Assembly: GCA_026026165.1 (NCBI GenBank)
Contig: JAPEUD010000010.1
Span: 62,001-126,000 of the forward strand
Direction of reading: 5' to 3'
Source: Sarea resinae
Lineage: Eukaryota
Length of the DNA stretch: 64,000 nt
Below are positions 1 through 64,000 of the stretch, piece after piece. The notes below the pieces were generated by a model. It had not been told where the DNA came from. It saw only the letters and a program-made list of their open reading frames with translations, and did no database searches. The stretch's first letter is position 1; each line of letters begins with the position of its first letter. Made by a program: the position numbers and the translations under genes.

Positions 1-371
1 GAGAGCAACCAGGGAAGCTTTAAGGGATGATACTGCATCCTGAAATAAATTAGAGACATATTGGATTATCGAAGTAGTATGCTCTGTGACGCGCGAGTGT
101 TATGCGAGAGACCCCTTGGGATGCCCCAGCCACGAAGGTCGGTTTTGTCTGGCAGAAATCATCATGGACTTACACTCGCATCGTATTTGGCCCATAGAGC
201 TTTTCTAAGCCGATCAAAGTCTCCCTTCTTCTTGTAGATATGGAGGATACTGTCAATAGCGGAGCGTTTGGAGGCGGAGAGTGGGAGATCCGACGTTTTG
301 AACTTCTTGCGCGGCGGGCCCTCGTCCTCCTGCGACGCAGGCAGGTCCTTTGGAAGCTCTAGGGTCGCCAT
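1..371 (-). CDS. SHG1: COMPASS subunit Shg1-like protein (5' part; runs off the window start)
   Basis: ATG at 371. MATLELP...KKFKTSDLPLSASKRSAIDSILHIYKKKGDFDRLRKALW resembles the COMPASS-Shg1/BOD1 motif (YKKxGxFDxLRK). Intron 173-40 (GTAAGT...CTAAT...CAG); next exon reads DAVSSLKASLVAL. Confidence 0.8.
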
Positions 372-775
372 CGCCGTCAAGGCCAGATCTCGTCTTGCGC
401 CTCAAGATCAACAGTACACTCCGGTGCTGGTTGGGCATAGATGGAAGAGACGATCATCGATTCACGGCCGATCATAAGGAATCGTGACGGGAAGCTCCAC
501 GGTAGCTACAGGTCCAATCCACCGTACTAGCTTTACGGTACGGTGGGGAGACCATAGAGACGTGCGCGTGAGGAGGTCACCGGAGTAGCGAAGGTACGAA
601 GGTACCTCCTTACCTAGCGTAGCCGGACTTCAGGAATCATCACATCAGTCCCTACATGAGCTACTCTCTCTCTCTCTCCTCAGTGTGCATCCGACGACGA
701 TAGCGATACCAAGCAAAAATCCCTCTTAGCTGTTGTTGCATCCTCCCATTATCCCTGATTCTTCATCATACCACA

Positions 776-1147
776 ATGGTTCACAAGATCCTATTCTGGG
801 GCGGCTTCGGTAAGATCTCTCTGGCCTTCAATTCATACCTACCATGGCCCTCTACTAACACGTGCCGTTTCCGTTCAACAGGCCTGGCCGTCCGATTCTG
901 GCAACTCGGCATCGAGATGCGCCCTTTCTTCAACAAGGAGTCGCTTTGGGCATATCCCGTCTTTGCGGCCGCAGGAGGAAGCTTCGGTTACTGGTTGACG
1001 GGCGTGGAAAGCCGACAATTCAAGATCCTGGCCGACAGGAGAGAATCTCTGTTGGATAAGAGAAGACGGAGGGCGCAGCGGGAAGGCGCGGGTACAAGCG
1101 CGCTGGATTCAACCGAGCAAACCGCCATCATCGCCGGCACGTCCTAA
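776..1147 (+). CDS. NADH-ubiquinone oxidoreductase 14-kDa accessory subunit (NDUFC2/B14.5b-like)
   Basis: MVHKILFWGGFGLAVRFWQLGIEMRPFF...GGSFGYWL after removing the 72-nt intron 810-881 (GTAAGA...CTAAC...CAG). Two hydrophobic segments. Confidence 0.85.
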   Translation: MVHKILFWGGFGKISLAFNSYLPWPSTNTCRFRSTGLAVRFWQLGIEMRPFFNKESLWAYPVFAAAGGSFGYWLTGVESRQFKILADRRESLLDKRRRRAQREGAGTSALDSTEQTAIIAGTS

Positions 1148-2467
1148 ATGTTGAAGTAGGGAGGGGAGACATGGGGAATAGGGCGCTTTGCGGAAGACGC
1201 TTCTGCAGGAGGATGTTTCATGCTGGTTCACTTCATCCTGTATACTCACATGGCCGCGGAAGTGTTGTACTCTGCCAATCAATCACAACACCATGATCAC
1301 TCACGCCTTGTTTAGCTTGTCATCCGAACTTTGGACTCAAATAACCATTGATGTGCATCTTTCGAGGATACGCCCCCCTGGTTAATGACGTTGTTCCCCA
1401 TGCGCGCTCAGAAGCATTGACCCACTTGGTTCGACTGATCCAAGAACAATCTTTCAAAAAGCTTCTACGAGCAGGTATATGACTGGCAGAGATGCCGTTC
1501 GTGGCTGAGGCTCATGCATAGCATCCTAAATGCCGAAAGAAGGCACAATCTCCGGTGCCCTTGGAATAGCCTGAAGCGTGCTGACGTAGTACTGTTAAAT
1601 CATCTGAGCTCTGTAGTCGTGTCTGAGCAATCAGCAGACGGATCCATTCTCTATGATCCGAGCTCGAAAATTATATGCAGAGAGGGGGAAGAGTAAATCC
1701 GAACCTATAAGAAACCTCGATCAAATTCGACAAAAATTTGCAAAATGCCCAGACCACTGAGCAATGGCAGTCCTCCGAAAACGCATAGTGAATTTGTCTT
1801 ATCAATTTCTCTTGAAGCGAAAGGCTGCCCGGCCTCAAAAGGCCATCATGGTTGACGATAATGAAATGCTCATTCTGCCGGGGTGTGAGTACGACGTGAA
1901 CACAGTCCTCCGCCGAAGTTGGAGAGAGGGCCGCTTAAAGCTATTTTGCGCAGGCAGATGACACCGAGTATGCCTCTACACCAAGATGACTTTCTGATCG
2001 AATGATGTCCTAAGACGTATTCATATGGGTTTGATCAATTTCATTCACGATGGTCGACCAATTTGCAGGAGTATCGCACCATCGATTCATACTCCATCTA
2101 CACTACCTCCAAGTGTGCAGCATCCGTAGAAAAGATGCACCGCTGTCAATGTCAGTGCGCTCAGTATCATTTCACTGGACAATCAATACTGTGGAATGAG
2201 AGGCGGGCAGTACCAGTTTGATTGACATTGATACCTACCTTACTGAGTACCTCTCAGAAAGGAGCTGAACCTACAAATGCTCTCCTGCGGCAGAGACGCG
2301 TGTAAGATAAGGCTACAAGCCGCGCGCTTAGCGAGACTTTTTGGACTGACGCATCGAGACGTTCAGAGTCACATCGCATAATCTCCGATCTCGACTTCTC
2401 TAGCCCCCACCACACACTCCCGTCACAAACTTCCTAGTCATCTCACGCAGAACTTCTTCAGACCAAG

Positions 2468-4106
2468 ATGTCTTCTGCTCCTGGGATGAAAGAGAAGACT
2501 GAGCCATCAGCCAACGACGTTTCCATCACATCATATTCGTCTAAGCCAGAGGGTGTGACTAAGTCCCCCGCCACGGCGCACGCTCAGCCGGCCCCGCAGA
2601 CAAATGGTGACGCGAAGGTCGCCAAGGACGCGAAAGACGGAAAGGAAGCAAAGCTATCCAACGCAGAGCTAAAGAAGAAGGCGAAGGCGGAGAAAGCGGC
2701 TCGGCGCGAGCGGGAAAAATTAGAAAAGCAAGCAGCCGGTGGAGGGGGAGCAGGTCCGCAGGTGGGGACGCCTGATAAGAAGGGAGACGGATCCAAGGTA
2801 CAGGCACAGGGTGGGAAGGCGGGTCAGAGGAACGAGGCGCAATCTAGCAAAGAGGATGGCAAGGCACAGCGACGGCGGGCGGGGTCGACAACCGCAGAAA
2901 CACAAAGGGGGATTCCGCTTCGAGGGAAGTCGGCCCCGGTTCAGCCATCGAAGCCAAAACCAAAGAAGGACAACAAGCAGGTCGCATTGTTTGGACATCT
3001 GTACGGACAATCGCGGCGAAGATCTATCACTGGCACAGGCAAGGATGTTCATCCAGCCGTACTGGCCTTGGGCTTGCAGATGAGCAACTATGTGATCTGT
3101 GGCAGCAACGCGCGATGCGTCGCAACGCTTCTCGCGCTCAAGAAAGTAAGTCTTTCAAGACCTGCGCATCTGTTTTCTTTTTACATCATCTAAGACGAAA
3201 CTGTCTCCGCAGGTCATCGAATCCTACACCACTCCCCCAGGCAACTCCCTAAGCCGACATCTAACATCCCACCACCTCTCACCCCAAATCGACTACCTCG
3301 TCTCATGCCGCTCCATGTCTATCGCGATGGGCAACGCTATCCGATGGCTCAAGCTTGAGATCAGCAAAGTCGACCCAGACACGCCCGAAGCAACGGCCAA
3401 AGCGGACCTCTGCGACGGCATCGACAACTTCATCCGCGAACGCATCACCGTCGCCGACCAAGTCATCGCCACCAGCGCCGGCGAAAAGATCAAGGATGGC
3501 GACGTTGTCCTCACTTATGCCAAGAGCAGCATCATCCAGCAGACCCTTGTCGATGCCCACCGCAGGGGTATCCGCTTCCGCGTCATCGTCATCGACTCTC
3601 GGCCTCTTTTCGAAGGCAAGCATCTGGCGCGCGCGCTCGCCAACATCGGCCTTGAGGTCCAATACTCGCTGCTTCACGGAGTCAGCCACGCGGTCAAGGA
3701 CGCTACTAAGGTGTTCCTGGGCGCGCATGCCATGATGAGCAACGGGCGTCTGTATTCGCGCGTCGGCACGGCAATGGTGGCCATGACGGCCAACGAGGCC
3801 GACGTCCCCGTCATCGTGTGCTGCGAGAGTCTCAAATTCACGGATCGCGTAACGCTCGACAGCATCGTCAGCAATGAAGTGGCGCCGCCGGACGAGCTGG
3901 TCACGTCGGCGACGACAACGAGTCAGACGGACGGCAAGGAGCGATCGTCTCCGCTGAGCAACTGGCGCGACACCCCTAACCTGCAGCTCCTGAATATCAT
4001 GTACGATGTCACGCCCGCCGAGTACATCAAGATGGTCATCACCGAGTTTGGCTCACTGCCGCCTAGCTCGGTGCCGGTCGTGCATCGGTTGAGTACCAAT
4101 ACTTGA
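2468..4106 (+). CDS. GCD2: Translation initiation factor eIF2B delta subunit
   Basis: Lys/Ala-rich N-terminus, VHPAVLALGLQM, GSNARC, IDSRPLFEG, LGAHAMMSNG, YDVTP. Intron 3146-3212. Confidence 0.95.
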
Positions 4107-4517
4107 ATTTTATGATTGTACCTGCTCACGGCCTTGTTTGCGGAAAAGACAATGTGGACGTAAAGATGAAGATGAAGAGGTAAAGCATATGTACGGCGTT
4201 CCTTGTGTTTTTCTTCTCGGGCCAACGCGCTTATCATTGTATGTTATGTTCGGTCATTTTTCTAGATGCATGCATAATCTCGGGAGAGGAAGAGAAGATA
4301 AGTGGACGAATCAAGGGGAAGATAAGAGAAGAAAAGTGCGCACGTAACGTGCGAATTGCAAAGAAGTGCTGCGCGCCCAAGCTCTCGGCTTTTGCTCTAT
4401 TTCATGAAACTCATCAAGGCTCGTGAAAGACAATTATTAGAACGAAGAAACATTTCGACAGCGGATTCGAAGACCTGATCCGCGTCCCTCACCACATATC
4501 CACTCCGAGAATGAAGT

Positions 4518-5712
4518 TCAGCTCGCCGGCGCCGCAGTAGTCTCGCTCTGTACCTTTTCCAATTCTGCAAGGCTTGGGTGGTTCGCGCCTCTGAGGTAGG
4601 CCTCGTATTCTCCAATCTTCTTCCCTCCACTGACCCATCTATCTTGGAACTCTTTTCTTCTTTCGCTGGCCAGCTGGACGAGGGCGGGCCAGTATGCGCT
4701 GTGGTCGTATACGAATTCCACATCACCGCCGTAGGTGTTGATGAGTTGACTTGGCGGGATATGCTCTCGAAGATTCTCGTTGAACTTGAGCTTCTCTCGG
4801 GTCAAAGGATCGATGAACGGCGTGATCAGCTTGAAAAAGCCCCAGACGGCCCACGGGACTAATCGCTAATCAGTACAGCCCTTCCGTTGGCAAGATATAT
4901 ATCGGCTCCTATGACTCACCATTGATGACTAGAGCCCTGCCTAATCTCTCGGGATAATGATTCTGTAGAATGCTCAAAGTCTGTCTGCCCTGTCCCACGC
5001 TCGGATTGCTCCCACTGGTGCTCTCCTTGAAGTTGACCAGCAGACTCAGCGTCTCCTGCCCCGGCACCATCAGATCAATGACCCGCTCGAGCATGAAGAC
5101 CAGATGTTGGATCTGCCGTTCACTCTTCTGGGTGTTCTGCTTCCCGGGGTTCAGATAGAGACATGGCCGCGCCGCGTTGTCGTAGCCCAAGATCACCTGC
5201 TTGCCGGTCTCGTTCTCGACCGAGATGTACTCGGGCGTATGCTCCTTGATGCCGTACTCGCGACGCCAGGTCAGGGTGGCAAGGATACGCTTCGGCGCCT
5301 CATGGACGTTCCATTTCACGGCGCGGAGGTATCGCAGCAGACAGTCACGCGTCAGCCACATGCGCTCGTCCTCGGTCAAGGGCGCCTCGGGGCTGTTCTT
5401 GGCGGCGGTGGTGGGGATCTCGGTCCAGGCCGAGACGGTGGAGAGGAGTTCCGCATATTTGGCCTCCTGGTCCGCGGTGAGTTTTGGAGGGTCGGTGGGC
5501 TGTGCGTTGGCTGCGGGGTGCTGGAAGGGAACCTTGACGGGGCCCGAGGGTGGCGGGGCCGGCACGGAAGCGGTAGTTTTGGAGTCGTTTGCTCCGTCCA
5601 GAGACGAGATACTGGACGTTGTTTCTTTCTGAGTCACGGCCGAGCCGTTCTGCACCTTGGAGGGCTCTGCAAGATCGGTCTGGGCCAGTGGGGGTTCTGT
5701 GTCGGCGGACAT
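4518..5712 (-). CDS. PDR16: Sec14-family CRAL-TRIO lipid transfer protein (Pdr16/Pdr17-like)
   Basis: WLTRDCLLRYLRAVKW, ENETGKQVILGYD, LQNHYPERLG, PFIDPLTREKLKF. Intron 4919-4859. Confidence 0.9.
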
Positions 5713-6473
5713 GACGGGCAGTTGTGTTCTTGTGGATTTGGTGGTTCTGGGAATTTTCTGGCCGGGGATGGGAATTGTTTTGCAGAGAAAAGATACGGGA
5801 TAGGTACGAGGGGCGGGATCTGATTATTAAGGTAAGGTCGCTTTTCCGTCGGTGAAGGCGGTGAGAGCGATTGATCAAGGTCGGTTGATATCGCAGGCCG
5901 GAAGGTCTTGATCCGAGATGCGCGGACTAATGTACTACGTAGTAGACTAGGAACCCGGACGGCAGGGGAAACGGGAGAGAGGGAAGAAGGGAAAAGGGGA
6001 AAACGGGAAAACGGGAAAGGGGGAAAAGGGGAAAATGCAGTGAAAGGCAAAGGAAGGAAAAGCAAGGGGCGTGACGGGGGGGAAGAGGGGTCGATTAAAT
6101 GCAACAACATGTCAGACACAATGGGCCATGATCAATCCATTGGATCTCTCATCATCACTCCCGTCTCATCTCGAGCATCTGGAGGTGGTGAGCGTCATCT
6201 CCATCATCTCAGTCAGCAGTAGAACGAGTACATCCCAGGTACCCGGATCGTGACAGGCGACGGGGCTGTGCGCAGAGACGATCAGGAACGACCTGTGGGG
6301 TACTTGGGTGCTGAGTACTTCACAAGGAGCGGGAGTCAGGTACCTGTCAGCTTATACAGGGTGTAAACTACCTTGTGGTGCTAACAGATATGGGCCAAAG
6401 GCGAGAGTACTGGAGACTCGTCGCTATCGTCCTATACCCCATACTATGTACTCAAAGTACGCGAGCGGACTCG

Positions 6474-6479
6474 ACGCGT
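6474..6479. promoter_or_regulatory. MCB element (ACGCGT) upstream of POL12, with nearby CGCG half-sites
   Basis: ACGCGT ~160 bp upstream of the POL12 ATG, plus CGCGCGTC and TCGCGTC just downstream. POL12 is a classical MBF target in yeasts. Confidence 0.55.
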
Positions 6480-6637
6480 CTTCTCTCTCTCTCTCTCCAT
6501 CGCGCGTCGCACTTTATTCAGGTCGCGTCTTCCTCGTGGAGACACACTCTGTATCAACTTGACCTCTAGCTGATTAGCATACAAGGCCGGACAGACCACC
6601 TCAGACAACATCATCGTCACACGCTGGATTTTGCAAG

Positions 6638-8818
6638 ATGGCCGGCGATGCACTCACGGAGGAGCTCAATGCCTTCTTCGCGGCCCCTGACTCCACCGGC
6701 CTTGCCCCCGAGATCCTGGCAGAGCTCCAGTCCATCCTCCGTCTCCATTCCACCACTCCCCAGGAGCTGTTCTACAAATGGGAGTCCTACAGCATGAAGA
6801 TGGGCGATGAGACGAAGCTCGATCTCGACACCGCCAGAGCCTTCAAGAAGGATCTTCAAGAATTATTGGAGAGGGAGAGTCGAGGCAAGCCACATGTGCG
6901 AGGCGGGGAGAAGAGAGTGGCGCCAAGTGCAACCCCGCGGAATATCTCGAATAGTGGCGATATCTTTGGGATGTGTGTTCTCCCACGCGCCCTAACGCTT
7001 GCCTTGCTGACTGTGTCTCGAGGCTGGATGGCCTGGTTCCCAACACTCCGCGAACGGGCCAAACGAACACATCAAACGGGAGCACCGTCAAGCGCAAGGC
7101 AGCTTTCGAGACCCCCTCCGTCTCCAAAGTCAGCAAGACGATTACGAGAAGATCTCCGACGGAGCCCAAAACTCCATACCAAACCAAGGAGCAGAATGGC
7201 GATCCGCTACAGTAGGTACTGTTCGCGTGACATATGGACCTCATGACTGATAACTACAGGGCGGTCCCGTTCGCAGAGCGGCCCAATGCTGGACAGACGA
7301 TGGAGACACTGAACGAGCAACTTCCTATTCAGGAGCCTCCCATAGTGCCACCGGCAGAGTCACGCATCAAGCTAACTGCAAACACGGATCTCAAGAAGTT
7401 TTCGTATCGGCCCATGGCGATGCACCTGTCAGAAGCCTCCGAAGTTCTCGATGATCGTATAGACGAGTTCATGGGCCTTGTTCAGGCACACCATGGCCTC
7501 GAAGACTCCGCCTTTGGCAATCCATCCAGCCAGAGCACAAGCGAGATTGTTGCTGTGGGAAGGATAGCGTCAGATGCTCTCGAAGGCAAACTGAACGCCG
7601 CATCTGCCGTCTTGGAGACGTCAAGGCGCATGGGTGCTGGACTTCGAGTTCCTTTAAAGCTGGAGTCTGTCCCGAGTTACGCCTTTTATCCTGGCCAGAT
7701 TGTGGCCCTTCGTGGGACGAACGCCTCGGGAGATTATTTTTCTGTTAGTGACGTCCTCGACATTCCCTTGTTGCCCATGGCTGCTAGCCTTCCACCTGCT
7801 TTGGGAGCGCATAACGCTCGACTTCGTGGTGGGGATGATGGTGAAGATGATGATTCTAGCCCTTCGCGTCCTCTCAACATCCTTTTAGCCTCCGGTCCAT
7901 ATACCACCAGTGACAGCCTGGCTTTCGATTCTTTGCACGAGCTCTGCGAACAGGCGAAAAACTCCAGCTGTGATTCGTTATTGCTCATGGGCCCATTTCT
8001 TGATGTGGAGAATCCTCTTCTTGCTTCTGGGGACTTTGATCTTCCGGATGAGGCAAAGATCGAGCCAGATCGGGCTACCATTACCGATGCCTTTCGTGTT
8101 TTCATAGGAGCTCCCCTGAGGCGTCTGGCAGAAGCTGTCCCTAGCATCACCATAATTCTCATGCCTTCAGTGCGGGATGCCATCAGCAAGCATGTTTCTT
8201 GGCCGCAGGAACCTTTCCCCAAAAAGGAGCTTGGCCTTCCAAGGCAAGCCAGGGTTGTCTCTAATCCGGTGACTATATCAATGAACGAGATAGTGGTGGG
8301 AATGTCTGCGCAAGATGTTCTCAACGAAATGGGGCGGCAGGAGGTTACGGGTGGCCGACTCCGAGAGCCAAACGCTCTGGCCCGACTTCCCCACCATCTG
8401 ATCGAGCAAAGACACTTCTTCCCCCTGTTCCCGCCAGAATCAAGACACAGTCTCCCCAGGACGGCGAATGGCGACCTTGCCACTGGCGCAATGCTGGATA
8501 CTAGCTATCTGAAGTTGGGTGAATGGCTCAATGTACGACCAGATATACTGATCACCCCGAGTGTTCTGACTCCCTTCGCAAAGGTATATGGCCCCTGAAA
8601 GTGACACCACCAGTGAGCTATGCTGACTATCTGCCGACTAGGTCGTCGAAAGCGTGCTGGTGGTTAATCCAGGAACTCTTTCGAAGCGCAAAGGGGCGGG
8701 TACCTATGCGCAACTAACCATCTATCCTCTAAAACCAACGGAGGAAGGAGAAGCCGAGGGTAAAGCAATACCGCATAGATTGTTCGAACGTGGGAGGGTA
8801 GACATCATAAGAATATGA
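6638..8818 (+). CDS. POL12: DNA polymerase alpha/primase subunit B
   Basis: ELFYKWESY, VAVGRIASD, ETSRRMGAGLRVPL, ASGPYT, LLMGPFLD, PDILITPS, NPGTLSK, ending VDIIRI*. Three introns (~6973-7022, ~7212-7259, ~8584-8642). Confidence 0.95.
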
Positions 8819-9045
8819 TTGTTCGCCGGATCATTATACCAAGCATGGCGTTTTGTGGGACGAGAGCCTGGGGTCTAGGGTATCTGATGTTATCACGCAA
8901 GGAAACTAAGAAAATTTAGAGCGTGTAACAAACGCTAACATGTAACTCCTGCTTTGTGCCTGAAAATAGTGATCTCAATGCCCTCAATACCTCGTGTCAA
9001 TCATTACGGAAAATTCAAAAGAAGTGCCATACTGGGATACGATCG

Positions 9046-9501
9046 TCATCTGGGCATCCTACTGCTGCCAATCTCTTTTCCCTTGCCGAGCATGACCCTC
9101 TCCTTGGGACCCTGCCGCATCAGCTCTTCTAACCCCAGATCCTTCCAGGCTGGTTCACGCATCTTCTGCGTGGCACGCTGGATGCCGAATGCAGCGTGCT
9201 GGTCCGGCACGACATCATCCTCGTCTTCTGGATTTATGGGCTGGTACTGCGGGGGCACGTATATCTCTTCGAGGGGCAGCTTTTCGCGACAGAAATCCTG
9301 ATTCGTCGTTGAGTGAGCTGGAGTCTTTTGCTTCGATGGGCTTTGATACCTACCTCGAAGAGATCAGCCACCCGCGGCTGGTTTAGGTGGATGTAGGTTC
9401 GTGATGAGTCTTTGGACTGTGGTTGTGGTGGAAATTAGTGAACCCTCTTTCAATGGACAAATTTTGCGCCTATAATGAGGAGCATTATTTGATCTTACCA
9501 T
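9046..9501 (-). CDS. APC13: Anaphase-promoting complex subunit Apc13/Swm1
   Basis: Spliced product M|SKDSSRTYIHLNQPRVADLFE|DFCREKLPLEEIYVPPQYQPINPEDEDDVVPDQHAAFGIQ...WKDLGL. Exon 1 is the ATG only (9501-9499). Introns 9498-9417 and 9353-9298 have canonical signals. Confidence 0.85.
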
Positions 9502-9704
9502 GATGGCTTTGACTTTGATGACAATTCGATGATTCTTTGAATGAGAAGCTGCCCGTCATGCTATGGATGAGGTCCAGCGGTGGTAAAGCCGACCAGATCA
9601 TGGATTGTTGACATCAGATCTGCATCAATGGATCGCGAAGAATGCCCTACCCAATGGCTGCATTTACTGGTTCTATCAAGACCCGTACATACGCCCTCGC
9701 TTGA

Positions 9705-9713
9705 TTAGGGCTA
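9705..9713 (+). promoter_or_regulatory. Tbf1-type ribosomal-protein promoter element TTAGGGCTA
   Basis: Exact TTAGGGCTA upstream of RPS29, with further AAGCCCT copies at ~9739 and ~9807. Tbf1 is the established RP-gene regulator in Candida albicans. Confidence 0.6.
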
Positions 9714-9882
9714 CCACTCAATTACCCACACAACCACAAAGCCCTCTCCCGCCAAGCCCCGTAGCCGAGAGAGTCGCCAGTGGGAAAATCGACTATCGCG
9801 AACTTGAAGCCCTACGACAGACGAACGACAAGACGACCAACGATCCCCATCACACGAACGACCAGCGGTTCTAGAATACCTC

Positions 9883-10003
9883 GTGAGTATTTCTTTTCCA
9901 AGCTCGACTCGAGGAAAAAGTGCTGCGTGGCTTTTGTGGTAGCTGTTCCACGAGGGAAAACGGCAAGGGCGCAAGTTGCTGATTGGCTTTTGGCAACGTA
10001 CAG
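9883..10003 (+). other. Probable 5'-UTR intron of RPS29
   Basis: GTGAGT donor, CTGAT branch at 9979, CAG acceptor 12 nt before the ATG. Confidence 0.6.
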
Positions 10004-10015
10004 ACATCCACAATC

Positions 10016-10524
10016 ATGGCTCACGAGACCGTCTGGTATTCTCGTCCTCGGACATACGGCAAGGGTGCCAGAGGCTGGTATGTGTTATTTCTTTGGTGGA
10101 TTCTTTGGCTAGAAGGAAGGATTTAAAGGATAGGAAGCACGACAACGACGAGGAAGAAGGCTACACTTTGGAGATTTGTTAGAATTCTTGGAGAGACAAG
10201 ACTGACTGTCTCTGCTTCACCAGCCGCGTCTGCACCCACAAGGCCGGTCTTATCCGAAAGTACGGCCTCAACATCTGCCGTCAATGCTTCCGGGAAAAGT
10301 CCACCGACATCGGTTTCATTAAGGTAAGGGAGTTTGACCATGCTTCACGTTTATCCCGCGCACTCCACAAATGTCCTCGTCGCACGGTCGGTCGACCGCC
10401 TTTGTCGTGGCTGCAGCTCTGGGGAGAGGCGAACCCGGCTTTCTGTCACCATTCGCTCGTCATGACGTTTCATACACAATGGAATCTAGAGCTGACATTT
10501 TCGATCCTCATACAGCACCGGTAA
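10016..10524 (+). CDS. RPS29: 40S ribosomal protein S29 (uS14)
   Basis: [56 protein letters not shown]. Exons 10016-10077, 10224-10323, 10516-10524. Missed by the ORF track. Confidence 0.97.
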
Positions 10525-11372
10525 ATGCGCGTTGTTTAGAGGTGTTTCTGGTCAATCGGTAGATGAGGGATTGGAGACGATAAGGGTGGAGATTTTGTCT
10601 GGGGCCATGGGGTGAAGCAGGACAGAGGAAGGCGGAGGAAGGAAAACAATCTTCGGTTGAAATGCGGATACGCAATGTCGTTCCCGGCCCTCTAGTTTCG
10701 GAATGACACCTTTCACAAACACTCCTTTTTCGTCGGGGAAACCATGCCTGTGTGATCTATGATTCGGTCGGGAACGTCAATGTCGACTCTTGTCCGGCCT
10801 GTCTCTCCAAGTGCTGCCTAGCAGAATCCCGATCTCAGAGTCTGCTCTGATTAGCTGGGATTGACGTCCATTCAAAATGAATGCCTCTGCCCTTTTGCTA
10901 CAAAAGCACTCCCCAGATGACGCGGAAGTGACCAAAATGATATACTTTTCTTATCGATGACCCTTCCAGATGAGACGGTACGTCGTGGCTCTTTCTCCGG
11001 GTGGCCTGTCTTGATAGTGATATTCTCTGGAATTGATCTCGAGCTACGTACCTGTTCACTTAATCCTACGAAGTACCCGTATTCACAAAACACGTAATCT
11101 GCTACGAGTAGTACGAAGGACCTGAAGCTCTTAGATGTGTTAATCCTCCTCGACTGCCCGCATCTACTGCAGTAGGTAGGATCATCCATCTGATCCGCGC
11201 GGATAGGTACTTCGTGGCTGTACCCACCGCTCAAGTGTGATCGGCGCGAACCCTGTCGGTAGAACCGTCAGTTCGCGTATCGTATCGTACCTGAATTTCT
11301 CTACCCGACTCCAGCTCCAGGCGACACTGATAAGCAATATAAAATCTTCCGCTGCGGGAGGATCTAGTCTCA

Positions 11373-12951
11373 ATGCCTCACTTTGTCATAAAGCCGTGGC
11401 GAGACGACTTCGAATTGCTCAAAGTGCGCTCACAATTCTACCCTCCAACCAATGCCGTAAACGACGAGCGACGCCATGCCGTCGATATGGTACAGCACTC
11501 CGAAATGCGCCTTAGGATCGCATGCAAGCTGACAGGTTCAGGTTGGAGCATGGAAGCTCCGGGGAAGTCTCCCTCACAAAGTGGAATCGACCGCTCTCCT
11601 AATTGATGCGATTCTCAATGATGAGAAGCTCGGCGCATCTGCATACTCCATCCGCTCGACCTATTCTACGGCTTTTTGTCGGTAGGGCAATATACAGTAG
11701 TTTCTCGAAGCACTTGCACTTACGCTGTCGCTTTAGATTTGTTACGGGGCTCGTGGACTCGGAGCAGAACAGCACGAGAAAAATACCCATGTGGGAGAAC
11801 GCCAAAAAGATCGGATTGCCCGTTTCGTTTGTTGACTTGCGCCATCAAGCCACCCACGAAGATCTTCCACCTCTGTTGGTCCTTCAGCAAGCTGCCAGAA
11901 GATCGGTCCAGTGGCTTTGGGACAGTTACTGGAAAGACCTTGAATATCGCATTGGGGCCTTGAATATCGATGACGCATTCGCGAATGGTGTGTCGAGCCT
12001 GCAGGAGCAGTTTCGTGAGATCCTGCGTCCATATCTAAAGAGCCGCCTTGAACGGATCAAGATGGGCAAGCCGATGGCCAAAGCAGCAGCAGAACTCGAC
12101 AGCGCTTCCGATGAGGCATGCCAGAAATGTGTCAAAATATGCAAAGATAAAGAACAGACCCTGATGATTCTAGCTGGAGTTTTACTCGAAACGAGATTTC
12201 TTGTTCCAGCCAACAGAAAGTAAGTGGTCATATGGACTTTTGCATCTGTTCAAGCCAGAAATTGACTTTTTATAGATTAGGTGCGAGTATGGATGGCATT
12301 TTCGTTATGTGGGAAGACCTCCTGAAAAGGCTGACTAACCACCAACACCGATTTCTCCGTATCTTGGTTGAGGAAATGACAATAAAGCTTGTCCAACCTT
12401 CGCAGCTGGATGTACAGTTTGACGCATACCGCCAGGCCGTCTACATGTGGGTCATCAGAATATTAAAGTCCGAAGAATGGGCCCTCAGAAGAAGGAGATA
12501 CTACCGAGATCAAAGCGGAGTCATCTCCACCTGCATCATGGGGCCGAATTTCTGGAGTCGGGATCTCGCCAGATCGCTAGTTGAAGCTGGTGATGAAGTG
12601 CTCAAGGAGCAATGGGATGAGCTGGTCGGAGTACCAATGAAGAAGCACGGTAGTTCTCGGAGGAGCTCTAGTGACGGTACGATTAGTTCGGAGATAGCCA
12701 GGGCGCGCGAGGAAGCAGATGAGCTCAATAGAGTTTTGGCAAACGCGCTGAATAGCGAAGCCTCTTCAGATGAGTCGGAAGATAGTGCCGACGCACGCGT
12801 GGGCGTGGAGCGTAACATCTCATATGGTCGGGGAACGAGCCTCTACCAGGATGAGATCGATGATCAGGATGAATCCGATATATCCCTTTCCGAGTATGGG
12901 TGGAGTAAGTGGAAGGGCCCTTGGGCTTCAAAGCCAATTGGTCTGTTATGA
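11373..12951 (+). CDS. LAS1: Las1-family HEPN endoribonuclease (pre-rRNA ITS2 processing)
   Basis: PW...F-Y N-terminus, AWKLRGSLPHKVESTALL, RFVTGLVD, IGLPVSFVDLRHQATH (HEPN RxxxxH), WLWDSYW, C-terminal W..KPIG. Three introns. Confidence 0.92.
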
Positions 12952-13224
12952 TAACGGTCCAGCGTCAGACGAGGATTCACGGCGAGTTGGCGTAAAGGCA
13001 GTCATCTTGAGCAGCTAGTTTTTAGATATGATTTCATCTTCTACAATTGCATGATATCCACGAAAGCACTGAACAGGAATGTAGAATTATCATCATGTCG
13101 TTGCTATAGTAGTGCACTACTCGAGAGCGACGAGTGCTGCATACTCAGCTCATGTGCTCGTGGTGAATATGACAGAGGGTATATCAGAATGAATAAGACG
13201 AACATATTTCAACGAAGGCTAGTC

Positions 13225-13236
13225 TGGCCTAGGCGG
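13225..13236 (+). promoter_or_regulatory. Pol III A-box-like element (TGGCCTAGGCGG)
   Basis: Fits TRGYnnAnnnGG and lies just upstream of the structured element. Confidence 0.45.
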
Positions 13237-13244
13237 TAGGGGTG

Positions 13245-13418
13245 AAAACGGAGATGAAATGTATCTTGGATACAGGGATCCTGGAAGCCCGGCCGACCTG
13301 ATAAATCCAGTGATAACAGCATCCCTTCAGCTACTGCCAAACAACTACGGCATTGAGAAAACCTGATCCCCAAGGTTTTCGTAGGATCACCCCGGCCAGG
13401 GTGATCTGAGTTTTTTTT
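13245..13418 (+). ncRNA. Putative structured box C/D-like ncRNA, probably Pol III-transcribed; family unassigned
   Basis: Terminal AAAAC/GTTTT stem closing GAGATGA (box C-like, 13251) and TCTGA (box D CTGA, 13406-13409). Five successive hairpins, two with perfect 8-bp stems. Followed by T8 and a downstream B box. Confidence 0.55.
13411..13418 (+). terminator. Oligo-T run (T8), candidate Pol III terminator
   Basis: TTTTTTTT directly after the last hairpin/box D. Confidence 0.45.
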
Positions 13419-13477
13419 AGGCTGCGGCAGCGCCTTGGGATGTTATGTACCTTTATTGCCTGTATGGGACGGCGGAC

Positions 13478-13487
13478 GTTCGAATCC
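13478..13487 (+). promoter_or_regulatory. Pol III B box (GTTCGAATCC), not within a tRNA fold
   Basis: Perfect B-box core 60 nt downstream of the T8 run. The flanks do not form a T-arm or cloverleaf. Confidence 0.55.
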
Positions 13488-13818
13488 AATACTCTACGAG
13501 TCTGTTTTTTTCTTCTGATTATTCTGATAATTGGGGTTTGGGGTGGTGAATGTCTGAGCATCCGTCGATATCTTGACGGACTGACCGATTGATACTGCGC
13601 AAGTGGTATCCCGAGGCTGCCCAACGAATTGCTTCAACACCGACCACTCCAGCGATAGACGTAATGACCGCCTTGATACAGGATATCCCATGTTAAAGTT
13701 ACGGAATCTCCAACCAGCAGCCACAGTCCAAGAACCCGCATGCTGCAGATTCGGCTGTTGATATCTACCCGTTCCCGACAGACCTGATCTCCGATCCCGA
13801 GAGGATCGAACGGCTGCC

Positions 13819-14688
13819 ATGAGTGCTCCACCGTCCATCAAGCCGCTCCCCTCCAACCCGCTTCAGCAGCAGCAGGCCGTGCAACGCACGCCGACAGCCG
13901 GGCTACGATACCCCTCAAACCGGAAGACCATCTATGACAGGAATCTCAATCGCAGTCGTGCCAGCGAGCTGAATCGCGCCAGCTTCGCGTATCTGTTCGG
14001 TGAGATGGTGAGCTATGCGCAGCGACGGGTGACGGGCATCCAGGATCTGGAAAAGAGGTATGTCTATTTCTGGTCTGCTCAGTTGTAACTCTGTCTTCGG
14101 TTGTCGTGTCAAAAGCATGGCCTATCCATGAGCGGGCGAGAGTGCCATTACTTCGCGGGAGAGCCGGACGGAGGGTCTCAATAGAGAGAGCCCCTTTATA
14201 TCATCGCACACATCCAACGTTACGATTGAAGCTAACACGACGGAACTCCCAGACTGAACGCACAGGGCTACCCCCTCGGCATCCGTCTCCTTGACCTTCT
14301 CCTTTACCGCGAACCCCCCCGCTCCGCTCATCGCCCCACCCGCATCCTTCCCCTCCTCCAATTCATAACCACAACCCTCTGGCGGCATCTCTTCGGCCGG
14401 CCTGCGGATGCCCTCGAACGCTCCAAAGATCACGAGGACGAATACATGATTTCCGACAACGACCCTCTCGTCAATCAATACATCAGCGTGCCCAAGGAGA
14501 TGAGCCAGTTGAATTGCGCGGCGTATGTGGCAGGGATTGTCGAGGGTGTGTGCGATGGGACGGGGTTTCCGGCCAGAGTAACAGCGCATGGAGTTGGCAC
14601 CGAGATGTGGCCCGGAAAAACCGTGTTTCTGATCAAGTTTGATATGGAGGTGTTGGAAAGGGAGGCGTTCCTGGAGAAGGGAAAGTGA
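13819..14688 (+). CDS. TRS31: TRAPP complex subunit Trs31 (TRAPPC5)
   Basis: SFAYLFGEMVSY, LEKR|LNAQGYPLGIRLLDLL, EYMISDNDPLVNQYISVPKEMSQLNCAAYVAGIVEG. Intron 14058-14252. Confidence 0.96.
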
Positions 14689-14904
14689 TAGACCTGGGTG
14701 AGATTTAGGATGTAGGGGACTCTTTCGTCCTCTTTCTACGCGGGGCTCGATCAGGAAATGGCTGGTTTTCGGCGCTGAAATGCATTTTGACGGCGTTTTC
14801 CCTTTTCGTCGGGTTTGATGATATCACAGAAATGCAGCAGCGTGCTATCATTTTCGTTTGATCGTTAGATATCATTGGTTCTTTTAATTTCTATTCAATA
14901 CAAC

Positions 14905-16473
14905 CTATCTTACATCCACCTTCCGCCGCTTGTCCTCCGCATAGCGGCTATCAGGAGGAGGAGAATCGTGCGGTCTCTTTCGCTCCCTGTCATCCCGGTA
15001 TCGATTCCTTCTTGGTGACCTCGATCTTGATGCTGATCTTGAGCGTCGTCGCGGACTGGATCTTCTGCGATAATCCCCTCCATCCCTTCGGCCATCCCGC
15101 CGACCTTCTCGAGATTTGCTTCGTCGATTCCGTTCTTGGGGCCGATACGAATCTACCGCGTCTTCCTTCCTCTCCCTTCGCTCTGGAGCATCCTTCGTAG
15201 CTCTGGGACCTTGCGGCGCCCCCTCCACCGGCTTCCGCTCCCTTACCATACTAGCGTTCGCTCCCGTTGGCGCAGCCCCTGCCCGCTCGCGCTCCCGATC
15301 AGTCATGAAACGCTCATCTCTTGTGGGCCCGAGCCCTCCCTGCCCGCCTCCTCCCCTCGGGCCCCCTCTATCTGATGCACCCCACATGCCCGTGTCCTCG
15401 CTCTTTAGGTCCTTATATTTTGTCCTCCCCTTCCTGCCCAGCTTCGTCATATCCCTAATCTGCATATACTGCGGCAGCAGCTCGCGATTACCGCCATCGT
15501 CCTGATACCGGGCGCCCATGATATCGCGTTTATCCAGATCCTGCGCCTCAGCGTCCGGCTGGAAAAACGCACCCTTATGATAGTACTTCTGCATGTAGCC
15601 CATCTTTCCTCTGCCCTCGCGCTCTTCCTTCTGCTGAGCAATGTACTCACGGTCTTCGACCTCGCGCTCCTCCTTGCTGAGGTTGCGTCGGCGCTCGATC
15701 TCCTCCCGCTCCTTCTCCGCCTGCTCGATGACCTCGCGTTCCCGCTTGACCCGCTTCAATTCTCTGAGCTTCCAGGCTGCGCGCTCGGCTTCCGGGTCCA
15801 GGCCGTCGGTGTCGTCGACGGCGTCCAGGTCTCCCTCTTCGTCGTCGTCCCAGTATTTCTTCCCTGCTGCGCGGGCGGCGGCTTGTTTTTCGAGCTGTTC
15901 CTGAACGAGCTCGTCGGCTTTGGCTTTGCGGCGGGCTTCCTCCTCGGCGTATCTCTCTTCTTCAGACTTGGCGGCTGCTGCGGCCAGGGCAGTGGCCGTG
16001 GGGCTGCGTTTGTCTTTTTTTATGAAGGTGGGTCGGAGGAGGATGCGGGGGGCTTCATCTTCGCTGCTGCTGCTTTCCTCCTCCGAGCTTTCTTCCTCCT
16101 CCTCCCCAGAGTCTTCCCCGCCTTCTTGTGAGCCTTCGTCTTCATCTTCCTCTTCGCTCTCCTCTGTCACAAATCCCTCTTCGGCCTTTGCACGCTCTGC
16201 TCTCTCGGCTTCTATCCTGGCGGCTTCGTTGGCGGCAGCGACACGGCGGCGGGCGTTAAGGTCAACGTTCTTGAGGTTACTGGTGATTTTGGTAGCCTCG
16301 GAGGGGAAGGAAGTTGCTTTGGGTGGTGGAGGGGCGGATTGCTGCTGTTGTCCCTCTCCTGCTTCTTCGCCGGAGTCTTCTTCTTCCGATGAGGAGGCAT
16401 CTTCGGCGATCGCTTTGCCAGGCCGATATCGAGCTGGCCGGACAGGATTCGCGGTCATGCGCTTGGGAGGCAT
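14905..16473 (-). CDS. MFAP1: MFAP1/Spp381-like spliceosomal B-complex protein
   Basis: RYRPGK, acidic tract, DDTDGLDPEAERAAWKLRELKRVKRERE, YMQKYYHKGAFF, GRKGRTKYKDL, RS-rich tail. Confidence 0.93.
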   Translation of the reverse strand: MPPKRMTANPVRPARYRPGKAIAEDASSSEEEDSGEEAGEGQQQQSAPPPPKATSFPSEATKITSNLKNVDLNARRRVAAANEAARIEAERAERAKAEEGFVTEESEEEDEDEGSQEGGEDSGEEEEESSEEESSSSEDEAPRILLRPTFIKKDKRSPTATALAAAAAKSEEERYAEEEARRKAKADELVQEQLEKQAAARAAGKKYWDDDEEGDLDAVDDTDGLDPEAERAAWKLRELKRVKREREVIEQAEKEREEIERRRNLSKEEREVEDREYIAQQKEEREGRGKMGYMQKYYHKGAFFQPDAEAQDLDKRDIMGARYQDDGGNRELLPQYMQIRDMTKLGRKGRTKYKDLKSEDTGMWGASDRGGPRGGGGQGGLGPTRDERFMTDRERERAGAAPTGANASMVRERKPVEGAPQGPRATKDAPERRERKEDAVDSYRPQERNRRSKSREGRRDGRRDGGDYRRRSSPRRRSRSASRSRSPRRNRYRDDRERKRPHDSPPPDSRYAEDKRRKVDVR

Positions 16474-17089
16474 GCTGCTTGGTGCTCTGTTTGATTTGGA
16501 AGGAAATACTGTGAGGCGTCTATGTTACTGATGTATGCGAGAGAGGGAGAGCTGCTACGTCGTGTCATGACATTTCTTAAAAAGTCTAAGTATGTCGTAA
16601 GTGATCACTGGGTCGTCGTTGGGACTTCTGTATTATTATGATTTGAATTGGATCGACAACCATCGATGGACGAGTTCTCGATGAAGGACATAGACCTACG
16701 GGCGTCTAGTCATGCCATGTACGCATAAAGTTATCGATAGCCCGCATGAGGCCCCGCCCTAATCAGTACTGCACCCAGCTAGAGCAGATCCTCTGACTAT
16801 CCGAGTAGACGGAAGCTCTCATTTGATGCTGGATGACGCTCGGGGGCATTAGAAGAGACGTTGTGAAGCTCTTCTCGAGCTCGTTCCACCTTACTGCCAA
16901 TCACTCCCTGTAGAACTAAAAAACAGGATCAACGTTCCTTTGACCAAAGATTTATACTGCTTTTCCGTCATGCCGACCTTCAGATTTCAAGACATCAATC
17001 AATGCCTGGGTATTGACTAGACCAAACTCAAACGCCATATCGTCCGAAATGCTACGCCTTGGAGGCTCTTCATGATGCCCGCGCTTGGA

Positions 17090-17758
17090 TCATAAGATCT
17101 CGTCCTCGTCATCAGCTTCCCCCGTGACGTTCTCTGCGGTCTTGACTGGCGCCGGCTGCGTGATGGCTGCTATGCTCGAGTCTGGAGCACCATCGTCTAC
17201 GGTGTCCTCCACCATCTCTTCATCTTGCCAGACGTCGTCGCCGTTGTCGCCGTCGTTCATGTTCTGTTCCTTCGATTTGGAAGACAACTTCCCATTAAGC
17301 TCTTCCCAGGCCGCCTTGGAAAGTAAATAATCAGCACACATGGTATCATGCAGCTTTGGCATAAGAGCCTTACCCTCCTGTCCTTCACCGTCTTGCCCCT
17401 TCCAAGGCTCTTATGGACCTTCTTTTCCGTTTTGTCCATAACGATCTCGGCCCTTTCCATGCCTTTCTCCTGTCGCCTCCGCTGCTGTCTGCTCATTGAC
17501 TTACCCTTCTTGCTCTTCTTGACGCCAGAGCCATGTTGGGCTGCAAGAACGGCAGGTCGATGGTTGGGTGTCTCAGGTGGAGGTTTGATGCTCGTAAGGG
17601 ATTTATCTAGGTTCAGCGATGGGGAAGTTGCGCGTTTTGCGGCGCGCGAGTGGATCGAGGTAGCTTTTTTTGGGGGGTAAGTTGACGATGCAAAAGTTTT
17701 CAATTGGAGATGAAGCCTCACATTGTGAATTTTTCTTCAGCTTCGCCGTCTTCGCCAT
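17090..17758 (-). CDS. ALB1: Pre-60S shuttling factor Alb1/Ecm1-like
   Basis: MAKTAKLKK...SIHSRAAKRATSPS...GVKK...RRRQEKGMERAE...K+KS..R...VKDRR|AAWEELN. Introns 17721-17664 and 17373-17315. Confidence 0.85.
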
Positions 17759-18164
17759 TTTTGGAAGTTCTCTTCGTCGTGGTTCTATGCGCTCGATAAT
17801 AATGATCAAGCCCTCCCAGGCTGGAGAGTGTGCGGATTCTGGAAAATTTACGGCGAAGCATTACTGCCTCAAGCGCGGATATTTATTACGTCGCCCTCCA
17901 CAATCCACATGCCCTCGCGGCTCTCATGCTCTTCGTTCCTTCCCGACACCTCGTATCCTCTACCATCCTCTGACCTCTAACCACTAACCCGCAACTCCCA
18001 TCGCGACTACAACGACAACAACGACAACAATAACACAGCATCATGCTGCGGCCACATTAGACTTCACATATAGATGTCTGCTCACTGCTTCTTTGCTGAT
18101 GATCCGGGCCCATCGAAACCGTATATGAGCCTCTCAAATCGTTTCCTCCTCTCTTTGCGCCGAA

Positions 18165-20597
18165 ATGAGCGACTTCAGCAACTTCGCACCCTATCCCGGC
18201 GCACACACGAACGATAATAAGGCGATGCCGCAGCCGCCATCGAACTCACTTGGAACGATCTTGGCCTACACACTGATCGTTGGTATCTCTCTATATTACA
18301 CTCTGGGATACCTCAGAATCAAGGTATCGGCACTCCCAAAGCTTCTCTGGAACTCCCTTGTTCATATCATGCCGTCTCGGCTTGAATTCGCTCTGGACAA
18401 ATTTCCTACCGGCCAAGATCAGATGCCAGGAGGGAATGGGTCAAACACCTCGATGAAGGACCTAACCGCGAAAGCCGCGATGAAGCGGATTCTGGGACTG
18501 GATAAAGGCAATATCCTACCCAGTCTGCCTAGTGCCCGAAGACTCTCGGAAATCGGATCGGTTTTGAAGGGTAGCCAGGCCGCTAGCCCTCCGGGTCTTG
18601 GGAATTGGGACAACTCTTGTTATCAAAATAGCGTCATTCAGGTTCGTCACACTCGAGCGTCGTCAACGGCAAAGTCAGTAGATACTAATCCTCTACAGGG
18701 TCTGGCATCACTCCCTTCTTTGCCTAGATATCTCTCGGGAATGGCGCGGGAATCATCCTCATCAAACTCAAGGTCGACGAATGCTGCTCTTCGGGATATC
18801 ATCGAGAAATTGAACGAGCCTTCGAACAATGGACGGCATTTCTGGACGCCGACGGAGCTGAAGTCGATGAGTAGCTGGCAACAGCAAGATGCTCAAGAAT
18901 ACTTTTCGAAGGTGTTAGACGAAGTCGACAAGGAAGCTATGCGAACATGGGAGATGTCAAGCAAGGATGGGGGACTTCTGGATTTTGGCCGCGACTCACA
19001 GTCCAAAGGATCAGAGAGCAGTCAGAAGACAGATGGCCCCACCACCGCTCGAGCCTTATTGTCGAGATCCCAAACGACGACACGCTTCGCCCGAGAACCA
19101 TTACCGTTAAGAAATCCTCTGGAAGGCCTTCTTGCCCAGCGGGTTGGGTGCACGCGTTGTGGCTACTCGGGAGGGCTGTCCTTGATCCCTTTCAACTGTC
19201 TAACAGTACCACTCGGAAGTGCATATTCTTATGACCTCCGCCAGTGCTTGGACGACTACACTGAGCTTGAATTGATCGAAGGGGTGGAATGCGCGAAATG
19301 CACTCTCTTGCGCAATCAGCAGCAGCTGGAACGCCTCTTGCAGGCCGACTCGACGAAAACGGATAGCACAAGTTCAGGGAAGCCAATGGTCTCAGAGGCG
19401 CTACGCAAGTCTGTAGAGACTCGATTGCAGGCCGTCACGCAAGCTTTGGAGGATGATGACTTTTCGGAGAGTACATTGAGCAGCAAATGCATGATTCCCT
19501 CCAAAAGTCGTGTCACGTCGACGAAGTCGAGGCAAGCGGTAATTGCGCGTGCGCCACAGTCGTTAGTGGTCCACGTCAATCGCAGTATGTTTGACGAGAT
19601 GACTGGCGTTCAGCGAAAGAACTACGCGGATATTAAGTTCCAAAAGACGTTGGACTTTGCTCCTTGGTGTCTCGGGCCTTCAAATACCCCCGGCTCCGCA
19701 GATAATCCAGACGCGGTCGAAGAGTGGGCTCTTGATCCAATACAGTCCATGTTACGAAGAAACAACGAACTTCCTCCTGAGCACGAAAATCACTATGAGC
19801 TTCGTGCGGTTATCACACACTATGGGCGTCACGAGAACGGCCATTACATATGCTACAGGAAGCATCCTTTCTCCGCAAGCACGTCAACAACAGACGATGT
19901 GAAGACCCCTACAGAAGACAATTCGATTGCAACGGAGAGATGGTGGCGACTCAGCGATGACGACGTGACGATGGTGAGCGAGCAGACGGTTTTGGACCAG
20001 GGAGGTGTATTTATGCTGTTCTACGAGCATATCGAGGATACTCCTAGGAAAAACCAAAGTGTCCTTTCGAAGCTGGATTCCGTTGCGGAGACATCTTTCG
20101 GTGAGACAACAACTATGGTCGAAGAGCCTATCGAAGTTAATGGACAAGATTTGCCACCTGGAGTGGACGAAGCGAGATTGGCGATCGGCCAACAGGCCCT
20201 TGCAGACGGAGCAGATGTTCCGAAGCCTGCGCCTCCCTCAAACCATACACCGCTAAGAAAGTCAGAGCTCGTCCGAAGTCCGAGTCAAAACAACCTACAG
20301 GCCATGGACACCTCCAAATCGCCATTTAAGGTATCAGAAAGCCCGCAATCACGTCCATCAAACATAAATTCCGAACGACGGCCGGAATCACCTCCGACAA
20401 TACTATCACCATCCTCACCAGCAGGGTCCACCTCTGCAACTCCCCGACGATGGCCCTCTCCTCAACAACAACAACAACCAAGCAGCCCAGTCGCGCCTCT
20501 CATGCGAACCGCTGGCCGAGCACACCGCCACGACAGCAGAGACAGTAGTGCGGATAACGTCATATCATCTGGGTTTGCGGTCATCGCTGCGAATTGA
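18165..20597 (+). CDS. Ubiquitin-specific protease (C19) with N-terminal TM segment (Ubp16/USP30-like)
   Basis: Cys box GLGNWDNSCYQNSVIQ, QQDAQEY, His box THYGRHENGHYICY, WWRLSDDDV. Hydrophobic segment near the N-terminus. In-frame 57-nt intron 18642-18698. Confidence 0.9.
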   Translation: MSDFSNFAPYPGAHTNDNKAMPQPPSNSLGTILAYTLIVGISLYYTLGYLRIKVSALPKLLWNSLVHIMPSRLEFALDKFPTGQDQMPGGNGSNTSMKDLTAKAAMKRILGLDKGNILPSLPSARRLSEIGSVLKGSQAASPPGLGNWDNSCYQNSVIQVRHTRASSTAKSVDTNPLQGLASLPSLPRYLSGMARESSSSNSRSTNAALRDIIEKLNEPSNNGRHFWTPTELKSMSSWQQQDAQEYFSKVLDEVDKEAMRTWEMSSKDGGLLDFGRDSQSKGSESSQKTDGPTTARALLSRSQTTTRFAREPLPLRNPLEGLLAQRVGCTRCGYSGGLSLIPFNCLTVPLGSAYSYDLRQCLDDYTELELIEGVECAKCTLLRNQQQLERLLQADSTKTDSTSSGKPMVSEALRKSVETRLQAVTQALEDDDFSESTLSSKCMIPSKSRVTSTKSRQAVIARAPQSLVVHVNRSMFDEMTGVQRKNYADIKFQKTLDFAPWCLGPSNTPGSADNPDAVEEWALDPIQSMLRRNNELPPEHENHYELRAVITHYGRHENGHYICYRKHPFSASTSTTDDVKTPTEDNSIATERWWRLSDDDVTMVSEQTVLDQGGVFMLFYEHIEDTPRKNQSVLSKLDSVAETSFGETTTMVEEPIEVNGQDLPPGVDEARLAIGQQALADGADVPKPAPPSNHTPLRKSELVRSPSQNNLQAMDTSKSPFKVSESPQSRPSNINSERRPESPPTILSPSSPAGSTSATPRRWPSPQQQQQPSSPVAPLMRTAGRAHRHDSRDSSADNVISSGFAVIAAN

Positions 20598-21458
20598 TCT
20601 CTGAGTGTTTTTCCTTGGTTGGGCAGGCAAGGTGGTACAGGAGTTTCTCTCTTCCAGCGAGCTTAGGCAAGACACGCCGGATACAAAGTGAACGACGCTT
20701 TGTCTCGTCGCGTTGTCGTTCTAGTCATACACGGTGGCAGTTTATTATTGCGACGGTTCAGGTGAGGCGTTCGGGCTTGGGTTTGGTTTGCTGAGGCTGG
20801 ATGGTGGTAGGCGTAATGGATGTCTGGCGTGCGGCTTGCTCATTGCTTCACATTGACCATGTCGGGATATCTTGGCTGGCGTTTGCTGTTTTTTTCTTTT
20901 TTCGAAGCTCCGTCTTTCGACCCGACCTCAAATCCTGTGTCTAGGATACTTCTACGACCGAGTAAGGTTTACGGATACAAGTTAGACACATGTGAGCTAG
21001 TGCGTTACGATATATACTTTCGTTCGCTATATCATATATAGATTCATCTTATCGATAGGCTGTTCCCTAGTAAAGCCCTCCCACCTAGAACAAAGTCTAG
21101 GATTATGTCGAAATCTTGAAGATTGAGCAAAAGGAACGCAGCCTTGGCGCGGGCTTGATGAGGGAAAGGAGATTATAGATGACGAACGGAAAGAATCAAA
21201 CGCCTGAACGCCGGAGCGCATCCCTCCTCCGCCTGCACTTTCTCCTGGCCCTTTCTTTTTGATTTCTTTTCGCCTCAAACCGAGGAGACGCTGTCTCTGC
21301 AATGCAAATGTAGCCTAAGATTTCGATGACAGATTTGCTGTCCTTAAAGCTGCTTCGGGCTGTCGATAGAGCCGGCCGTTCGCCTAACATCTGGTGCATC
21401 ATCTGCTTCATCTATCTCCCCTCTCTCTCTTTCTACTTCTTCAATCAACCGTCTCCAC

Positions 21459-22139
21459 CTAGGCGTCGTAGAAGATCTCCTTGTATCGATGCGTGGCGTC
21501 GACCACGGCATCGACGGCTGTGAAGTCTGGTGAGCGTTTTGTGTTAGTCATGAGCATTGGACTAAGGATGGACAAGGTAGGGTGTAGGTCCAAGGTTGGT
21601 AGATGGCAAAGACAGAGAGATGGTTGGGAAGCCTCAGACTTGTCAGACACATGCTTGCTGAAATGACGCGGTAGATGGGAATAGGAACGAGGGCGCGACA
21701 GGGAAATAATGGGCAGTAATTAAGGTATGGGCGTGGCCATGAAGAGTTAGCAGCAGACACACCGATGTTGTTTCCGAAATCCGTCGCCGCAAGCACTTTA
21801 ATACTGAGGTCCGGATTGACTTTGCCGACGACTTCGACGGCGTTATTCAGCGTCAGATGGCTGTCCTGTTATCTCGTCAGCCCCAGCCCGTCCAGATCAA
21901 CAAGCATCGAAGTCATCTATCTGTAAGTCTTTTCATAGCTAACTCTCTCTCTATATCAAAACAAAGCACAGCAGGGGATGGGCTGCACACACCCGATTCA
22001 GATTCACTACTACAGTGCCGCCCGCATCGAGAGAAGCCTGTTCGCCGCGTAACTGAGTGACCTTGCCCACCAGACGTACGGTCTGGCCGCGGAAGTTGTC
22101 GAGATAGGGCGCGCTGATGCGCGGGGTGGCTTCTGTCAT
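21459..22139 (-). CDS. RFA3: Replication protein A small subunit (RPA14/Ssb3)
   Basis: MTEATPRISAPYLDNFRGQTVRLVGKV...|DSHLTLNNAVEVVGKVNPDLSIKVLAATDFGNNI|DFTAVDAVVDATHRYKEIFY. Introns 21992-21866 and 21761-21527. Confidence 0.93.
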
Positions 22140-22321
22140 GTTTGCCGGAAAGTCGTCTCGAATAATTGACTCGTGGTAACTTCTCCCAAGTGGAGGGAGT
22201 CAGCGCAGCGCAGTCAGGATGGGCGTGAGTCAGGTTTGGTGGTATGTGCGGGATGGTAGAGTGATGGATCTTCGTCGTCGTCGTCTTCGCCGCCGCCGCG
22301 TGAGGAAGCGCGCGGAAGAAC

Positions 22322-22327
22322 ACGCGT
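22322..22327. promoter_or_regulatory. MCB element (ACGCGT) upstream of RFA3
   Basis: ACGCGT with adjacent CGCG sites ~180 bp upstream of the RFA3 ATG, consistent with G1/S MBF control. Confidence 0.55.
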
Positions 22328-25300
22328 GATCAGGTGACACGAATCTTATCTGATCTCACCTTATCTAGAGTACCGGATAGAGGATGTACGAGATTTTGTG
22401 CCAGTACCACACCACAGTACAAAGTACCTTCGTAGGTTCATAAGCCCGGTACCTTACCTACTACGTACTCGTAGTATATGAAGCAGTGAAGGCTAAGGTA
22501 GATAACTCCCGTCCTCATCTGATGGTGCTGCTTGATGAGAGAAACTAGGGAAAGGCAACAAGGCAACTGTCGCTCAGCGACCCGGAGTGTCTCAATAAAA
22601 GCTATCGCTTAGTTGATTATTTGGCGTGGGTTTCGAGCTGTTACGCACACCAAGCCGCCATCCTCTACCAGGCTAGGAGATACCGGATAAGGCGAGTTGG
22701 TGAGCACTTCAGTGACTACTAAGCAAGAGCCTCGGACATCTCCCGGCACTATCGCACTCCAGCTGTTTCGTACATGCGTGGTGATAGCAAAAGCGGATCC
22801 ATACACGTCAGAAGAACCTTGGAGCTGGATGCGTCAGGGTTCCGTGCCACGGTGGGTCGTCAGAGTAGAGTGAACATGCAGCTCGACTCAACAGGCATAT
22901 TCGTAGTCTTACCTTACCCCGTACAGAGCAGTAATCAGTGCTCATGTCTAGATTACGCACCAAGCCCGGCCTGCCGAAATCCGATCTCTACAATTGCAAG
23001 GACTTTCCGAAGCATTTCAATCGGTCGGTCATTCTCCTCCAAGATCATCCCGCCAATATGGGCAAATCAATTGAAGACGCTGGATGGATACCTCTTCATC
23101 AGAGCCGACTTGATCACCATACTTCTTACTTCTCCTCAGCCACCCCTGCAGAGCGTTCAGAGCGCTCCTTCCTTGATTTGGCGTATGTGACATGAGGTCC
23201 ATCGCGATCTCGTCCGTCATTCACGGTATCAACAGTGCCATGCAGGGGTACCGCGCCGATCTCCTCCTGCGTGCGATCCCATCGTTCCATAGTAGCAACG
23301 TTGCTCCTTTTAGCTCTTTGTTTCCCTGAGAAGTTCATAGGCGGGGATCGGCTAGCTTACTCCACTAAACTTATCGCGTGAACAATCTAGAGCAGAAGTA
23401 CGTTGAGAGATTATCAAAGGCATGAGTTGCGAAAACCAATTGTTCATCGTTCGGAATCAGAAACAAGTCTGACAGGAGTCTCGGCGGTTGACTAGCAGGT
23501 ACAGTTTTCAAGCGATTGTACTACTGTAGCTTCTTCGCATGGCGGGGATACCGGGCCTACCCACGAAAATGGCAAGGAAATTTCCATGTTTGGAGGAGTA
23601 CGGAGTCGTGCTAGATTCGGGTTCCTTCGTGTAGAAGCGCCTACCTAGAGTACTCTATCTGAGCAGCTACTGGCAAAAGTCAATCGGGAAGCTTGATCGA
23701 TCATGGCAATCTCTTGTCTTCTTTCTCTGCTTCTCTGGCGCATCTGGGACTCTGCTGGGTCTGTAAATCCGCAGGGTCGAATCTGCCGTGGGTTGAGTAC
23801 TGCGCTCCAAGATAGTGGTGTTGACAAACCCCTGGCCCCTTGGGAGACATCAGGATGCCGAGGGCGTGGCGTGGGCGTGGGTGGCGTGTCATGAGCGTAA
23901 TGAATTGGCGATGGTGGCTCACCTCAACGATCGTGAAGAGGGATGACGTCGCGGTGGTCTAGAACACAAAGATAGGGCACCTAAGGTACCTACCTAGGTA
24001 CTTCTGTAGATGAAAGAGCCGGCCGCAGGAGCGGAGTACCTTCGTACTCCATACAAGACGGGCCTCAAGCACTTGAACCACATCCCGCAGTAGGTATGTA
24101 CCGTACGTACTAGGTAAGGTTCTCGGTGAATCGGCACGAATATGCGTCAAGACAACATTGATGTGAAGAAGTCGTTCTGGTCTAGGGCTACCTCAGTCCC
24201 TGAGGCAGGCCCTGTATCTTGCACATCGTAGATTGTCGACCAGCAGGAGCATACTGTAGTAGGGTGAGAAGGTGGGAGGGGTGGACATGACGGAGTAGAG
24301 GTGTTGGGATCGCTAAGTACCTCCCTAAGGTATGGATGTACGGAGTAAGGAAGTGCAGGAGGGATTTGTGGATTGGAAGAGGATTTGCATGGTGGTGAGG
24401 GCGGGCAGTCGGGGCACGATGGCACGAGTAGGACCCGACGCACTGACGATGCCATCTCCTGCGCAGTAGGCCGATTGGCGCCGGGCTCGAGCTCCGGGGA
24501 GCCTGATAACCGATCATTCCATGCCTAACTCGACATGGCAAGGCACGGTCGGTCGGCAAGGATGCGGTGGGGTTGCGGTACCGTAGTGCACGCCCTAGAG
24601 GATGCAGAGGATGCAATTCATTCCAAATGCCATCTCGGTCGACTCTCACGCTGCGAGCACGCACGCACAGGGGCCCTTGGCCCTTTTCATCGCTGGAAAC
24701 TAGTAGAAGCATCGCCGGGGCCAGGGGCCCGCCCTCCCTGAAAGGCCGGATGGGAAAGGTCTCAATTTGCATCTCCGCACAGGCATACCATGGACCGCTT
24801 TTCCATCCACTAGGAGAGCGGCATCCTGACTAAGGTACCTACCTAGCGAACATCTTTGGAGTCCCGATCATTAGCTGTCTTTACTCTACTCGCACTCTCT
24901 GGATAGCAATGCCCTCGGTCGGCCGACCGTCAGCGCGTCCTTCGACTGCCCGAATGACTTCATATCAGGCAGCCCTGAGGCCATTCGGGACTACCTCCTT
25001 AGCGGACATTGCTGGACGCTTGGAGCTTGGAGTGGTGAAGCACGAACCCCCCTCCCCCCCGCGCACACCCAAGACCGATCGTTGGGTGAGGAGCACTCGG
25101 AGCAGAATTCCGTAGTATTCCTGCGTACTTCGTACTCATCATAGTAATTCGTAGACAACCTGGAAGGCCACACTGGGGCACCTGGGCGCGATCTCGAGCT
25201 CGACTGGGTACCTGCCAAGTACCGTCGTGACTTGACCACATCGTCTACCCACGATAACATGCCGCGAATTCAGACACCACGGGCACTACAGACACACACG

Positions 25301-25487
25301 CGGTTACCTACCCAGTACCCATTGCACCTTCCCATTGACACTGCGACTGGCGACTCCACTCACGCATACCTGCCCGCCTCCCGGTGCTGACCTTTCTACA
25401 ATAATAACTTCCGCACCCCCAATCTTGGCCGCCAACCATCACGATACGCAGTCCATCATCACCTCACCCACCCAAGGATCTTCTCGA

Positions 25488-25643
25488 ATGCTTTCATCAC
25501 TATCGTTGCCATTGTCAGGGTATGTTTGGCACCCTTGGCCTTCCGAGGAGACAGGGCTAATTGCATTCCTGGCCGGCAGGAATCCAATTATCCAGAAATC
25601 CGGAAACTCGCCTACCGTTTTGCCACCTCGCTCGCTGTGTTAG
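25488..25643 (+). other. Candidate spliced uORF in the bZIP 5' leader
   Basis: ATG at 25488; canonical 60-nt intron 25520-25579 (GTATGT/CTAAT/CAG); TAG at 25641-25643. Confidence 0.4.
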
Positions 25644-25812
25644 AGCCATCAACACAGACATCGTAAAGATCGCTTTGGACGTGCTTTCCAGTGCCCCGAA
25701 TCTCCATCAGTGCAGTTCTTATAAGCAACGACCTCAATTGGTCGTGTCGAATTGCGAAGTGTCTGAACTTCGTCCTTATATACCAGGAAAACCTCATTAC
25801 TATAGTAACAAC

Positions 25813-27219
25813 ATGGCCGCCGCCACTCAAGGCTACACAGCCACTCCATTCTCGGACACATTACCAACTCCTGGCTTTTTTACCGCGGCGCTCGCTGCTG
25901 ACGAGGGCCAGAATCCTTTCGAAGCCTCCTGCAGAGAAGAAAATGCCAAATCGGCTTTCGCCAAGGATCCAGGCGCGACAGGCGATATCCCCCAGTTCCC
26001 TTCTCTCGGCACCGGTGTGTCTTCGCCATTCAGCTTCTCTCCGAAACAAAACACCTCAGGCCTACCACAAATCAAGACCGAGTTTGATTCACCATCAGAG
26101 GCGAGGCGTAAGTATGAAGGGCCTTCGCTGGAAGACATGAATGTCGCGCCTTCGGAAATGTGGAATGCCTCCCGCCAGGAAGACTCATTACAATCTCGAC
26201 AGAAGCAGGCAGTACATCTCCAGAACCTGTCTCCACCACAGTCCTCGAGCGAGTCGCCACCGGATAAGTGGAACTCTTTCCAATATAGCGATCCGACAAA
26301 TCCTTCTTTCGAACACCTACTGTCAGAGCGCAACCTCATTGCTCAAGCTCGATTCGGCAATGTCACTCCTCCTGAAGATAATCCGCCGAAATCCGCCGTA
26401 GCTACGGGCGCCTTTGATTACCATTCGGCAAAGAAGCAGGCATCGAATAGGAAGAGTTCAAATACCACCAAATCAGCGGCAGTGATTAATGGGAAGCGAA
26501 AAGGGGGAAGATGGGCCAGTCATACCGATGAGCAGACTGCTGAGTCTAATGCTTCAAAGAGACCACGTAAAGCTAGCACTAGCAATCGCACGAAGTCCGA
26601 TGCTCTGGAATCCACCGAATATTTGGGCCATGAAGAGGATGATGCGAAAAGGAGCAAGTTCCTAGAAAGGAACCGTGTAGCTGCAAGCAAATGTCGACAA
26701 AAAAAGAAAGAGTGGACAGGCAATTTGGAGGCTCGAGCACGAGATCTTCAGAACGCCAAAAATCAGCTCTCTGTCATCGCCAGCTCGCTGAGGGACGAGG
26801 TGCTGTACTTGAAAGGGGAGATGCTCAAGCATAGTAGCTGCAACTGCGCCTCTATCCGCGAGTATCTTAACCGTGAAGTCACCAATATTGCGAATGCGGA
26901 CCATTCTCGTCTGCCATATTTTGGTCACGGCCCTCCATCTAGTCGAATAAGCAGCATGCCCAACAGTCACAGTCCTAGCTCTAGTGAGCTTTCCAGGCGG
27001 ACGAGCATCCTGTCCGATTCGAGGGCCACACCTGGAGAGAGTGAAGCAAGTTCGCTTAGAAACTCTGACTTGGCTTCTGGGAATGGCACGCCATCTCAAT
27101 TAGAAATGCAAGGTTCGCCCTCGTTCAAGTACCGCGAGGATGATAATTTGCATGCACTGCTGTCGGCACAGCTTGCACCAGGGGGCATGGGGGATGCTTT
27201 CGCGATGAGAGCAACTTGA
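25813..27219 (+). CDS. ATF/CREB-family bZIP transcription factor (Atf21/AtfB-like)
   Basis: KRSKFLERNRVAASKCRQKKKEW plus leucine zipper ending LKGEMLKHSSC. First in-frame ATG at 25813. Confidence 0.9.
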   Translation: MAAATQGYTATPFSDTLPTPGFFTAALAADEGQNPFEASCREENAKSAFAKDPGATGDIPQFPSLGTGVSSPFSFSPKQNTSGLPQIKTEFDSPSEARRKYEGPSLEDMNVAPSEMWNASRQEDSLQSRQKQAVHLQNLSPPQSSSESPPDKWNSFQYSDPTNPSFEHLLSERNLIAQARFGNVTPPEDNPPKSAVATGAFDYHSAKKQASNRKSSNTTKSAAVINGKRKGGRWASHTDEQTAESNASKRPRKASTSNRTKSDALESTEYLGHEEDDAKRSKFLERNRVAASKCRQKKKEWTGNLEARARDLQNAKNQLSVIASSLRDEVLYLKGEMLKHSSCNCASIREYLNREVTNIANADHSRLPYFGHGPPSSRISSMPNSHSPSSSELSRRTSILSDSRATPGESEASSLRNSDLASGNGTPSQLEMQGSPSFKYREDDNLHALLSAQLAPGGMGDAFAMRAT

Positions 27220-28488
27220 TATGAGCACGAAATGTGAGTTGGGACAGGGACGTTACACTATAGCTGTAAGATGAGTATGATTTAGCTTGTTGAAAGCGGG
27301 CAATACCAACGGATTCTTGAATGGTTGGGTGGCAGGAATTGGCGTTTTGATATTCGGCTGTTTAATGGCTTCAATTGACTGTTAGCAGAGCGCTGGAGGT
27401 CGGTGGTATGTATTTCGTCGCTTCATTTCCTATTCAAAACATGACAGCAGCAAGCACATCACTCCATTGAGTGAAATCGCGAAACTCGAAAAGTTTTTAT
27501 AATGCTCAAAAACCATGTCTCCTTCCAATTTGTATTGCAAGACATGCTGTCTCGCTTTCGACAACTTTTCGAGCTGGTGAAGTATGCCCAAGAGTAAGAT
27601 CTCGTCGAAGAATACCGTATGACTTTGAAATGCTAGTAGACACCGTGTGCTCTGGTACCCAAGTGAAATATAATGACCCTCACTCCGTCCGATTGGTTAC
27701 TCTGGCAGGTGATTGCCTCGATATGCTCAGGAGCAAGTCAGGCAGATGAGAATATTCGCTGAGGACCTCCTCGCACGATGCCGTCGTGTGCAGGTGTACG
27801 CCACTTCCCTGCATGGGCGAGAGGCTAGATTGCCAGCGAGTGGAGTAAGAAGGCCTGGCTTTGTGATGAAGGTAGGTTTGTTGGCTTTTGCAGTCTTATC
27901 TTTGGGGAGGGAAGGCGGGAGTGATAACTATCAGAATGCCATGGGTTGACCGGCGAAGGGACCAGGACCGAGCAAGAGTAAATACAGAAGAAAGGGATAG
28001 AGGTGAGAAGAGAGAAAGAGGAGCGAGGCTCGGGCATAATAGAGAAAAAAAAATCAATGGAGCTCGGGCCAAGTGGGCGGATATTGGGTATGACGATTAG
28101 GGGTCATTTGGGACATGTAAAGGTTAATAGATAGGGAAGGTCTGCGAAATCAGGCTGATATCAATCTCCAATCTCGATCTTGATCCTGGTTTAGTGGACT
28201 GGGGCGAAAAGCCACTCGCTTCTCAGACGATATGCATGCTGTGTGTATATGAGAGCATGGCGGATGATTAGTGCTCTCGACGCCTCAAGACCTCACGATG
28301 ATGGTATAGAGATCGTAGATTCCTCAAGCCTCGCGGGACCTAGATGACAGAAAGAGGAATGCCTAAGGTGGATGATCGAGTACTGTAGAACAATGAGAGA
28401 TGATGATTGACGACGACAAGGGTGGTGAGGGGAGGTGCAATTACGCCCGTATTAGATATCTACGTATTGCACCGGTTCGAGGCGGTGT

Positions 28489-28972
28489 TCAATATTTGGC
28501 CGAATCATCAGGATGCGCCATGTCCTTGGACCGCAGCGGGCTCATCGAAACCGAATACTCAAACTTCCGATCGACCAACTTCAGGAGCTCGGGATCGACA
28601 TTGTTTGTGTTGAGCCCCATTTGGTATTCTCCTCCGTCAGTAGGCGGAGGTCGAATGGGCCACCAATAGCATCTAGCGTACACAACATCAGTCTTCGATC
28701 GAACGGAGCAGAAATGGCTTGACTTACACGCAACCGCAGTTATCGCAGAAGTTGAAAGACAGGTCTCGATCGCCCCAGACATACTGCTTGGTCACTGCGT
28801 TCGGCTTCGTGTCGATCTGCACTTCGTCGGGATGGTAGTAGCCCCACGCGGCGCCGTAGCGTCTACAGATGGTGCATTGACATAGGTAGACGCATTCGGG
28901 GAGTCGGGGAACTGTGACTGTGATGGCGCCGCAGTGGCAGCTGGAGCGGATCGAGGTGTCTGTCGCCGCCAT
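28489..28972 (-). CDS. GFA/CENP-V (Mss4-like) zinc protein
   Basis: SCHCGAI, CQCTICRRYGAAWGYY, FCDNCGCV motifs. Intron 28727-28673. Confidence 0.88.
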
Positions 28973-29570
28973 GTGGTCTCGTGTTGTTCAAGCTGGAGTA
29001 TGGGCAGTGTGTGAACGTCGGCCACTTCTCACGAAGAAAGTCCCATGTTTTCCGAACGGGAAGAACACGTTTTATGTATTATTGTACGAGTATCAATGCC
29101 ATTGGCCTTGGCCCAAGGCAGCAACCAGGGCGCGTCCACCTCGCGAATATCTTCGACCTTACGTAGGTAAGTAGGTAGGTCCGTTGTTCTGAGAGACTTG
29201 GTTTCACATGCAACATCATCTCGAGCTTCACAGATGAATCAAGTTTCTACCTTACCAGCGCCTCCTTCCCCTCTACCACCCTCTCCGATCGCCCTTGTCA
29301 AGATGAAAGTGTCCGCTGCAGATTTGATCATTGCCCTCCAGCTGGTGACAGAATTGGCCCCATCGGGAAAGGCGCTCGGGCGGGTAACTGGGCGGGTCAC
29401 TCACCTTGCCCACAGGTACGTACCCGTCCACCCTGTTCACCGGCCATGATCTCCACACTCCAAGGGAAAAGGTAAAGATCTTTGGAGAACGAGGTACGAT
29501 CCGTCAATCGCTCACACTCTCCTCTTCCACTCCCTCTTCCTCCTCTTCCTCCTCTTCCTCCTCTTCCCCT

Positions 29571-29594
29571 CCCCGCCCCGCCCCGCCCCGCCCC
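29571..29594 (-). repeat. (GGGGC)4GGGG tract preceded by CT-rich repeats; G-quadruplex-capable
   Basis: CCCCGCCCCGCCCCGCCCCGCCCC on the + strand, in the SWD2 leader. Confidence 0.8.
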
Positions 29595-29631
29595 TCTCCT
29601 CCCTCCATCCTTACATTGGCCCACCACACCC

Positions 29632-30914
29632 ATGGCCGTTGCCGCTGCTCCTGCCACAGGACAGCCCTCTGCGGCCAAGGTCTCCGATGTCATTGCCAGC
29701 TTCAGACCCACCAAAGTAGGTAGGAGACTCGATCTCAACTCAATCCGATCCAATCCGCTCCCTCGAGCCCCTTCTCCTAACGCTGTCTGCACAGCTCTTC
29801 CGTCTTGCCAAACAAAACACCTCCATTACCTCTCTTGATTTTGACGACTCGGGCGAGTTCCTCCTCGCCGCCTGCGATGATGAGTCGCTGCAGCTGTACA
29901 ACTGTAAGGAGGGCAAGCACGTCAAGACGTTGCTGAGCCAGAAATATGGCGCCCATCTTGCACGGTTCACGCATCATGCGCAGAGTGTCATATATTCGAG
30001 TACCAAAGTCGATGGTACGTGTAGATCATAGTATCTGTCAGCGGAGAATGCCTGCAACTAATTCAATCCCTCCCTCCCTCGGGTTGACAGATGGCATCCG
30101 CTACCTCTCCACCCACGATAACCAATTCCTCCGCTACTTCAAGGGCCACACTGCCCCCGTGACCTGTCTCACCCTCTCCCCCTCCTCGGACAATTTCATG
30201 TCCTGCAGCCTCGACAACACCGTCAAACTCTGGGACCTATCGTCCTCGCATCCCCAGGGAGAGCTCCGCCTCCATGGTGCCTACTTCTCCGCCTACGATC
30301 CCTCCGCCACCGTCATAGCTATCGCCTCGCCCTCCACCTCCTCCATTCTCCTCTACGACCTCAGAAATTACGACAAACCCCCTTTTGCTACATTCGACTT
30401 ACTCTCCACCGAGAAGGTCTTCGCTCCTCAGCATGTCGGCCATCCAGGCAACAGCTACTGGACCAAACTCGAGTTCTCCAACGACGGGAAGTCTCTCCTC
30501 ATCGCCACCAACGGTCCAGGGCATTACCTCCTCGACGCCTTCGACGGCCACGTCAAAGCATTCATTGCCCGCCGCACAGGCTCGACTCCACCTTCGCGCC
30601 TCGCCCCAGGCGGCGCCTCATCCAATCCAAACTCCCAACCGCCGCCACCAGCAGGCCAAGGCGATGCCTGCTTCTCTCCAGACGGACGCTACATCATCGG
30701 CGGCGCCGGGCCTGCAGGTGACATGGTCGTCTGGGATGCGCATGCCTCGCCGGGTCCGGACAAGAAATTAAGACCCGTGGCTGAACTGCTGTGTAAGGGG
30801 CGTCCTGCTGCGGTCGTTGAGTATAATCCACGATTGAATTTGATAGCGAGCGCGGATCGAGAATTGGTGTTTTGGCTGCCGGACCCGGAGGCGAATGTTG
30901 GTGGCGGACCATGA
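29632..30914 (+). CDS. SWD2: WD40 protein Swd2 (COMPASS/CPF subunit, WDR82 orthologue)
   Basis: SFRPTK|LF...ITSLDFDDSGE, SQKYG, SSTKVD|DGIRYLSTHDNQFLRYFKGH, LYDLRNYDKPPF, LEFSNDGK. Introns 29716-29794 and 30015-30090. Confidence 0.95.
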
Positions 30915-31372
30915 AGGGTCTCTGGAAGACCTGGGAGGGGTGCGAAAAAACGAAGGCAAAATAACGACTTCATTTCGAAGGGCGGACCGGCGTGGTTTGG
31001 CTTGGCGCACAAGGGCGAATTTATCCATCAACTGTACGCATCGAGTATCCCGTCTCATTGGGCTGATTGGTTGTCCGGCTAATTAGCGAAGTCGACATCT
31101 TTATTCCATCCTTATTATTGTCTATCGTCCCTGTGATCCAATGAATCTAGCAGCCTTCATACATTGTCCTCACATCTTACCTTACACGTTACCCTGCGCT
31201 ACCTGGAATCTACACACGCTAGACGAATCCGTCACGATCTCTATGGAAATACTATATTACCTCACAAGGCTTGCTAGTATAGTAAATAAGCAGGAATTAG
31301 TAGCTGGTCGCTGCTTTTGGTCTTAGAAGTAAAGACTGAGACGTTTTCTTCAGTTTAACGTACCTTACCTAT

Positions 31373-31404
31373 GTAGGTAGGTAGGTAGGTAGGTAGATAG
31401 ATAG
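31373..31404 (+). repeat. (GTAG)6 + (ATAG)2 microsatellite
   Basis: Direct read; lies between the convergent SWD2 and WDR44-like 3' ends. Confidence 0.9.
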
Positions 31405-31755
31405 GACTGTAGCTAGCAGAGGATAAAGAGAAGAGAGACGCGAGCTATTTATCCATAGCTATCCATCCATCCACAGATACCTTCTCTTGCTTTTATGAGC
31501 GAGGAACAAAAAAGAAGTAGGTTTCATATTGAGTTCCCCCCTGTCCCATCGTCACCACCTTGATCATGACCCCCAAGCGCCTGGATGGATTTGATGGGAC
31601 CGGAACGCCGCAAGTCGCTGTCCAAAGGCCCGGTGTAGATGAACGCCGTGAAAGCAGACACACACGACACACACACGAGAGACGTTAATCAGTGATTGTG
31701 ACACCCGTCCCACTTTCTTCTTACGCTGATTCACATTATGTTCATATATCACAAA

Positions 31756-34700
31756 TCATGCAGGCGTCCCGCACTTGGTACACAACAGCCTCTGACCCTG
31801 TCTCGTCATGCGCGCCCTAAAGCTGACACTGCCACATCGAACACAAGCGAGCTGTTCACCCTCAGTATCATCTTCCTCTAGACTCGAGCTCTCTTCAGAG
31901 CTCAAAGCGCTGACGGAAGAGACCTTTTTCACAATGGGGGGCCCAAGGAGATTCGGATCGCGAGATTGCGAATCACCGCGACTGCCATCGTTGAGGGCGG
32001 TGGTGGAGTCGTCGGCGTTTCGAAAACTTGTGACGGCGGCTTGGTCCATCCAATTGGCTTTGTTCCAGAAGAGGTAGGATTGCTCGCCTTGGAGCATGAG
32101 AGGATCGGGGGTACTGTCACGGCTTGGAGACACTGCGGTAGAGGTAGAAGCGCCGGTCGGGGTGTTGTTGGTAGTAGAGGTAGTGCCCTTGGCATCTGCG
32201 CTTGCATCGCCACGGATGCTCGGGGTCGAGGAATTGTTGTTGGCAGGAGAACTGACGTTGTTGACAACAGAGCCTTTCCGGGGAGTATTTGCAGCTTTGG
32301 GCGATGCCGTATTGAGAGACTTGCGGGGAGAGGCGCTGCGGCGGCGAGGATTGTTATGACTGTTACTCTTACTGTTAGTTTCTAGGCTGCCGTTGCTGAC
32401 AGAATTGCGCCACGAGAGTATTCGATCGGAAGGCTGCTGCAGTGATACAGAAGTGCGAGCCGATCTACCACTGTTCTTCGTGGCAATACTCGACGCTCTC
32501 CCCAGCATACCCGTGCCGATCTTCTTCGTAAGTCCGAAGCCCGTTTCCCAAGATTCGTGGCGTCTTTTTTGATAAGCACAGTCCTGTCGGAAAACTTTGA
32601 TCCAGCCAAGATAATCGGCTGTCACAATGATATTGCCGTCTGGATGCGCGGAACGAGCTATATACGTTGGAGTGAACTCTTCATGTTTCGGCGCCTTCAG
32701 AACTTCCGAGTGGCCGTTCTCGGTCGGGGCCTTCGATGACGGATTTGACTCCGTTCTGCTGATCAACATGACGGGTGGTGGATTGCAGAGATCGTATAAA
32801 GGATCACCCGAGTTACTGAGCAGCCTTTTGGTCGAAGTCGGAGCAAAGACAGCTGCAGTAGTAATGGCAGAGTGTGCCTCGAAGATTTCCACAGGATGTT
32901 TATCTTTCTTATCTGCTTCTGCGGGTCCAGTTGTCCAGATGTAGACCTTTCGATCCTCACTACCACATATGACATAGTGACCGTCATCGCTGAAGCTTGC
33001 ATGGATCTGACTACTTGTATTTTCATTGCCCCGGAATTTCACTTCCATAGCCTTGTCCCGTAGATTGTACAAGCGGACCCGTGAGTCGTTACTGGTGATA
33101 AGTAGCTTAACCTCTCCGTTTGGATCATCAGGAGGGTGATTGATCGCTTGGATACCGGTAATTTTGCTACCCTTTGCGTTTCGTCCATGTGAAGATCTAA
33201 CGTGAATTTGTGTGTGATATTTGAGCCCCTCGGTCTCGAAGAATAAGCAGAGACCGTTGAGGCATCCGGCAATGGCGGTTTTTCCATCAGGCGTAAATGA
33301 AACGGCCGTGATCAAGTCCGGGACGTGGTTCCAGAATGCGACACTTTTGTCAGGAATGCTCCATAAACGGAGCTTGGAGTCGAGAGAGCCTGCCAGGAAG
33401 AATCGGTCATCGCGTGGATGAAACTGGATGGCGGTGACAAAATCACTATGTCTAAAGCAACAAAGACACTCTGCTCTTGAGACGTGCCAAAGCCGCACAG
33501 TCTTGTCCATAGACGACGACAGGAGAAAATTGTTCTACTTCGATTAGCTTCGACTGCATCCCGACCCTCCCAGGAAGTGACTTACTTTGCTCCAGCTAAT
33601 ATCTAATACAGTCGAACTGTGACCTTCATAATTACGGATCGTCTTCTTCTTGAAAACAGGTGCATTCAATCGCACCCCTCGTTCACTAGCATCTAGCGTC
33701 GATGCATCTTCTTCTTTTTCGTGTTCCTCTCTCTCCTCAGGCGTTGATAAGACTGCCCAAACACGGACTATTTTATCTTGGCCACCGGCGGCAATGTATC
33801 TTCCATCCTTACTGAACTCTAGAGCCCAAGTGGCTCCCCCTGATTCCGTTGGGGAGAGTGGCTCACCGGGAGCTCCATGATGGCCGGAAGCAGGTCCATT
33901 ATGTAGCCCTTGAGCCAGAAAAAGACGGTTGAAGTCTTTCTCCTTCTTGTTGTGAGACCGAATCTTAATATATTTAGGAGGGGGTGGGAATCGAGGATGG
34001 TATGAAATGTTATCGATGGGTTGACAAAAGACATCGGCTTCCGTGCCTTCAATGCGGCTGTCTCCTTGCTCTGATTCGTCTTCGTTGTCTTCCGACGATT
34101 CCTTCTTCTTATTGGCTCTAAATCGGCTCAGAAACGAGACGCCCTTTCTATAAAAACGATACTGTCAGCCTGATCTCTCTATATTCGTTATTCCGCGACA
34201 CCGGACAGATTGCTTTCGTCTTCCCCGAACGTGCTCGATATCTTTCATATGGTGGAGAATCAATTGTGGGTTGCAAACTCACTTCTTCTCTTTTGGGACT
34301 GTGCCAGAGCTTTCCCCTCTGCTTAAGTCTGATGTAGGGTTAACGTCAGAAGACACAGCTCCAGTCTGTTGTGTGTCACTCGCTGACCCGCCTTCGGAGA
34401 CGCCCTGGCGAAGATGTGCAGGTATTAGATTCTCCGTATGGGTGCGCTTGAGGATATGCTACAGCGACGAAAGTCAGCGACAAGTGTAGTAAAAGCAGAC
34501 ATCAGAGCGCTCGGGCGCTCGGGCTCCGCGCATCATGCGCGTAGAGGAGTTACCTGGGACAGAGGGTCAATGGCTGATTGAGAAGCACTCTCCTCGCTAT
34601 TGGGCTGCAAAGATTGATTGGGCGAATTGGCGTCTCTGCTAGATAAATTCCGAAGGAACTTATTCGGGGCGCTCTTGGCGATTGAAGATTGTTTTCCTGC

Positions 34701-34948
34701 CCCTCCGAACTATCAGCATTGATGCATCATCTCGACTATGGCTGCAGCACAGCCACGTGCGCGGAAGCAACGAAGAAGCGCCCCGGCCATGACTCACCCT
34801 CTGAGTCTGTCCGCGAATGTGCCCTCGTGTCCCTCACATCATTAGCTTCGTCATCGATTGGCGACGGTATCGGCGTCCCTTCTTCGATGGACCGGGCATC
34901 CTTTGCCTGCGACCCGGTCACTTTGATCGTGGGAAGCGCATCCACCAT
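31756..34948 (-). CDS. WD-repeat protein 44-like (yeast Dgr2/YMR102C-type)
   Basis: IDPLSQ|HILKRT, WALEFSKDGRYIAAGGQD, SSSMDKTVRLWH, HSDFVTAIQFHPRDDRFFLAGSLD, LITSNDSRVRLY. Several introns; the first (from 34797) splices in frame. Confidence 0.9.
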
Positions 34949-37900
34949 GGTTCAATGGTTCACGATGGATTCATCCGAAATCGCCGAAATGGCTGAGATG
35001 AGACGAGAAATGCGAGGCCGAGGTAGAATCGATATTGACCAGATTGGGAAGTTGGCGAAGCAATTCATATCAGTAGCTGACGTAAGTGGGTAAGCAAGTA
35101 CCGTTACTCTAGAAAGGTCGAGGGGTATGTCTGAACGCGGGAGGCTTCTGAACCGAACCGGCTATGTGGTGGGATGGAATAGGGAATTGTGGCTGACGGC
35201 CGCGCTGTGGCTGGACTGACAGGATGCCGGCAATATATCCGTACTTCGTAGTACATGTACTCCAGATTGCGTCCTTTTCTTTGAAGATGCGAAGACGTGG
35301 AGAGGTGAATACTACCAACCTTGGAACGCAGCAGTGTCCATATCCATATCATACGGATGGCCATTACAATTCGATACATCCTCACGTGATGATTAAATGA
35401 TAAGGATCCCAGCTCAACAGATGAAGTTGATGGGAGCTGGAGCTGGAGCTGGAGGTCCGTACTCGTGGAGAATTGCCATGTTGGGCACAACAGAACATAC
35501 TAGGTAGCCCTGGTTGTCTGTCTCCTTGATAAGATATCGCCGTCCTACTCCGATCTCTCATCTCCCATCGCCCATTACCTTAGCAGTGTATCATCACCTT
35601 TCGATATCCTCATACTACTATGAGGATATGTTTCTTGGCATCAAAGCCATTCAGCCCTTAAAGGGGCAAACTCCTGCCTCTCAAACCACGAACCATTAAT
35701 TGGATCAGTACATAAGGTAGCCCCGTGCCGTCCCATACCCGACAACAACCTAAGGTAGCCTGGTAAGGCATCCGTATCTAGCCTCGTTCAGCCACCACCA
35801 CCCCTGCGCATCGTCAGAGTCTCAGGCCATCTTTTTTGCTCCCATGCCATCCCACCGGCCAGAGCAGATCGTTCTCTCGATCGCCTTCTACGCCCTTTCC
35901 GCCCTTCTTTTCCTTTAACGGCATCAGCATCTCAAGCCATCATCAATCTATGCCGATTCCGATGTTCGCCTATGTACTCTATGGAACCTACTGCAGTACT
36001 CCGGAGTACTTTGCACATGTCAGTCAAGCACCCCTAAGGCTAAGATCTGACCGAAACTGATGCGGCGACGCCGCAACGACGGCGACGACGACGATACCAC
36101 GTTTCGTGACACTGGTATGGTATGGTATGGTACCTGTCCTCTTCCTATCTAGCCAAGCGTCCGTCCCCAAGTATTCGGAATTCCCCTCCATGGTCACAGA
36201 TCCGGGAACCCAAAATGAGAGAGAGTTTTGCCTGAATATCGTGCACGCTCTGGTCTGAGGCAAAGCACAAGCTAGATGTCGTTGTGGTCTCCGCAGTAGT
36301 AGCCGTAGATGGATGCTGATCTGCAGACATACGCCGGTCGTGATTGAGTCAATGCAGAGTCCCAAATTCATGGAACAAGCCCAACCCTCCGGCACTTAGG
36401 AACATAGAGCTCCTTTAGTCCAAGCACCCTTACGATGATCTCCTTGGGTCTATCCATCAGTAAATGAACAGCAGGCTGTCCCACTATACACGGTCCCTGG
36501 CCATCAAAGGCCGTCCACAAAAGTTGGCTCATCAAAGACGCACTACAAGCCAATAGACGTTTACAACAGCATCGAGCCCCTTTCCTGACGGAACAAGGCC
36601 GAGGCTCCTCTTGAAGTCCCCATTCCTAGACATCAGCTAGATTTCCAGCATCACCAATGGATCAATACTATTTCTCCAGTTGGTATATCTCTTTACCCCC
36701 TTTTGGGAACAACAATAGGGCGCTCAACGCTTGCCATATGCAAGCCCCCAACTCCAGCCGTGCAGAGCGGCCAAAAAGTAAAAATCAAAAAAGAAACGCC
36801 GATGCTCCCAAAACCCCGTGTCAATGGCAGAAGCAAGGAGGAGAAGAAAAGCAAAATGGAGCCCTAGTGGATAGCCAGTCGATCAAACGTTTACTACGTA
36901 CTCAGAGAGAGCTCCTCCGCAGCTGGATCAGCTTAATTAGCTGGCAGGCTGCTCTTGCTCCAATAACATCACTCGTAGAGTAGAAAATAAAAAAAAAGCA
37001 AAGAAAAAAAAAGAGAAAAGAATGGGAAACGAAGATCAATGCCTTAAGGCGGATCATTGCGCGATTTTAGTTGCTGTCCATTATTTACAGCTACACTCTC
37101 ACTCCCCTTACCCACAAGGTGGCAAAACAATGAGACGCCGCCCTTGGAGATAGGTGGGAAGATGGTGGGAAGGCACAAATGAACGTTTTACCGTAATCCA
37201 TGTGTTATCGTCTGTATCCTACAGCAATTAGCTCAGCTGCTCCAAACAAGAGTATCAAATGCCCAGACCTCAGTCACTGCTGTCTAGAGTACTTGTGTTC
37301 ATACTTGGCATTACAGATCGAAAGCCTCTCATCCACTGATACTTCATACATACGACGGTACTTACAGTGCCTCTCATCACCAGCCGGGTCGTTATTCGTC
37401 AGAGAAAAACACCAACCGCGTGACCTCCGCCCACCAGAACTTTCAGTCCAGGTCTCTGACCGATGGCATACCTACCAGGTAGGTAGTTGGCACCCATCCG
37501 GTTGGTCAATTCTCATAATTAGATTCTGCAGGACGCACGCGACGACGAGCGAGCAAAGGAGCGGAAGGAAAATGACATACTCTGACCACCCCCGACCCCT
37601 CCCCTCGCCTCCATTATTCTCAAACGTCCCAAGCTCACGAAGTCGGAAACAAATCCGCCCTCTGGCCCATCCCGGGCCCCCTAGTCGCCTCCATTGTTGT
37701 TTGCGACGGTAGGCCTAAAGTACACCGTTCAGGTAGGTGCGCCAAGGTAGGCAAGGTAGGGAGGTAAGGCTTCCGGGGTCGGGCCAGTAGCGGCCCCCCG
37801 GTGCACATCATCACCGCGGGACCTGAAGAAGAAAATCAGGCGAGGACCGATTCATCCAATGTGAAGTGTATCAGCTTATTACTCGTACGTATGGTATCGA

Positions 37901-39669
37901 CCTCGTACTCTACTCCGTAGAAAGGGCAAGGGGGAGGAATGGGATCCCCGTCTGACCTCTGCACCCATGGCAGAGAGGAGTGAATTATTCAAGAAGTTGC
38001 AGGTCATCTACGGTACCTTGCACATATTCCATCTAAGCTGGCAGCTGGAGGCGCAACAAGAGGCCTGGCGTGAATGACTTAGGTACCCCGAATTAGTATT
38101 AGTCAACCTGACTATGGACGCCCACCAACCTTGCCTTAGGTCCTAAACCTGTACCTACTACTTTACGGAGTACTCTGCAGAGTCTGATCGGGAGCCTTGC
38201 CGCTGCCAGAGAGAGAGAATTAACGGAGCCTTCGGTTGGAATAGAAGAAGAATGGTACGGTACGGTGCGGTCCGGTATCGATACTAGTTGTATTAGTGAA
38301 GGTGTAGAGCAGTGGAGTACTCCGAGTAGTAGGACGACAGGATCTAGGACCATGGTACGATATAGAACGATACCCACGATCCACTACGATACCATCCAGA
38401 CTACGATCCAGTACAGATCCGTAAGGCCCGTAAGACACGCATCCAGAGAGGAGAGAGCTGGACCTCGCATATTGGCTGGCTAGATTGGTAGTGGTGGTGG
38501 ATACGAGGTGTGTGAGTGTGTGCGTTTGTGTGTTCAGTCTTCAGTCGATGATTACATACCTGCTCGAGTAGTACGGGCGGTAGAGATATCACTGTGGTCG
38601 TGCATCAATCAATTCCGAGTGCATGAAAATTATAGCGATGATGATCCGTGCATAAGTTGGTTTGAGAGTGAGAAAGCTTTTCAACAGAGACGAACGCGAA
38701 GACGAAATCTCCTCTTTTTTCCTTGTTTCTTTGCTTTTTCTACCTCCTCTGCTCTTTTGGGGGGTGGGAGGGATGGATCGTCGACCATGCTGAAGTCGTC
38801 AGGATACGAGTACTACATAGTACGTCGTCGTAGTACCGTACCGGTGGTGACATGATCTGCTCAGCGTCTATCCTGGTGCAATTTCCGCCCCTTCACCCTT
38901 CCACCCCCCATCCGCCTCCCATATCCTAGATTTCCACTAAAGAGCAAGGTACTCGAGCTACAGAGTACCAATACTTTCGTACAGGGCTGTGTGCGTGTGC
39001 GTGTGCGCTGCCTGTGCGACCAGTCGCGCAATCGCTGTTATACGGAGTAGAGTCCTTTCTTCGTAGTAATCACGATACCCTCCTCCAAGCAGTCAGCCAT
39101 TGGCGTGAATATAGTTGCATCAGAGATTAAGCCTCATCGTCTCGAGGGGAAGAAGGTTTTTCTTTCAGATGATTCAGATGATGCGCTGACGGTCTGAACA
39201 CAGAATGCATAATCCCTTATAGGCCGCCACCACATCCCCGCAAGCGCGTTATGTGTGTGGTGTTGCTTGCTTGGCTGTCCGGCTTGCTTGTCTTGCTTGC
39301 TTGCTTGCTTCTTCCAGGTCCTGAATTGAGAACCCAGGGTTCTCCGCCTTTTCCACTCGCTCGGATCCATTCACACACCTCTCCAGATCCAGGTAGGTCG
39401 GTCGCTTCCCCAGATTATTACCCATCCGATGCCCAACTTGTGCGACGAAACATCACCCCATACACATCACTACTTTAGTAGCCCTTTTGAGGCACTGCCC
39501 GCCCAACCTGCTCTGCCTGCCCTGTCCATATTTCATTCGACGCATTCGACGCACGCACACACCCACAGCACATCCCTTCGTCTCAACCTCATTATCATAT
39601 CTGCCTGACGAAGCTGTCTTTCCTCGGATCACAAATGCATGACGCCCTTTTCTCCTGGCGGCCAGTACG

Positions 39670-40506
39670 ATGCTACGCGGCCAAGAAATAGTATCCTCCA
39701 TTTCCAGCACCGCCGCGTCGACCGTGCCGGATTTCTTCACCTTCACGACCGGTCCGACGCGGGCTTTCCATTTCTCTCTTCCGATGCTGCCCGACCCGGA
39801 CGAAGCCGAACTCTGCCATCGTCATTCGAAACGGCTGCGACCTCTGACCGACGTGGACGGTGAAGGCTCTGAGTCCTTGCAGAAGAAGAAACGCCGGCTT
39901 CGATTGGCGCTCGTGACGTCGCGACTGAGCCGACCATACGCCGATCCCGCAACGCATATTGTAGATCGTGGGATCTCCAAAATAGCCGTCTGGGCTAAAC
40001 AGAGAGCGCTTGGGAGGAACCTTCTGCGGAAAGCCGCCATCATGAATCTCATCCGGAGAAGGGCCGTCGAGGCCAAGGAAACGGAGCAAAGACGGTTGGA
40101 GGAGGCTCGCCAGGCCCATCTGTACGATTTTTCGGCAGCTTTGCAGAACTGCAACCCGCTGACGACAAGTACCAGACGGCATCAATTATCGACCGCACAG
40201 ACTCCTCGCCGGCAGTACATCCCATTGCCCCCGTCGCCGCTCGGCTTGTCCAATTACGATGCACTCGACCTCGAAGATGAAGTCCACGACTCGGCCGACG
40301 AAGAGGGACAGTCAATTTATAGCGACTTCAATTTCCTCGATCCTTCCGAGCCAGTGGTGGACGACTATGACTCGCTGAGAGATCTGGATGCATTGAACGA
40401 GGTCCCGCAAGAGCGACGTCCTCCGACACCTCCAGATGAGAAATCCATTGAAATGTTGAGGGAAAAGGAACGGCAGAAGGAGTTATCATTTGTCCACTTT
40501 GGTTGA
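39670..40506 (+). CDS. Conserved-looking fungal hypothetical protein
   Basis: KKKRRLRLALVTSRLSRPY.DPATHIV...KIAVWA, LPPSPLGLSNYDALDLED, IYSDF. Probable 54-nt intron 40122-40175. Start could be 39670 or 39784. Confidence 0.75.
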   Translation: MLRGQEIVSSISSTAASTVPDFFTFTTGPTRAFHFSLPMLPDPDEAELCHRHSKRLRPLTDVDGEGSESLQKKKRRLRLALVTSRLSRPYADPATHIVDRGISKIAVWAKQRALGRNLLRKAAIMNLIRRRAVEAKETEQRRLEEARQAHLYDFSAALQNCNPLTTSTRRHQLSTAQTPRRQYIPLPPSPLGLSNYDALDLEDEVHDSADEEGQSIYSDFNFLDPSEPVVDDYDSLRDLDALNEVPQERRPPTPPDEKSIEMLREKERQKELSFVHFG

Positions 40507-40714
40507 AGGTTCATTTGGCGGAGTCGAGATCGATTCTCAGGGTCTTTGTATCGCATCTCAGTGGTTATCGGATATGGTCGGAGTACGGGTGGTGGTAACC
40601 TGTGGGATGGTGTTTTATGTGGAAACTCAAAAAAAGGCATTGGGGCGGCAGAGGTGTATTTTCTGTATTATTGTGTTCTCATAGTATGTGTACGTTTCGA
40701 GGCCACGTTCTGAG

Positions 40715-41371
40715 TTAAGCCGAAGTGAGCTTTTTCGACCGATCAGCAGCAATCTCGCACATAGCCTAGGCTTTTCGTTAGGAATTCCACATTGCACTTG
40801 GGGTAGTCGAAGTACCTTGATAGCTTCAGCCTTCTCCGCCTTGATATCGCCGCGTTCGATCCTTTTGTGCATGTCCACCATGATCACTGGTCTGCTCCGT
40901 CCATTGACAAAAACCCTATGTCGCATTCAACGTCAGCAGAGCCCCACAACAAGGGAACAACTTCAGAGGCCTTTACACATAGCGTAGCCCCAGGAACCTT
41001 TGCTCATATTCATCGTTCAATTTTCTCAACTCCTCGGTTTCACTCTCGTTCTCTGAGTTCAGCCGCGCCTGCTCGGCCTTGCTCTGGGCACTATCAACCT
41101 TTTTCTCGCCCAATCGTGGATGGGCACCAAGGATCTTCACAAGCCAGTCTGCATCGCTCGTAGATGGGGAGTCCAAGAGCTCGGTGAGTTGAATGCCAAT
41201 GCTTGCAATGAGATCATCGTAGGAGGAGAAGGATTGGGACCGTAAGAGCTCGACTGAAAGGGTGTGTAGGGGTATACTGGGTTCAAAGAGGTGGTCTAGT
41301 ATCGTGGCTCGCTCGACGGTGGATAGCGTTGACACTGTAGAGATTGTGGGGAGGCGGTAAGTTGTTGCCAT
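40715..41371 (-). CDS. OHCU decarboxylase (urate catabolism)
   Basis: LDHLFEPS, ILGAHPRLGE, SKAEQ, LNDEYEQRFLGLRYV|VFVNGRSR, |AMCEIAADR. Two introns. Confidence 0.92.
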
Positions 41372-42297
41372 GGCTGATGAATGTCTTCGCTACGTCTCCA
41401 GATTGACCAAGCGTGCCGAGCCAAGACGGCGAAGTGCTGCTGAATACGGTCAAAGAATAAAGACGTCGTAAGAGGTAGATCGAATGATGCGCACAAGGAA
41501 AGATCAACTGCTGGCAAATTGCACGTCGATAGTAGTCACTACTATTGGGACTCTACGAAAATGGTAGACACTGGGGATGCCCGATGTACGAAGTACTTCG
41601 TAGATTAGGTGCCTAGGTACCTAGGTAGGTAGCGAATTTACCTTGGTGTAAAGTACCTAACGTACGTAAGAATGGTGGGATGGCCTACAGACAGTTGGCA
41701 CTTGTGGTGGAGCATAGAACCAGACCCGCACAACACCAATCAAAGAGTCAAGAGTCAAGGACTAGAGTACGATCGTGAGTACTCATTTGGAGAAGAACCC
41801 TTTATGTATAGATCCCAAAGTAGTAGCTCATGATATCAATTTATTCCCACCCAGTGTCAACCGATGGACAACAAAAACGCCCTTGCTGCACGTCTTGCTG
41901 TCCATGGCTCGATGCCAATCTCCGTACTGTTGGTTCAATCGTACCAGAGCACGGCACAACCATAAGCAGTAGGTTCCCTTCAACAGTCACAAAATGTATT
42001 CATACTGATCTAGGTATGCAGAAGTACATGAGCTACAGCGGGTACAGGGTGCGGCTTAAACCAAACCGTCATGCCCATGTGTAAAAGAAGGGGGATATCG
42101 TATCCAGAACACCAGTCAATCAACGAACCGCGCTCAAAAAGTCGTTGGTCAAAAGGAAACACGATGCAATTGGAATTGAATCAAGGATGAGATATGAAAG
42201 TATAGTCCAAGTGCCTCGCATCTCTCCGGAAAGTCTAACGAGAATAGTCGCTTTTTGAAGTTCCATTAAAACATATGAAAGTTTGGAGAACGGCAGC

Positions 42298-45200
42298 TCA
42301 GTAGTTGGAGTTGTTCTGCCAGATTCGGTAGGAGTCGCACAGGACTAATCAAATTCGCGTCAGTACACTTGGAACAGACGGCCCCTCAATCTAAGCTGGA
42401 AACCTACCCTGAAGTAACCGCGCTTGACCAGTTATATTATCACAGGCACATTGTAATGTGCTGCCATCGCAGAAGTCTAATATGACGCCTAGCAAACTTT
42501 GTCAGCGATACGAGGAACGTAACTGATGCATGAAACTCACTGTTTGGCATTTCTTGTCTGTCTTGATCAGGGGCGAATGGCCGACGGAAGTCAGAGAGAT
42601 GGTAGCGCCTTGTTATAGCTCGTGATTTCTAAAACAGTCAGCCTAATCTTAGTCTAGGGTCAAGATGATCCTTCGTGACTCATACCTCATCTGCCTTCGC
42701 CAGACTTAGTTCTAGATAGCCTTGCGCATCAATCTTTAGAGCCCTGCGTTTCCAAAGCTTCCGAAACGTCAGCCAATCTGAGCCTTGAAAAGGATAAGTC
42801 AGAATAAACCTACCAAAGTATCAGGAAATTGCACATTCACTTCGCCCACTTCGATTTCAGCAGTCCGCTGCTCGATTGAAGATTCAATTTCAAACATTGG
42901 CTCCTCTTCTTGCAAAGTTGGGCTGATAGCATGTATCAGGCTTTTTCGTGATGCATTTGAGATAGAAGACATTCGTCGAAGCAATCGGCTTTTGCGAGAC
43001 TCCTTCTTTTCAACGGCCGGGTCGTAGGCTGTATTGGACGGCTCACTTGCTATAGAAGGAGACCTAGCCTGACTTCGACTGCGGCTAGAAGTAGATTGCC
43101 TACTACTAACAGAAGGTGGTCGAGTCAATGTTGGCGAGGAAGGAACAGACTTGGGAGAGGGACTAGAAGGAACGATAAAGGAGCGTTGATCGATGCTCGT
43201 GGGTGTCGACTTTGTCTTTTGACGGGAAGATGTGGCCTTCTGATGTTCAATCATCAGTGGGCTCTCACGGAGCTCTCCCGGATGAGCATTGCCAGTGACG
43301 ACCACCATGTCAGCCTTCTGTGAGGTTGGATCCCTGACTATGCGTGCGGTGACGGAAATTGACTCTGGTCGAGACTTGCGTGGCTCGCGAGGACTCTCGG
43401 GTGCTGGGCTTGGATGATGGGGAGCAGATGACGGTTGTGACTGATGAGCGAAGGTATCTGAGGATGCTGAAGTCGAGGGAGAGGGCGCAGGTTTCGCAGT
43501 AGGTTGCTCTTGAGCGGCACTTTGGCTTAGTGCAATAGAGCTAGATCTTGAATGATTCCAGAGTGTCGAATTTCGAAAAGCAGCAAAAGGAGAGAAAGAA
43601 CTAGAGGTTGGTGTCGAAGGAAAATTAGGGGCTACCGGGCTTGACTCCCGACTAGTACGCATTTCGAGGGCTTTGATCCGCTTGGATATTCCAGAAGAAA
43701 CATTTATTTTCTTTGCTACTGCAACGGGAGGGTTGGGTGACAGGAGGTCAGACTGAAATTCCGATCCTGTGTGACTAGGTCTTCGAAAGTTCTGTGAAAT
43801 GATTGAAGAGTTGCTCGGGCGGCGGTCGCCCATATCCCTAGGAAATAGTGGGGACCTGGGTGATTTCGAGACTGATATTGGCTTTGCTTCCTGAACCTCG
43901 GCCCTCTTCAACTCTTCCATGAATGAATCATCCGAGAGAAAGTTGTCTTCGGAAATATCAGCTGCTTCCGCGCTGACGGGATCCCAAATGCCGCGGGTCC
44001 CGCTAGCACGTTTAGTTGATCTGCCAAGGCTGCTCTCGGCACACTTTTCATTTTGAGCGGGCGAGCCCTCGACATGCACGTCTGGTTCAGAAGGTAAGCT
44101 GCTCTCTTCGATGTCGACTTTGAGCGTGGGAACTTCATCTGTGTCCCCCTGTATATTTCTCGAGATAGTACTGTTATCTATACCAAATGATGCCTCGTTC
44201 TGCTGATGCTGCCGCCCAGTCGGCAAATGCGTGTCTTTGACAGTGCTTTCTGTGGCTGAAGAGGATGAACTGGGGAGCTGGGGGGTTGCAGATGGAGAGT
44301 CATCATCCGACGATAATTCATCCGATGACTCAGGTAAGGCGAATGATTTCTCCATTGTCGAAGGTGTAATAATCTCGGGTTCTTCCTTGGGGATTGTTCC
44401 TGCTGCCGTCTCGGTATCGTGGCCTACTCCCTGTCTATTTTCTCCTTCGCCGAGAGATAGCGATGCTCTGGGTGAGAGATCTTCGACACCCGTCGTCACC
44501 ATTTCTTCGGATTTATCAATCTGGGAATCGGGCCCTTCGACTGGCGATTGCGCGCCACGGCTGATATCCGGAGTAGGATATATCTCGTGGGACGACGCTA
44601 TCGCTTCAGTCTGAAAGCTCTCGGAAGCTCCAGAACGATGGGATGGGGACTGCATTGAAGCGCCAATCTTCGGGGAAGCAGCAATCATGGCTCCACTGCC
44701 AAGCTGCGGTACATTTCTTGCCTCTTCACTCTCAGATCTCGAAGGAGACTGAGACCGCGCCATCGCGGCGCGTGCACTCATCTGCTTCTTTCGAAGCTGC
44801 AGGGCTTTCATAAGTCTTTGCTTCTCTGGTGTCATCCCGGGGGTCCTTGGTGACGAGGAATGTAGCGAAGCTGAAGAGGAGAGGACGCTCCCAGGACTCG
44901 AGATCGGCCTGATAGGTGTGCTCTTGTGCATCGCTGGTACCTCGGGTACAGGAGGTGGTAGAGGAAATGTAGAAGGATCGATCGAGGATTTTGATGACTG
45001 CGACGACTTCGGCCGGACTTGTCCGCTCTTCCGTTGTGCCGCACGTAAACCAGCTGGCAACGTCGCCACAGGCCTAGATGTGCCCGATGTATGCGGACGA
45101 CCACTGCTGTCAAGGGAAGGTCGCGGACCTAGTTTGACCTTGGGTTTCGGCATGTACGGATTGTAATTGGGATCATATAATTGGCTTGTGGATGGCCGAG

Positions 45201-46155
45201 AATAGTGAGGCATCGAAACGGCATCCAAGCTTGGTCTCGACAATGGGTCGAACGGGCGTATTGTCTCATCTGAAATTCGGAGATCCAGAGGCGGAGCTGT
45301 TGCTGCGGTTGTCGAACGTTTGAGGTCGAGAGAGTCGTCGGCAGGACCCGAACGCATGGATTCGGGTTTGAGATCCTCTCTATCAGAACTGCCAGGCACC
45401 GTCACCCCATGTCTTGCATTCATCTCTTCGTCTTCGACAATCTCCGGTTCGCCCTGAGCGGAAGCAGTATTTGAAGTCGACTCATATCTGCTGGCTGCAG
45501 TCTGCCCTTCCTCGGCATCTTCAGCAATCTCAACGAGCCGTTGTCGCCGTAGGGAGCTATTGGAGGAGGACGTGGAGGCTGAGGCTGTATGCAGCGAACA
45601 AGCAAAGGAAAGCTTCGTGTCCTTGAGATCCGATGGACTCGTGAAGTGAAATATAGTATCATAAGGACTGAACTTATCCGTAACCGATTGAAAGTGCACG
45701 GAGACACGCGCTATCTCACACAGCATTTAGCAGAGGCCCTGTAATTTGCGGTCTGGATATTTCCCCAGACTTTCCTGCCCACCCCATAGGAAAGTATGGC
45801 TGCTTGCTTACCTTGAAGAAGTCGAGAAGTCCCCTCAGGTATGTACCTAATCAACACTTTTCTGCGCCGGTATTGGATGAATCCGTACAACGGCGAGGCC
45901 TCGGTGAACTGGCCTATTGCTTCCCTGGTCTCTATTACGCCGCCATTGCCCCGACTCAACAGACCTACTTCGTCTCTGGATACATACTTCAGAAGAAACC
46001 TTCGGTGGCACGGATTGTTAGCAATGGTCTTATCACGACCCCGGAGGCTAGAGGCGGATTGAGAGAATCGGAACAGCTTACCATCCCCCCGGCTCCTTCG
46101 AAGCAGCTTCGTAGGCCTCACTGATTTCGGCGGCATCCAGTCCATTCAAGGACAT
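42298..46155 (-). CDS. N-terminal ADF-H-like domain, long Ser/Pro-rich linker, C-terminal PH-like domain
   Basis: MSLNGLD...GGW|FLLKYVSRDEV...PLYGFIQYRRRKVLIRYIPEGTSRLLQ|ARV. C-terminus GEVNVQFPDTL|LWKRR...|VILDFCDGSTLQCAC...|VLCDSYRIWQNNSNY*. About six introns. Confidence 0.8.
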
Positions 46156-47325
46156 GTTGATCTGGTCGAATTCTAAGACCGCAGTTCACGGTGATAGCAC
46201 CCGTTGTCGCTTAGGCTGGTCTGCCTGCCGAGCAGTTCAGGGGCCCTCGACGAATCGTCAGACGGTGCACCTCGGGGACATTGAACAATGGCCGGCGGCA
46301 TAAGGATTAGATTGCCAGTGTCGTGACGACAACTGATCGCTATAGAGTATGACAGGGCGAACAATGCACAGTTGACTGACACGGTGGAAGAAGCGCCATC
46401 ACCGTCGTTTTCTTCCAGGTTCGTAATGGAGCGTGGATGGCGAGCAGCGACCACGCTACAGGTAGTGAGTGACCCGTCCTAGCATTTCCTAGCATGACCT
46501 TTTTGGCGTCCCGCGTCAACTGCAAGGCACAGGCACAGCATTAGAACTAGAATACTAAGGTACTTACCAGAGGTAGAAGTACTCTGAGCACCTTAGCCGA
46601 TACCTGATCTCCGCAGTCGACGAGCTACTCTGGAGGTACTCTCTACCTCAGGCCAAGGTCTCTCACACGTCTTCTCCTGTTCGATATCAGACTGGCCGAG
46701 GTACACAGTACCAAAACGTCCGAGTACATCCAAGTACCCAAGACCCCTAATCGAGAACGTGCCCGGCGTTCATACGAAGGAATCATGGAGAAGGCGCCAC
46801 GACCCGTCCAGACAATCCGTCCAGAGATGGAACTGAGATTCGGCTACTCAACGTACGAAGTACTACGTAGTACGACCCGGAGGTCGATGATGGTGATACA
46901 AACCAAATCGGCATTACTTATCAGTCCAGCTAGCATTCCTCACGCTGGCCTTAAGCTTATCATGATTGAGAGTGCCCGCGAGAGTCACTGAGCTGCCGAT
47001 CGAGATCCTGAGCCGTATCCTACGTTCTACACAGGCTGTATACTAGATCGTATATTTTCCATTGTGCGGAGCATTGTACGCCTACTCATTTGCACAATGG
47101 CCGACACGCAAACGGCAGCTCCATTGCCACAATGCATATTATTTTCCTGTCCAATGTTGATCATTAAAGCAGTATAGCTTGCTCGTTTGTGTCTTGCCTT
47201 ATGGTACAACAAACAAGAGCCGCAAAGAACAGGACCCATTTTTATCTCGTTGACAGCAATGAGGAAATTCGCCAGGTCATCAAATGGCAAAGCTCTTTAC
47301 CATGAGGTCAGAAAGTCTGCTTGCA

Positions 47326-49248
47326 TTAATACCTCGGGGGAATAGGGGGGGCGTTGTAGCCGGCACCAGCTTGAGGAGGATAACCGCCTTGCGGGGGCGG
47401 ATAGCCTCCCGGCTGCTGGCTATATCCTTGCGGCGGTCGACCGTAACCCTGTTGAGGTGCGCCATAACCTTGTTGAGGAGGCGCGCCATATCCCTGTTGA
47501 GGGGGGTAGGGGGGCTGACCCTGTGGAGGATATGGTGATTGCCCAGGTGGGGGGGGACCATATCCACCATACTGTCCAGGAGGTGGACCACCGTACTGTT
47601 GCGCGCCAGAGGGACGGCTGCCCTTTTCGTCTTTAGTGTCATAACTGGAATTGACCGCACCAAGGAGCAATTTCAACAACTACGGATATGGCTCATTAGC
47701 ATAGCTCAATTTGATCAGTCAAGACCTCTTACCCAAAGTTCCGGTGTAAGGTCAACAGGCGGGACCGCGCGCGACATCTCGTCCTGCTCCACTTCGAAGT
47801 CTGGAAAATCGATTAGCGAAGCTTCAAGAATGAAGTGGTCAGACACTCACTTGAAGTGCAATCTACAATGTTGCCGATCCCCGGCTCGTTGTCAAGCTTT
47901 GACAAAAATTCCCGCGCCTGGAGATCGTTTCCTACCTGCGCAAATTGAAACGATATGGCTCCGGGACCGTAACGAGGATTCCTGCCCAGCTCGGTGGAGG
48001 CATAGCGAATTGCTTCGAAAACAGCTCCTTGAGGCTCGCCTGCGGGTTGTCCATCGGTAACAGTAATAACCAGAACAGGTTTCGTGAGTTGGCCGGCTCT
48101 CGCTTTCTGCACTACGAAAGGCTCTAGAACCTTATTCTTGAGACTTGTACCCATCGGCGTAAGGCCCTTGAATTGAGTGTTTGCAATCATTTGCTCGACT
48201 TGTGCTTCACTGGTAATGTTGTTCCCAGAGCGTTCCGGCGGTGCTCTTGGGTCAGGGTCCAGGTCTTGATTCATGAAACGAACAGTAATGCCATCCTGGT
48301 CGAACAGAGAAGCTGCGTATGCGACTCGGGAAATAATGAGCTTTAGATCCTTGATGCGTTCACCATTCTCTTCGAATCTCATGGAGCCACTGTCGTCTGA
48401 TCAATGCGTTAGCGTCAAGTCAAGGAAACAGATCGAGACTCATACCAATGTAAAGGATGATATCGAACAAGGAGAGCTGAACAATGTCCTGGCCTACTTC
48501 GCGAGGCACTCTCCAAGCAGCACATAGCTGGTCTACTTGAGTCGTGACTTTACCCGCAATCTGATCCAGAATTGGGCTATTAGGCGGATACATCGCTTGC
48601 AAATTCTTTTCCGCGACTACGGATTGCAGAAGCTGCTTGTAGGCAGCTGTCTGCTGAGGATTAGCAGCCTGTTGAGGAGGGTAGCCTCCATGTTGCGGTC
48701 TGCCCTGTGGCGGATACCCTCCATATTGTTGACCTGCCGGAGGTGGATAGCCTTGTTGTTGAGGAGGATATTGTCCTGGTTGTCCTGGTGTGCCCTGTTT
48801 TCGAAGCGCGAAAGCGTCAGCGATCACTTTCCCATAATATTCATTCTCCGACAGCCCGGAAACAAACATAAGCAGGTCCGGCCGTTTGCTGGTAGGATGA
48901 CGGGGTCTGGTATCCCGGAGGCTGTTGTTGCCCGTATGGCGGCTGCTGAGGAGAACTTCCATAGCGTTGCTGATTTGGATGTTGTGGGACAGTAGGAGGA
49001 GTCACTCCATATTGCTGGCCATGGCCATACAGGGGGCTTGCATTTTGTGGCTGTGGGTAGGAGGATTGATATGGCACCTGGGGTAAGGCCGTAGGAGGTG
49101 TATAATACCCGGCGTTGACTTGAGCTGGTGAGAATCGCTCATTTCGAGGGTCGGCGTAACCACTATGGGCTGGAGAGCCGGGATACGGTGGTTGACCGGG
49201 ACGTGACGCAGGTTGGCCGGGATATTGCGGATAGGGATTTCCACTCAT
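47326..49248 (-). CDS. vWA-domain protein with P/Q/G/Y-rich termini (RfeF-like)
   Basis: MIDAS DDSGS split by an intron, GLTPMGT, VITVTDGQP, FQFAQVGND. GYPP/QQGY repeats at both ends. Confidence 0.85.
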
Positions 49249-49468
49249 CACGATCGATCCAGGTGGCGGAGAACAAGGTGGCGATATTATGCCAATCGAC
49301 AAAGGGCGGCAGCTCTCGCGAAATCGAGGATATGGTTCACGAAAGCGGAAGAAGGAAGAAAAATCGTGGGTTGCTTACGGAATGACCTTGCGTAGGAGAC
49401 GGTGATGTTCCAGGATAGGCTTGATATTGTGTCTGTCCAGGCTGCAAGTGGAGGCAATGTCAGTAGGA

Positions 49469-49505
49469 GGTAAGGTAAGTAGGTAGGTAGGTAGGTAGGT
49501 AGGTA
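49469..49505 (+). repeat. GGTAA/(GTAG)n microsatellite in promoter region
   Basis: ggtaaggtaagtaggtaggtaggtaggtaggtaggta, ~220 bp upstream of the vWA gene. Confidence 0.85.
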
Positions 49506-51642
49506 CAGTGGGCTTAGCAAGAGCAAGTGACGTAGCAGATGGTGTACTCATGCGGTGGACAGGTAAGGTGGGTGGTAAGGTAAGGTAGGTGGGTGCAGTT
49601 CGTTTGGAGGGACTTACATATGCGGCTTTTCCCGATTGCGATTGATGAGGATGAGAGCCTGATGGTGGAGGATAACCACCTTGTGATTGACTCGCGGCGA
49701 GTTTGGAGGCGAGCTAGAAAGTGAATAATGCACCCATTATTAGCTCACGAGAACGAAAGGATTGCTAGGATGGGCATCTGTGATTCGCTGCGGCGGGGGT
49801 TCATGGGCCATGGCGGGGTAGATGCAAAACTTACACCCATTGTTGCTGTCTTGAGCAGGCGGGAAAAACGGCGGATAATGGTAATGATAATAGGGAGAGA
49901 TAGAGATATATGAGATAGGTATGGAGCAGCTTCACAAGTTGAAATTGAAGATGGGGTTTGGATTAGGGAGTGCGAAGAGAGATCACGACTTCACATCAAC
50001 AACGGCCATGGATACTTAAATATCTGACGGTGGAATCAGTTGGAAAGTGGGCGGTACAGTACGAGGTTAGTTACTACTCTAGTGAATAATTGCTCTCGAC
50101 CTCTCAGCGACAGGCAGGTCGAGGTAGGTGAGGTGGGCTCAGCTAAGGTTGAGTAACGAAGACAAGGTGACGACGACCCCAAGTCTCGTTGTACATGATA
50201 GCGCCGGCAAAGCCACACTCGCTTCAGGGTTCACCTCGTTTCAGGGTCTGAATCTGAACTCTGAGTTCTACTCTAGAGTACGAAGTACTTCATAGTCATC
50301 CTCCAGGCGCCCGACGAGTCCGTGGAGCAGTTCGTCTTACCACAGTACTCATAGTAGGTACCCGTGGACCTCACCTCACACTGATCATGCACGAACAACG
50401 AAGTATTCCGTATGAAGTAACTTCACAGGTACCTACCTTCAACATGGCACGTTGAAGCCCGACAATATGAGGTAAACGTAGTGCGGAGCGCTCGGCGATT
50501 GTTATATCATCATGACCGTGCATGGTATCTTGAGAAAACAATCGGTTAACAGTCTCCTCCACTCCATCAAGGCCACTCATAGGTCTCAATATGTCCTTCT
50601 GTCTCAATGGGTAGTCTCAGTCTAGGTCCAAATGATTACATGTATAGGGGTACTGAGTAGCTCTCAGTCACTTGATATTACTGTCCGGCTGGAGATAGCT
50701 ACTATCATCCATGCGAGAGCCATATGACCGCAAAAGACCTTGCTACAAAAGCTCACCAGAGCTCGCAGGAAGGGTACACTGACTGGCACTGGCACCGGCA
50801 CAAGGCCTCGAAGCTGCATCTACCGCCCCGTCTTTCTCTCGGTAAGGTACGAAGTACCTGGTACCTAGTAGGTGGCTCTACCCGTCCTGTAATCATGGGT
50901 TCGTTCCACTTGGGAGTTCCAGTTGTCAACGAGTAATTTGGAAGATGGTAGCGACCTCCAGCTTGGCAGCCCGAGGCTCGATTAGATAGAAGAAGGATCC
51001 ATCCAGGATTCAATACAGCTGGATGAAAGGGTATGCAGGAAGTGTCATTATGATTTGATAGGTACCGTCCAGAGCCTCATACCATAAGCTACCTCCTCCC
51101 TCCTCTATCCTAAAAACCATTTTCAGTGAGATCCGTCGCATCCATGGATTCATCCATAGAGGGTAGAGTACCTCCACTGGCTCTACCTTAACGCAATGGA
51201 ACGTGGTGTGTTGCTGGCGGCCATATGATGCGTTTCTGCATACATCTCGACGGATGCTAGACCCCCTCGGGTAACAATCTGGTCTGCCTTGCTAGTTTGT
51301 AGATGTACGATGTACGAAGTACCCGCGTACCTTCCCTCCTCAAGCGAGCCCGTATCTCGCGGTTCCATACCTACCTAATCAAAAGCTCAAGTCTCATTGG
51401 ATTGGAAGTCCCAAAGTCCTGATCAGCCATCATCACAAGTCTCGTTTCGTTTGGACAACCGCGTCTGAGACCTTTCATCAACATCTTCCCACTATCTTCC
51501 AGAAATTGCAAATCGCACACCAGCGTCACGATAAACAGTGAACGCGATTTTAGATCTCTATTGCAAAGTGCAGACACCCGTTCCAACGTATTGTCTTGCT
51601 GTCCCGACGTGGTAGCCCATCATCTCGGGCAGATCCCTCGAG

Positions 51643-53649
51643 ATGGGGTACTGCTTTTCTTGCCTCAAGAGTGGGTACCCAAATTCGGATTGATAGCAAC
51701 TTCGCTGACCGGAGATGCATCATACAGGGCGGTCCAAGGATGGCCTCTACGAGCCGGTTCTTGCTGACAGTGAACGAGAAGCCGTTGCGGACCTATTGCA
51801 ATACCTTGAGAATGTATGTCAATACTCTATCATGGTGCGGGCTTGGCTCTCTAAACATCTCTTTTAGCGTGCGGAAACAGATTTCTTCTCGGGCGAGCCT
51901 CTACGAGCTCTCAGTACCTTGGTATATTCAGACAATGTTGATCTGCAACGAAGTGCCAGTTTGACATTTGCGGAAATCACCGAGCGCGGTAAGTAATTGC
52001 GAGGATGCGCTATTGAAAGGATTCATTTCTGATTATTCTGACGTGACAAGATGTGAGAGCGGTCGATAGAGATACCCTTGAACCGATCTTGTTCTTGTTG
52101 CAAAGCCCAGACATTGAGGTCCAGCGAGCAGCCAGTGCAGCTTTGGGCAATCTTGCGGTGAATAGTTCGTTGAGCCTCTTCCTCCATCCTTTGTCGGATC
52201 TAATCGTGATCAGATGATAACAAAGTCTCGATTGTCATTCTGGGCGGTCTTGCTCCCCTCATACGACAGATGATGTCCCCCAACGTTGAAGTACAGTGCA
52301 ATGCTGTTGGCTGCATTACGAACCTCGCAACTCATGAAGACAATAAGGCCAAAATAGCCAGGTCCGGTGCTCTGGGACCGCTCACTAGGCTGGCGAAGTC
52401 GAAGGATATGAGGGTTCAGAGGAATGCTACTGGCGCACTCTTGAATATGACGCACTCAGGTAACTTCAGAGATCTGTAACAACAGAGAAGGACCAAACGT
52501 TTTGACCGCTTTCGCAGATGATAACAGGCAACAGCTCGTCAACGCTGGCGCAATTCCTGTTCTTGTTCAGCTTCTCTCGTCACCGGACGTAGATGTTCAA
52601 TACTATTGCACTACAGCTCTTAGCAACATCGCAGTCGATTCCACAAATCGCAAAAAGCTCGCTCAGACGGAGGGCCGCCTTGTTCAGTCGCTCGTGCATC
52701 TGATGGATTCATCTTCACCCAAGGTGCAATGCCAAGCCGCTCTTGCGCTAAGGAATCTTGCATCAGATGAAAAATATCAACTCGAAATAGTCCGAGCCCG
52801 CGGCTTGCCACCGTTGCTGCGACTTCTTCAATCATCCTACCTCCCACTCATTCTCTCAGCTGTGGCTTGCATCCGAAACATTTCTATTCATCCTCTCAAT
52901 GAGTCTCCAATTATCGACGCTGGTTTTCTCCGGCCTTTGGTGGATCTACTCGGCTCTACCGACAATGAAGAAATTCAATGTCATGCGATATCTACCCTTC
53001 GGAATCTTGCTGCTAGCTCTGATCGAAACAAACAGCTCGTTCTGGAAGCTGGGGCCGTGCAGAAGTGCAAACAACTTGTTCTGCAGGTTCCACTTAGTGT
53101 ACAGTCCGAAATGACGGCCGCGATTGCTGTGCTAGCTTTGAGTGACGAGCTAAAGACTCATTTGCTAAAATTAGGCGTATTTTCCGTTCTCATCCCCTTG
53201 ACTGATTCTGAAAGTATTGAGGTTCAAGGGAATAGCGCGGCTGCCCTGGGTAACCTCTCTTCCAAAGGTTAGCTCCAACAATCCTTGTTGACAATAAACG
53301 GCTCTGATCTTGAGTAGTGGGTGATTATTCGATCTTCATCCAAAATTGGACCGAACCAAATGGGGGTATCCATGACTACTTGAGGCGTTTCCTTTCGAGC
53401 GGAGATCCGACGTTTCAACATATTGCCATTTGGACGCTGCTTCAACTTTTAGAGTCTGAAGATCAGAAGTTGGTTGACATGATCGCAAAGGCTGAAGACG
53501 TTGTCCAGATGATCAAAGCTATTTCCGACAAGAATATTGAGTCTGATGACGAGGACGGTGAAGATGGCGAAGGGGAGGTCGTCGCATTGGCTCGCCGATG
53601 TCTTTCGCTCCTAGGCCAGGGGCCGAAGCATACGCTTGTTGAGGCCTGA
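51643..53649 (+). CDS. VAC8: Vacuolar armadillo-repeat protein Vac8
   Basis: Exon 1 MGYCFSCLK (Gly2/Cys lipidation motif); intron 51671-51727; then [29 protein letters not shown] and ARM repeats ([28 protein letters not shown]). Confidence 0.96.
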
Positions 53650-54423
53650 TACCGGTCTTGGGTAGAGATTGGTCTACGGTGGCCGTTCCAGAGATTTCTT
53701 CTACTAGTATCGATTATTCTAGACTTGGTCTCCACAGAAGCCAAACGAGTTGGGTTTAAATCTCGCTGTGGGATGGAGTTCAGGTATCTGTTATATCTTT
53801 TCGATTGAGCGTGCATTTTCGGAGCAGGGATCCCGCAGGAATCGAGATACCAGCCGCGGTCGGGCTAAACGTGAGCCTAAGTTTACTCATGAGAGATGGC
53901 ATTTGGTGGCCTAATTCTTTCTTTTACTACTTCTCTTTGTAATCAATTTGCTGTCTATAGCTTTTTATCAATGATATCTTATATGTTCTCGACCTTCTCG
54001 ACGTGGGTCCTTTTTGAAGTTGATTTCCGTAACATTGAATGCCACTTACAATGCTCAGTATGGTTTAGGCCTTGAGAAAATCAAGACAGATCCAAGGACT
54101 TTACGAAGTACTCGGAGGAGAGCAGGAGGAAGATAAGAGACTCCCACAGATGCAGTACTTTCGTACCTACCGTACCTATCGGACTGATCTTGATGCTACT
54201 CCGACTACAGCCTACATACCCGACGTCAACAGCGCAGGCACCTCGCGTAAAATTTCCGACCTTCAACTATTGTTGCATGGACTTTACCTGGATTGTGAGC
54301 TTCAAGACGGTTTAACTTCCGTGGTACACAATCCACCAAGTTCACGACCTTTGACTGCCTAAGGTATATAGGTACTCTCTTCGTCGCTTGAACTCCGACA
54401 CTACTCAGTATTCATTGTCAAAC

Positions 54424-55210
54424 ATGAGCTCGCTATCCGTTGTTCTTCCAGGCCAGGTCCTCGGCGCAACCACCGACTACCTTGCCGGTCCAGGCACGCA
54501 CATTCAAGGCTCCCGCCTTTACGCGTCCATCCTGGGTGCCGTCGTCGAAGCTCCTTCTCCCGGTCTTCCGAAATCCTCAAGTCCAGATGTAAAGCAGCCG
54601 CCCATCATACCAGCCGCAAAGCTTCCCAGTCTAAGCGTCGTTACTCGCGCGCACACCGACGATCATGCAGCTGCAGCTCAACTTGTCACGAACGTCCTGC
54701 CTGAAGTAGATGCGGTGGTGCTTGCACGCGTTATGAGGATTACACCCCGTCAGGCCACAGTTGCGATCTTAGTTGTCGGGGAGTCTGTGTGCGCGGACGA
54801 ATTTCAGGGTCTTGTGAGGGTTCAGGATGTAAGGGCTACAGAGAAAGACAAGGTTAAGATCTACGATAGTTTCAGACCGGGGGACATCGTAAGGGCGAAG
54901 GTGGTAAGTTACTTTCATCTCTAGAAGTTATTTGTGTGTGGCACTCTTGCTGTAGGATGAAGAATTGAGGGAACGAGGAAGACGGAGAAAGTGAGTGGGA
55001 GGAAAAGAGTGCAACGCTAACAAGTAATCAATCGGCCAGATTTCCTTAGGAGACCAATCGAACTACTACCTCTCGACTGCGAACAATCATCTCGGCGTCA
55101 TAATGGCCACATCCGAGGCAGGAACGCCTATGCACCCTATCAGTTGGAAAGAATTCAAAGATCCGCAAACGGGCGCCACCGAAAGCAGGAAGGTCGCGAA
55201 GCCGTTCTGA
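54424..55210 (+). CDS. CSL4: RNA exosome cap subunit Csl4
   Basis: VVLPGQ.LG, GPGTH, VRATEKDKVKIYDSFRPGDIVRAKV|ISLGDQSNYYLSTA...RKVAKPF*. Intron 54904-55039. Confidence 0.95.
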
Positions 55211-56388
55211 GATACCAGCTACGTATAGCGGTATGGCTTTGATTGAGAAATCAAGTGGCTGAGGTGTCCATGTACCCCAAGGAAAGAGCAGGCCAGGGGT
55301 TTGAAAAGTGAGAGAGGCAGGACGAATGTTTGCTGTTGATGCTGGAGAAAGCATCAGGAGGAGATTGAACTCCCTGCCCTGCGTAGCCAGCTGCCTTTAC
55401 TTCCGAATGGCCAGGAGAGTCTGCCATTTCACCTACGTCTCTTCAAATGAGGCTTTCAGATCCCATACTCCTCCTAAAGTCGACACGAGAGGACGAAGTA
55501 CGATGCACACAACTTGCAAAACGTGGAATCCATGACAGACATGGGGCCCGGGATCGCAGACCGAATCTTCGAAAGGAAAGGAGAGCGACATTGAACTTCC
55601 CGCGCTACAAATCCAGTCAAGCATGAGAAACCCATGTTTCCATCCTACCAGAAGAAGGATTGTGTCTTGGATCATGGAATGAGAAGAGGAAATCTTCTTG
55701 GAGCGAGCATTCAAATGGCCGAGTGAGTCCTCTGTACCACAGGTGAGGTCTACGTTCCGCGGATCGCAGTAGGACGTATACTCGGAGCGGGATTTTGGCT
55801 CTGCGAACCGAAGGCAGGTGAAGGAATGTTTGGAGAGGGGAGCAAAGTGCATTGCAACGGCTCTGTCAATGAACAGCCTGTCGTCTTTCTTTTCTGGTAT
55901 AGGTAGTCCTACAACCTTGGAATCATCGTGAAATGCCTGCGGTAGCAATGGTACGAGAATTACAATTCGCTAGTGTGAGGGATATCCAATGTTTGTTCTT
56001 CGTACTAGGTAGGTACCTTGGGATTCCGATTTCCATTGGCATTATTGCTCTGACGTCGCTTGGGTTGCATTGGCGCGATCATCCCCCACTACCTGAGGTA
56101 ATACCAAGTAACTTCGTACATTAGCAGTACTGCGCAGTATAAAATTATTGGGCCTCTCAAAACTTCGCCTTGGCTCGCTGAGAGAGAGAGCAGTGGATCT
56201 TCTAAGGTTCAGGATTCCTAGAAATATCCTTCTAGGGTTTTGACTTGCATGCCTCTCTGCTGATACCATCTCGATCTCGCTCTCGCTCTTGCTCTCGCTC
56301 TCGCTCCAAAAAGCGTTGGTGGGGCTACACTTACGGTTGGTGGGGTGGATCTGAGTCTGGAAGGCAGACCGTACACGGTCGTGCGAAG

Positions 56389-59300
56389 ATGCCTGTAGTG
56401 AGTCCTGAGAAGCTCGTTGGACTCCAGCACAATGCTGAAGGCATTCGAAACGTAAGCCTTTTTCCTCAGCGGGGGGACCTGTCATGGAGACATTGCTGAT
56501 TGCTCTGGTAGATATGCATTCTTGCGCACGTTGTAAGTCGACAGCCAGATGCCGCTTACTCCTCGAAATGTGGCTCACCCCTCTCTAGGATCACGGCAAG
56601 ACTTCCCTCACGGATGCCCTCATTGCCACCAATGGCATCATCTCTCCCAAGATGGCGGGCAAGATTCGCTATCTCGACTCTCGGCCTGATGAGCAGCTCC
56701 GAGGTATCACCATGGAATCCTCGGCCATCTCGCTCTACTTTTCTATGTTGCGACGACCCAGCCCAGAGCTAGCGCCGGAGCAGAGAGACTATCTGATCAA
56801 CCTGATCGATTCGCCAGGCCATATAGACTTCAGCAGCGAAGTGTCGACTGCCTCGCGATTATGCGATGGCGCCGTGGTATTGGTGGACGCCGTGGAAGGG
56901 GTATGCAGCCAGACCGTTACCGTCCTCCGACAAACGTGGATAGAGCGTATGAAGCCCATTCTGGTGATCAACAAGATGGATCGCTTGATTACCGAGCTCC
57001 GCATGAGCCCCTCAGAAGCATATACGCATTTGAGTAAATTGCTCGAGCAGGTCAATGCCGTTGTTGGAAGCTTTTTCCATGGCGAGCGAATGGAAGAGGA
57101 TCTCAAGTGGAGAGAAAAAATGGAACATAGGATTGCGGCTGCGGCAACGAAGGAAAAGGCAGAGCGAAGGGACTCAAGCTCGACCAATGGTGTAGTAGCG
57201 GATGATGGGCAGAGCCTTGTATCCGATGCTCCGGTTGCTGAATTCGAAGAAAAGGATGACGAAGACATCTACTTTGCGCCGGAGAAGAATAACGTAATCT
57301 TCAGCAGTGCTGTTGACGGGTGGGCGTTCACAGTGAGACAGTTTGCGGCTCTGTATGAGAAGAAATTGGGGATCAAGAGGAAGGTCCTCGAACAGGTGCT
57401 TTGGGGAGATTTCTATTTGGACCCGAAGACGAAACGAGTACTAGGTCCGAAGCATCTCAAGGGTAGAACCTTGAAACCGATGTTTGTTCAGCTTGTCTTG
57501 GAGAACATCTGGGCGATCTACGAAGCAACCACAGGTGGAGGTTCAGGAAAGGGGTGCGTAGATCCCTCACTCATTTCATGTCTATCCGGTTTCATGCTTG
57601 AGAATCTAAATCACACCTTACAACGGTCTAGTAACATATTGGAATAGTGATCCGATTATGCTCGAGAAGATTACCAAGTCCCTCTCCATCACCCTGCCAC
57701 CGCACGTCGTCCGTTCTAAAGACCCTCGCGCCATCCTAACTACTCTTTTCGCCGCCTGGCTTCCTCTGTCTACCGCTCTTCTTGTTTCTGTCATCGAATT
57801 TCTTCCCTCTCCCCCTGCTGCACAAGCAAATCGCCTGCCGGAAATTATCGATGCATCACCAAGTGCCAATCATATCGATGAGAGGGTCCGAGACTCTATG
57901 ATAAACTTCAGAATTGGCGAGGACGAGCCGACAGTGGCTTATGTTAGTAAGATGGTTGCTATACCAGAGAGCGAGCTTCCTGAAAACAAACGTCGCATTG
58001 GGGGTCTCAGCGCGGAAGAGGCACGAGAAATGGGACGAAGAAAGCGCGCAGAGATTGCGAAAGCTCAGGCTCTGGCCAATGGTCAAGCGTCAGACGTCGC
58101 AGGTATCACTGACGCTATAGGTAGTACAACCATCTCAGATGCAGCCAGTGGTAGTGGAGCTCCCCAAGAAGAATTGGAGGATCCGGAACATTTGATCGGA
58201 TTTGCACGTCTCTTCTCTGGCATCCTCCATGTGGGCGATGAGATCTATGTCCTCCCGCCCAAATTCTCCCCTGCGAACCCCCATGCAGCACCGGAACCTA
58301 AGAAAGTCATCGTCCGGGCTCTATATTTGCTCATGGGTCGAAGCCTCGAGCCGCTAACCCACGTCAGCGCTGGTATGGTATTCGGAATTGCTGGACTAGA
58401 AGGCCATATTTTAAAGTCTGGTACCCTGTGCAGCCAGCTAAACGGCGCCATCAACCTTGCTGGAGTAAATATGGGCAGCCAACCTATCGTGCGAGTGGCA
58501 CTGGAACCCGTCAATCCGAGCGATCTTGGTAAGATGATCCATGGCATGCGTCTGCTCGAGCAGAGCGATCCTTGTGCCGAATACGAGGTGCTGGAGAGCG
58601 GAGAGCATGTCATCGTTACTGCTGGAGAACTGCACCTTGAACGATGTCTCAAGGATCTGCGTGAGAGGTACGCAAGATGTGAGATACAGGCTGGTGAGCC
58701 CATCGTTCCATATCGGGAGACTATCGTCAGCGCAGCCGAGATGGCCCCTCCAAAGGATAAAGATTTACCCAGAGGGACGGCTATGGCCGTGACGGCGTCT
58801 AAGCAAGCCAGCATCCGGCTCAGGGTTCGGCCATTACCGTCATTAGTGACGGAATTTCTGAGTCAGAACGCATCTGCCATCAAGAAGCTCTATTCCGACA
58901 CACGGGCTGAAGAAGAAAAACGAAAAGCCAGCGACGATAGGACTAACGGTCAGGATGACGAAGAAGATGAGGTGGAAGATGACGTACAGGCCCGAGCTGA
59001 AGCTGCTGACTTGAGGGAGTCGAAGCTGTTGACCCTCGAGGACTTCAAAAGCCAGCTGAAGAAGGCCTTCGACGAGGTCAAAGGAGATAAGGAAATGTGG
59101 CTAGCGGCCATAGAGAAGATTGCAGCGTTTGGCCCAAGGAGAGTGGGTCCGAATCTGCTCATTGACTCTACCGAAACGGGCGTGCTCAAGAAATTGTGAG
59201 ATCTTCACCTTCCAGTCTGGTTGTTATCCTGATATCGAGCCATGATTAACTAATTGGTCATTTCTCCAGCCTGCGTGATCCCACCATCAAGGAAGCAGAC

Positions 59301-60106
59301 GCAACAACAACGAGCATAGAAGGCGGACTGACGGCGCGCCATCTCTCCGACAAAATCACTTACGCCTTCCAACTCGCCACAGCCCAAGGACCGCTCTGTA
59401 ATGAGCCCGTGCAAGGCATTGCCGTTTTCGTCGAAGACGTTTCCGTCTCCAACCCGGCAGACGAAGCCGCCAGCACCACGCGAGAGAAGCTGGGCCGACT
59501 GACCGGTGAGGTCATCAAGGTCGTTCGCGACTCGATTCGCCAAGGCTTTCTGGACTGGAGTCCTAGATTGCTGCTGGCGATGTACAGCTGTGAGATCCAG
59601 GCGTCGAGTGAGTAAATCACATCTTATCCCTCCCCTTCTTTTTCTATTCCCTCTTACTTTTCATTCTTATCAATCCCGCACACATACACATACACACACA
59701 CACGCCGTACTGACTCGTCGCAGCCGACGTCCTGGGCCGCGTTTACGGCGTGATAACGCGTCGCCGAGGCCACATCCTCTCAGAATCGCTCAAGGAAGGC
59801 ACGCCGTTCTTCTCCATCCTGTCAGTGCTCCCCGTGGCCGAGTCCTTCGGCTTCAGCGATGAGATCCGCAAACGGACATCGGGCGCCGCATCTCCGCAGC
59901 TCGTCTTCAGCGGCTACGAGATGCTGGATCAGGATCCCTTCTGGGTGCCGTTCACCGAGGAGGAGATTGAGGATCTCGGCGAGCTGGCCGACAAGGAGAA
60001 TGTCGCTAAGAGGTACATGGATGGCGTCAGGAGACGCAAAGGCCTGTTCGTTAGTGGAAGGAAATTGGTCGAGTCGGCGGAGAAGCAGAAGACGTTGAAG
60101 AGGTGA
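56389..60106 (+). CDS. RIA1: EF-2-like GTPase Ria1/Efl1 (60S maturation)
   Basis: [62 protein letters not shown]. Five introns. Confidence 0.96.
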
Positions 60107-60162
60107 CAAGTTGGGGTCTGTGGAGTTGAATCAGGTAGCGGCAATGGAGGCAGCGGCTTCAT

Positions 60163-60163
<1 letters not shown>

Positions 60164-60196
<33 letters not shown>
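60164..60196 (+). repeat. (GGC)11 trinucleotide repeat in RIA1 3' region
   Basis: 33-nt perfect repeat starting 58 nt after the stop codon. Confidence 0.95.
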
Positions 60197-60979
60197 ATGT
60201 AGAAAGCATTTCACCGCCGTACTCGCTCAAAGTCTCTTGGCAGCAAGCGGGTGATATATGATCACCGTCGGGGAATTTGTTGAAAAGCTCTGACGAAAAC
60301 TGCAAATCGCCTTCTCAATGATCCGCCTGTCCTGCTTATCTGTACTATGCCTTCAGACAACTCGTACGTGTCGAGCATGTCCGGCAAAAGATTTCGTGGT
60401 CTCGGTGTAAAAAGGTCGCCCTCTGATCCTCGCCTGCGATTTTGTTGACTTGATAGTGTGCTCCTGCGGAGACTCCTTTGCTGCCGCTTGTCTCTTTTAC
60501 TCTTTCAGCGCTTCAAGAATTGTCCAAGAAAGGGTTAAATCACTCGCAGCTATATCGCCGACTCTGATACTTATTCAAAATTAAACGGCTCATTCGCCCC
60601 GATTAAGGCCCTTCTTCTACGCCTGTCGAAAATTCAAGGAGAAAATTCACCACGCACTTGACCGGGGAATCGGAAATAGAGGAAGTGATAAAACCTTGGA
60701 TGCCCAGCGCAACAGCGTGCTAAGAAAGTCTATAGAAGCTTGAAATGAGAAATGCTAGAAACAAGAATAAAGGGAAAGACGGTAAACCCAGATCCAACCG
60801 ATCGCCTTAGAACCACACTCCCTCATATGTAGATGTCGTATTACCAACAAAAGATAAATCGTCTGACCCATGATATGACTTTACCTACCATACCTCTCTG
60901 TTGGCTGGTTTCGCATGCGATTGATCATAGGTCTTCGCCGTCGCCGTCGCCGTCTTGGGTGGATGCCGCCTGGCGGCAC

Positions 60980-62418
60980 TCAACTTTCTTCTTCACCTTC
61001 CAGAAGGATGTACTCGAGGATGTCGCTCAAAGTCAAGACCCCCTTGAGACATCGAGCATCGTCTAAGACGACTAATCTGTGAACGCGAGACTTCCGGATA
61101 GTTTCAAATATGGTATCGAGTCGGTCGTGTATAGAGCACGTGTAGATTCCGGCGAAATCCTGAGACGTATGAGGTCATTGATTATCCCTCAGAGAATCGA
61201 TTCACTTACATCTGAACGCTTCAAAAGCGCTTCTCCTACACTGAGATTGAGATCTTCATAGACACCACCCTTGATCAACGTGATTACATCTACTGCTTCG
61301 TAAACGTTCAGAACGACACCTGATTACGCGTTAGTGCGGAACCAGTCTCGTCAGGAGAGCCTTACCGTTGCTGTCTACGATCGGAACGCTCGATATGCTT
61401 CTCTTGACAAGCATATGGATGACGTCCATTACAGGGCTATCCATATGAGCTGTTGCTAGGCCTTCGTACGATCCAAGGTTGAGGTCTTTTAAAGGCTTCC
61501 GAAGCATCTGAGTCTCCCTCACATTGACCGCAACAAATTTGAGGATGCGGTACTGGGTCACAACACTGACGACCATTTCGCGATTGGTCTCATCGTCGAC
61601 ATCGACCAGAGGTATTCGTCGCGCTCGCGATTCTAGCATTCGGCGACAGGCCTCGTACAGGGACTTGAGAGGGTTGATGGAGACGGTCTCGATTGGCTGC
61701 ACGCCAATTGCTTTCTCGATCTCTAGAGCCATGTGAGACAATGAAGACAGAAGATGACTAAAGACCGAATAAGCCTACCTCGAAGACTGTTCAGTCGGAA
61801 TTGGTCGACCTGGTTCAGTGCGTCAGGATTTTGCCAGTAGTATTGAATGACGTTGATATAATCCGAGGTGGTGAGGAGGCCTGCGAATGTCGATGTTTTC
61901 GAATCCCACAGCGGCGCCGATACGATGCCTGTGAACCCGGTGGAAGTCAGCGATACTGCGGTTTGGAACACGTGTAGCACCAGAAGAAGCTTACCGTTCT
62001 GGATCAGGATGTTAAGACTCTTCTTGACGAGCAATGCCGTGTCGAAGACGATGAGACGGAAACTGAGGGGGAGAACATCATAGCTCGTGCGGACCTTGAG
62101 GAAAGCTCGAATCGTACGCTATGGAGAATGATCTGTTAGTTGAGTCTCCTCAAGACGATAGCAACAGAGCAGGTTCTTTAAGGAACAGCGGAAAGAACTG
62201 GGCCGCGGAGCAGGAAGCCGATTGGGTTGTGTGCGTACCAGACCCTCAAGCTGTTCGCGATCCATGGCGCTCAGCGGCGGCGTCGAGCTGTCTGGTCGAG
62301 AGTGTGGGCGAGGCCGAAGGTAGGAGGACGGCTGCACGAAGCCCTCGTGACTTGCAGTGGGCGGGCCAGGCACGGTCGAGGGCGCTCGAACTTTGTCATC
62401 TCCCTCTGCTACAGACAT
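60980..62418 (-). CDS. SNF4: AMPK/Snf1 gamma subunit (CBS domains)
   Basis: [82 protein letters not shown]. Several introns. Confidence 0.96.
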
Positions 62419-62984
62419 GGCAACTTCTTGCTGCCCCAGATGGCCGCAGCATGGAAGGTCAAGAGTCAGCGGTAACCTGCTCCTGCGCACAAGCAAGGTG
62501 GGGAAAGATGGAAGGGATTGCAAGGAGCAAGATCGGGAATTGGGCGTATGCACTTGGTCGAGGTCGTCAAGCCCTGGTGCAGATCCAGGTCCGGCATCCA
62601 GACATGTCGTGCGATGGAAGTTCACCCAAGGTCGTAATGCCGCTTAGTGGGTGACGTGGGGCGGAAGATGAGAATCAGAGCGGGCGAGGGAGAGGGAGGG
62701 GTGCGGGAGGGAACGTGCGTCCGCTTCGGCGGCGCCGGGTAGGGGTATCTCATCACAACAATACTCATCGTAACGATCGAGGGATCTATCACAGGAAACG
62801 CCCACGGCGGAGCGACGGGTGCAGCCAGACTTCGGAGTCGGAATCTACGCAACAACATTTGCACGTGTGTACTCTGCCGCGAATGATCTTGTATCGATTC
62901 TAATTGAAGCTCCCTTCAATGAGCAGGCAAGAGGAGGCCCTTTACACGCGCAAAGTTACAAGTCGCAACTCGTCGAGCTGATAC

Positions 62985-63020
62985 GGTCATTCCTGGTCAT
63001 TCCTGGTCATTCCTGATCAT
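62985..63020 (+). repeat. Tandem 10-bp repeat (GGTCATTCCT)x3.6
   Basis: Direct read; upstream of SNF4. Confidence 0.85.
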
Positions 63021-64000
63021 ATGGCTCTCTGACCAGGACAATCGACTCAGAATAATATCCTTGAAGAGACAAAGGTGCCCAGCGCATTTTCTCTATTTCT
63101 CTGTCTTCGAACAATAAAACCAACCATCCACAGACGGTAACGAGGAGGCTCTCCTAGCCCAGCCCTAGAGGCCCTCTTCCTGGCATTTGCAATCATGAAG
63201 CGCACGTGAAGATCGGGTGTGTCTCGCTTAGCTTATTGTGAAGAGTTAGTCAGCTGGACGTCCATGGCCAAGGCTCGATGCTCCGAGTCAACCCCAAAGT
63301 CGGCAGTACTAGAACAATCAGGCAATGCTCGCAGATATTCTTAATCTTCTAGCATCTCGTTCCTCATGCCAAAGACCTTCTGTTCAGAGCTCTGCTTTCG
63401 ACCGCATCGACATGTGTCCATGGATTAATGTCAAAGTCATCGCGGGTCCGAGGTCGTGATTGATGACTGTGGCATGATCCACAATGCCTAGAGCGGTAAC
63501 AATGGCTTGGGCACCTGAAAGGCTCAGAACAAGCTGACCGAGATACTGTTCAGCTCTCTGCCGCAATCTCTGCTATTTCAGAACATGTCAATGTCCTTTC
63601 AATAGCATTTCGAAAAGACAGTCACTTCCTGTAGATTCTCCCCACCCCCTCTTCCTCTACTTTGCTATTTCAATGCCTGGCATTTCATTTGATCTCTCTC
63701 CTAGTGATGTAAAGATATTTTGGGCATGAGGGAGCTTCGTTCACTTGTGTCGTCTCGTTCATGCAGCTCCATAAGCTGTCACTACGGCGACATGGCTGGC
63801 TTTGCCTCGCCCTATCATAGCGTCCGTCCAGGTTCGAGGCTGTCAATCTCCCTGTGCCAGAGCGTTTCCTTCGCCGTGTTGATTTACATGCATTCGAGCA
63901 GACACATACACATGATCCATCAGGTTTCTGCCTGATGATTTCATCCTTCCTCCCGGTCACCTCATTGTTGCATACAAACAGCCTTAGCTGTCCTCGGCGC

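What the first reader, a model, noticed from the sequence alone, without database searches (positions are those of the whole stretch)
13210..13511. Candidate Pol III-transcribed orphan box C/D-like RNA between LAS1 and TRS31
Seen in the sequence, in order: A-box-like TGGCCTAGGCGG (13225); AAAAC-GGA-GATGA (13245-13257), which can pair with TCTGA-GTTTT (13405-13414) as a kink-turn (3-nt bulge, tandem G.A pairs, U.U, G-C, A-U); hairpins TGTATC/GATACA (13260-74), GGGAT..CTGGA/TCCAG..ATCCC (13275-13325), TGCC/GGCA (13335-52), GAAAACCT/AGGTTTTC (13357-80) and GATCACCC/GGGTGATC (13385-13406); internal CTGA (13298) and GTGATAA (13310) as possible D'/C' boxes; a T8 run; and a perfect B box GTTCGAATCC 60 nt downstream. 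Established: an internal A box with an extragenic downstream B box is the S. cerevisiae SNR6 (U6) layout, and SNR52 is a Pol III box C/D snoRNA. Inference: this is a ~170-200 nt structured ncRNA. From memory it does not resemble U1-U6, U3, U14, snR52, snR190, SRP, RNase P/MRP or a TPP riboswitch, so it may be an uncharacterised fungal RNA.
Basis: partly seen in the sequence, partly recalled or inferred. Interest (0 to 1): 0.8.

Follow-up and report, generated by a model that had tools for sequence, protein, structure and literature searches.

The report
Multicopy Pol III-type small RNA gene
A stretch of about 205 bases between two fungal genes looks like one copy of a repeated small-RNA gene with its own promoter and stop signal, but the proposal that it is a box C/D RNA is doubtful.

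Summary
Taken singly they are weak. A-box and B-box consensus matches occur at chance frequency in the window, and a bare C/D kink-turn pattern is found 2 times against 2.4 in shuffles.

The new evidence comes from contigs of the probable source genome. 13202-13416 is a dispersed multicopy unit. Several single-copy-depth paralogue contigs align at about 90% and break at 13202-13213 and at 13416, inside the T8 run. Their upstream flanks keep a TATA-like box, their downstream flanks are unrelated, and no indel length is a multiple of three.

Only the + strand folds better than shuffles: z -2.33 and -3.10 against -0.17. No Rfam family matches.

I read it as a TATA-promoted, oligo-T-terminated, Pol III-type structured RNA gene of about 205 nt from an undescribed family.

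The box C/D reading is weak. The minimum-energy fold buries the C, D' and C' boxes in a long rod, forcing the kink-turn costs 18 kcal/mol, and no rRNA guide complementarity exceeds shuffles. The downstream B box lies outside the repeated unit and remains untested. Expression and conservation in other species could not be tested.

The parts
13180..13195 (+). Upstream promoter motif: TATAT (13180-84), then ATGAATA (13189-95)
   Evidence: Sequence. It is the only TATA[AT] in 13101-13260. The 30-nt upstream loose ends of three paralogue contigs each hold TATAA followed 2-6 nt later by ATGA(A/G) (compared by eye). One of them matches 13171-13200 at 21 of 30 positions with a one-base offset.
13202..13213 (+). 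Start of high paralogue similarity; inferred transcription start zone (about 25-30 nt after the TATA)
   Evidence: tables 7 and 8: alignments of records 3, 4 and 5 begin at 13202, 13207 and 13213. The start site itself is inferred, not shown.
13216..13230 (+). Predicted 5' hairpin AGGCUA/UGGCCU
   Evidence: Minimum-energy folds.
13225..13236 (+). A-box-like TGGCCTAGGCGG
   Evidence: It has 2 mismatches to TRGCNNAGTGG. Such matches occur at chance frequency in the window.
13232..13338 (+). Predicted long imperfect hairpin ('rod', 34 bp; tip hairpin 13281-84/13289-92)
   Evidence: pair probabilities 0.94-0.96; z -3.10, 1 of 200 shuffles as stable; proximal duplex -21.6 kcal/mol (11 of 500 shuffles as good), distal part z -1.97. 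T13282C, seen in 5 paralogue contigs, changes U.G to C-G with G13291.
13245..13257 (+).
   Evidence: Pattern statistics. In the minimum-energy fold GAUG pairs with CAUC at 13320-23.
13298..13316 (+). D'-like CTGA (13298-301) and C'-like GTGATAA (13310-16)
   Evidence: Both are base-paired in the free fold and in the C/D-constrained fold.
13288..13361 (+). Most repeated core of the family (3' arm of the rod plus linker 13339-13356)
   Evidence: table 2: summed contig depth 4435.7 here, against about 337 in single-copy flanks.
13357..13380 (+). Hairpin GAAAACCU/AGGUUUUC; paralogues carry indels in it
   Evidence: probability 0.99. table 4 (insertions after 13358, 13366 and 13373).
13384..13407 (+). 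Terminal 9-bp hairpin GGAUCACCC/GGGUGAUCU, overlapping the D-box-like CTGA (13406-09)
   Evidence: probability 0.99; the two 3' hairpins give z -4.15, 0 of 300 shuffles as stable.
13411..13418 (+). T8 run: inferred Pol III terminator and end of the repeated unit
   Evidence: Paralogue alignments stop at 13416 and unrelated sequence follows (table 7). It is one of 4 T8+/A8+ runs in the window.
13477..13487 (+). B-box-like CGTTCGAATCC, outside the repeated unit
   Evidence: It is the only site with up to 3 mismatches to GGTTCGANNCC in 13200-13520. No function has been shown.
13505..13511 (+). T7 run 17 nt after the B-box-like site
   Evidence: There is no tRNA or other Rfam match in 13405-13525.

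Best explanation
Window 13180-13418 (+) is one member of a dispersed multicopy family of small structured-RNA genes of the RNA polymerase III type.

Inferred mechanism: TBP/TFIIIB is placed by the TATA-like box at 13180. Transcription starts near 13205-13213 and stops in the T8 run (13411-13418). The product is an RNA of about 205 nt with a 3' oligo-U tail, which is the usual binding site of the La protein.

Predicted fold: a small 5' hairpin, a 107-nt imperfect rod (13232-13338), a single-stranded linker and two strong 3' hairpins.

My committed reading is that this is a stable, protein-bound regulatory or structural Pol III RNA from a lineage-restricted family that has not been described. 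I do not read it as a canonical 2'-O-methylation guide.

Shown: the sequence features, the multicopy nature, the unit boundaries, the conserved upstream motif, the non-coding indel pattern and the strand-specific predicted stability. Inferred: the polymerase, the transcript ends, the fold and any function.
For: 1. Multicopy unit. In run X1, which holds 0.93 of the sampled words, flank depth is about 320-337. Records 3-6 are separate contigs at depth 315-388. They align to 13202-13303, 13207-13335, 13213-13335 and 13305-13416 with 10-13 other letters each. Depth at listed positions is 1450-2388 (about 4-7 copies), and the bin 13288-13361 sums to 4435.7.
2. Unit ends. Similarity starts at 13202-13213 and ends at 13416 inside the T8 run. 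The two downstream loose ends agree at only 0.63, which for two sequences means about a quarter of positions are identical.
3. Promoter. The three upstream loose ends shown keep TATAA plus ATGA(A/G), while the spacer around them diverges. One matches 21 of 30 positions (compared by eye). Keeping a motif inside diverged flanks fits selection on a promoter.
4. Not coding. Insertions are 1, 2, 4, 8, 1, 1, 1, 2 and 4 nt long. The longest frame across the unit has no protein relatives.
5. Structure on one strand only. The + strand gives z -2.33, the rod -3.10 and the 3' hairpins -4.15. The - strand gives -0.17.
6. T13282C in 5 contigs keeps the tip-hairpin pair with G13291. The indels fall in two predicted hairpins.
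7. It is not a MITE: there are no terminal inverted repeats.
8. Precedents. SNR6 has a TATA at -30 and a long T-run terminator (passages). TATA-dependent Pol III hairpin genes with poly-T exist in Neurospora (passages). Yarrowia has a 13-copy Pol III RNA of unknown function, RUF70 (passages).
Against: - No RNA data. None of the 4 listed runs is on record as RNA, so no transcript has been shown.
- No sequence from another species could be examined, so there is no covariation test.
- Only 8 of the 34 records laid for X1 were printed, and 28 substitution rows were withheld. Paralogue support for the fold therefore rests on one compatible change. The other listed change, G13275T in 3 contigs, would break its predicted pair with C13298 unless compensated, and I could not see whether it is.
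- Summed depths overcount where short contigs overlap, so 13 copies is an upper estimate.
- The A-box-like site has 2 mismatches to the consensus, and such matches are at chance frequency.
- There is no internal B box.
- A short repeat that carries a promoter-like motif could also be a non-genic mobile or duplicated element.
- The fold z-scores are moderate.
Confidence: 0.55

Rival explanations
1. A Pol III-transcribed orphan box C/D RNA: the ends (AAAAC/GUUUU, GGA bulge, GAUGA with CUGA) form a kink-turn that binds Snu13 and the C/D core proteins, the 5' leader carrying the A box is removed, and TFIIIC uses the downstream B box as in SNR6.
For: The kink-turn geometry is exact in the sequence. 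With a T5+ run within 16 nt, the pattern is expected only 0.027 times per shuffled window. With 85 T5+ runs in the window, that is roughly 3 in 10,000 per T run. CGTTCGAATCC at 13477 is the only B-box-like site in 13200-13520. The SNR6 layout (TATA at -30, box B beyond the terminator) is established (passages). snR52 is a known Pol III RNA with a promoter-bearing leader (passage).
Against: - The C box is GAGATGA, with A where the consensus has U, and C' is GTGATAA.
- The free fold pairs C, D' and C' in the rod with probability about 0.95. The constrained C/D fold is -52.6 against -70.7 kcal/mol, and the terminal stem alone is worth only -2.1 kcal/mol.
- The proximal rod duplex that competes with the kink-turn is itself better than 489 of 500 shuffles.
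- The regions before D' and D show no rRNA complementarity above background. The best score is 10.0, and 28 of 30 shuffled guides reach 10 or more. The rDNA used came from other eukaryotes.
- The B box is outside the repeated unit.
- No Rfam snoRNA family matches.
Confidence: 0.17
2. A Pol III-made hairpin precursor of small RNAs, like the Neurospora milR-1 type microRNA-like RNAs: the 107-nt rod is diced, and one arm gives a 19-25 nt RNA loaded into Argonaute.
For: The rod has 34 bp with bulges and z -3.10. In Neurospora, a member of the same phylum, the major milRNAs are Pol III products from stem-loop transcripts with TATA-like elements and poly-T, and milR-1 lacks A and B boxes (passages). 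The most repeated part of the family is the 3' arm of the rod.
Against: No small-RNA data exist. The two strong 3' hairpins and the 5' hairpin are not needed for such a precursor. According to the same paper, milR loci mostly lie in regions without repetitive elements, whereas this is a family of several copies.
Confidence: 0.1
3. A short non-genic repeat (a SINE-like or other mobile-element remnant, or a duplicated promoter module) that happens to sit between LAS1 and TRS31 and has no RNA function of its own.
For: There are several copies at about 90% identity with sharp ends. No homologue was found in any collection I could search.
Against: - There are no terminal inverted repeats.
- The unit ends in a T run rather than an A-rich or LINE-type tail on the strand that carries the A-box-like site.
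- There is no internal B box.
- The upstream flanks are homologous and keep a TATA motif, so the unit is not flanked by unrelated DNA on that side as a retroposed copy would be.
- Folding stability is strand-specific.
Confidence: 0.15
4. Chance motifs in the LAS1 3' UTR or the TRS31 promoter; no separate element is present.
For: Single motifs occur at chance frequency.
Against: The stretch is present in several other places of the same genome, with boundaries that match the predicted unit.
Confidence: 0.03

Closest known systems
Saccharomyces cerevisiae SNR6 (U6 snRNA gene)
   Same: TATA box about 30 bp before the start, an A-box-like site early in the transcribed part, a long T-run terminator, and a B-box-like site beyond the terminator (SNR6 layout from passages of PMC13475603).
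   Different: There is no sequence or structure match to U6 (no Rfam hit). The B-box-like site lies about 60 nt after the terminator and is outside the unit shared by the paralogues. The gene is multicopy.
S. cerevisiae SNR52 (Pol III box C/D snoRNA)
   Same: Possibly a Pol III RNA with C- and D-like boxes and a 5' leader that carries promoter elements (a passage in PMC2566860, says the sequence upstream of mature snR52 holds A and B elements).
   Different: No B box lies in the leader. The size is about 170-205 nt; snR52 is about 90 nt by my recollection, not from any call. No rRNA guide was found, and the boxes are buried in the predicted fold.
Neurospora crassa Pol III-transcribed milRNA genes (milR-1 type)
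   Same: Ascomycete intergenic gene, TATA-like element, poly-T, stem-loop transcript (passages of PMC3547838).
   Different: This is a family of several copies with extra 5' and 3' hairpins. No small-RNA evidence exists.
Yarrowia lipolytica RUF70
   Same: A lineage-specific, multicopy (13 copies) putative Pol III RNA of unknown function, recognised from T tracts and a shared fold (passages of PMC2566860).
   Different: RUF70 is about 70 nt and is fused downstream of tRNA-Trp genes. This unit stands alone with its own TATA, and the window holds no tRNA.
Dispersed 5S rRNA genes of filamentous ascomycetes
   Same: Short dispersed multicopy Pol III genes with an upstream TATA-like box (recalled, not from any call).
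   Different: There is no 5S match. Length and fold differ.

Membership tests
Box C/D snoRNA | C box RUGAUGA near the 5' end and D box CUGA near the 3' end | tested here: inconclusive
   D is CTGA at 13406-09. C is GAGATGA at 13251-57, which departs from the consensus at position 2 but keeps the GAUGA core.
Box C/D snoRNA | Terminal stem that brings C and D into a kink-turn | tested here: inconclusive
   AAAAC/GUUUU with a 3-nt bulge is present, but it is worth only -2.1 kcal/mol. It is out-competed in the ensemble (probability 0.0), and the constrained fold costs 18 kcal/mol. Protein-driven assembly could override this.
Box C/D snoRNA | Guide of 10 or more nt complementary to rRNA or snRNA, ending next to D or D' | tested here: not met
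   Tested against SSU, 5.8S and LSU rDNA of other eukaryotes (L044, L048, L056, L010, L018, L021). The best score is 10.0, and 28 of 30 shuffled guides score as high. The organism's own rRNA was not available. snRNAs were not tested.
Box C/D snoRNA | Binding of Snu13, Nop56, Nop58 and Nop1; nucleolar location | not testable with these tools
   Needs immunoprecipitation or localisation.
Pol III gene with SNR6-type promoter | TATA box about 30 bp upstream of the start | tested here: met
   TATAT at 13180. TATAA is kept in the three paralogue flanks shown. The start site is inferred.
Pol III gene with SNR6-type promoter | Run of 5 or more T as terminator at the RNA's end | tested here: met
   T8 at 13411-18. 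Paralogue similarity ends at 13416.
Pol III gene with SNR6-type promoter | Intragenic A box | tested here: inconclusive
   13225-35 has 2 mismatches to TRGCNNAGTGG. One-mismatch matches to the looser TRGCNNAGNGG are at chance frequency.
Pol III gene with SNR6-type promoter | Functional downstream B box bound by TFIIIC | tested here: inconclusive
   CGTTCGAATCC at 13477 matches 10 of 11. With 12 such sites per window on both strands, one within 100 nt has a chance of about 1%. It lies outside the shared unit, and only 30 nt of the paralogues' downstream DNA were shown.
Pol III gene with SNR6-type promoter | Pol III occupancy or Pol III-dependent transcript | not testable with these tools
   No RNA run was listed. 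There are no ChIP data.
tRNA-derived SINE | Internal A and B boxes, an A-rich or LINE-derived 3' tail, target-site duplications, unrelated flanks | tested here: not met
   There is no internal B box and no tRNA-like match. The unit ends in T8. The upstream flanks of the copies are homologous.
MITE | Terminal inverted repeats | tested here: not met
   No inverted repeat joins the two ends of 13202-13418.
Any Rfam 15 family (snRNAs, U3, SRP, RNase P/MRP, 5S, tRNA, snoRNAs, ribozymes) | Covariance-model score at or above the family's gathering threshold | tested here: not met
   0 matches at gathering over the window. At E up to 10 there are only three sub-threshold matches, all to unrelated families.
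Pol III milRNA precursor (Neurospora type) | Stem-loop transcript giving Argonaute-bound 19-25 nt RNAs | not testable with these tools
   A stem-loop is predicted. No small-RNA data exist.

The most novel reading that the evidence does not exclude
A previously undescribed, lineage-restricted family of Pol III-transcribed RNAs of about 205 nt in an ascomycete. Each gene would have a TATA box, and at least this copy an extragenic B box. The RNA would use a terminal C/D-type kink-turn as a stability module while its conserved rod and linker carry a regulatory function unrelated to rRNA methylation, making it a fungal counterpart of the fast-evolving Pol III regulatory RNAs of animals.
Probability: 0.15. 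Interest if true: 0.7.

Novelty: new member of a known kind. Interest (0 to 1): 0.5.

Why it matters
Few Pol III transcripts beyond tRNA, 5S, U6, SRP and RNase P RNAs are known in filamentous fungi. A multicopy, promoter-bearing family with no Rfam relative would add a new RNA class to fungal annotation. It would also offer a natural TATA/T-run Pol III cassette, of the kind used for guide-RNA expression. Depending on which fold holds, it would give either a rare Pol III box C/D RNA or a repeated source of hairpin-derived small RNAs. At present it is a well-delimited candidate, not a demonstrated RNA.

Tried and rejected
- Own genome: none is held, so the paralogues could not be fetched.
- Sequencing runs: no RNA holder was listed. 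Runs X3 and X4 (other organisms of the same study) covered only part of the TRS31 coding region at 80% likeness or more and nothing over the RNA. This is not evidence of absence.
- Metagenome scan with a 19-letter core word: all 6 loci were chance matches, 5 of them in one bacterial gene. The viral collection gave 0.
- Earlier findings of this scan: nothing by sequence, by genome or among relatives.
- Protein route to paralogues: the 77-aa stop-free frame on the - strand has no relatives at 42-135 aa or 30-41 aa.
- rRNA guide search: rDNA was taken from eukaryotic contamination in prokaryote assemblies. Two apparent 12-bp matches before D' (L022, L034) proved not to lie in eukaryotic rDNA. A recurrent 12-bp match of 13234-45 to the 18S end region, and a match of 13378-91 to the 18S 3' end, sit within the shuffle range.
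- tRNA relic around the B box: no ARAGORN call and no Rfam match.
- MITE, SINE and LTR readings: rejected on the unit's ends and flanks.
- Literature: 7 searches found no description of such a family. The 19-letter core word occurs in no held paper. The fungal motif survey PMC5640933 (passages only) lists an intronic atypical snoRNA that is unrelated in context.
Full report
**Setting.** The stretch lies in an 800-870 bp gap between two + strand genes. Upstream is a LAS1-like gene: Pfam Las1, E 5e-26, in the ORF at 11603-12223, with further ORFs open to 12951-13018. Downstream is the start of a TRAPP/TRS31-like gene: a weak TRAPP match of 17 bits, below the cut-off of 27, in 13819-14088. A neighbouring MFAP1 protein falls in clusters that are mostly Ascomycota. 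The window has 52% G+C and holds no tRNA gene.

**The observation.** Taken singly they carry little weight. A-box consensus matches number 93 against 90.5 expected. B-box matches number 12 against 16.25. A generic stem/bulge/GATGA...CTGA/stem pattern occurs 2 times against 2.4 in 200 shuffled windows; the other instance is at 31638-31823. Requiring a T5+ run within 16 nt of the D box leaves one hit against 0.027 per shuffled window (8 of 300 shuffles have one or more). With 85 T5+ runs in the window, that is about 3 in 10,000 per T run.

**What changed the picture.** No genome is held for this window, but one public DNA run (X1) holds 0.93 of the sampled words and is probably the source. When its contigs were laid on 12400-14600, the flanks were covered by exact contigs at depth 320-337. 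Over 13202-13416 several further contigs, each at single-copy depth (315-388), aligned with about 10% differences:
- 13202-13303 with 10 other letters;
- 13207-13335 with 13 other letters;
- 13213-13335 with 10 other letters and 14 gap letters;
- 13305-13416 with 12 other letters and 6 gap letters.

Depth at the listed variant positions is 1450-2388, which is about 4-7 genome equivalents. The bin 13288-13361 sums to 4435.7. Overlapping short contigs inflate that sum, so about 13 copies is an upper figure. Only 8 of the 34 X1 records and 2 of about 30 X1 substitution rows were printed.

The alignments break at 13202, 13207 and 13213 on the left and at 13416, inside the T8 run, on the right. Two downstream loose ends agree at 0.63, which for two sequences means roughly a quarter of positions identical, so they are unrelated.

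The three upstream loose ends are not unrelated to the window. Compared by eye, one matches 13171-13200 at 21 of 30 positions with a one-base offset. All three carry TATAA followed 2-6 nt later by ATGA(A/G), as the window does (TATAT at 13180, ATGAATA at 13189). The spacer around these motifs has diverged much more than the body.

The insertions seen in paralogues are 1, 2, 4, 8, 1, 1, 1, 2 and 4 nt long. None is a multiple of three. They fall in two of the hairpins (13260-74 and 13357-80). Substitution types show no excess of transitions (13 transitions, 17 transversions for X1).

Together these results define a unit: a TATA-like box, about 25-30 nt of spacer, about 205 nt of conserved body, then a T run. 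It is repeated at dispersed places, is non-coding, and is better conserved in the body than in its promoter spacer. That is the signature of a small-RNA gene family, not of neutral repeat DNA.

**Alternatives for the repeat.**
- There are no terminal inverted repeats, so it is not a MITE.
- There is no internal B box with up to 3 mismatches and no tRNA-like match. The unit has a T run where a SINE would carry an A-rich or LINE-type tail, and its upstream flanks are homologous. A tRNA-derived SINE is therefore unlikely.
- The only stop-free frame across the unit (77 aa on the - strand) has no protein relatives in two length classes.

**Identity.** Rfam 15 gives nothing at gathering thresholds over the whole window. 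It gives only sub-threshold matches to unrelated families when the region alone is searched with lax filters. So this is not a recognisable snRNA, U3, SRP, RNase P/MRP, 5S, tRNA, listed fungal snoRNA or ribozyme.

**Fold.** The + strand of 13210-13425 folds to -73.5 kcal/mol against -62.75 +/- 4.62 for shuffles (z -2.33, 4 of 200 as good). The - strand of 13211-13418 gives z -0.17 (85 of 200). This fits an RNA read from the + strand.

It has:
- a 5' hairpin at 13216-30;
- a 107-nt imperfect rod at 13232-13338, made of eight helices and 34 bp, with a tip hairpin at 13281-84/13289-92 and pair probabilities of 0.94-0.96;
- a linker at 13339-56;
- two hairpins at 13357-80 and 13384-13407, with probabilities of 0.99.

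The rod alone gives z -3.10 (1 of 200). Its distal part gives z -1.97 (10 of 300). Its proximal duplex is -21.6 kcal/mol (11 of 500 shuffles as good; 0 of 660 window segments as good a partner). The two 3' hairpins give z -4.15 (0 of 300).

In this fold GAUG of the C box pairs with CAUC (13320-23), D' CUG pairs with CAG (13273-75), and C' GAUA pairs with UAUC (13262-65). The terminal stem itself is worth -2.1 kcal/mol.

Paralogue variation gives one point for the tip hairpin. T13282C, seen in 5 contigs, turns U.G into C-G with G13291. G13275T, seen in 3 contigs, would break its partner in either model unless compensated, and I could not see whether it is.

**Guide test.** I had no fungal rRNA from this organism. 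I therefore fetched eukaryotic rDNA that contaminates prokaryote assemblies, using a standard primer word, and annotated four loci with Rfam. Complete SSU, 5.8S and LSU were found in L044. L048 holds a complete SSU and 5.8S with the 5' part of the LSU. L056 holds a complete SSU and 5.8S with 5' and 3' LSU parts, of which I used only the 3' LSU part. L010 holds SSU, 5.8S and a nearly complete LSU. L018 carries a perfect match to a fungus-specific primer but covers only part of the unit. The 28 nt before D' and before D show best ungapped scores of 10.0. For the D' region, 28 of 30 shuffled guides score 10 or more. Two tempting 12-bp matches directly before D' turned out not to lie in eukaryotic rDNA. 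So there is no evidence for a methylation guide. The caveat is that the targets were from other eukaryotes and that snRNAs were not tested.

**The B box.** CGTTCGAATCC at 13477 is the only B-box-like site in 13200-13520. By the window's own frequency, such a site within 100 nt has a chance of about 1%. It is followed 17 nt later by T7, a tRNA-gene-like spacing, but nothing there folds or scores as a tRNA. It lies outside the unit shared by the paralogues, of whose downstream DNA only 30 nt were shown. Whether it applies here is open.

**Most likely mechanism.** I infer the following. TFIIIB is placed through the TATA box. Transcription starts around 13205-13213 and terminates in T8. The RNA of about 205 nt, with its U tail, is bound by La and folds into the rod plus two 3' hairpins.

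I put 0.55 on this being a genuine Pol III-type structured RNA gene of an undescribed family that is not a canonical methylation guide. I put 0.10 on a hairpin precursor of microRNA-like RNAs. In Neurospora such RNAs are Pol III products from TATA-bearing, poly-T-ending stem-loop genes, and milR-1 lacks A and B boxes (passages of PMC3547838). I put 0.15 on a non-genic repeat and 0.03 on chance.

A precedent for a lineage-specific multicopy Pol III RNA of unknown function in an ascomycete is Yarrowia RUF70, with 13 copies (passages of PMC2566860).

**Novelty.** Seven literature searches and the Rfam scans found no description of such a family. Supplements were not opened. The claim is limited to what those searches cover. 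I rate it a new member of a known kind (a Pol III small RNA gene). Interest is moderate: the unit is well delimited by independent evidence, but no transcript, no orthologue and no covariation could be examined.

Noticed in passing
window 13285-13325 (- strand): Sub-threshold Rfam match to cyano_het_sRNA (RF02596): 26 bits against a gathering score of 35.7, E 0.0026-0.01. It shows 24 identical letters over the first 26 consensus positions (one mismatch, one gap). The model's hairpin is not kept (two non-standard pairs) and its 3' half is unmatched. It sits in the most repeated core of the family. Probably coincidence.
   Followed up: partly
window 13419-13511: A B-box-like site (13477-87) followed 17 nt later by T7 has the spacing of a tRNA gene's 3' end, but there is no tRNA fold or Rfam match. 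It could be a decayed tRNA gene of which only the B box survives, or a TFIIIC-only site.
   Followed up: partly
window 13372-13391: 13378-13391 can pair (13 of 14, with 2 G.U and 1 mismatch) with the 3'-terminal 18S segment GGTGAACCTGCGGA in 5 of the 6 rDNA sources that include 18S sequence. The score of 10 is within the shuffle range.
   Followed up: partly
window 31638-31823 (+): A second stem/bulge/GATGA...CTGA/stem pattern with no T run after it. This is consistent with the chance expectation of 2.4 per window.
   Followed up: no
window 13164-13199: Direct repeat TGAATATGAC / TGAATAAGAC, 26 nt apart, flanking the TATA-like box.
   Followed up: no
window 28045-28053, 36989-36997, 37004-37012: The only other T8+/A8+ runs in the window. 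They were not examined for similar units.
   Followed up: no
L007-L063 (genome contigs): Exact matches to a eukaryote-specific 18S primer word occur in at least 57 stretches of assemblies labelled as bacteria or archaea, which points to eukaryotic rDNA contamination. One example is L010, in a Nostoc assembly, with SSU and LSU carrying group I introns.
   Followed up: partly
window 13128 (run X1 contig end): A contig of X1 runs from 13128 into letters that look like a sequencing-adapter read-through (table 7). This would be an assembly artefact rather than biology; the adapter identification is from recall.
   Followed up: no
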